From: Candidatus Peregrinibacteria bacterium Greene1014_49
Lineage (GTDB): Bacteria > Patescibacteriota > Gracilibacteria > Peribacterales > Peribacteraceae
Length of the DNA: 34,538 nt
Direction: 5' to 3'
Assembly (NCBI GenBank): GCA_007376635.1
Contig: VMGQ01000002.1
Span: 1 to 34,538 of the forward strand
Shown: positions 1-34,538 of the stretch, in pieces
Layout: each line of letters opens with the position of its first letter
Position numbering within the stretch: position 1 is the first letter of the stretch
Made by a program: the position numbers and the translations under genes
The notes under the pieces: generated by a model
What the model was told of the DNA's origin: nothing
Seen by the model: the letters and a program-made list of their open reading frames with translations, nothing else
Database searches by the model: none

Positions 1-1
1 C

Positions 2-979
2 GAGCCATATACGGGCAACGCCACGACTGCGAGAAGAATAGCGGGGTATCTCCAGAGCCACGGGCACACGGTTACTCTACTCGATACCCGGAAGGCAAGC
101 GCCGATAGCGTCCGAACGATGATAGAGGGGTCGAATATTGATGCCGTACTCGGCATTCACGCTCTCGGCGCAGGCAGACTGCTTTTCGATCTCCCCATCC
201 CCACGGTCATCATTTTTGGCGGCACGGATCTGAACGAACATGCACGGAACCCCAGAGATCTGCAAACCATGACAGAGGCCGTAGAACATGCATGCGCTCT
301 CGTTGCCTTCACGGAAGATGCTCGCCAGCGCGCAGAAAACCTGTGGCCCGAATGCAAACAGAAAATCCGCGTCATCCCCCAGGGAGTCCTCACACACCCC
401 TCGGCATTTTCGCTCCGCAAAGCCATCGGTCTGCGTGATGACGACATCCTCTTTCTCCTGCCGGCAGGATTGCGACCCGTGAAAGATCCACTGATGCTCG
501 TCGAAGAGATTGCGCAATGGCACAGAGAAAATCCGCGGGTACACCTTGTGATCATTGGCGCGGATCGCGATCCCACATATGCACAAAAATGCAGACACAT
601 CGCCATGGCGCTTCCAGGCATTCAGATCCTCCCCCCTATCCCCGCAGATGATCTCCATGCTGCCATGAAAGAATCCAATGCCATTCTGAACTCCTCTCAT
701 AGCGAAGGCCTCTGCAATACCCTTCTCGAAGCCATGCATGTCGGGACACCCGTGCTGGCACGAGATATCCCGGGCAACCGCGCGCTCGTTGCCCACAGAG
801 AAACCGGCATGCTCTTTGCAACGCCGGAAGAGTTCAGTGCGTGTGCAATGCAACTGCGCAACGACTCTGTGCTCAGAACGCACATCATCACGAGTGCCCG
901 AAAGATGGTCGAAACGGAATATGCACCAGATCGCGAGGCGGAAGCCTATGCAAAGCTGTTCTCGGAATTGAGCTGGTAG
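2..979 (+). CDS. GT4 (GT-B) glycosyltransferase, GLT1D1/TIGR04348-like; 5' end lies outside the window
   Basis: Frame is open from base 2 (EPYTGNATTARRIAGYLQSHGH) into the 119..979 ORF; GGTDLN, GLRPVKDP and NSSHSEGLCNTLLEAM (Ex7E) motifs. Confidence 0.85.
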   Translation, partial: EPYTGNATTARRIAGYLQSHGHTVTLLDTRKASADSVRTMIEGSNIDAVLGIHALGAGRLLFDLPIPTVIIFGGTDLNEHARNPRDLQTMTEAVEHACALVAFTEDARQRAENLWPECKQKIRVIPQGVLTHPSAFSLRKAIGLRDDDILFLLPAGLRPVKDPLMLVEEIAQWHRENPRVHLVIIGADRDPTYAQKCRHIAMALPGIQILPPIPADDLHAAMKESNAILNSSHSEGLCNTLLEAMHVGTPVLARDIPGNRALVAHRETGMLFATPEEFSACAMQLRNDSVLRTHIITSARKMVETEYAPDREAEAYAKLFSELSW

Positions 980-1001
980 GGTTTGGGGATTTGTAATAGT
1001 T

Positions 1002-1110
1002 CCCCCTCCACCCCTCACCCCTCCTCCACGGGGGAATAATCTTGCTTCTTCACTCGTAAAGCAGAGCTCCCCTTCCTCCCGTGGAGGAAGGGGTCGGGGG
1101 ATGGAGGAGT
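1002..1110. repeat. Inverted-repeat element (MITE/REP-doublet-like), copy 1, internally shortened
   Basis: CCTCCACCCC...CCTCCTCCACGGG left arm and CCCCTTCCTCCCGTGGAGGAAGGGGTCGGGGGATGGAGGAG right arm shared with copies at 4247, 23142 and 24644. Confidence 0.85.
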
Positions 1111-1113
1111 TTT

Positions 1114-1725
1114 TCACTTCTTCGCAAACTCTGCATCAGAAGACAATCTCGATTCTTCCGGCAGCACCTGATGCTGATACTTGCTTCCTGGTTTCTTGTG
1201 ATACGGCATATCAGCGGGGCTACTCATCATTTCAAACGCCAGCTGGCAGATGCGCATACCCGGGTACAATGCCACCGGTAAGCGGTTTAAGTTACTGATC
1301 TCGAGCGTGATCGTGCCAGAGAATCCCGGATCCACAAAACCTGCTGTGGAGTGGATGATGATCCCCAGGCGCCCGAGCGAACTTCTGCCTTCCACACGAA
1401 CCACGAGATCATCGGGAACTGTGATTGTTTCCTGCGTGACTCCGAGTACGAATTCCCCGGGCTGCACAATGAACGATTCACCGTCGGGAATCGTGATCGT
1501 GCGCATATTGCCGGCAAAGCTCTCCGGATTTTTGGGATCGAGGACAGCAAATCTGCTGTGCTCATAGAGCTTGAATGTGGGACCCAGCCGAAGATCAAGA
1601 GACGATGCGTGAATGCGGGTAAAGAGTTCTGCCTGCGTCTCTTCGGGCGTAAGAGCACTGCTAAACGTGATCTTCACTCTGCCCGAAGCAACGGCCGCTT
1701 TTATGTCACGATCCGAAAGAATCAT
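1114..1725 (-). CDS. dcd: dCTP deaminase
   Basis: MILSDRDI start, SLDLRLG, EGRSSLGRLG, AGFVDPGFSGTITLE, PGMRICQL motifs. Confidence 0.95.
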   Translation of the reverse strand: MILSDRDIKAAVASGRVKITFSSALTPEETQAELFTRIHASSLDLRLGPTFKLYEHSRFAVLDPKNPESFAGNMRTITIPDGESFIVQPGEFVLGVTQETITVPDDLVVRVEGRSSLGRLGIIIHSTAGFVDPGFSGTITLEISNLNRLPVALYPGMRICQLAFEMMSSPADMPYHKKPGSKYQHQVLPEESRLSSDAEFAKK

Positions 1726-1774
1726 GTCCGTAGGATAAAGAGGAACCAGCCAAGATGAAAGAGGAAAGGCATCC

Positions 1775-1803
1775 GTAGAGACGTACCGGTGGTACGTCTC
1801 TAG
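1775..1803. repeat. GTAG-type REP-like palindrome
   Basis: G-TAGAGACGTACC-ggt-GGTACGTCTCTA: 12-bp perfect stem starting with GTAG, between divergent genes. Confidence 0.65.
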
Positions 1804-1879
1804 ATGTGCATGTAAAAATAGAATGAAATCCAGCTAAAAAAATTGCCCTTATCCCGAGAAGGCACGAAAATAGTGACCT

Positions 1880-3616
1880 ATGGCAGCACGTTCAATGGTC
1901 GGCACAGAAACGCCCTCTCACTTGAAAATCTATCGAGGCGAAGAGGGTGATGATGGAACGGACAACGTGGATAACGGCACACGCCGTTCCATTCGTGATA
2001 AAGCTCGAGAGCGGTGCATGCGGGCACTCGAAAGCGGACTTTCGGGATCACGAGCATGGACGCAGAGAGACTCTCGGGAATTCCGCTCTGAAAATCTCTC
2101 GGATCGCGCGCTTTCTCTCGTGGGCATTGTCACCCACGAAGAGCAATTGCGCGCGATTCTCGAAAATGAATCCCAGCATATTCCCAATATCATCAGCAAA
2201 ATCCACAGTTTGGAACCGCAGTTTCGAGCGCAGATTACCGAAGCAAGAAGCAGAGGATGGATCAGCGAGCGCAGTGCCTCTGGATGGATCGCCCGCCTGG
2301 AAGATTCTGCAACCCCATGGTGGAAGAAAGATATCTTCATCCGGGAAAAATTCCCTGCCTATCAACGCAATTGGGAAAAACTGGGTGAAGATGAGGAAAA
2401 AGTGCAGAAGATCTGTGCTCAGAAAGGCATCAAACCCACGGATCTCCGCGAAGTCGGGGTACTCTCAGCGCACGGTTTCAAGGATGCGACGTATCTGTTT
2501 CGGCGCGGTGCGGTCGACAAAGCACTTGCAGCAATCGCAGCAGTCGGAACAAACCGCAAAGATCTTTATGATGAAGCCAAGCACATGCTCAACCAAGCCG
2601 TCGCCGATGATGCACTCTCGAAAGCAAAGATTGGCACATGGCTCCGGCGCATCTTCGAAAGTAATGCGGATCCCAAAAAGATCGAAGAGTTCGTAATGGG
2701 AAAAGGCACGATGCCGCTCCCGACTTTGATCTGGCAATGGCGCAAAGCCTCCCTCGAGTTCGACAAACTGGAGGCTCGCATTACCAAGGAAGGAAAACCT
2801 CCGAGTTTCACCTTCATGACAAAAAAGAGATTCCTCGATATGCACTACGAAAGCCGCATGGCCTATCTGCAGGAAGCGGAGTACCGCATGAAAGACACAC
2901 AGCTTGCGGCCATTCATCCTCTTCTTCTCGATATCCGCCGCGAAATCGACGCCAAAGACTGGGGCTCAGCCGAGTACCTCATGATCCGCGCGCGGGCATT
3001 AGGTCTTTCCCCGAAGGATCAGGCCAAGCTCGCCTCCATGGAACGCCATATGAACGCACAACGGAGTGAACAAGGTGGCAAAAGCCATGAGGGTACCGGA
3101 GATCCACACGTGGAGCTGGAAGCACTCTTGGCTCAAGTCCCGGCATCCGTCCAGCCCCTCTTCCGAGCCGCAATCGATCGGGGAGAGAGTGTCATGCGCT
3201 GCCTCAAATCCCTCTGGTTTAACCGCGATTGGTGCCGCAAGCACGGTCATCTCGATGACCAAAAGGAGGAAATTCTCCGACAACGTTCGGAGCGTGATAC
3301 GCAGAAAGTCCTCCATGAAGGGCATGGCAAAGGATACGAAAATATTTCCACACGTCACGGTAAACCAGCCGTACGCAAATACCATGATGGAGAGTGGGCG
3401 CCGCAGGTGCTGCACTACTCGACTGATATGTGCGATTCGCTCGTTGAAGATATCACGACCGGAAAAGACAATTACGCATTCAAGTACTGGACCACGCTCG
3501 TTCCTAAGGGTGTAGATTTCGGGACGCATACATACGTTCTTCATAGCATTTTCCCCCGGATGATGCAGTGCGTGCGACGCATTGATGAGGCGCAGGGCAA
3601 AGCAAAAGCAGCCTAA
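1880..3616 (+). CDS. Hypothetical protein, 578 aa, charged and probably helical
   Basis: Long ORF that fills the gap between neighbours without overlap; no motif recognised. Confidence 0.8.
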   Translation: MAARSMVGTETPSHLKIYRGEEGDDGTDNVDNGTRRSIRDKARERCMRALESGLSGSRAWTQRDSREFRSENLSDRALSLVGIVTHEEQLRAILENESQHIPNIISKIHSLEPQFRAQITEARSRGWISERSASGWIARLEDSATPWWKKDIFIREKFPAYQRNWEKLGEDEEKVQKICAQKGIKPTDLREVGVLSAHGFKDATYLFRRGAVDKALAAIAAVGTNRKDLYDEAKHMLNQAVADDALSKAKIGTWLRRIFESNADPKKIEEFVMGKGTMPLPTLIWQWRKASLEFDKLEARITKEGKPPSFTFMTKKRFLDMHYESRMAYLQEAEYRMKDTQLAAIHPLLLDIRREIDAKDWGSAEYLMIRARALGLSPKDQAKLASMERHMNAQRSEQGGKSHEGTGDPHVELEALLAQVPASVQPLFRAAIDRGESVMRCLKSLWFNRDWCRKHGHLDDQKEEILRQRSERDTQKVLHEGHGKGYENISTRHGKPAVRKYHDGEWAPQVLHYSTDMCDSLVEDITTGKDNYAFKYWTTLVPKGVDFGTHTYVLHSIFPRMMQCVRRIDEAQGKAKAA

Positions 3617-3657
3617 GCGCTTGCTCGAGCGCTCTAATCGGCTACAATTTCTTCCCC

Positions 3658-4242
3658 ATGCGCCGTACTCCCTTCGTCACTGGTCTACTATTGCTTACCG
3701 CCCTTACTGGCTGCAACGGTGGTGGAAGCGCAGTTACCATAAAGGAGCGACTGAGAAACCCCTTGTTTGCCGAGCGGTACGCTGAGGCCATGGTCGACAG
3801 ACTCGTGGAATTGGACATCGCGAATGACCCCATTATGGAAGATGCCGGAAAAAAGGCGTTTGTCGATGAGCAACGCAAACATTGGTTGGAAGTTGCGCGC
3901 GAAGGCCGGCAGAGGCAGCGGCTCGGTACGCAGGGCAACATGATAATGATCGGCGAATACACAAAAGGAGACATTCTCTATCTGGATAATCTTCTCTACT
4001 TTGGCACCCTCTTTGAGATCGATCCGCTTCCTTCGATCTCTGTCTTCCTCACATCAGTTGTGGATCCGCGCGATGTCGTATTCCCTGATGAAACTGCTAT
4101 GGATTTGGGTCCACTGCAATCCGCTTATGGCGCGCAAACCTACGATGTCCCTGCCGTAGAAAACCCCCTCCTCTATCGCACAGTGGTACTGTGGGACACG
4201 GAACTCGGGAGGCTGCATTCGTTTGCACAGCTGGGGAAATAG
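3658..4242 (+). CDS. Lipoprotein with C-terminal DM13-like domain
   Basis: Lipobox ALTGC; DLGPLQ..GAQTYDVP...YRTVVLW resembles DM13. Confidence 0.7.
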   Translation: MRRTPFVTGLLLLTALTGCNGGGSAVTIKERLRNPLFAERYAEAMVDRLVELDIANDPIMEDAGKKAFVDEQRKHWLEVAREGRQRQRLGTQGNMIMIGEYTKGDILYLDNLLYFGTLFEIDPLPSISVFLTSVVDPRDVVFPDETAMDLGPLQSAYGAQTYDVPAVENPLLYRTVVLWDTELGRLHSFAQLGK

Positions 4243-4246
4243 GTTT

Positions 4247-4394
4247 CTCCTCCACCCCTACCCCCTCCTCCACGGGAGGAGGGGAATGTTTGTTGTGTGT
4301 TGTATGCATGCAATATCGAAGATTGTTGCTTGTTCACTCCGATAAAAGTGCTCCCCTTCCTCTCGTGGAGGAAGGGGCCGGGGGGATGGAGGAG
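4247..4394. repeat. Inverted-repeat element, copy 2
   Basis: CTCCTCCACCCCTACCCCCTCCTCCACGGGAGGAGGGG ... CCCCTTCCTCTCGTGGAGGAAGGGGCCGGGGGGATGGAGGAG. Confidence 0.9.
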
Positions 4395-4398
4395 GGCT

Positions 4399-4989
4399 TC
4401 ATAATCTCTGCATCACCCCTCCGAGCGCTTCCTCAATCGCTGCAGAAAGCGTATCGAAGCCGCTCTCGACTTTTTTGCCATTCACAAAGTACGTCGGCGT
4501 TCCAGTAACACCGAGCTCTTGACCTTCCTCGTAATCTGCAAGAACGGTACTACGCTTGATTTTCGTCTGCATACAGCGATCGAAGAGATCCTGATCCAAT
4601 CCGAGAGCTTTTGCCCAAACGGAGAGCTGATCAAGATCGAGCTTTTTCTGTTCGGCATAAACCTGATCGACATACTCCCAAAATTTTCCCTGATCTGCGC
4701 TGCACTCGCTGGCCATCGCAGCCTCGAGAGCGTAGCGATGCAACGACCGAAGCGGGAAATGCTTGAAGGTAAACCGGATCTGCGTTCCATACTTCTCCAG
4801 AAGCGGAGTCGTGATCTGGCTATGAGCTGACTGGCAAGCCGGACATTGCAAGTCTGCAAACTCCACCACCGTCACTGCGGCAGAGGGATTTCCTTTGGAT
4901 CCACGAGAGGATTTCTCAGAAAGTCCTGTCGTATCGGTACAGGCAACGAGAGCCAGAGTAGCTGCTGCGAGGGCAAGAAAGCGTTTCAT
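4399..4989 (-). CDS. DsbA-family thiol-disulfide oxidoreductase (lipoprotein)
   Basis: EFADLQCPAC, KHFPL, GVTGTPTYFVNG; MKRFLALAAATLALVAC signal and lipobox fix the start at 4989. Confidence 0.9.
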   Translation of the reverse strand: MKRFLALAAATLALVACTDTTGLSEKSSRGSKGNPSAAVTVVEFADLQCPACQSAHSQITTPLLEKYGTQIRFTFKHFPLRSLHRYALEAAMASECSADQGKFWEYVDQVYAEQKKLDLDQLSVWAKALGLDQDLFDRCMQTKIKRSTVLADYEEGQELGVTGTPTYFVNGKKVESGFDTLSAAIEEALGGVMQRL

Positions 4990-5057
4990 GGAAGTGTTGA
5001 GGAATGTATACGACAATCATAGAGATTCTCTAGGCATCGCGCTATACTTTCCATCCC

Positions 5058-6548
5058 ATGTCGCTCTATAGAAAATACCGTCCCCTCTCCTTCGCTGATG
5101 TCGTCGGTCAGGATCACATCGTAACCACTCTCGAGCAGGCAGCACGGCTCGATAAGCTCTCGCATGCATATCTCTTTGCTGGAGGCCGGGGAACTGGAAA
5201 AACTTCGGTCGCCCGCATCCTCGCAAAAATCATCATGATCCGCGGCATCGAAGACGAGAGAATCCAACAACAAATTATCAAAGGAGTGGAGGAGGGATCC
5301 ATCGTCGATCTGCTCGAAATCGACGCTGCGAGTAACACCGGCGTCGATAACATCCGTGACTTGATCGAGAAGATCCAATTTTCGCCGGTAGCCGCAGGAG
5401 CGAAGGTCTATATCATCGATGAAGTGCACATGCTCTCGAAGGGGGCATTTAATGCGCTGCTTAAAACGCTTGAGGAACCTCCACCGTATGCTTTCTTCAT
5501 CCTCGCGACGACGGAGCTGCAAAAAATTCCCGCAACGATCCAATCGCGCTGCCAATGCTTCCCCTTCCGCAGTATCCGCGAAGAAGACATCGTGCGCCGC
5601 CTCCAGTACATCGCAGATCAGGAACGACTGACCATTGACCGTGAAGCTGTCCGCGTCATTGCGCGTCATGGCGGCGGAGCACTCAGAGACGCCATATCTC
5701 TCCTCGACCAGTTGCGATCTCTTCCAAAAATCACCGTGGAAGACGTTCTCGAGCGAGTCGGTGGAACGAGAGAGGAGGAAGTACAGGCGGTACTTGCAGC
5801 AATCGATGCCGGCGACAGGAGCGGCATCATCGACATTGTCCGGCGGGTGGAAGAAGCGGGCACCGCTCTCGACGGCTTTCTTCGTCAGATTCTCGGTGCA
5901 CTAAGGACTGCTATGCACGGGGCCATTGAGAGAAAAGAGCCCATTGATCAATCGCTCGCCATGATGGACGCACTTCTCCATGCCATCCGCGATGTGCGCA
6001 TTGCTCCGGTTCCGGGATTGATTTTGGAATCCGCGCTGCTGTCGCTCTGTAACAACACCGCTGCATCGGCATCAGGTCTAGCGAAACGTGAAGAAAAGCC
6101 GATAAAAGATAAGGCCGTACCGCAGAAAGAGGGATCGACGGAAACCGCACGTGAGCATGCTCCCGCTGCAATAAAAGACGACGAAGCAAAGGCGCCGACA
6201 CCCACTGCAGCCACCATTGAAGCGCCCGAAGTAACCATGGAATCCGTACAGAAATTCTGGGGAGAAGTGGTCAATGCAGCGAGTCCTCCTTCCGTAAAGA
6301 TGTCTCTGAAAAACGGCCGGATAACTTCTGTGCAAGACGGTAAAATTACTCTGGGATTCCCTTCCTCCTTCCATAAGGAAAAAGTTGCATCAACCGAAGC
6401 CAGCCGCAAGATTGAAGAAATCCTGGAAAAGATTTTCAAACGGCAATTACGATTGGTATGCGTTCTTGATGGACAGAAAGATCCGACAAAGGAAGAACCA
6501 CTACAGGAAGCAGTGAATCTGGCGGAAGCGGCAGCGGAGATATTTTAG
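5058..6548 (+). CDS. dnaX: DNA polymerase III subunit gamma/tau
   Basis: LYRKYRP, GGRGTGKTS Walker A, EIDAASN, IIDEVHML, FNALLKTLEEPP, SRC. Confidence 0.97.
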   Translation: MSLYRKYRPLSFADVVGQDHIVTTLEQAARLDKLSHAYLFAGGRGTGKTSVARILAKIIMIRGIEDERIQQQIIKGVEEGSIVDLLEIDAASNTGVDNIRDLIEKIQFSPVAAGAKVYIIDEVHMLSKGAFNALLKTLEEPPPYAFFILATTELQKIPATIQSRCQCFPFRSIREEDIVRRLQYIADQERLTIDREAVRVIARHGGGALRDAISLLDQLRSLPKITVEDVLERVGGTREEEVQAVLAAIDAGDRSGIIDIVRRVEEAGTALDGFLRQILGALRTAMHGAIERKEPIDQSLAMMDALLHAIRDVRIAPVPGLILESALLSLCNNTAASASGLAKREEKPIKDKAVPQKEGSTETAREHAPAAIKDDEAKAPTPTAATIEAPEVTMESVQKFWGEVVNAASPPSVKMSLKNGRITSVQDGKITLGFPSSFHKEKVASTEASRKIEEILEKIFKRQLRLVCVLDGQKDPTKEEPLQEAVNLAEAAAEIF

Positions 6549-6561
6549 CTATACTCTCCTC

Positions 6562-7149
6562 ATGCACCTCTCCGACCAAAAATCTCAACTCCGCATCTCG
6601 ATTGACGAACGCCTCAAGCACCTCAATGAACAGGAGCGCTCCGCCGAAAGCCGTTCACTTTGTCGTAGGCTAACGGAAGGAATACCCACAGGAACTCCAA
6701 TATGCGCTTTTTTTCCGATGCGCTCCGAACCCGATATCACACCGTTTCTCGAAGAAGTACTCCACCGAGCTGATCCACTCTACCTCCCCTGTTTCGATGG
6801 AATACTCATCTTCCGACAAGCGACGGATCTTTCAATACTTGTTCGTGGGAAACTAGGAACGCTCGAACCTCCACCTACTGCCGCTACAATCGCAAATAGC
6901 AAATCGCAAATCGCAAATCGTCTTACAATCCTCGTCCCCGGCCGCGCCTTCGACCCCCACGGCAACCGCCTCGGCCGCGGCAACGGCGGCTACGACAAGT
7001 GGATCGCGGAAGCACGTAAAAAGGGCGTATCCATGCGATTGATTGGCGTTGCACTGGAATGTCAGATTGTGGATAGTGTGCCGGTGGAATCGCATGATGA
7101 AGGAATGGATGCCTTTGCAACGGCAAGGGGGATACATAAATGTACATAG
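6562..7149 (+). CDS. 5-formyltetrahydrofolate cyclo-ligase
   Basis: K..LR N-terminus, ILVPGRAFD..GNRLGRGNGGYDK, VPVESHD motifs. Confidence 0.93.
   Translation: MHLSDQKSQLRISIDERLKHLNEQERSAESRSLCRRLTEGIPTGTPICAFFPMRSEPDITPFLEEVLHRADPLYLPCFDGILIFRQATDLSILVRGKLGTLEPPPTAATIANSKSQIANRLTILVPGRAFDPHGNRLGRGNGGYDKWIAEARKKGVSMRLIGVALECQIVDSVPVESHDEGMDAFATARGIHKCT
6887..6921. repeat. 5 x 7-mer (AAATCGC-like) tandem array inside the cyclo-ligase gene
   Basis: caatcgc aaatagc aaatcgc aaatcgc aaatcgt; reading frame stays open (TIANSKSQIANR). Confidence 0.85.
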
Positions 7150-7240
7150 AAGCAAGAACCAATGAGGGAAGGGAAAATATGTACTTGCATAAAATGCAAA
7201 ACATTGATGTTGTGGAGGGGAAATGACGCTTACCACAGAG

Positions 7241-7268
7241 AAGGCCGACCGCTCAGGTCGGCCTTTTT
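7241..7268 (+). terminator. Intrinsic terminator
   Basis: AAGGCCGACC-gctca-GGTCGGCCTT followed by a T run. Confidence 0.8.
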
Positions 7269-7288
7269 CAGTGCTCGCTAAAACCATC

Positions 7289-7317
7289 TTGAATTGTGCA
7301 ACATAAACGGTTACAAT
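7289..7317 (+). promoter_or_regulatory. Sigma70-type promoter of the TA operon
   Basis: TTGAAT-N17-TACAAT, 6 nt before ATG 7324. Confidence 0.65.
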
Positions 7318-7323
7318 ATGTAC

Positions 7324-7608
7324 ATGAAGAAATCCTCCCCTGCCAATCTGCACATTCGTCTTCCTGCAAAACTCAAACGCGAAGCGGAAGCCGTACTCTC
7401 TGCTTTGGGGCTCGATACCTCCTCCGCTATCCGGCTGTTTTACGCGCAGATCGCGCTCAAGCAGACGTTACCATTTTCCCTGCCTGCCTTGCGCAAAGCC
7501 TCTCCGAAAACACGAAAAATTATTGCGCAAGCCCTGCGAGACAAGGACGCATTAGGCCCGTTTGATAATGCTGAAAGCGCACTCAAAGCTCTCTATGCCG
7601 CAGCTTAG
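7324..7608 (+). CDS. RelB/DinJ-family antitoxin
   Basis: IRLPAKLKREAEAVLSALGLDTSSAIRLFYAQIA...LPF ribbon-helix-helix pattern; overlaps the toxin gene. Confidence 0.9.
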   Translation: MKKSSPANLHIRLPAKLKREAEAVLSALGLDTSSAIRLFYAQIALKQTLPFSLPALRKASPKTRKIIAQALRDKDALGPFDNAESALKALYAAA

Positions 7609-7864
7609 ATTCTCCAAACGGTTTTGCAAGGATGTGCGGAAATGGAGAAAGTCCGGTCAGAATATGGCAGTGTTCGATGCATTCGTTGCAACCATCACAG
7701 AAACGTGGCCGCCACCGCCCAAATACGAACCGCATCTCCTTCTCGGTCCTTTTGAAGGAGTTTGGGACATCCACCTGCGACAAAACTGGGTCGTGCTTCT
7801 GCGATTCCAGGCGGGTACGGTCTTTTTCTTGAGAATGGGCACACACGCTGATCTGGGTTTATAG
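7595..7864 (+). CDS. YafQ/RelE-family mRNA interferase toxin
   Basis: SKRFCKDVRK...HLLLG..EGVWDIHLRQNWVVLL...RMGTHADL. Confidence 0.88.
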   Translation: MPQLRFSKRFCKDVRKWRKSGQNMAVFDAFVATITETWPPPPKYEPHLLLGPFEGVWDIHLRQNWVVLLRFQAGTVFFLRMGTHADLGL

Positions 7865-7909
7865 AAAATCCGACCTTGCGCACATCATTTGATCTTCTTC
7901 TTTTGGATT

Positions 7910-7945
7910 TGTTTGTATCTTGTCTCTTGTTTCTTGTATCTTTGT
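7910..7945. repeat. 7-mer (TTGTNTC) tandem array upstream of glyA
   Basis: ttgtatc ttgtctc ttgtttc ttgtatc. Confidence 0.75.
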
Positions 7946-7952
7946 TTCCCCT

Positions 7953-9218
7953 ATGTTCACCTACTCTGACCTCCGCGCCCAAGACCCCGCCGTTTTCTCC
8001 GCCCTTCAAGGCGAGATGAAGCGCCAAGCCGAAGGAGTTGAGCTCATAGCTTCAGAGAACTATGTTTCGCCCGCGGTGATGGAGACAATGGGAACCGTGT
8101 TCAATAATAAATACAGCGAAGGATACCCGGGTAAGCGTTACTACGCCGGACAGGAATTCACGGATCAGGTGGAAACACTCGCAATCGAACGCGCGAAGCA
8201 GCTCTTCCGCTGCGGCCACGCCAACGTCCAGCCGCACGCTGGGTGTCCTGCAAACGTTGCAATGTACTTTGCGCTTTTAGAGCCGGGTGACTGCGTCCTG
8301 GGAATGGATTTAAGTCACGGTGGGCACTTGAGCCACGGACATCCGGTCACATACCTCACAAAGATCTTCCGCTTCGTGCGCTACGGCATGAAAGACATCG
8401 AAACCGGCGAGATCGACTACGATGCGATGCGCGCAATGGCGAAGAAAGAGAAGCCGAAGATCTTGCTCGGCGGATTTTCCGCCTACCCCCGCGAACTCGA
8501 CTACGCGAAGATGAAGGCGATCGCCGATGAAGTTGGGGCAATCACCGTGATGGACATGGCGCATATAGCAGGACTCATCGCTGGAGGAGCACTGAAGAAT
8601 CCCTTCGACTATGGTTTTGACGTCGTCACCACGACAACCCATAAGACCCTCCGTGGTCCACGCGGCGGCATGATCCTCAGTAAAGATGCGGAGATCGGAA
8701 AGAAGATCGACAAATCCGTGTTCCCCGGCTTCCAAGGCGGCCCCATCATGCAAATGATTGCAGCGAAGGCAGTGGCCTTTGGAGAAGCGCTACGTCCAGA
8801 ATTCAAGGAATATGCAGCGCAGATTATCCGCAATAGTAAGCACCTTGCGCAGTATTTGATGGAACGCGGTGCGAAGCTGATCACGAACGGCACGGATAAC
8901 CACCTCATGCTTGTGGATTGCATCCAAAGCTGGGGCATTGCCGGCGGAGAGGTAGAAACCGTGCTCGACTCTGTCGGCATCACCCTCAACAAAAATTCCA
9001 TCCCGAATGATCAGAGAAAACCGATGGATCCTTCCGGCGTGCGCCTTGGAACGCCTGCTATCACCACGCGCGGCATGAAAGAGCGCGACATGGAAATTCT
9101 CGCCGACTTTATTCTGGCAACGATCGAGAGGCGTAGTGATGCAGCTGCGTTGAAGAATCTTGGTGCAGAAGTGAAGGCGTTTTGTCTGAAGTTCCCGGTT
9201 CCTGGCATCAAAGCCTGA
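7953..9218 (+). CDS. glyA: Serine hydroxymethyltransferase
   Basis: ELIASEN, NKYSEGYPGKRYY, HGGHLSHG, TTTTHKTLRGPRGG (PLP lysine). Confidence 0.98.
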   Translation: MFTYSDLRAQDPAVFSALQGEMKRQAEGVELIASENYVSPAVMETMGTVFNNKYSEGYPGKRYYAGQEFTDQVETLAIERAKQLFRCGHANVQPHAGCPANVAMYFALLEPGDCVLGMDLSHGGHLSHGHPVTYLTKIFRFVRYGMKDIETGEIDYDAMRAMAKKEKPKILLGGFSAYPRELDYAKMKAIADEVGAITVMDMAHIAGLIAGGALKNPFDYGFDVVTTTTHKTLRGPRGGMILSKDAEIGKKIDKSVFPGFQGGPIMQMIAAKAVAFGEALRPEFKEYAAQIIRNSKHLAQYLMERGAKLITNGTDNHLMLVDCIQSWGIAGGEVETVLDSVGITLNKNSIPNDQRKPMDPSGVRLGTPAITTRGMKERDMEILADFILATIERRSDAAALKNLGAEVKAFCLKFPVPGIKA

Positions 9219-9264
9219 TGGAGAGATCCATAAATATGGCTCTGTGATGACAAATACACAATAT

Positions 9265-9293
9265 TTGCATATTATTCATAAATATTATATAAT
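9265..9293 (+). promoter_or_regulatory. Sigma70-type promoter
   Basis: TTGCAT-N17-TATAAT in an AT-rich spacer. Confidence 0.65.
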
Positions 9294-9321
9294 AATACTA
9301 ATATCCAATTACTTTTCTTCT

Positions 9322-9843
9322 ATGGCACATCGCCAAAACTCTAAGCGCTATGAACGTCTCGTCGCAGCCTTCTCCGCTTCCGCATTTGCTCTCCTTGTGA
9401 CCGTAAGTACAGAGAGCACTGCATCGACAAGCGCAGGTCTTACGACGAAAACACGATCTGTCATCCGAACGACACCAAGTTCAAGCGTGCGGCAGACGAC
9501 GCCATCTCAGCCATCACGAGCAACTGCGACACCTATGCGAGAGAGCATTGAGACTGAGGAAACTGGTTCTGCATACATTGAAGAATACGGATCGTCATAC
9601 CACCGCGCTTCCCCGGTATGCCTCTGTGGATGCACCACATCGGACGCTGGCTCCCTCTGCCCAGTACGCACCGAGAATGGCGTGTGTCCGTTCTCCTCAA
9701 GATACGCTATCGCAGCGAGCGGCGAAGATGACTGCTCTGAGTTCTTGGCTAGAAGCGGAACAACCTGTGTTGGATATGACAGCAGCAATGCAACACGAAC
9801 TGGAACGCACATGATCTGCAGTAAAGCAGTGTTGCCGGATTGA
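9322..9843 (+). CDS. Exported or anchored protein with Ser/Thr-rich linker and Cys-rich C-terminal domain
   Basis: Hydrophobic N-terminal segment, S/T/P-rich stretch, 8 Cys in the last ~75 aa. Confidence 0.7.
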   Translation: MAHRQNSKRYERLVAAFSASAFALLVTVSTESTASTSAGLTTKTRSVIRTTPSSSVRQTTPSQPSRATATPMRESIETEETGSAYIEEYGSSYHRASPVCLCGCTTSDAGSLCPVRTENGVCPFSSRYAIAASGEDDCSEFLARSGTTCVGYDSSNATRTGTHMICSKAVLPD

Positions 9844-10002
9844 TGCGCCCTAACGCATCTCAACATTGAATGGCATGATGACAACTCCGACACCGGATGA
9901 AGACAATTTCAGAATACAATATGCGAATATCTTTCATCCTGAAGCCATAATATTCACGTCAAATATTGTATAACTTTTGTATTCATAACACATCCAATTC
10001 CC

Positions 10003-10424
10003 AGCGCTATGCCGAAGATTTGCGCAAATTTCCGGTGCGCGTACGATAACATGATTTGCACACAGCAAATCTCAGCCATCAGCCTTCGTCCGCCTCAGGC
10101 GGATGTAGCCCTCGTTCCTTCATTACAGAGAACACCCATACAAACACTCCTACGCGTTAAGCGCAGGAGATCGCTCTCCAAGTTCGTGATTGCCGGCTCA
10201 GGTGCCAGCATTCGCGCAATCCCCCACTCCCCAGCGTGATCTAAGCCTTAGGCTTACGCATCGCCACCACGGGGAACTCGCCAGGCCATGAGGATAAACA
10301 AGCGGCCAGAGGAGGGCACAAACGGGAACCTGTCCCAACTTCTCTCTTGTCTCTAGGAAGCTCTTGCTCTCCAAAGCGACACAAGAGAAACACACATACA
10401 AAGAGACCCCATCGGGGTCTTTTT
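10003..10424 (+). ncRNA. Candidate structured non-coding RNA, family unknown
   Basis: Series of about 9 stem-loops with A/C-rich linkers, AT-rich promoter-like region upstream (TGTATAAC near 9967-9974), terminator at the 3' end, no convincing ORF. Confidence 0.5.
10401..10424 (+). terminator. Intrinsic terminator
   Basis: AGACCCC-atc-GGGGTCT followed by TTTT. Confidence 0.8.
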
Positions 10425-10541
10425 GTTATAAGAATAATAAATAAACTTTTGTCGAGTGCAGGATTTACTAATACCACAAATCTTTTCACATACTCCTGCA
10501 ATTGTTTCACTTCTTGGCCAGCCGTACGGTAACGCACTTCC

Positions 10542-10967
10542 ATGACTTCACGTGCATTCGCCACCGGCCTGCTGAGCGCTCTCTTCGCGCTTATGCCTAT
10601 CACAGGGTTTGCCCACCATGATGGGGGTTTCGACGACTATTCGTACGATGACCTCTATGACAATGTCGGTGCATACGATGATCCCTATCATGTGCAATAC
10701 GGCTCCACGTATTACGGCAATAACTATCGATCCAATGACTATTTTTACGACGAGCGATATGGCAATTCTCGAGATACCTATAATCCCCAATACACCATGC
10801 CGGGATTCCGCTGCTACTACTGGGGCAGAGATGGCACCTGCATGAACTATTCCTACCGCCAAGCACCTTCTTACTACGGCGGCTCTCCCTATGGATATAA
10901 CAACTACGGCTATCAGAACAACAACTACGGATATCGCAGTCGCTGTAACTACCAAGAGTGCTATTAA
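10542..10967 (+). CDS. Secreted Tyr/Asn/Gly/Asp-rich low-complexity protein
   Basis: Signal peptide ending ITGFA; 28 Tyr in about 117 mature residues; CYYWGRDGTC motif. Confidence 0.8.
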   Translation: MTSRAFATGLLSALFALMPITGFAHHDGGFDDYSYDDLYDNVGAYDDPYHVQYGSTYYGNNYRSNDYFYDERYGNSRDTYNPQYTMPGFRCYYWGRDGTCMNYSYRQAPSYYGGSPYGYNNYGYQNNNYGYRSRCNYQECY

Positions 10968-10999
10968 TATCATTGTCCCACTATTTTCCTTCCCCACGT

Positions 11000-11362
11000 A
11001 TGTTCCCTCGTCTCCTCACCATCGGCTCCGCTCTCGTTTCCCTCGTCGCTGCCTTCGCTGCCTTCACAGCGAGCGCTGAGGCGAGTTACTACTACGACGA
11101 ATCCGCCTACAACCGTCCGACCCCCTGCTACCAGTACGACGGCCAAGGACACTGCGTCTCCAGCGGTACGCGCTACCGCGCTCGTACCACGTACAACAGA
11201 ACCTACAACGGATCGGCCTACAACAATCAATATCCTTATGGTTACACAAACTACGGCAGCAACGGTTACTACCGCCCGGTCGATAACTACTACCCGAACA
11301 GAAACAACGGCTGTTACTGGTACTACGGAAGCTACCGATGTGATAACAAGTGCAATCACTGA
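11000..11362 (+). CDS. Secreted Tyr/Asn/Gly-rich low-complexity protein
   Basis: Signal peptide ending ASAEA; CYQYDGQGHC and CYWYYGSYRC motifs. Confidence 0.8.
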   Translation: MFPRLLTIGSALVSLVAAFAAFTASAEASYYYDESAYNRPTPCYQYDGQGHCVSSGTRYRARTTYNRTYNGSAYNNQYPYGYTNYGSNGYYRPVDNYYPNRNNGCYWYYGSYRCDNKCNH

Positions 11363-11385
11363 TAAGCGGATCAATGCAATCGTAA

Positions 11386-11413
11386 GCACCCGCCACAAGG
11401 CGGGTGTTTTTTT
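11386..11413 (+). terminator. Intrinsic terminator
   Basis: CACCCGCC-acaa-GGCGGGTG followed by a T run. Confidence 0.85.
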
Positions 11414-11458
11414 CATCCCGTATTTCTCTTCTCTTCCCCTTCTCCCTATACTTTTTTC

Positions 11459-11845
11459 ATGTTCCGCATTGTCCGCAGTCTTGGCTACGCTCTTGAGGGT
11501 CTTAAGCACGCTCTGATCCACGAACGCAATCTGCAGCTCTTCGTGCTCGGATACGCAGCAGTACTTGTCTGTGCAACAACTCTCTCTCTGGAGCGCTGGG
11601 AATGGACCGCACTCATGGTCAGCGGTGGTGCCTTCATAGCGGTAGAGCTCTTCAATACCGCCTTGGAACGCCTAACAGATGCGGTGGACAGTCTCCCCAG
11701 AGAAAGTGCGAATGTCCTCCTCCATCATTCCATGAAAGCGGCAAAGGACGTTGCTGCGGCTGCCGCACTGGCGGGCTTGGCAGTGGTGGCCATGACGGTA
11801 CTCCTCGTGGCGCTCCCCCACCTTTTCCCCCTTGGTAGACCATAA
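11459..11845 (+). CDS. dgkA: Diacylglycerol/undecaprenol kinase family membrane protein
   Basis: SLGYALEGL..ERNLQ, VELFNTALERLTD, AKDVAAAA. Confidence 0.88.
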   Translation: MFRIVRSLGYALEGLKHALIHERNLQLFVLGYAAVLVCATTLSLERWEWTALMVSGGAFIAVELFNTALERLTDAVDSLPRESANVLLHHSMKAAKDVAAAAALAGLAVVAMTVLLVALPHLFPLGRP

Positions 11846-12344
11846 ATGATTCCCCGACACTTCTCCTACCTTCTCCACCCAACCGTGAAGATCTTAAAAA
11901 ATGCTGAGCGTTTTCACCGAAGGCAAAAGGCTCGGATACTGTTCCCGTGATGTTGACCGGTTGCTGCGTACTGATCCCCCCACCTGTATTCCGACTCTCT
12001 GTAGACACCGCAATAATTTCTCCACGACTAGTCCCAACAGTGGAGCCGGAATGTGCGCCTGCCTGTCTAGGAGGCAGGCGAACGATACCGCTGTCTCCAC
12101 CATTCCCTTCACTACACGCCAGTCGTTCACGCCAGCCCTCTGTGTGCGGTTGATAATACGGAAGAGGCCCAAACATCCCACACCGGATGTAATCGGGTAA
12201 CGGACCGAGAGCGCCTAAGAAATGATCGTTCGTTGGAGCATTTGCAGCATGTACCGGCTCCGCTCCGGCAAAGAGGTGAATGATGATCGCGCAGCATGTC
12301 AGGATGAACATAGGAGGAGCACAGTACTCCATATGATCATGCAT
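11652..12344 (-). CDS. Hypothetical exported protein; 3' end uncertain
   Basis: Start overlaps the stop of the upstream ATPase; signal-like N-terminus; overlaps dgkA by 194 nt on the opposite strand. Confidence 0.4.
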   Translation of the reverse strand: MHDHMEYCAPPMFILTCCAIIIHLFAGAEPVHAANAPTNDHFLGALGPLPDYIRCGMFGPLPYYQPHTEGWRERLACSEGNGGDSGIVRLPPRQAGAHSGSTVGTSRGEIIAVSTESRNTGGGISTQQPVNITGTVSEPFAFGENAQHFLRSSRLGGEGRRSVGESFMVYQGGKGGGAPRGVPSWPPLPSPPVRQPQQRPLPLSWNDGGGHSHFLWGDCPPHLLGVPRRY

Positions 12345-15069
12345 TTCCTCCCTTTTTCTTCTTCTCCACTTCCGCCAGCAACGTCTTACTGGGTGGCGGC
12401 ACGCCTCCCGAAGCCTCCAGTTTCTTCTCGAGATCTTTCATCTTACCCATATCTTGCTCCGTGAGCACTTCCCCGAGCAATGCCCTCTTACGCAGAGCAT
12501 TGAAATCATTCGTCCACATTTCTTTGTCGCGCCACTTGCGGTACTCCTCAAGCGACATCTTCTTTTCCCGTGCTTTCTTCTTCTCCTCCTCTTCCTTCTC
12601 TTTTGCCTTTTCAACAGACTTTACGGCAACCCTTCCCTCCTTTGCCGATTCTGCCCAGCGTTTGATTTTATCTTCCACGACTGCCCGTTTTTCACTGTAA
12701 CGCTCGCGCGAAAGTCTTCGTATGATCTCGACACGTTTGCTGTCTTGATCGAAAGCCGGAGGGGGAAGGGTACTCACGGAGAAGGGCTTGCTCGGGATAC
12801 CATCGATCATCAAACGCATGTACGCATGGTACTTCGGAAGACTCAGGATATCTTTTTCGACGACCATTTCTTCAAATTGCTTGCTGAGCTCCTCGGCATC
12901 ATCGGAACCAACTTGGAAGCTGGTCATGGTGCCCACGTTTCCAAAGACCGCATCCTGGAGCTTCGTGCTTTTATCACCAATCAGAAGCTGCGCGACGTAC
13001 TGGTTGGCCATTGTCAGGCTCAGACGATACTTGCGAGCCTCAGAGAGGATCGTGGCAAAGGATTCTGTTGCAAAGTTCTGAAACTCATCAACGTACAGGA
13101 AGAAATCGCGGCGTTCTTTCTCCGGAATATCGGCTCTGCTCATCGCTTCGAGCTGAAACTTGGTCACGAGCATGGAACCAAGGAAACCGGAGGTATCTTC
13201 GCCGAGCTTTCCCTTACTCAAGTTCACGAGAATGATTTTCCCGGTGTCCATCGCGTGGCGGATATCCACGGTACTTGTCACCTGTCCAATGATATTTCTG
13301 ATGAGCGGTGTGGAGAGGAGTTGCCCCACTTTGTTCTGAATCGCGGCGATGGCTTCCGTACGATATTTTTCGCTCCAGGAAGCGTATTCGTCCTCCCAGA
13401 AACTCCGAACCAATGGGTCAGATAAGCGTGAGACTACTTTTCCCCGGTACGCGTCATCAGCAAACATGCGCATGATGCCAAGCATGGAAGATCCTTCGGT
13501 CTGCAAAAGCGCGAGAAGAGTATTGCGAAGAATGTGTTCCATACGTCCGCTCCATACGTCCGGCCAGAGCTTGGTAAACACACTCATGATTCCTGATGCC
13601 ACAAGCGGCTGCTGGTCTCTATCTCTGCACTCAAGAATATTGAAGGAAATGGGGAAATCTTTGTCCGAAGGATCAAAGAGAATGACATCGTTGCTGCGTT
13701 CTTTGGGAATGAATTTCATCACGGCATCGACAAGATCTCCGTGCGGATCGATGAGCCCAATCCCCCGCCCTGCGTGGATATCGGAGAAGAGCATATTTTC
13801 CAGAAGTGTGGATTTACCCATACCCGTCTTTCCAATGATGTAGATATGACGACGGCGATCATCCGTCTTGATGCCGAATTTCGTCCGTGCACCGCGGAAT
13901 ACGGCTTCGCCGAGCAGTGTGAGGTGCTTCGATTCGTCTTTTTCTTCCACCGGCGTCTTTGGCGGAACGGGAAGATTGATCGGCGGTTCGAGCTTCTTAG
14001 AAAGCACCCAATCAATGTTCGGCGTCTGCACCATCGCGGTGGGAAGATGCCAAAGTGTTGCGATTTCCTCCACAGAAAGGACATACGGATGAATCGTAAA
14101 CCCGAGCGGAATCTTCTCGGTCACGGTAGGGGTGAGCAAGCGAAAGGCATTCGTATGGGGAAGCGCAAACTGCCGGAAACTTCCGACAATTTCCTGAAGC
14201 TTCTGCATACCCTCTAAGCGATGCCCCTTGGGAACAATGACGCTCAAGCGGACATTGCAGATAAAGAGCAGTCTGTTGACCTTGTCTTGCGCCGCAGCAA
14301 TGGAGTCTTCACGATCGTGGTTTCTCGCTGTGACATGCTCATGCTCATCCGGGTCACTGCTCATGGGCTCATCGGAAAGCATCGACGTCGATCCCGCCAA
14401 AAATTTAGAGAACCCCGGCCATGCGCGGAATCCTCCCATGAATATCGAGATCGGAAGGAATGCGAGCCGACGCCATCCGCGAGCGAGCTGTACACGGGCG
14501 AAGAGATTGGCATACCGCTCGGACATGGAAGACATTCCTTTTTGGAGCAACGGCAGAAAGCGCCATGCGCGCTTGCGATAGCTGCCACCGATGGGTTTAA
14601 AGACCACTTGCACATGTCCACGCATTCCGGGGATGTCATTGCGGGCGAGAGCTGAGCTGACACCCGCTATCGGACTCATGTTTACGCGACTGAGAAGATC
14701 ATCGAATTGCGGATGTCGCTTGATCGGATAAATTTCCGGTTCTTTGAGCGCTAAATCCATCGTCACGACTTCTTCATCCTCGCGCGTGGCAAACGGATCT
14801 GCATCGACTTCCCGGTCGATATCAATCTCCGGATACTGTGCATACATCTGGCTTTGAGCAAGCTGTGCAGCCACTTCGGTCGCTCGTATGAAGAACGCGA
14901 TACGCCCGTCTCCGCCCATTCCCACTTCAAACTGCACCAGAGCATTCTTGCCCCTGAGCGCATGCAACGCAGCGATAGCAGACTCGGCATAGAGCGGACC
15001 TCTGGGGGTTTCTTTTTCCCCTTCTTTGGCCGGACGAATGCGGAGGATGACTTGTGGTGAATCCGTCAT
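12337..15069 (-). CDS. VirD4/TraD/HerA-like ATPase (T4SS DNA-binding domain/DUF87 type, common in CPR)
   Basis: RRRHIYIIGKTGMGKS Walker A, IDPHGDL, YVDEFQNF Walker B, LSEARKY, AVFGNVGT. Confidence 0.88.
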   Translation of the reverse strand: MTDSPQVILRIRPAKEGEKETPRGPLYAESAIAALHALRGKNALVQFEVGMGGDGRIAFFIRATEVAAQLAQSQMYAQYPEIDIDREVDADPFATREDEEVVTMDLALKEPEIYPIKRHPQFDDLLSRVNMSPIAGVSSALARNDIPGMRGHVQVVFKPIGGSYRKRAWRFLPLLQKGMSSMSERYANLFARVQLARGWRRLAFLPISIFMGGFRAWPGFSKFLAGSTSMLSDEPMSSDPDEHEHVTARNHDREDSIAAAQDKVNRLLFICNVRLSVIVPKGHRLEGMQKLQEIVGSFRQFALPHTNAFRLLTPTVTEKIPLGFTIHPYVLSVEEIATLWHLPTAMVQTPNIDWVLSKKLEPPINLPVPPKTPVEEKDESKHLTLLGEAVFRGARTKFGIKTDDRRRHIYIIGKTGMGKSTLLENMLFSDIHAGRGIGLIDPHGDLVDAVMKFIPKERSNDVILFDPSDKDFPISFNILECRDRDQQPLVASGIMSVFTKLWPDVWSGRMEHILRNTLLALLQTEGSSMLGIMRMFADDAYRGKVVSRLSDPLVRSFWEDEYASWSEKYRTEAIAAIQNKVGQLLSTPLIRNIIGQVTSTVDIRHAMDTGKIILVNLSKGKLGEDTSGFLGSMLVTKFQLEAMSRADIPEKERRDFFLYVDEFQNFATESFATILSEARKYRLSLTMANQYVAQLLIGDKSTKLQDAVFGNVGTMTSFQVGSDDAEELSKQFEEMVVEKDILSLPKYHAYMRLMIDGIPSKPFSVSTLPPPAFDQDSKRVEIIRRLSRERYSEKRAVVEDKIKRWAESAKEGRVAVKSVEKAKEKEEEEKKKAREKKMSLEEYRKWRDKEMWTNDFNALRKRALLGEVLTEQDMGKMKDLEKKLEASGGVPPPSKTLLAEVEKKKKGGNA

Positions 15070-15128
15070 GTCTCAAACAGTGTAGCGAGAAAGGCAGGAG
15101 GTTGCAGGTTTCATGAAATCTGCAACGT

Positions 15129-15842
15129 TCATGCTTCTCGTAAAAGCCCTGCCGCCATGTCTAATGCCGCCGTATTAAACGCGTAATCCATCCGCATAGG
15201 ACCAAGAATTCCGATCGCGCCTTTCTCGCCGCGCACGGCGTACTCGGTTACAAGAATGGCGCAGCTTTGCACCTGCGGCAGAACATGCTCATCGCCGATG
15301 TAGTAACGGACAGTATCATCAATCTCCAGATTGCGGAGAACACCATCGAAATGTTCCTCGAGAGCCTCAGCAATCCCCATCGCAAGTGCTGGGTTTGTTA
15401 CATACTCCGGCTGCCGAAACAGATTATGGAAACCCAGATAGTAGACCTGACGCTTATGCGGCACAGAGGCAAACACGACATTTGGCGTCATGTGGGCAAG
15501 CATCGTAATAGCCTCATAGACACGCTCTTGATCCTTGCGGTGGAAGTACTGTTCTTTCAAAGCATCAAACCGCGTGCGCACGGCTTTTTCGTGCGTCGTC
15601 GGCTTCATGTATTGCTTCACATACAATCGGTACCCCTCCGCAGTTGGCACGCGGCCGGCAGAGGTATGGGGCTGCTCGATCACGCCTTCATCGCTGAGTG
15701 CACGCATTTCATTGCGAATTGTGGCTCCTGATACCAAAAAATCCCCTGCTGCCAGGATATGCTTACTCCCGACCGGTTCGGCCGATCGGATGAATTCCTC
15801 AATAATGGCCGTTAGAAGCCTCGCCTGGCGTTCGTTCATCAT
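15129..15842 (-). CDS. hrcA: Heat-inducible transcription repressor HrcA (short form)
   Basis: AEPVGSK, SGATIRNEM, QPHTSAGRVPT..GYRLYV, GILGPMRMDY. Confidence 0.93.
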   Translation of the reverse strand: MMNERQARLLTAIIEEFIRSAEPVGSKHILAAGDFLVSGATIRNEMRALSDEGVIEQPHTSAGRVPTAEGYRLYVKQYMKPTTHEKAVRTRFDALKEQYFHRKDQERVYEAITMLAHMTPNVVFASVPHKRQVYYLGFHNLFRQPEYVTNPALAMGIAEALEEHFDGVLRNLEIDDTVRYYIGDEHVLPQVQSCAILVTEYAVRGEKGAIGILGPMRMDYAFNTAALDMAAGLLREA

Positions 15843-15849
15843 GAAAAGT

Positions 15850-15876
15850 ATAGCAGTCAAGTGGGGAGAGTGCTAG
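15850..15876. promoter_or_regulatory. CIRCE operator
   Basis: aTAGCAGTC-N9-GAGTGCTAg versus consensus TTAGCACTC-N9-GAGTGCTAA, directly upstream of hrcA and overlapping its -10 box. Confidence 0.88.
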
Positions 15877-15923
15877 AAGAATGGGACTCTTGCAACTGCG
15901 GTAACCGCTCAATTGCATCCCTG

Positions 15924-16535
15924 CTAATTCAGCTTGGACTCAATCGCTTTTAAGGCTTTGCCATCTTCGTTCTTTTCCGATGCTTCTTTTTGCTGTTTAG
16001 CTGCCTTCTTCAATGCATTAAGCACATCTAGGCGAGATTCAGAGAATGGACTTTCCACAATCTTTGCAAGCACACCCATACATTCATTGCGCAATCGTCT
16101 GTCCCTTGCATGAGTAATTTTTCCGGATTGTATAGCAGATATTTCATCGAAAACGTCTGATCGATAAGCATCTCCCCTGAGCCGAACACGGTCATCAGCT
16201 TCGCGAAAGTGCAAATCAATAATTGGGCCGATGACATTGAGCGGAAGTGTTCTACCAAGTGCGAAAATTTGCTTTTTTTCCTCTGCAACATTGATAGCGT
16301 ACGCTTGAATTATAATAAGTGCTTTATCAGCATTCACTTCCCCGGACTCAATGACTTGTTTCAGAGTTACATCATTGTGTTTGACCAGTAGAGCTGTTGC
16401 CTTTCCCATTGCACGACCCTGATCCTCTTCATTCATAGTTTTAACAGCTTGCTCAATGTCTTTCCATGATGTTTCCGGAGCGGCCTCGCGGACAGCATCT
16501 AACTTTCCATCCAGACCATCTTTAACAGGTTCCAT
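15924..16535 (-). CDS. Hypothetical protein, AT-richer than neighbours
   Basis: 203-aa charged ORF that fits the gap; no motif recognised. Confidence 0.7.
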   Translation of the reverse strand: MEPVKDGLDGKLDAVREAAPETSWKDIEQAVKTMNEEDQGRAMGKATALLVKHNDVTLKQVIESGEVNADKALIIIQAYAINVAEEKKQIFALGRTLPLNVIGPIIDLHFREADDRVRLRGDAYRSDVFDEISAIQSGKITHARDRRLRNECMGVLAKIVESPFSESRLDVLNALKKAAKQQKEASEKNEDGKALKAIESKLN

Positions 16536-16644
16536 AGAGTTGTGTGTATGTGAATATAAAACTCTTTCTATAGTACTCTCTCTCTCTCTCTGGAATTCAA
16601 GTTCTCCTTTTAAACAAGAATTCTGTATATATCCACAAATCCCA

Positions 16645-17406
16645 CTATCCCCTCATATTCTTCGCCATCCACATTTCCAGATTACACCCCCCAAACGTTA
16701 CTATCTCCACAAGTCGGCTCGTCGTATGCAGCGGACCATAGATCCACTTCTCCATCTTCTCTTCTTCCTGTACCTCCTCTGGAGAAGGTGCAGCCGCCTC
16801 GACGACATCAATCAAAAAAGGCGTCAGACGCTCCCGAATCATACACCCCCACAGAGCCACACTCTCCGGAAGATCCGTGCGTACGGACTGCTCTCTCACA
16901 GCTTCTTCTTGAAACATCCGCTCGGTGCGGGAATGGTGATACCGATGTGTCACTGCTACCACGTCACCGCCACCCGCAATACGGAGAATGGCACGCACTT
17001 CTTCGATGGTGCAATGCGAAACGGATCGAATGATTGGCGGAGGAATCCCTTCGAGCACTTCTGCAGGAACGACACCGTTCCAAATTGCATTCATAATACG
17101 TCCACCATCCATCGGCATTCCTCCAACATTCTGTGGACATCCTTCGACGGATAGTAAATGCACGGGACGCCGGCCGTGGTTCCAGTTCGCGATTGCTGCA
17201 CTGGTAATCCCTCGTGCGATGTCTTGAGCGAGTGCGGGATGCCTTGACCGTGCCTCTCGCATAAGTTGAACATACCGCTCGAGCATGATCGGTTCATGCG
17301 TCGTCGGATCTTGTCGCGTCATGAGTGCTATCGCCTCTTGGTCATTCGTATGAATGGTGCCTTTGAACATTGGCGCGATGAAGAGTGGTTTTTCTTTCAA
17401 TGGCAT
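16645..17406 (-). CDS. Divergent YdcF/DUF218-like protein
   Basis: SHCTIEEV and VVAVTHRYHHSRT resemble DUF218 S..T.EN and VT..yH..R motifs. Confidence 0.55.
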   Translation of the reverse strand: MPLKEKPLFIAPMFKGTIHTNDQEAIALMTRQDPTTHEPIMLERYVQLMREARSRHPALAQDIARGITSAAIANWNHGRRPVHLLSVEGCPQNVGGMPMDGGRIMNAIWNGVVPAEVLEGIPPPIIRSVSHCTIEEVRAILRIAGGGDVVAVTHRYHHSRTERMFQEEAVREQSVRTDLPESVALWGCMIRERLTPFLIDVVEAAAPSPEEVQEEEKMEKWIYGPLHTTSRLVEIVTFGGCNLEMWMAKNMRG

Positions 17407-17447
17407 ATATTGACTTTAAGATACTAATTACTAAAATGTCAATTAGT

Positions 17448-18143
17448 ATGGGGATACTCGATGAACTCAAGAATTTCGGCTCTCTGGTCTATACCGTTGG
17501 TGACGGCTGCCCGCCGAATGCGGATGGCCTCAATGCATTGAGCCGAGCAAATGCAGAGCGTGCTGCCCAAGTGGCAAATCTGCATCCCGATAGCATCCTC
17601 TTTATCGCGGGAGGCAATGGCGGGCAAACCAGCAGACGAGGATACAAAATAGAGGGATACCTCACAGAAGCGGAGCGTATGGCCTCATACATCAAGAGAG
17701 AATTCCATGGTCACATTCCCATCATCACCGACTGCGACCCGGGATTTCTGAATCGCTTCGAAGAAGTACAACCACCAATCCTCCCATCCACAAACACCAT
17801 AGAAAACAGCCGTAACGCCGCACATCTGATTTCCGCGAACGATAATTTTCGTAGCTGCGATATCGTTGCCGAACGTATGCATCTGCCACGCGTGATAGGA
17901 ACATTCCGGAGAGAAATGCAGCGTATTTGTCATGATCGTCATCTGCAGCTCCACAGTCATCCCGTTGATGCTGCATTTGAGATGGACAACGACCAATGGC
18001 ATTTGCAATCCAGGTTGCAGTTTCAACTCTGGAATGCGCTCAGTTGCATGCATCATCTGCTGATGGGAGCAGTACCAAGAGCGGAGTTTGTGAAAGAAAT
18101 GGTAACGGGAAACCGATACCGGAATTTGGAAGATCGCAGATGA
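17448..18143 (+). CDS. YdcF/DUF218 (ElyC/SanA-like) protein
   Basis: LFIAGGNG, TEAERMASY, STNTIENSRNA, IVAERMHLPRV. Confidence 0.75.
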   Translation: MGILDELKNFGSLVYTVGDGCPPNADGLNALSRANAERAAQVANLHPDSILFIAGGNGGQTSRRGYKIEGYLTEAERMASYIKREFHGHIPIITDCDPGFLNRFEEVQPPILPSTNTIENSRNAAHLISANDNFRSCDIVAERMHLPRVIGTFRREMQRICHDRHLQLHSHPVDAAFEMDNDQWHLQSRLQFQLWNALSCMHHLLMGAVPRAEFVKEMVTGNRYRNLEDRR

Positions 18144-18144
18144 T

Positions 18145-18229
18145 ATAGCCGCACGCCTCCACGGGTGCGGAACATACAGACCTGCGGCATATCCAACAAT
18201 CGCCGCACGCCAGTAGGCGGTGCGGCTAT
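18145..18229. repeat. Paired palindromes (REP-doublet-like), possible bidirectional terminator
   Basis: Two GCCGCACGCC...GGTGCGG hairpins; outer ATAGCCGCAC / GTGCGGCTAT inverted repeat between convergent genes. Confidence 0.6.
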
Positions 18230-18231
18230 TC

Positions 18232-18576
18232 CTACTCTTCTCCAAATAATAATTGCAGCTTCTGCAGCACCTGCATGAATGCCTCTCGCGGCATCCTCTC
18301 CAAAAACTTCGCCCCACGCGCCAGGAAATCCAGACTCTTCACATGATCCGCGAGAACAACTCCGTGCGTTTTCATTCCGGCTGGCAGAACAACTTCAAAC
18401 GGGTATCCCTTCACATTGCTCGTAATAGGACATGCAAGCATCAACCCAACTTTGGCATTGTATTTCTGTGGAGAAAGCACCACTGCCGGCCGCATGCCTG
18501 CTTGCTCACGTCCACTCTGCGGATGGAACTGGAGCATGACAATATCGCCCTGTGCGGGAATATAGCTCTTCACCAT
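18232..18576 (-). CDS. mazF: MazF/PemK endoribonuclease toxin
   Basis: YIPAQGDIV..F.PQSGREQAG.RPAVVLSP..YN, CPITS..KGYPFEV, LADHVKSLD. Confidence 0.95.
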   Translation of the reverse strand: MVKSYIPAQGDIVMLQFHPQSGREQAGMRPAVVLSPQKYNAKVGLMLACPITSNVKGYPFEVVLPAGMKTHGVVLADHVKSLDFLARGAKFLERMPREAFMQVLQKLQLLFGEE

Positions 18577-18800
18577 ACTTCTTTGCCGCGAACTGCGCCG
18601 GTATTCGTTTCAGGATGAATATTGTTTGTATCGATACGTGCCAGAAGATCATCAAGTGTTTCTTCCTTCGAAAGAACAATGGACTGATCCTGGATATCCA
18701 CGCGGATTTCATCACCTGCATGCATGCCCATATTCATCGCAAAGATCTTCGGAAGGCGGATGCCAAGACTATTACCCCATTTTGTCAGACGGATGCGCAT
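18570..18800 (-). CDS. mazE: MazE/AbrB-family antitoxin
   Basis: KWGNSLGIRLPK, TLDDLLARI...NIHPE, GKEVW; overlaps the mazF start. Confidence 0.93.
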   Translation of the reverse strand: MRIRLTKWGNSLGIRLPKIFAMNMGMHAGDEIRVDIQDQSIVLSKEETLDDLLARIDTNNIHPETNTGAVRGKEVW

Positions 18801-18851
18801 AGGGAAATTATACATTGTATATCCTTAGAAACAAGTGCTTTTTTATTCAGA

Positions 18852-19145
18852 TCAAGCCTTCCGATACGCGTTCTTCCGATGGCGCACGGTGTGACGGCTG
18901 CTACCAAGTTCTTTCATAATCTCTTCTATTGTATAAACCTCTCCCCTCTTCACCTGCGCCCGCGCTTCCGCGATGTCCGCCTTCAGCTGCTCCAATTCCA
19001 GCTCTTTGCGAGTCATCGGAGAGACCCGAAACATCGGCACGGAATGACGCATGACAATGAAATGCACGTTTTTTGTTCGCGCCTCTTTTGTGAGCTTCGT
19101 GAGGTCACGCCGGAACTGCTTGATGCCAATGAGTCTGGTGGTCAT
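18852..19145 (-). CDS. Phd/YefM-like antitoxin
   Basis: IGIKQFRRDL..L......FIVMRHSVP.F.V fold pattern; ADIAEARAQVKRGEVYTIEEI tail. Confidence 0.65.
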   Translation of the reverse strand: MTTRLIGIKQFRRDLTKLTKEARTKNVHFIVMRHSVPMFRVSPMTRKELELEQLKADIAEARAQVKRGEVYTIEEIMKELGSSRHTVRHRKNAYRKA

Positions 19146-19217
19146 AGAAAAAAGTAAAGGTGTAACTATAGTGTACACAATTTATGCCCATAAGAGCAAG
19201 CGTTTGCAAACAAAAAA

Positions 19218-19257
19218 CCCTACGCCCTACACCCGACTTCCCCCTTCCCCCCTCCCT
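19218..19257. repeat. Degenerate 7-mer tandem array after rpmE
   Basis: ccctacg ccctaca cccgact tcccct.. pyrimidine-rich units. Confidence 0.55.
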
Positions 19258-19474
19258 ATTTCTTCACCCCCGTCTTCTCCAATCTTTTCCGGAAGCGTTC
19301 CACGCGTCCTCCACGCGCATCCACTTGTTTCTTTCCTGTGTAGACCGGGTGACAGCCCCGACAGACTTCAATCTGCATTGACTGGACAGTGCTGGGGATT
19401 GCATACACCACCCCGCATGTAGAACACGTGGTCGTTGCATCTTTGAAGACCTGCGGGTGGAGACCTTTTTTCAT
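19256..19474 (-). CDS. rpmE: 50S ribosomal protein L31, Zn-binding type
   Basis: MKKGLHP, CSTC...CRGCHPVYTGK, GRVERF. Confidence 0.95.
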   Translation of the reverse strand: MKKGLHPQVFKDATTTCSTCGVVYAIPSTVQSMQIEVCRGCHPVYTGKKQVDARGGRVERFRKRLEKTGVKK

Positions 19475-19532
19475 AGGATGGGGAGATTGTAGAGAGTATT
19501 GGAACGGGTGCAAGATTTTTGAAGGATTTGTG

Positions 19533-19623
19533 GGTTGGATGGCTGGATGGTTAGAAGTTGGGCTAAAGCGTTTTTGTGCATTCCATTCGCTTTGCGTACC
19601 TAACCATCCTAACCATCCAACAA
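19533..19623. repeat. Inverted pair of short-unit tandem arrays
   Basis: ggttggat ggctggat ggttagaa ... cctaaccat cctaaccat ccaac. Confidence 0.65.
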
Positions 19624-19633
19624 TTTTAGTTAC

Positions 19634-22336
19634 CTATTTCGTCGCCGCCTTCCTTTGCCTCTTCGCCGTCCTCTCCACCTTCGCCTGCTCTTCTTCGAGA
19701 GCCTGCACTTCTTCTTCACGCGTTTCCTCGGCAGCATCGAGAACGGCCTGCTCACTCTCGGGGTCGTGCATGATCACGCTCATGGTGGCGACTTTGTCTT
19801 TTGCATTGAGGCGCATAACGATCACGCCTTGTGTTGCGCGACCGCGCGAGGGGATATCGGAGAGCTGCATGCGAATCGTCTGGCCTTGCTTGGAAATACA
19901 AAGAAGATCGCCGTTTTCGCCCTCTGTGAGGATGCATCCACCGATAATATCACCGGTCTTGGCCGTAAGCTGAGCAGCCTTTACTCCAGTCCCTCCGCGC
20001 CCCTGGAAACGGTATTCCTCAACGAGGGTCATTTTCCCGAGACCATTTTCCATGACGACAAGCAGCCTGCTCGTCTTTGCATTGGTAATGCCTGAAGCCT
20101 CGATGACGATATCGCCCGGCCGGAGCTTGATGCCACGCACGCCAGCGGCAGCTCTGCCCATGTCGCGCACATCATCTTCCTTGAAACGGATCGACATGCC
20201 TTTTTTCGTGAGAATGAGAATCTCGTCTTTGCCGCTCGTAGCAATGACCCAGCAGAGTTCGTCCCCTGGAGGCATGCGTTGTGCTATCAATCCTGAGCGG
20301 CGGATGTTTGCGAATTCCGTGAGATCCGTGCGCTTCACCGTCCCCTTCCGCGTCACCATGAAGAGATGCTTCTTGTCTTCCAGATCGGCTTTGAGAATCG
20401 CGGTGATGCGTTCGTCTGGCTGCAATTGCAGCAAATTCACTATCGCGGAGCCCTTTGCCGTGCGGCTGGCCTGGGGAAGCTCGTAGGCCGGTAATTTGAA
20501 GACGCGGCCGGTATTGGTGAAGCACAGAAGATCATCGTGGTTCATCACGTGCATCAGGGATTGCAGCTCATCGTCCTCCTTGGTCGCCATACCCTTGATC
20601 CCCTTCCCTCCGCGGTGTTGTGCTCGAAATTGCATCGGACTCATGCGCTTCACGTAGCCAGTCAATGTAAGTGCCACGATCATCGGCGCATTCGGAATCG
20701 TGTCTTTTGCCGTAAACTCACCAACAGCGCCTTTGACGACCGTAGTGCGGCGTGCGTCTCCGTACGCAGAACGCACTTCTTGAAGTTCTGTCGTGAGAAT
20801 TTTATCGATCCGCTTTTTGTCCTTGAGGATCGCCTCGCACTCGGCGATGAAGGCTTTCTTCTCTGCAAGTTCCTCTTCAATCTTTTTGCGCTCCAGACCA
20901 GCAAGCGTCTGCAAACGCATCTGGAGAATAGCATCGGCCTGGATCTCACTGAGTTTAAACTTATCGACGAGGTTATCTTTGGCGACTTCTTTGGTCTCAC
21001 TTTTCTTGATGGTTTTAATGACTTCGTCGATGTGATCGAGTGCTTTCTTAAGACCCTCGAGAATGTGCGCGCGCTCCTTGGCTCGATCACGATCGAACGT
21101 AACGCGCCGCGTGATCACCACTCTGCGATGATTGATGAAAATCTGGAGGAGTTCCTGGAGATTTAAGAGACGAGGCTGGAGCCCATCAGCAAGTGCGATC
21201 AAGTTGTAGCCGAAACTGCTTTGGAGCTCCGTGTGCTTGAAAAGCTGGTTTAAGACCTTTTGAGGGTAGGCGTCCTTCTTCAGTTCGATGATGACACGGA
21301 TGCCTTCGCGATCACTTTCATCACGGATATCGGAAATGCCCTGAATGATTTTGTCTGTCGTGAGCTGCGCCATCTTCTCGATCATCGTACTTTTATTCAC
21401 CTGATACGGAATCTCCGAAATACGAATGTGGTAGCGGCCTTTCACTTCTTCAATCTCCGCCTTGCCACGCACAATGATGGATCCACGCCCCGTGAGGTAC
21501 GCCTGCTTGATGACTTCCTTGTCATAGACGATGCCCCCAGTCGGGAAATCCGGTCCCTGCACAAACTGGAGAAGATCTTCAACTCCTGCGTCTGGGTGTT
21601 CGACCAAATGCATCGTTGCATCGACGAGTTCACTAAGATTATGCGGAGGAATATTCGTCGCCATACCCACGGCAATTCCGACAGAGCCATTGAGGAGAAG
21701 ATTCGGGATTTTACTGGGAAGAACCGCGGGTTCTTTGCGGCTTCCATCGTAACTGGGACGAAAAAGCACCGTGTCTTTTTCGATGTCTTGGAGAACTTCA
21801 TCGGCAATCCGCGCCATCTTCACCTCGGTGTAGCGCATCGCGGCAGCATTATCGCCATCAATCGAACCGAAGTTTCCTTGTCCATGTACCAATGGATAAC
21901 GCATCGCGAAATCCTGGGCCATGCGGACGAGGGCTTCGTACACAGGAGAGTCGCCATGCGGGTGGTATTTTCCGAGTACGTCTCCCACCACGGCTGCGGA
22001 CTTCTTATTTTTGGCAGTACTCCGCAGTCCCATCTCATGCATCGCAAAAAGGATGCGTCGGTGAACCGGTTTTAATCCATCGCGGGCATCCGGAAGAGCA
22101 CGAGCGACGATGACCGACATCGCGTAATCGAGGTAACTCTCCTCCATTTCCGCAACAATCGGCCTCGGCGCAATACGGCCGATGGTGCCGAGAGACTCTC
22201 CAAGTGATAGCTGGATGGACTGCTCTTTTGTGGAAGCAGCTTCAGCTTTGGGCTCGGGCGTTAGGTCTGGAGTCGGCGGAACCGGCTCAGAATCACGCGG
22301 AGGCTTCTTCTTTGGGGGATCTTTTTTCTTGGGCAT
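19634..22336 (-). CDS. gyrA: DNA gyrase subunit A
   Basis: [29 protein letters not shown] catalytic Tyr, GyrA-box QHRGGKG. Confidence 0.97.
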
Positions 22337-22422
22337 CGGTAAGCGAAAGGGAATGGTCCGCAAGCGAACCGTCAAAGGGAATGATAGCGGATTTTCAACG
22401 AAAACAAAGTTTTTGAGAGCCA

Positions 22423-22462
22423 GCTACCGTAGCGGAGAGCCACGGCTCTCCGCTACGGTAGC
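22423..22462. repeat. Perfect 19-bp inverted repeat
   Basis: GCTACCGTAGCGGAGAGCC-AC-GGCTCTCCGCTACGGTAGC. Confidence 0.95.
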
Positions 22463-22467
22463 GATAC

Positions 22468-23142
22468 ATGCTTTCCATAGTCTCCACCCCTATAGGAAAT
22501 CTCGGCGATATCACACTCCGAGCCTTAGAAACGCTCAAAACATGCGATGCGATTGTTTGTGAAGATACGAGAGTGACAGGCCAGTTGCTGAAATTACTCA
22601 ATCTTCCGAAGAAGACACTCATCAGCTGCCACGGGTATAGCGACGAAGGAAAAGTAGCAATGATCCTGGAGCGCCTAAAGAGCGGGCAACATCTGGTACT
22701 GGTATCCGATGCAGGGACTCCCGGAATTTCCGATCCTGGATATGCAATCGTCTCGCGTGCGCGTGAGAACAATATTCCCATGCAAGCGATTCCCGGCCCT
22801 GCTGCTTTTCTCGCAGCACTTTCCGCCTCAGGACTTCCGATCAATCAATTTGTATACCTCGGATTCCTGCCCCTTAAAAAAGGACGACAGACACTGCTGA
22901 AAACATTTATCGAGGAAGAACGGACGATCGTCTTTTATGAATCGGTGCATCGCATCGAAAAAACTCTGAAGGAATTGGCAGAAGTGCTGAAAGAACAACC
23001 AGAACGACCGGTCGTTATTGCAAGGGAATTAACGAAGATGCATGAAATGGTGGTGGTGACGACTGTTGAAAAGCTTCCTACCGTTGCAGAAAGCATAGTA
23101 AAGAAGGGAGAGTTTGTGGTGGTGGTAGGGGCTACACGATGA
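22468..23142 (+). CDS. rsmI: 16S rRNA (cytidine1402-2'-O)-methyltransferase
   Basis: TPIGNLGDITLRA, CEDTR, VSDAGTPGISDPG, FYES.HR, ARELTK.HE. Confidence 0.96.
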   Translation: MLSIVSTPIGNLGDITLRALETLKTCDAIVCEDTRVTGQLLKLLNLPKKTLISCHGYSDEGKVAMILERLKSGQHLVLVSDAGTPGISDPGYAIVSRARENNIPMQAIPGPAAFLAALSASGLPINQFVYLGFLPLKKGRQTLLKTFIEEERTIVFYESVHRIEKTLKELAEVLKEQPERPVVIARELTKMHEMVVVTTVEKLPTVAESIVKKGEFVVVVGATR

Positions 23143-23290
23143 CTCCTCCATCCCCCCGACCCCTTCCTCCACGGGAGGAAGGGGAGCTCTTCTTCACGAG
23201 TGAACAAGCAGAATTTTTCCCTGTGGCATGCAAACAACACACAACAAACATTCCCCTCCTCCCGTGGAGGAGGGGGTAGGGGTGGAGGGG
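23142..23290. repeat. Inverted-repeat element, copy 3 (opposite orientation to copies 1-2)
   Basis: ACTCCTCCATCCCCCCGACCCCTTCCTCCACGGGAGGAAGGGG ... CCCCTCCTCCCGTGGAGGAGGGGGTAGGGGTGGAGGGG. Confidence 0.9.
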
Positions 23291-23316
23291 AAAATAATGA
23301 AGAGGAATGAACCGCC

Positions 23317-24609
23317 CTACGGCAACACCCCCACTGGATCGACATTCACTCCATTCTGTATCACTTCAAAGTGCAAATGCGCCCCGCTCGTCATCTGCCC
23401 CGCACCGTACGATCCCGGCTCGCCGCCGCTAAAGCCGATCGTTTGTCCTGCCGCGACTTCCTCTCCCGCTGTCACCGCAAATCCCGAGAGATGTCCGTAG
23501 ATCGTTGCAAAGCCGCCACGATGACCTAGAAGAATATAGCTGTAACCAGTCTCTCCACCGTCACGCACGAGAAAGACAATGCCATCGGCTGCTGCTCGCA
23601 CGAGAGTGCGCATGGGAACCACGATATCCATCCCGAGATGTGGCACACCAAAATACTTTTCATAGTTGGGCGCGCGGAATCCCGCAGAGATTCTCCCAAT
23701 GACGGGCCACAAAAATCCGAGAGTGGATGCCGGAAGCTTGCCATCGGCATGTGCGTCCGGGCGCGCATCCATGAGACCTTTTTCGATCAACGCACGTTCG
23801 GCTTTGCGCTGAAGCCGGGCATCGATACGTGCGAGTTCGCTTTGTAATCGTAATACTTCGCTATGGACATCGGCCATCACACGCTTATTCATGGCAATTT
23901 CCGCCTCACTCGCGCGTGCCGTCATCGTCGCACGTTCGTATATCGTCACGTTCTTGAGGTATTGCTGTGAAAGCGCTTCATGCTCCTCTTCGAGTGCTGC
24001 GAGATGCTCTGAAACCTCCTGCCCATTGACGAAAAATGCATACAGCCGTGCTCGAGCCGTGAGGAGACTTCTCCCTTCCCTACGATGTTGTAGCGGAGAT
24101 CCGAGCACGAGAGCTCTGCGCATGCGCTCACGAAGAGAACCCTGGTGACCGGTAAACATGCCGCGCGCACTCAAGTAACGGACAAATGCGCTGAGTGCAT
24201 TGCGTTCCTTCTCCACGCTCGCAGCAGCATGCGCAGGATCTTTCAGATCAATATGGTAACGGCTCTTCGCATCAGCAACAACTTCTCGCAAGGCGGCAAT
24301 TTCCAGTCGAATATTTTTGCGCTCCGCGCCGATGCGTACAATTTCTGCTGCACTTTTTTCCGCCACTTCTTCGCCGTTGCGCTGGCGCGCGCGCAGACCT
24401 GTACTGATGCGATACCGCTGCGATGCATTCTGAAGCACATCCTGCAAAGAAATTTCGAGCATTTCCCTGTCGGCTGCACCGGTCAGGTGTTGTGTGGCAA
24501 CGGGGATTGCTGCAATCGAAGCGAACGCCACAGCAACGATCCATGCCTGTGTGAAGCGCTTGCCACGTGCCATTCGCGAACGCCGTGGCTTGCGGGAAGA
24601 AGTGTGCAT
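23317..24609 (-). CDS. M23 peptidase with coiled-coil (EnvC/NlpD-like)
   Basis: N-terminal hydrophobic segment, coiled-coil, HLGMD, YGHL, GAHLHFEV. Confidence 0.9.
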   Translation of the reverse strand: MHTSSRKPRRSRMARGKRFTQAWIVAVAFASIAAIPVATQHLTGAADREMLEISLQDVLQNASQRYRISTGLRARQRNGEEVAEKSAAEIVRIGAERKNIRLEIAALREVVADAKSRYHIDLKDPAHAAASVEKERNALSAFVRYLSARGMFTGHQGSLRERMRRALVLGSPLQHRREGRSLLTARARLYAFFVNGQEVSEHLAALEEEHEALSQQYLKNVTIYERATMTARASEAEIAMNKRVMADVHSEVLRLQSELARIDARLQRKAERALIEKGLMDARPDAHADGKLPASTLGFLWPVIGRISAGFRAPNYEKYFGVPHLGMDIVVPMRTLVRAAADGIVFLVRDGGETGYSYILLGHRGGFATIYGHLSGFAVTAGEEVAAGQTIGFSGGEPGSYGAGQMTSGAHLHFEVIQNGVNVDPVGVLP

Positions 24610-24643
24610 TTCTAAGTAGTATAGCGGAAATTGCAGGAGTTTT

Positions 24644-24790
24644 CACCTCCATCCCCCGACCCCTTCCTCCACGGGAGGAAGGGGAGCTCTGTTTCTAGAG
24701 TGAATGAGCACATGTTTCCTTATTGCATGCATACAACAAAAAACACACATTCCCCTCCTCCCGTGGAGGAGGGATTAGGGGTGGAGGAGT
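24644..24790. repeat. Inverted-repeat element, copy 4
   Basis: Same arms and ATGCA..CAACA..ACA core as copy 3. Confidence 0.9.
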
Positions 24791-24807
24791 TCCTGTATAC
24801 TCCCCTC

Positions 24808-25389
24808 ATGATCTCCTCCCTCCGCGGCGTTATCCACAAAGGTCCCATCGGCGAAGTGACCGTGGACATCTCGGGTGTGGGCTACCGCGTCAAAGTTCCG
24901 CTCGATACATGGGAGATGCTTCAAGAAGGTGATCAACGATTGCTATGGATCAGCACCTACGTCCGAGAAGACCGGCTCGATCTCTATGGATTTCCGGAGG
25001 CTGCAGGGAGACTATTTTTTGAAGAGCTGATCAATATGCAGGGCATCGGGCCACGACTGGGACTGGAATTGTGCGCGGTGCCGAAGGATCTGCTGACGCA
25101 GGCGATCCGTGAGGAAGATGCATCGATCCTCCAGAGCATCAAAGGGATCGGGAGAAAGACCGCCGAGAAACTTTTGCTCGAACTCAAATCCCTCGCAGAG
25201 AAGCAATCTGATCTTTTCCGTCCTGCAATGAAGGGTGGCGATATGGGAGGGCAATACGACCAAGATGCGGTCGAAGCCTTGAAGAGTCTCGGGTACGACA
25301 CCTCAACCGTGCTGGATACGTTGAAGAAACTTCCGAAAGACTTGAAGACGACGGAGGAGCGGGTGACCGCGGCATTGCGGGCGTTATGA
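24808..25389 (+). CDS. ruvA: Holliday junction branch migration protein RuvA
   Basis: MISSLRG, GVGY, VRED..LYGF, GIGPR, GIGRKTAEK, DAVEALKSLGY. Confidence 0.95.
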   Translation: MISSLRGVIHKGPIGEVTVDISGVGYRVKVPLDTWEMLQEGDQRLLWISTYVREDRLDLYGFPEAAGRLFFEELINMQGIGPRLGLELCAVPKDLLTQAIREEDASILQSIKGIGRKTAEKLLLELKSLAEKQSDLFRPAMKGGDMGGQYDQDAVEALKSLGYDTSTVLDTLKKLPKDLKTTEERVTAALRAL

Positions 25390-25391
25390 TC

Positions 25392-25485
25392 GGATACCGG
25401 TTATCGGAATAACGGAATACCGGAGCAAGCATTGTCTGAAGTTTTTTCTGTTATTCCGATATCCCGTTATTCCGATACCCGAATA
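25392..25485. repeat. Inverted pair of 8-mer tandem arrays
   Basis: cggaataa cggaatac ... ttattccg atatcccg ttattccg atacccg. Confidence 0.75.
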
Positions 25486-25550
25486 ATGTGGCTCTTTTTT
25501 TAGGGAAAACCCGGCAAAGAGAGTACGATCACGACGATTTTCCTCTCCAA

Positions 25551-25784
25551 ATGCAAAAAAAGCACGAGACCTGCCTCGTACGAGGCTGCGGCAAAGCAAC
25601 GAACGGTAAGCAGCACTGTGCACTACACATCAGCCCAGAGCAGCGCAGAAAGCTCCCGAGTGCCATGACTAAAACTATCCGTTCCGCTTGTTGCTCTGTT
25701 ACGTGCATTAGTGGAGAAGGACATGAAAACGGCGAACAGTACTGTACAAAGTGTAAGCAGCCCTGTTGCTGGAAAGCGGCATAA
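25551..25784 (+). CDS. Small Cys-rich, probably metal-binding protein (alternative start 25665)
   Basis: 77 aa with 10 Cys: CLVRGC..HC..H and CC..C..CTKCKQPCC. Confidence 0.5.
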   Translation: MQKKHETCLVRGCGKATNGKQHCALHISPEQRRKLPSAMTKTIRSACCSVTCISGEGHENGEQYCTKCKQPCCWKAA

Positions 25785-25789
25785 AGAGA

Positions 25790-25908
25790 GTTTTTGGGTT
25801 GAGTGAGTTTGTTGGGTTTTTTGGGTTTACCTAGTAAACGGCATTGATGCATGTATAGATGCAACCCAATAAACCCAAACAACCTAACAAACCCAATACA
25901 CTCACAAC
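25790..25908. repeat. Inverted pair of 9-mer tandem arrays
   Basis: gtttttggg/gtttgttgg units facing aacccaata/aacccaaac/aacctaaca units. Confidence 0.75.
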
Positions 25909-25951
25909 CACTCTTCCACTCGCACGCCCTCTCTCGTACCATAGAAGCTCC

Positions 25952-27238
25952 ATGCTCCACCTCGATATCTCCGCAGCGCTGGCCAAAGCCATTACACCCT
26001 CGCGGGGAATTCCTGATCAAGAACTTTCGACGCTTCGCACCGGCATGCGACGCTACGTGGATGACTTTCTAAAGGAACGAGCCAAGGGAGAGCATGCATG
26101 GTCGATGGATCCCTACGACCGCGCGTCCAGCGAAGCGGTGCGCGAAATTTCGATGCGGGTTCGCGCGGACAGAATCAAAACCATCGTCTGGATCGGCATC
26201 GGCGGCTCGGGGCTTGGTCCACGCGTGATCCAAGATGTGTTTGAAGGACCTGAGACTGTGGAATTCATCGTGATCGATACTATCGATCCTGCCATTCTCA
26301 ACATGTACAAAAATCTCGTCGACTGGCGCACAGCGATGGTCGTGGTCGTCAGTAAATCCGGCGGAACGCTCGAAACCATGAGTGCGTTCTTCCTATTTTG
26401 GAACGAGTTGAAGGAAGCTATGAAAGAACGAGCAGCCGAACGCGTGATTGCGATCACGGATCCGCATGCAGGATCTCTCAGGAGCTTCTGCCTCGAACGC
26501 GCCATTCAAATGCTCCCGATCCCCCCGGGAGTCGGCGGACGTTTTTGTATCTTTACCCCCGTAGGACTTTTACCGATGGCACTGCTTGGCGGGGACACAA
26601 CGCAATTCCTTCGTGGCGCCAAAGAGATGGACACCACCTGCCAGGGATCGGTACTCGAGGAAAATCCCGCCGCCATGCTCGCCGCCATGCAATACCTGCT
26701 CGATGTGAAGCGTGGCTACCCGCTCCGCGTGATCATGCCGTATTCGTCACGCTTGGAGCAGTTTGCGCGGTGGGATCAGCAACTGATAGCCGAAAGCCTC
26801 GGGAAAACCGAAACCCATAATCCCATTCCCATAGCCGCAATCGGAACGCAAGATCAACATTCGCTTCTCCAACAATGGATGGCAGGCCCTCGTATGGCAT
26901 GGCATCTCTTTATTCGCGAAGAGGAGAAAGTCCGTCTCACGATCCCAGATGATGTGGAGAATGCATTCAGTTATCTCGCCGGAAAGACCTTCGGTCAGCT
27001 GCTTGATGCCTGCTACGAAGGCACCAGCCGCGCGCTCATCGGCGGCAAGCGGCCATGCATAACCATTACCCTTCCGCGCTTGGATGCTTTCCACCTCGGC
27101 CAGCTCTTCTTCCTGCTCATGACCGAAGTTGTCCTCCTCGGAAAGCTCTATCGGATTGATCCGTACGGGCAGCCGGCGGTAGAAGTGGGGAAGAAGATTA
27201 CAAAGGAGATATTGAGTAGAGGGAGGACGGAATCGTGA
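25952..27238 (+). CDS. pgi: Glucose-6-phosphate isomerase
   Basis: IGIGGSGLG, SKSGGTLET, VGGRF, QQLIAESLGK, GTQDQHS, QPAVEVGK. Confidence 0.95.
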   Translation: MLHLDISAALAKAITPSRGIPDQELSTLRTGMRRYVDDFLKERAKGEHAWSMDPYDRASSEAVREISMRVRADRIKTIVWIGIGGSGLGPRVIQDVFEGPETVEFIVIDTIDPAILNMYKNLVDWRTAMVVVVSKSGGTLETMSAFFLFWNELKEAMKERAAERVIAITDPHAGSLRSFCLERAIQMLPIPPGVGGRFCIFTPVGLLPMALLGGDTTQFLRGAKEMDTTCQGSVLEENPAAMLAAMQYLLDVKRGYPLRVIMPYSSRLEQFARWDQQLIAESLGKTETHNPIPIAAIGTQDQHSLLQQWMAGPRMAWHLFIREEEKVRLTIPDDVENAFSYLAGKTFGQLLDACYEGTSRALIGGKRPCITITLPRLDAFHLGQLFFLLMTEVVLLGKLYRIDPYGQPAVEVGKKITKEILSRGRTES

Positions 27239-27298
27239 GTGGGGAAATCGTGAGATCATCGCCCGACCTACGATCTCACTACCTCACGATCTCACGAT
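27232..27298. repeat. Inverted pair of 8-mer tandem arrays
   Basis: atcgtgag ... atcgtgag facing ctacgat ctcactac ctcacgat ctcacgat. Confidence 0.7.
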
Positions 27299-27333
27299 GT
27301 TCTATACTCCCCTCACAGTTTCCATCCTTAGCC

Positions 27334-27651
27334 ATGCCCTCCCCCATCTCCGACGCCGACTTTCCGAAAGAAGTTTTGGAATCCCCTATCCCCGTCCTTG
27401 TGGATTTCTGGGCTCCCTGGTGCGGCCCATGCAAAGCGATGCTTCCGATCATCGAAGAGCTCGACAAAGAATATGCAGGCAAAGTAAAATTCGTGAAAAT
27501 CAACGTCGATGAAAATATCGACATTCCGGGAAAGTTCAATGTCATGAGTATTCCCACCTTCGTCCTCTTCAAAGGCGGCCAGCCAGTCTCCACGTTTATC
27601 GGAGGGAGAACAAAAGAGGATGTAATAAAGGAACTGGATAAAGTTCTCTGA
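27334..27651 (+). CDS. trxA: Thioredoxin
   Basis: VDFWAPWCGPC, SIPT. Confidence 0.97.
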   Translation: MPSPISDADFPKEVLESPIPVLVDFWAPWCGPCKAMLPIIEELDKEYAGKVKFVKINVDENIDIPGKFNVMSIPTFVLFKGGQPVSTFIGGRTKEDVIKELDKVL

Positions 27652-27655
27652 TCAT

Positions 27656-27702
27656 CCTTCCTGCCTTTCCTGCCTTTCCTGCCTTTCCTGCACTTTCTGC
27701 CT
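27656..27702. repeat. 9-mer (CCTTTCCTG) tandem array
   Basis: ccttcctg cctttcctg cctttcctg cctttcctg cactttctg. Confidence 0.8.
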
Positions 27703-27715
27703 TTTCTCCCCTCTT

Positions 27716-27955
27716 ATGGAAATCTTCCTCGGTCTCATTGGAATAGTCGCCAGCATCGCCATCATCAAATACCGCGAAGCAGTCGGCGATCTCTTCGGCG
27801 GTGCCGAATGGACCAAGTATGTCGGTGGTCCTTATAACATGGCCATCATCGTCGGCATCATCCTGTTTTTCTTTTCCCTTGCGAAGATGACGGGAACGAC
27901 GGATTTCTTCCTGTATCCACTCAAGTTTCTGATTCCGGGTGCAATGAGAGGATAA
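27716..27955 (+). CDS. Small membrane protein, 2 predicted TM segments
   Basis: 79 aa, two hydrophobic stretches around GAEWTKYVGG. Confidence 0.75.
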   Translation: MEIFLGLIGIVASIAIIKYREAVGDLFGGAEWTKYVGGPYNMAIIVGIILFFFSLAKMTGTTDFFLYPLKFLIPGAMRG

Positions 27956-28012
27956 GGCGATGAGGGAATTTTTCCTCGATTGCCGATCATTTATTCATTA
28001 TGATCTGATCGT

Positions 28013-28089
28013 GGGGCTGTAGCTCAGTTGGTCAGAGCACCTGCTTTGCAAGCAGGGGGTCAAGGGTTCGACTCCCTTCAGCTCCACCA
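28013..28089 (+). tRNA. tRNA-Ala (anticodon TGC)
   Basis: GGGGCTG acceptor stem with G3:U70, D arm AGCTCAGTTGGT, CCTGC-TTTGCAA-GCAGG anticodon arm, GGTTCGA T loop, encoded CCA. Confidence 0.98.
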
Positions 28090-28124
28090 TGACAACTTTG
28101 CACACTTTGATCTAGTTTGCTCAC

Positions 28125-28147
28125 AAAGCGCCACTTGGCGCTTTTTT
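28125..28147 (+). terminator. Intrinsic terminator after tRNA
   Basis: AAAGCGCCA-ct-TGGCGCTTT followed by a T run. Confidence 0.75.
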
Positions 28148-28191
28148 GTTGCACTTAGTGCGAGTCTGCACACCCAGCAGTTCAAGTCCCT

Positions 28192-28530
28192 TCAGGTCAT
28201 ATGGATGCCTTTATCCTTTAATGAATCGAGAACACATAACTTCACATAATTTGCCAAAACTTCTTTGCGACTGAGTTTTCGGATTTCTCTTTTTGTTGCA
28301 TCTAAACGGTAATCAAGAACAAGTCTCAATTTTTCAGTTTGAGGATCGAAATTAAATGAGCCGTTTTCTAAAAATAATCCATTTGATACATGCAAAGACC
28401 AGGCATAAATGTCAGCTTCTATCTCTTTAGCATCAATTTCGAATGAAGCTTCATCATGTTCATTAATCATTCTCTTTGCTATTTCTCAACCTTTTTCCTC
28501 GGAGAAAGCAGTCAAATCTAATTCGGTCAT
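28192..28530 (-). pseudogene. AT-rich hypothetical gene with an in-frame TGA
   Basis: ATG 28530 reads MTELDLTAFSEEKG*EIAKR into the 28470 ORF; TGA at 28486-28488. Confidence 0.5.
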
Positions 28531-28646
28531 GAATACATAATACTCTCCACCCCGCTCAAGGTGGGAGAGTTTTTGCTTCATCTTTACAACAAAGTCGAGC
28601 CCACATCGTTGCCTTCCTTGAGCAATCGATCAACTGCCTGCCCACT

Positions 28647-28793
28647 ATGGCCAACTTTGATCCAGATTTGGACGATGTGGAGATGAGCAACGTCATTGGC
28701 CTACTTATGATCATGAAAGAGATACGAGAGCAAAAACCACTCGATGATCCTGATGCCTTAGGGATCGACGAGAAGGGAAAACCGTACTTCTAA
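28647..28793 (+). CDS. 48-aa acidic microprotein, copy A (not in the ORF track)
   Basis: MANFDPDLDDVEMSNVIGLLMIMKEIREQKPLDDPDALGIDEKGKPYF; 37/48 identical to copy B. Confidence 0.75.
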   Translation: MANFDPDLDDVEMSNVIGLLMIMKEIREQKPLDDPDALGIDEKGKPYF

Positions 28794-28799
28794 CATGGA

Positions 28800-29966
28800 T
28801 TACGCATCACTGCGGGTAAAAATATTTAGATATTTGGTATACATATACGATTGGCCGTATTTTTTGTCCTTATGTTTTGGAGCAAGAATGCCAATGGCAA
28901 TGAAACGATCAATAACTGTTTGTGCACCTGCGCGCGTGAAGCCCGTCCATACCTGAATCAACGCAGTGTTGACGATAGGTTGACCGTATAGCCTTGGTAA
29001 CACCTTCATGGCGCTTTCGGATGCACGCTTGCCCAGTGTCTGCACCTTGGCCATGTCCTGTTCGCGCAGACTGGTAATATCCGCGACGATCTCGATGGCC
29101 TCCTTTGCGATCTCGATCACGCCATCCAAAAAGAAATCTACCCATGGTGTAACGAAGCCGTTGTGATAATCAGAAAGCTTCTCGTAGTAAAGTTTCTGAT
29201 GCTTCTTGAAGAAGGAAGAAAGAAACAGAACAGGCTTTTCCAAATACCCCTCCTTCCACAGATAGAAGGTGATGAGCATGCGTCCCGTTCTTCCGTTACC
29301 GTCCAAAAACGGATGGATTGTTTCAAATTGTGAGTGAAGAATGCCGGCTTTAATGACCGTAGGCATTGAATCGTCTGCATGCATGAATTTCTCCAGATCA
29401 TTCAGTGCTGCTTGCATTTCAGGAACCGGAGGCGGTACGAAAAACGCACTATCCGGTCGTACGCCACCGATCCAGTTTTGGCTTTTGCGAAACTCTCCGG
29501 GGTCTGCAAAGTGCGTTGCTCGCGCACTATCCATCAGCCTTTTGTGTAATTCACGCACAAAGCGAAGCGACATCGGGAAATTCTCTTCCCGTACGCGCTT
29601 CATTCCGTAATTCAACGCCTGAATGTAGTGCAAGATATCATCGACGTCGGCGGGGATATCGCCGCTTGTTCGTACCTCCGCTTCGATGGCATCGATCATC
29701 GTTGCCATTGTTCCCTCGATCTGGCTCGATGCCGTAGCGTCTTTGCGCAAGTACATAAGCAGGAAAAAATCCTGATCAGGCAATAGCTTTGTGATGCCGT
29801 CTAACTTGCCAAGCAGTCGCGTTGCTTCATCGTTCTTCTTCAGCAGTTTTGCATCGAATGCAAACCCATCCTTTGGAGGGAACTGGCTTGGAATAAAGGC
29901 CTTGAAGCCTTCTGGTTGTGCCCGCAGTGTGCCGAGCTTAATGGGTTCCATAGGCTTTGTTGGCAT
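28800..29966 (-). CDS. Fic family protein (N-terminal inhibitory motif, probable C-terminal wHTH)
   Basis: HPFLDGNGRTGR catalytic motif; SSQIEG matches (S/T)xxxE(G/N). Confidence 0.95.
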   Translation of the reverse strand: MPTKPMEPIKLGTLRAQPEGFKAFIPSQFPPKDGFAFDAKLLKKNDEATRLLGKLDGITKLLPDQDFFLLMYLRKDATASSQIEGTMATMIDAIEAEVRTSGDIPADVDDILHYIQALNYGMKRVREENFPMSLRFVRELHKRLMDSARATHFADPGEFRKSQNWIGGVRPDSAFFVPPPVPEMQAALNDLEKFMHADDSMPTVIKAGILHSQFETIHPFLDGNGRTGRMLITFYLWKEGYLEKPVLFLSSFFKKHQKLYYEKLSDYHNGFVTPWVDFFLDGVIEIAKEAIEIVADITSLREQDMAKVQTLGKRASESAMKVLPRLYGQPIVNTALIQVWTGFTRAGAQTVIDRFIAIGILAPKHKDKKYGQSYMYTKYLNIFTRSDA

Positions 29967-29977
29967 CTTCTAACGAA

Positions 29978-30027
29978 TGTATACAAAGTATAGTAGTTTG
30001 TATACAACGAGTCAAGAGATGTAAACA
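29978..30027 (-). promoter_or_regulatory. Fic promoter with three operator-like boxes
   Basis: Minus-strand TTGACT-N17-TATACT; TGTATACA, TGTATACA, TGTAAACA at 29978, 29999, 30020. Confidence 0.65.
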
Positions 30028-30034
30028 AACATTT

Positions 30035-30412
30035 CTACAATTCCAAATGCTCTATTACAAATTCATGCATCCTCATGATTGCATCTTTCATGTAGCGCAG
30101 CCGTTCCTGGGCTCTTTTCATCACCGCCGGATCGTCAGACCATTCTTCGACTCCCGCAGAGACAAGGTAACCATTGTGTTTTCCATCATACCTCGCAGTT
30201 TCCAGTAGCTGTGTTAATACAGGATCATTCGCAAAGTGGTGCTTATTCTTTTTGATAATTCTGAATGTCGTCGGATTTATATTCGCCTCCACTTCAACCA
30301 TCACTCGTGAGACATGATCGTCTAAGATTCTTGTATTCAAAACCAGTTTAGCTTCTGAGTATGGACCATCTTCGCCCCAGAGCATGTCCCGATCATTGTC
30401 GCTGATCTTCAT
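30035..30412 (-). CDS. Hypothetical protein, 125 aa
   Basis: Clean ORF within the island; no motif recognised. Confidence 0.7.
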   Translation of the reverse strand: MKISDNDRDMLWGEDGPYSEAKLVLNTRILDDHVSRVMVEVEANINPTTFRIIKKNKHHFANDPVLTQLLETARYDGKHNGYLVSAGVEEWSDDPAVMKRAQERLRYMKDAIMRMHEFVIEHLEL

Positions 30413-30520
30413 ACCTTGTAGTATTGCATTTTTAGGGCAAGCTTCACAGCTTGCTGTATTTCCACTTAGGAGCGTCTTCGCTTGAATATCTCTCCCAACA
30501 AATTCTATGGTCTGCTCACT

Positions 30521-30667
30521 ATGGCCGACTTTGATTCAGATTTGGATAATGTGCAGATGAGTAACGTGATTGGCCTACTCATGACCATCAAACAGATACG
30601 AGACCAAAAACCACTCGATGATCCGAATGCTTTGGGCATCGACGACAAAGGAAAGCCCTACTACTAA
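30521..30667 (+). CDS. 48-aa acidic microprotein, copy B
   Basis: MADFDSDLDNVQMSNVIGLLMTIKQIRDQKPLDDPNALGIDDKGKPYY. Confidence 0.75.
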   Translation: MADFDSDLDNVQMSNVIGLLMTIKQIRDQKPLDDPNALGIDDKGKPYY

Positions 30668-30897
30668 GCCATTTCTTTCCGAGCCAAAAGTTTGAAAAGT
30701 CCCGGCAGCTCCCTTGACGCACATGTCGTTTACATCACGAATCGCCATGGATTTTCGGGAGGATTTTTCAGAATGGAAATTATCGAAAACAGTGAATTTG
30801 TCAGTCCTCTCAGTTGTTCTGCTGTTATAATGAGATCGGCATTTTGGGGTTCAAAAAGTTTGAACCTCGTACCTGATGCTCCACCATTCTTAACTGT

Positions 30898-31245
30898 ATG
30901 CGTTCACGCTCTGCCTTCACTCTCATTGAGCTTCTCCTTGTGATCGGCATCATCAGCGTGCTTCTCGTCCTAACGCTCCAGGCAGTAAACCCCACGAGAC
31001 AACTGGGCGCCACGCGGAATGCACAACGCAGTAGCGACATTCAGGCGATTCTCAATGCCGTGCACCAGTACGGCGTAGATCATCGCGGGAATCTTCCTTC
31101 AAGCATTCCAACAAGCACTCCTCTCTCTATTTGCCAAACAAATGCTGCAAGCTGCATAAACGGCGTGAATCTGAATGTACTTTCGGGTGCCTATGTCGTT
31201 GCCATTCCGCTCGATCTCGAGATAGCCTCACATTCCGACTGCTGA
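30898..31245 (+). CDS. Type IV pilin-like protein, possibly C-terminally truncated
   Basis: SAFTLIELLLVIGII prepilin motif (Ala at -1), RNAQRSSDI..ILNAV.QY. Confidence 0.85.
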   Translation: MRSRSAFTLIELLLVIGIISVLLVLTLQAVNPTRQLGATRNAQRSSDIQAILNAVHQYGVDHRGNLPSSIPTSTPLSICQTNAASCINGVNLNVLSGAYVVAIPLDLEIASHSDC

Positions 31246-31264
31246 TCCTTCCTCGGGATGTTTG

Positions 31265-32422
31265 TCATGTCACCACCTCCTCCAGCCTCCCCTCTCCTAC
31301 CGCCGCCTTGAGTTCCATGCCAATACGTTCTCCAACAGACATCGCTTCGCCATAGAGATACCGCGTATACGGCGTCGCAAATGTTCCGGGGGAACCCGGC
31401 ATGCGGAAGCTCACATCAAAAATAACAATGTCCTCTTTGCCATCTTCCGTCACCACCGCTCCCTGGAGGGCAAACGGCCCGATAATGCCTTTTCCCGTCG
31501 GATCGAGCTTCTTCGGAAGCTTTTTGCATTGTGTAACGAACTTTTCCCCGAGCTCAAAGGCTTTTTCCAGCAGGGATTCTTTGACAGTGCAGGCGATGTG
31601 TCCCGTTTCCACCATCTTCACGGAGGTGAACTGTTTCGCCCATGTTTGATCTTCAGCCGTCATCCGGAGAAATCCGTCGAGATTGGTCTGCCGGCGGGTA
31701 TCTGTTCCGAGAAGTTCCAGTTCTCCCGTCAGCGGCGAATAAAAGAAGTTGAAATTCACGGGAGCGCCAACGACAAACTCCTCGATCGTCGCGTCATCCA
31801 TAGCATCGGGGCTGATCATTCCTGATTTGATGTGCGCGTTCACGCGATCGTCGAAGTCCGCGGCAGTGGCGAGAAAGAAGCCTCGCTCGTATTTGCGCTG
31901 CGCTTCACGCGCTTTCACGATCACCATACGACCGAGGTCGATCTCCTTCGCGGTCGTATACATCTTCGGCGTCCGGATGCCGGCATCGCGCAGCAGATGA
32001 TTTTGGTTATACGGTTGATCGCGCTCCTCAAGTTTCAGCAAATGCCGCGAGCCGAAGATCGGAATGGCAAACTCCTCTTCCACCTTTGTGTAATCCGGGA
32101 AGTACACGCAGAAGTATCTACTATGAACAAAAATTGTGTTCATATTTTGAAGCTTATCGACAATCTTTTTCTGCAAGACGTCTTCAAATTTATCCACGAT
32201 AATCGTCTCGTCGATACAGCCCACCTCCCCACTCCCCACTCCCGATTCCCGACACTTGTAGTACTTCTCATACGTCTTCTCCCTCCCCTTCCGTGCGACA
32301 CATACCGTTCCAAATCCATACTTCTTCGCGCCGTGCGCGACATCGAGAGCACTGTGGCCGCCGAGCATGCCGACGGTCAGATGCTTCTGATCGTAACCGG
32401 AGAGGATGGAAGAGAGATCCAT
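31265..32422 (-). CDS. PurP-like ATP-grasp ligase (DUF1246/DUF1297)
   Basis: GGHSALDVAHGAK..GF, FNFFYSPL, DTRRQTNLDG, GHIACTVKESLL, IGPFALQG, DVS.R.PGSP. Confidence 0.9.
   Translation of the reverse strand: MDLSSILSGYDQKHLTVGMLGGHSALDVAHGAKKYGFGTVCVARKGREKTYEKYYKCRESGVGSGEVGCIDETIIVDKFEDVLQKKIVDKLQNMNTIFVHSRYFCVYFPDYTKVEEEFAIPIFGSRHLLKLEERDQPYNQNHLLRDAGIRTPKMYTTAKEIDLGRMVIVKAREAQRKYERGFFLATAADFDDRVNAHIKSGMISPDAMDDATIEEFVVGAPVNFNFFYSPLTGELELLGTDTRRQTNLDGFLRMTAEDQTWAKQFTSVKMVETGHIACTVKESLLEKAFELGEKFVTQCKKLPKKLDPTGKGIIGPFALQGAVVTEDGKEDIVIFDVSFRMPGSPGTFATPYTRYLYGEAMSVGERIGMELKAAVGEGRLEEVVT
32220..32254. repeat. 5 x 7-mer tandem array inside the purP-like gene
   Basis: cccacct ccccact ccccact cccgatt cccgaca, read as CRESGVGSGEVG on the minus strand. 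Confidence 0.8.
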
Positions 32423-32485
32423 AGCAGGAGCTTACCGCTTTTCCAGACTGAATGCAGCAAATGATCATAGCGATGCTATAGCCAG

Positions 32486-33757
32486 CTATATGGCAAGAGC
32501 CGCCCCCATACGGAATTCGAGCAGCTCTTCAGGCACCACTCCGTCTATAAACTCCAGAGTGCGACCATCGTCTAGGATGACAGAGTCCGCGGCTCCCGCA
32601 GCAATGATATGAATGCCAGTGATCTCGCGTATGGCTTTCGCCGCGCTATACGCCTGCTGGCTGACCATGGAATGGTCACGGTAATTCACCACAGATAATA
32701 CTGCTGCACGCACTTTTTCGGCGTGATACTTGAGAAGATAGAGCCAGAACTCGCGATCCTCCATACCATCGATCTGCTGCTTCGTTTTCGTTTTTGCAAA
32801 CCACTCGGCAATGCCAGGTTCCTGCAATCGAGTGAAATGATGCGGGTTTGCGTCGCAGAGTGGATGGATGCCTCCACGTGCTACCACATCTTTGACGCAG
32901 TGCGCTTGGAATGAATTGCGTCCAAGGGAAAGTTCCTTGTATGCAGTCATCAGCGCAGATGTATCGTTATCCAAATCTGCATCGGCTCCATGAACAGCGC
33001 CGGGGTTGAGAAGCATGTTATGAAAATGTTGCTGCAACTCTTCAGGAGCTCCTGGAAATGCCAACGATCCATCTGGAAGCATGCGTGCCGTGAGCACATG
33101 GGATTGGTTTTGGAGGGCACATTCAAAGCGAGCAGCCTCGGCACTCGGCACTTCAACGTCGAAGGACATCGGTACGATCATCACGCGCTCCGTATCTATT
33201 CCCGCCTGGCGCGCCATGCCTTCCGTCAGCGCGAGACCTCCATTGAGCGCAGCAGTAAAGGAATATCCCTGCACCGGTATGGGGAGAATGGGTACGCGCG
33301 GCAGACTGGTCCATTTGTCTCGATACGCAAGCTCGACCGCTCTCTCGGTCATGCGTCCGGGCTCTACCTTGCTCTCCCATCCGGGATTGATGGTAAGCAA
33401 CACACCAGCAAGCGATGGCAGAGATTTCTCCAATGCCTGAAGTCGCGTAAAAAGCACTTCCATTTCCTGCGGTGTTTTCCCGCCGCATCGGACATTCATG
33501 ATGGAAACTTTTCGATTACTTCCACGCCCTGCAACGCGAAGCATGTTCGTTTGTACCTCAATCAGACGTCGTTGCGCCCAATCGTTGATTTCTAAACGTG
33601 GCTTTCCGGATCCAGGCACATGAATGGCATTCAAAATCGCCTGCACGTCTTTCAGATTATCCGGATACTGAAGGTCGATCTCGCCAATACGACCAATATC
33701 CAGTGATCGATCTTGATAGGTATCGTGGTCGAAAGCTGAGGAATTGTCAGGCGACAT
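32486..33757 (-). CDS. Hypothetical protein, possible divergent GT-A fold
   Basis: 423-aa ORF with own TTGACA-N16-TATAGT promoter (33781-33808); SFTAALNGGL...MSFDVEV and GMED weakly recall GT2 motifs. Confidence 0.6.
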   Translation of the reverse strand: MSPDNSSAFDHDTYQDRSLDIGRIGEIDLQYPDNLKDVQAILNAIHVPGSGKPRLEINDWAQRRLIEVQTNMLRVAGRGSNRKVSIMNVRCGGKTPQEMEVLFTRLQALEKSLPSLAGVLLTINPGWESKVEPGRMTERAVELAYRDKWTSLPRVPILPIPVQGYSFTAALNGGLALTEGMARQAGIDTERVMIVPMSFDVEVPSAEAARFECALQNQSHVLTARMLPDGSLAFPGAPEELQQHFHNMLLNPGAVHGADADLDNDTSALMTAYKELSLGRNSFQAHCVKDVVARGGIHPLCDANPHHFTRLQEPGIAEWFAKTKTKQQIDGMEDREFWLYLLKYHAEKVRAAVLSVVNYRDHSMVSQQAYSAAKAIREITGIHIIAAGAADSVILDDGRTLEFIDGVVPEELLEFRMGAALAI

Positions 33758-33848
33758 GAAGAGAAGAATGAAGTTATAAAACTATATAATTAAATTGTAT
33801 TTTGTCAATGAATTCCGCGGAGCAAACCAATCAAGAAAATAGCTTATC

Positions 33849-34538
33849 TTAGCCCAAAACTTCACTCAATCTCCCCTCCTCAATCGCCGTCTTAATGTCC
33901 CGCGCTATCCTCCTTCCTGTACTCATGGGCTCTTTGTATCGCAGTGCCGTGTACGGCGATCCTTCAACGAAGGGATTGGTGCCAGCGACAATGCGAGCAG
34001 AGATCTCAAAAACGAAGATTTCCAACTTCCGCGTGACGATACACTCGAGACAGAACGGTCCAAACAATCCTTTGCCTCCGCACATTTTCTTGCTGGTTTC
34101 CACGACCCTCTCTCCCATCGCGAAGAACTCCGGAAGCAATGATTCGCGGATGACGACCGGAATGTTGCCGACGATGGTGTAGGACGTGAAAATATTGGCG
34201 GCAAGTTGATCCTCCGCACGAATGCGGCCGATAGAGTCGGCGTTGCTTTCGTAGCGCTTGTCGAAGCTCATGATCTCGAGTTCTTGCGTAAGCGGTGAGA
34301 AGAAGTAGTGTGCGTAGATAGGAACACCGACGATGTATTCCTGGAGCGCGAAATCGTTTTGTTCCGGATACTTGCGGTTCTTCACTTCGTAAAACTGCTC
34401 CGCACTCTTGGCGATGAAGTACCCGAATCCTCCGCCGGCACCGTGGAATTTTACGATCACGGCCTTCTCGATCTCCTCGGGTGTTGCAAAAACCCTGGGC
34501 ATTTTGATATCGGCCGCCTCGAGCCATTGGCGCTCCAT
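33849..34538 (-). CDS. purP: Formate--AICAR ligase PurP, C-terminal part; 5' end probably outside the window
   Basis: VIVKFHGAGGG.GYF, QEYIVGV, DKRYESNAD, GNIPVVIRESLL, GPFCLE, FEISARIVAGTN. Confidence 0.9.
   Translation of the reverse strand: MERQWLEAADIKMPRVFATPEEIEKAVIVKFHGAGGGFGYFIAKSAEQFYEVKNRKYPEQNDFALQEYIVGVPIYAHYFFSPLTQELEIMSFDKRYESNADSIGRIRAEDQLAANIFTSYTIVGNIPVVIRESLLPEFFAMGERVVETSKKMCGGKGLFGPFCLECIVTRKLEIFVFEISARIVAGTNPFVEGSPYTALRYKEPMSTGRRIARDIKTAIEEGRLSEVLG

Follow-up and report, generated by a model that had tools for sequence, protein, structure and literature searches.

A conserved structured non-coding RNA gene of the Peribacterales with a possible role as a trans-acting scaffold or regulator

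Gene content and extent of the locus

The window, i.e. the whole stretch of 34,538 nt analysed here, contains a gene-free gap of 698 bp (9844-10541) between the ORFs 9244..9843 and 10542..10967. An earlier note on this DNA had described about 700 bp without a credible ORF and had placed a structured RNA at 10003..10424. The gap agrees with this description, as it holds only short overlapping frames, e.g., one of 76 aa at 10009..10239, and no conserved frame. The sequence is C-rich, and chance alone makes for long open frames in it (median 113 codons from stop to stop). Among 31 cores from across the family, any given reading frame stays open in 16 at most, and within the genus 50 of 61 internal indels have a length that is not a multiple of three. 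Frames are thus not kept, and a conserved coding signal was not found. The position proposed for the RNA stands, with its 5' end moved a few bases upstream. The RNA probably extends on the + strand from near 9994 to near 10427, giving a length of about 435 nt. Its features are collected in Table 1.

The GC content is 0.28 at 9900-9999, compared with 0.51-0.60 in the body of the RNA, which matches the AT-rich, promoter-like region described upstream. Within it, the conserved motif TGTATTCATAAC is invariant in seven orthologs of the genus and is common to the paralog on contig C43. A like motif precedes 69 of 121 family copies, compared with 5 of 121 in a reverse-complement control. By eye, the RNase P gene and several tRNA genes of the same genome are preceded, at a distance of 8-20 nt, by similar boxes reading ATTCAT(T/A)AT or ATCATAAT. 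A promoter scan yielded no sigma-70 consensus at the conserved box, and no -35 element could be placed. Transcription would start near 9994.

At the other end, the terminator described earlier is present in the sequence as a hairpin followed by a U tract. All of 24 other loci have a hairpin with a T run 102-127 nt past the core, and tail and terminator can be aligned in 26 of 26 loci. The scan program reported the hairpin at 10404-10420 on the - strand only. An A tract precedes the stem, and the terminator may therefore be two-directional, serving a convergent gene as well. On sequence grounds, the conserved promoter-like box and the conserved intrinsic terminator show the RNA to have the shape of a transcription unit.

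Table 1. Features of the RNA locus (window coordinates; DNA segments in brackets).
Feature	Position	Strand	Sequence	Remark
Conserved upstream motif	9978..9989	+	TGTATTCATAAC	promoter-like; -10-like CATAAC at 9984-9989
Hairpin H1	10004..10040	+	GCGC / GCCG / AGAUUU ... AAAUUU / CGGU / GCGC (GCGC/GCCG/AAGATTTG...CAAATTT/CCGGT/GCGC)	MFE fold
Conserved block with hairpin H2 (10053-59 / 10065-71)	10041..10086	+	GUACGAU...GAUUUGC-loop-GCAAAUC (GATTTGC/GCAAATC), then UCAGCCAUCAGCC	
Variable hairpin H3	10087..10105	+	UCCGCCU/AGGCGGA (TCCGCCT/AGGCGGA, 10089-95 / 10097-103)	site of 11-74 nt insertions in orthologs
Invariant block, then A/C-rich linker 1 (10132-10146)	10108..10146	+	GCCCUCGUUC, then ACACCCAUACAAACA	invariant columns, genus alignment A1
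Hairpin H4	10147..10169	+	CUCCU-CGC / GCG-AGGAG (CTCCT.CGC/GCG.AGGAG)	
Four-way-junction core	10173..10317	+		covariation
P-a	10173-79 / 10311-17	+		
P-b (hairpin)	10185-10216	+		
P-c	10228-32 / 10271-75	+	(TCCCC..TAAGCCT/AGGCTTA..GGGGA, 10228-10275)	encloses P-d
P-d (hairpin)	10236-64	+		
P-e	10284-87 / 10304-07	+	(GGCC/GGCC)	
P-e loop, 16 nt	10288..10303	+	AUGAGGAUAAACAAGC	
Hairpin H-k	10324..10336	+	GGGA-ACCUG-UCCC	helix covaries, double changes in 5/5 pairs
3' domain	10343..10388	+	outer helix UCUCUUGU/ACAAGAGA around inner stem-loop (TCTCTTGT/ACAAGAGA, 10343-50 / 10381-88)	
A/C-rich tail, terminator (10404-10420), U tract to 10427	10389..10427	+	AACACACAUACAAAGAG; AGACCCC-AUC-GGGGUCU (hairpin, then TTTTTGTT)	sequence reading

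Secondary structure of the RNA

The + strand folds with an MFE of -152.6 kcal/mol, compared with a mean of -117.3 (sd 6.2) for shuffled sequences. This corresponds to a z-score of -5.66, and none of 100 shuffles folded as well; the - strand reaches a z-score of -3.05. The RNA is assigned to the + strand because of its G-U pairs (UG in 30/31, GU in 22/31). Every complementary segment listed in the earlier note is present in the sequence, as are the A/C-rich linkers (10132-10146 and 10388-10400). Two of the pairings, namely GATTGC/GCAATC and GGGCACA/TGTCCC, are not retained in relatives. There, the covarying hairpin P-b takes the place of the former, and the long-range helix P-a together with the local hairpin H-k replaces the latter.

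Covariation supports a four-way junction as the core of the structure. RNAalifold analysis of 12 sequences gave 27 core pairs, ten of them with compensatory changes. With 31 sequences representing about 25 genera, the core is paired in 94.6% of cells and shows double changes in 15 of 27 pairs; none of 500 shuffles reached this level and slid controls gave 33-47%, although such shuffle controls overstate significance because the genomes are relatives. Even a distant copy (G052) retains P-a via three compensatory changes (GCUUUAU/AUAAAGC). The 3' domain of this RNA is a reduced form of the family's CCUCC...GGCUCAG-hairpin-UGAUAGCC...GGAGG. In a structure-blind MAFFT alignment of 63 sequences, the family form is 91.4% paired with double changes in 22 of 24 pairs, again reached by none of 500 shuffles (slid controls 41-54%). 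Covariation is thus strong in both the core and the 3' domain. Each of six genus orthologs folds with a nested closing helix at the 3' domain, with z-scores from -0.07 to -3.4.

The most conserved unpaired element of the family is the P-e loop with its core GAGGA(U/G)AAA(C/U)AAG, which is near-invariant in alignments A3, A4, and A5 and reads GAGCAUAAAUAA in the distant G052 copy. In most of the family, the loop of the following hairpin H-k is CUCCUC, complementary to GAGGAG of the P-e loop. Of 121 copies, 58 have a complement of 6 nt and 113 one of 4 nt or more, with a mean of 3.6 in shuffles. In the copy described here it is limited to 3 bp (AGG/CCU, by eye). The two loops may be in contact; covariation for such a contact is nearly absent, as the loops themselves hardly vary. 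Mimicry of Shine-Dalgarno and anti-Shine-Dalgarno sequences by these loops was also considered. The canonical anti-Shine-Dalgarno in the 16S 3' end is CCUCC, and the idea is weakened by the genome's own 16S 3' end, ...GGAUGGAACAUUUCCUUACC, which has UUUCC at this place. A kink-turn or C/D-box at the conserved CAG / UGAUAG internal loop was rejected, as by eye the strands do not fit the motif.

The 5' domain is more variable. H1 is specific to this copy and its closest relatives and is weakly supported, because only 61-70% of cells pair across seven genus orthologs. H2 is paired in all seven orthologs, yet nearly invariant. By eye, GAUUUACC/GGUAAAUC in the paralog and GAUUUGUUU/AAACAAAUC in G031 occupy its position. 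The base pairs 10087-89 / 10103-05 of H3 covary (CG, GC, UA). From the region of the invariant block and linker 1 (10108..10146), CUCGUUCC reappears in the 5' domain of other genera. H4 is a shortened counterpart of a long helix or a whole domain in other genera. A hairpin occurs in this region in six of six orthologs tested, and in five of these none of 200 shuffles was as good. The stem sequences of H4 vary among orthologs, and MAFFT column counts are poor at 67.9%. In the seven-sequence genus alignment, the peripheral helices H1, H4, and the outer 3' helix are paired column-wise at 31-70%. In the consensus fold of the genus only, GGAGGGC pairs with GCCCUC (10108-13) rather than GCUCUCC, so that an alternative or switching fold is possible.

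Search for known RNA families

No match to the RNA was found among the 4227 families of Rfam 15, either at gathering or at E-value thresholds. At gathering thresholds, the entire window contains only tRNA matches, and in 9800-10600 the best match at E up to 10 scores 21.6 bits against a threshold of 101.4. The paralog and four relatives gave no matches at gathering, while 14 diverse members searched at E up to 1 gave five unrelated weak matches, none of them recurring. ARAGORN found no tmRNA in the window. The absence of tmRNA, RNase P, SRP, 6S, and riboswitch signatures reported earlier is in line with these searches. Furthermore, the genome's RNase P RNA (C74:6524-6960, 153.6 bits) and tmRNA (C39:1776-2191, 72 bits) are located elsewhere, which eliminates these two identities.

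SRP RNA (RF00169, RF01854) was detected neither in this genome nor in 31 relatives. Likewise, no SRP_SPB or SRP54 domain of Ffh/FtsY was found in the genome, and a domain search in 41 relatives returned only weak P-loop matches, one of them above the cut-off. An identity as SRP RNA is rejected because the Ffh and FtsY domains are missing too, leaving no SRP protein to bind. A passage in the literature describes SRP subunits as absent in many CPR bacteria (PMC8080830). A listing-level literature search found nothing joining Peribacteria, Peregrinibacteria, or CPR with a structured non-coding RNA. As far as could be checked, these results support the view that the RNA is undescribed, as had been supposed.

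Distribution, paralogs, and synteny

The genome contains two paralogs, the copy at 10003..10424 being the shorter one ("A") and the second ("B", with a predicted transcript of about 570 nt) lying on C43. A DNA search detected the RNA in six of six genomes of the genus. The core model R1 finds it in 141 of 151 family genomes (81/84 genera). R2, a covariance model of the 158-nt core, matches 147 of 151 genomes of the order (one family) in 69 of 69 genera, with one to three copies per genome. Together, the matches of R1 and R2 amount to at least 250 copies in the order. Three of the four genomes without an R2 match are 98-100% complete, and the RNA may therefore be dispensable. Outside this family, the same class yielded a match in one of one genome of f17 (E 1.7e-8), weak matches in f8 (1/15) and f3 (1/2), and none in the remaining sampled families. 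Two weaker copies occur in one sister family, and the core model matches none of 148 genomes from the rest of the phylum. Public records carrying the motif are labelled Candidatus Peribacteria, Peribacteraceae, or Peregrinibacteria. The RNA family is confined to one CPR order, in which homologs are near-universal, and at least one sister family.

The family loci occupy two conserved chromosomal positions, each with an opposite-strand gene downstream that encodes a VirD4/TraG-like ATPase or a TPR protein. Of 121 distinct copies, 54 are followed by a convergent TPR gene and/or preceded by a divergent membrane-protein gene; a further 29 have glyA upstream and/or a convergent VirD4-like gene downstream. 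The neighbours of the distant G052 copy are unrelated to those of other copies, and no gene is consistently linked by function across the RNA loci. Two ancient, clean paralog clades A and B were rejected, as the tree requires nine changes of context label (25.5 after label shuffling) and, within the genus itself, copies A and B cluster together. A phage or mobile origin was likewise dismissed, with no matches of the core pattern in viral contigs.

Proposed role and alternative explanations

General marks of a structured non-coding RNA gene are found here, namely compensatory changes, no conserved frame, and a promoter-like box and terminator of its own. There is little doubt that the locus is a real, conserved, structured non-coding RNA gene. 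That it is non-functional, i.e. a decayed gene, a mobile-element remnant, or a small-protein gene, is scarcely credible. Overlapping short frames such as that of 76 aa would fit, in a sequence where frames are long by chance, but the compensatory changes in core and 3' domain, the frame-breaking indels, the presence in all 69 genera, and the lack of viral-contig matches speak against it. The earlier note had seen an independent RNA gene or a long attenuator linked to the flanking secreted proteins. Within the genus, the downstream Tyr-rich genes (10542-10967, 10958-11362) are indeed on the same strand, about 115 nt past the terminator, and the alternative GGAGGGC pairing would suit a riboswitch-like leader. 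A cis-acting leader or attenuator of these genes is nevertheless highly improbable and largely refuted by synteny. At both conserved positions, other genera have a convergent gene downstream and no Tyr-rich genes were seen there, the C43 paralog has opposite-strand genes on both flanks, and the terminator looks constitutive, about 100 nt past the conserved core in 26 of 26 loci. Because of this convergence, the RNA is regarded as a stand-alone gene.

Taken as a whole, it is fairly probable that the locus encodes, as a gene of its own, a structured RNA of about 435 nt that belongs to a family outside Rfam and acts as a scaffold or regulator in trans. The mode of action in itself, a trans-acting RNP scaffold or regulator, is put forward more tentatively. 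In this view, the folded RNA would serve in trans as a scaffold or regulator for at least one bound protein, like OLE, raiA, 6S, or Y-type RNAs. What suggests this mode is that the precise junction architecture and the unpaired nucleotides are kept, whereas the peripheral hairpins vary freely in size. The prime candidate for the contact surface would be the 16-nt P-e loop, which may also dock on CUCCUC in the loop of H-k. Less probable are a simple antisense RNA and a sponge of the repeat type.

Two more specific partners were considered. CsrB and RsmZ titrate CsrA in Gammaproteobacteria, and the RNA could be an antagonist or partner of CsrA in a similar manner, its GGA loop or loops binding and titrating the CsrA dimer. 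A CsrA homolog of 71 aa is encoded on C44 (Pfam CsrA 38.5 bits, cut-off 27), and no FliW, flagellin, or Hfq was found in the genome. In a Pfam search within the class, 19 of 24 genomes from the RNA-bearing family had CsrA and none of 16 genomes from 16 other families did, mirroring the distribution of the RNA (a single-protein search was uninformative, 2/151). Furthermore, the P-e loop always has GAGGA in the family, and the two paralogs, each a gene with a promoter-like box and terminator of its own, resemble CsrB and CsrC in their organisation. This role is nonetheless unlikely. GGA is not enriched in 121 copies (9.64 observed, 9.26 in shuffles, ratio 1.04), and only the P-e loop keeps it, as the second apical loop (P-b) has GAGGA in only 24 of 121 copies. 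Five family genomes have the RNA without a CsrA match (G008, G014, G020, G021, and G024), two have CsrA without an RNA match (G007 and G011), and G052 has the RNA with neither a CsrA match nor GGA in the loop. The conserved four-way junction is unlike known sponge RNAs, and CsrA and the RNA may both simply mark one clade.

Still more doubtful is a role like that of 6S or Ms1 RNA, in which the RNA would be abundant and stable and would bind RNA polymerase. A search of the genome with RF00013 at E up to 1 did not detect 6S RNA, which is weak evidence because the same model found it in only 5 of 14 well-known genomes used as a control. The stand-alone gene with a stable-RNA-type promoter box and two paralogs would suit this function, as 6S RNA is sometimes present in two copies. 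In proteobacteria, the classical 6S gene adjoins the gene for 5-formyltetrahydrofolate cyclo-ligase, and such a gene (6562-7149) lies 2.8 kb upstream of the RNA, but glyA and another ORF separate the two. Moreover, the RNA does not score with RF00013 at all, and its consensus is a multi-branched four-way junction with a nested 3' domain instead of a rod with a central bubble.

Significance

New large, intricately folded bacterial RNAs are rare, and RNase P, tmRNA, 6S, OLE, GOLLD/ROOL, and IscB-associated RNAs each started a line of biochemistry. To our knowledge, the non-coding RNA repertoire of the uncultivated, ultra-small CPR bacteria is almost unknown. The present family is near-universal across a whole order of these organisms. 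The annotation of the region at 10003..10424 is also corrected, as this region does not serve as a leader for the secreted-protein genes next to it. Its two copies at fixed positions in genomes of about 1.2 Mb argue for an important function. Direct tests are possible, since the alignment is ready, the secondary structure is supported, and a particular conserved loop lends itself to mutation.

Returning to the proposed scaffold or regulator, a bolder version holds that the RNA is the first large, complex-folded non-coding RNA class specific to a CPR lineage. It would be the RNA component of a new ribonucleoprotein, or else a ribozyme or sensor, and nearly essential to Peribacterales. This version is speculative and somewhat unlikely. 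If it is true, the RNA may fill a regulatory role in cells without SRP, detectable 6S RNA, Hfq, and FliW. One possible role would be a junction-scaffolded, single-dimer clamp for an orphan CsrA, representing a new mode of CsrA antagonism.

Comparison with known systems

With CsrB/CsrC and RsmX/Y/Z, the RNA shares an organism that has CsrA without FliW, paired paralogous genes, and GGA in a conserved hairpin loop. It differs from them in its conserved multi-way junction, in place of a string of GGA hairpins, and in its imperfect co-occurrence with CsrA across the family. Like 6S RNA, it has a stable-RNA-like, stand-alone gene in two copies, in a genome where no canonical 6S was found, whereas the lack of an RF00013 score and the branched fold instead of a rod with a bubble set it apart. 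RNase P RNA, SRP RNA, and tmRNA are in the same size range and are all structured housekeeping RNAs. OLE and the raiA motif RNA, both large, complex-folded, lineage-restricted bacterial non-coding RNAs of unsettled function, differ from this RNA in that their Rfam models do not match it, and in its CPR phylum and its two paralogs at fixed chromosomal positions. OLE additionally adjoins the gene oapA, and the RNA described here has no comparable linked partner gene. In common with OLE and the raiA motif RNA, it is a stand-alone gene of several hundred nucleotides with many covarying helices and conserved junction and loop nucleotides. All are confined to a lineage and near-universal within it.

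An RNA gene in an ORF-poor gap

The gap described in the earlier note spans 698 bp, from ORF 9244..9843 to ORF 10542..10967, and holds short overlapping frames only. Every complementary segment named there was found in the window sequence, as were both A/C-rich linkers and a terminator-like end, where TTTTTGTT follows a hairpin. In the 100 bases upstream, AT predominates as described, with a GC content of 0.28 (9900-9999) versus 0.51-0.60 in the RNA body. Folding of 9990-10430 (+) gave a minimum free energy of -152.6 kcal/mol, compared with -117.3 (sd 6.2) for dinucleotide shuffles, none of 100 being as good (z -5.66); the opposite strand reached z -3.05. The observation is real and goes beyond chance.

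The RNA belongs to no known family in Rfam 15 at gathering thresholds, a tRNA being the sole match in the window. Under permissive filters, the top score within 9800-10600 was 21.6 bits, where the threshold is 101.4. At gathering, Rfam matches neither the paralog nor four relatives, and no match recurs among 14 diverse relatives with E up to 1. ARAGORN found no tmRNA in the window; elsewhere in the genome (1.36 Mb, 105 contigs, 96.5% complete), RNase P RNA was located on contig C74 (153.6 bits) and tmRNA on C39 (72 bits). An index-level literature search returned no paper joining Peribacteria, Peregrinibacteria or CPR with structured ncRNA. Judged by Rfam and the literature that could be searched, the RNA family is undescribed. 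A conserved coding signal is absent: at most 16 of 31 cores are stop-free in any frame of either strand, and of 61 internal indels that separate the window copy from six orthologs, 50 are not multiples of three.

SRP RNA, the Ffh M domain and the SRP54-type GTPase domain (Ffh/FtsY) were not found in this genome and 41 relatives of 17 families of the class, and the whole class seems to be without the SRP pathway. This absence is already known, because a passage in PMC8080830 reports missing SRP subunits for many CPR bacteria.

Positions of the features discussed (window positions unless a contig or locus is named)
Feature	Position	Strand	Remarks
Box of stable-RNA genes	9978-9989		also upstream of RNase P (C74) and tRNA genes, e.g. 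27980-28012
Predicted -10 region	9984-9989		suggested start near 9994
H1	10004-10040		kept in closest relatives only
24 nt around H3	10080-10103		
Invariant GCCCUC	10108-13		alternative partner of GGAGGGC
A/C-rich linkers	10132-10146; 10388-10400		
H4	10147-10169		
P-a	10173-79 / 10311-17	+	four-way-junction core, covariation
P-b	10185-10216	+	hairpin; four-way-junction core, covariation
P-c	10228-32 / 10271-75	+	encloses P-d hairpin 10236-64
P-e	10284-87 / 10304-07	+	16-nt loop
3' domain, outer			hairpin H-k and helix CCUCC/GGAGG
3' domain, inner			GGCU/AGCC helix, conserved CAG / UGAUAG internal loop, variable hairpin, terminator
Terminator	10404-10427		
Tyr-rich genes	10542-10967; 10958-11362	+	
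VirD4-like gene	12337-15069	-	
DUF1297 genes	31265-32422; 33849-34538	-	neighbouring; one also DUF1246
Paralog	C43, about 2467-3040	-	
GGAAACC-UAC-GGUUUCC hairpin	C43, about 2420-2450; L018, L024, L041, L051		
CsrA homolog	C44:6925-7137 (= L207:1387-1602)	+	71 aa

Secondary structure

Pairing in the core was counted on 31 sequences, which represent about 25 genera. Paired cells amount to 94.6% and both sides change in 15 of 27 pairs, in an alignment whose fitting to the model favours this result; the MAFFT seed alignment already contains compensatory changes in 10 of the 27. The 3' domain, counted on a structure-blind MAFFT alignment (63 of the 100 usable sequences), has 91.4% paired cells and double changes in 22 of 24 pairs. 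In controls, which overstate significance because the genomes are relatives, 0 of 500 column shuffles reached the real pairing in either part, and when the partners were slid by 1-3 columns, pairing fell to 33-47% in the core (slid 3' domain: 41-54%). Distinct pair types are nevertheless numerous across the covarying helices. G-U pairs are frequent in the core (e.g., UG in 30/31, GU in 22/31); read from the opposite strand they would become A-C mismatches, which places the RNA on the plus strand.

Of the ten pairings listed in the earlier note, two are lost in relatives, where GATTGC/GCAATC is replaced by P-b, and GGGCACA/TGTCCC by P-a together with a local hairpin at 10324-36. Conserved unpaired core nucleotides comprise AAGUU, a C-rich P-b/P-c stretch, ACUC, and the loop GAGGA(U/G)AAA(C/U)AAG. 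The peripheral hairpins vary freely, unlike the core helices, junctions and loops.

The window copy is a shortened member, with its promoter-like box ~190 nt before the core, compared with a family median of 290. H4, a hairpin in 6/6 orthologs tested, stands in for a long helix or domain of other genera, and H2 is invariant among orthologs. Column-wise pairing of the outer 3' helix is poor (31-36%), each ortholog having its own closing helix there. A consensus fold of the genus alone pairs GGAGGGC with GCCCUC instead of GCUCUCC, which is possible as a modelled alternative; family-wide covariation favours the pairing with GCUCUCC. The 24 nt around H3 recur with 96-100% identity at unrelated sites of family genomes (six in G015, three in G031, one in G001) and could represent a small hairpin repeat in dispersed copies.

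Distribution

By DNA search, the stretch is present in 6/6 other genomes of the genus, and each genome of the genus also has a second copy that has diverged. In the genus alignment, invariant blocks alternate with hairpins of changing sequence and insertions of 11 to 137 nt. The paralog of the same genome is longer (about 570 nt) and flanked by genes for a membrane protein (divergent) and a TPR protein (convergent). It has in common with the window copy the upstream box, a GUACGAU...GAUUU hairpin, the core in full, an A/C-rich tail and the terminator.

A first covariance model, R1, derived from 12 sequences of the 158-nt core, matches 141/151 family genomes and 81/84 genera; each matched genome has 1 to 3 copies. 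R2, based on 31 sequences, matches 147/151 genomes and 69/69 genera of the order, which consists of one family only. Across the class, R2 detected 15/15 family genomes and both copies in G052, the sole genome of family f17 (E 1.7e-8 and 8.7e-8), with borderline matches in f8 (1/15) and f3 (1/2) and none in the remaining sampled families; among genomes of the phylum outside the family, 0/148 matched. The G052 copy keeps P-a via three compensatory changes (GCUUUAU/AUAAAGC), retains P-e (GGUA/UACC), the A-rich tail and the terminator, and is, judging by its sequence, a real member. Approximately 260 nt upstream of this core (locus L072), 4-5 tandem copies of a ~45-nt AGAGCUUUUGAACCUAAAAUCCGGGGUAGCUAAAAUAUAGCCAU-like unit look like a repeated hairpin module. 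The exact core pattern occurs in at least 119 stretches of species-representative genomes. Among the matches listed, 80/80 titles name Candidatus Peribacteria, Peribacteraceae, Peribacter, Peregrinibacteria or 'Patescibacteria group', and no viral contig matched the pattern. These searches argue for an RNA family that is restricted to one CPR order and near-universal there.

Gene neighbourhood and transcription signals

Gene contexts were counted for 121 distinct copies. In 54, a convergent gene with Pfam TPR families lies downstream and/or the upstream gene is divergent and encodes a membrane protein with no Pfam family. Another 29 have same-strand glyA upstream and/or, downstream, a VirD4/TraG-like ATPase gene in convergent orientation; 35 copies, often with short flanks, fall in neither context, and three are odd. 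In the window, the RNA is separated from the VirD4-like gene by the two Tyr-rich genes, one for a diacylglycerol kinase and a further ORF. The Tyr-rich products are small proteins with signal-peptide-like N termini and a very high Tyr, Asn and Gly content, and belong to no Pfam family. In loci of other genera, no such genes were seen on the downstream side of the RNA, which leaves the proposed link to the flanking secreted proteins unsupported. Since the downstream gene is convergent in both recurrent contexts and the Tyr-rich genes are unseen in other genera, the RNA cannot lead a conserved downstream gene. The leader reading is very improbable, and the independent RNA gene also considered in the earlier note is supported. 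Further along the window, the DUF1297 genes carry domains typical of archaeal-type purine-synthesis ATP-grasp enzymes and unusual for a CPR genome.

A terminator (A tract, stem, U tract) follows 102-127 nt past the core in every locus examined and probably also ends the convergent gene. Just 3' of it, B-type copies (those resembling the C43 paralog) of several genera carry a second conserved hairpin, which may belong to the 3' end of the convergent TPR gene. Upstream, the box TGTATTCATA(A/C) precedes both copies in the genome and is otherwise at chance genome-wide (5 matches vs 5.2 expected). By eye, ATTCAT(T/A)AT or ATCATAAT boxes stand 8-20 nt before RNase P and several tRNA genes, and may be the -10 region of the organism's strong promoters. 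A promoter scan placed no -35 element upstream of the RNA.

Two copies and their evolution

In many genomes, two copies face each other at a distance of 20-36 kb, e.g., G105:C2 21092(+) / 47616(-) and G016:C1 228243(+) / 257728(-). Other arrangements are two plus-strand copies 29.7 kb apart (G005), copies 135 kb apart (G098), and a tandem pair with a third copy (G066). When context labels were mapped on a tree of the 86 copies whose context is known, 9 changes sufficed, compared with 25.5 for shuffled labels. The A (window-type) and B copies of the genus group together (100/99 support) and share the derived states GAGGAU in the loop and GCUCUCC/GGAGGGC in P-a. Gene conversion between copies would explain this grouping, as would parallel change driven by a shared partner.

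Possible function

Comparative sequence evidence argues that the element is a real, well-supported RNA gene. As junction and loop nucleotides are conserved while peripheral hairpins vary, the RNA would adopt one precise three-dimensional shape, for partner binding or catalysis. The H-k loop mostly reads CUCCUC, a complement to the P-e loop that spans 6 nt in 58/121 copies and at least 4 nt in 113/121 (shuffle mean 3.6). The two loops would contact each other, a contact treated as hypothetical because both are nearly invariant. An antisense regulator or a repeat-type sponge does not fit the conservation pattern. Mimicry of a ribosome-binding site is unlikely as the purpose: CCUCC is the canonical anti-Shine-Dalgarno motif, and the 16S rRNA of this genome (C72, -) ends in ...GGAUGGAACAUUUCCUUACC / ...CCUGCGGAUGGAACAUUUCCUUACC, with UUUCC in the core position. 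Canonical Shine-Dalgarno pairing may therefore be unused.

The main rival reading is a partner or antagonist of CsrA, which we regard as improbable. The genome encodes a CsrA homolog, which has a ~20-residue insertion after the N-terminal strand and adjoins, by eye, a cysteinyl-tRNA synthetase-like gene; FliW, flagellin and Hfq gave no match in this genome. CsrA without FliW usually has RNA antagonists, and CsrA parallels the RNA in its spread (19/24 family relatives vs 0/16 genomes of 16 other class families). However, the RNA is not enriched in GGA (ratio 1.04) and keeps it in one loop only, five RNA-bearing family genomes have no CsrA match, two with CsrA have no RNA match, and G052 carries the RNA with both CsrA and the loop GGA absent. 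A 6S-like role is possible, because 6S RNA is undetectable in the genome by a search whose control is weak; in its fold, however, the RNA differs from the rod-like 6S RNA.
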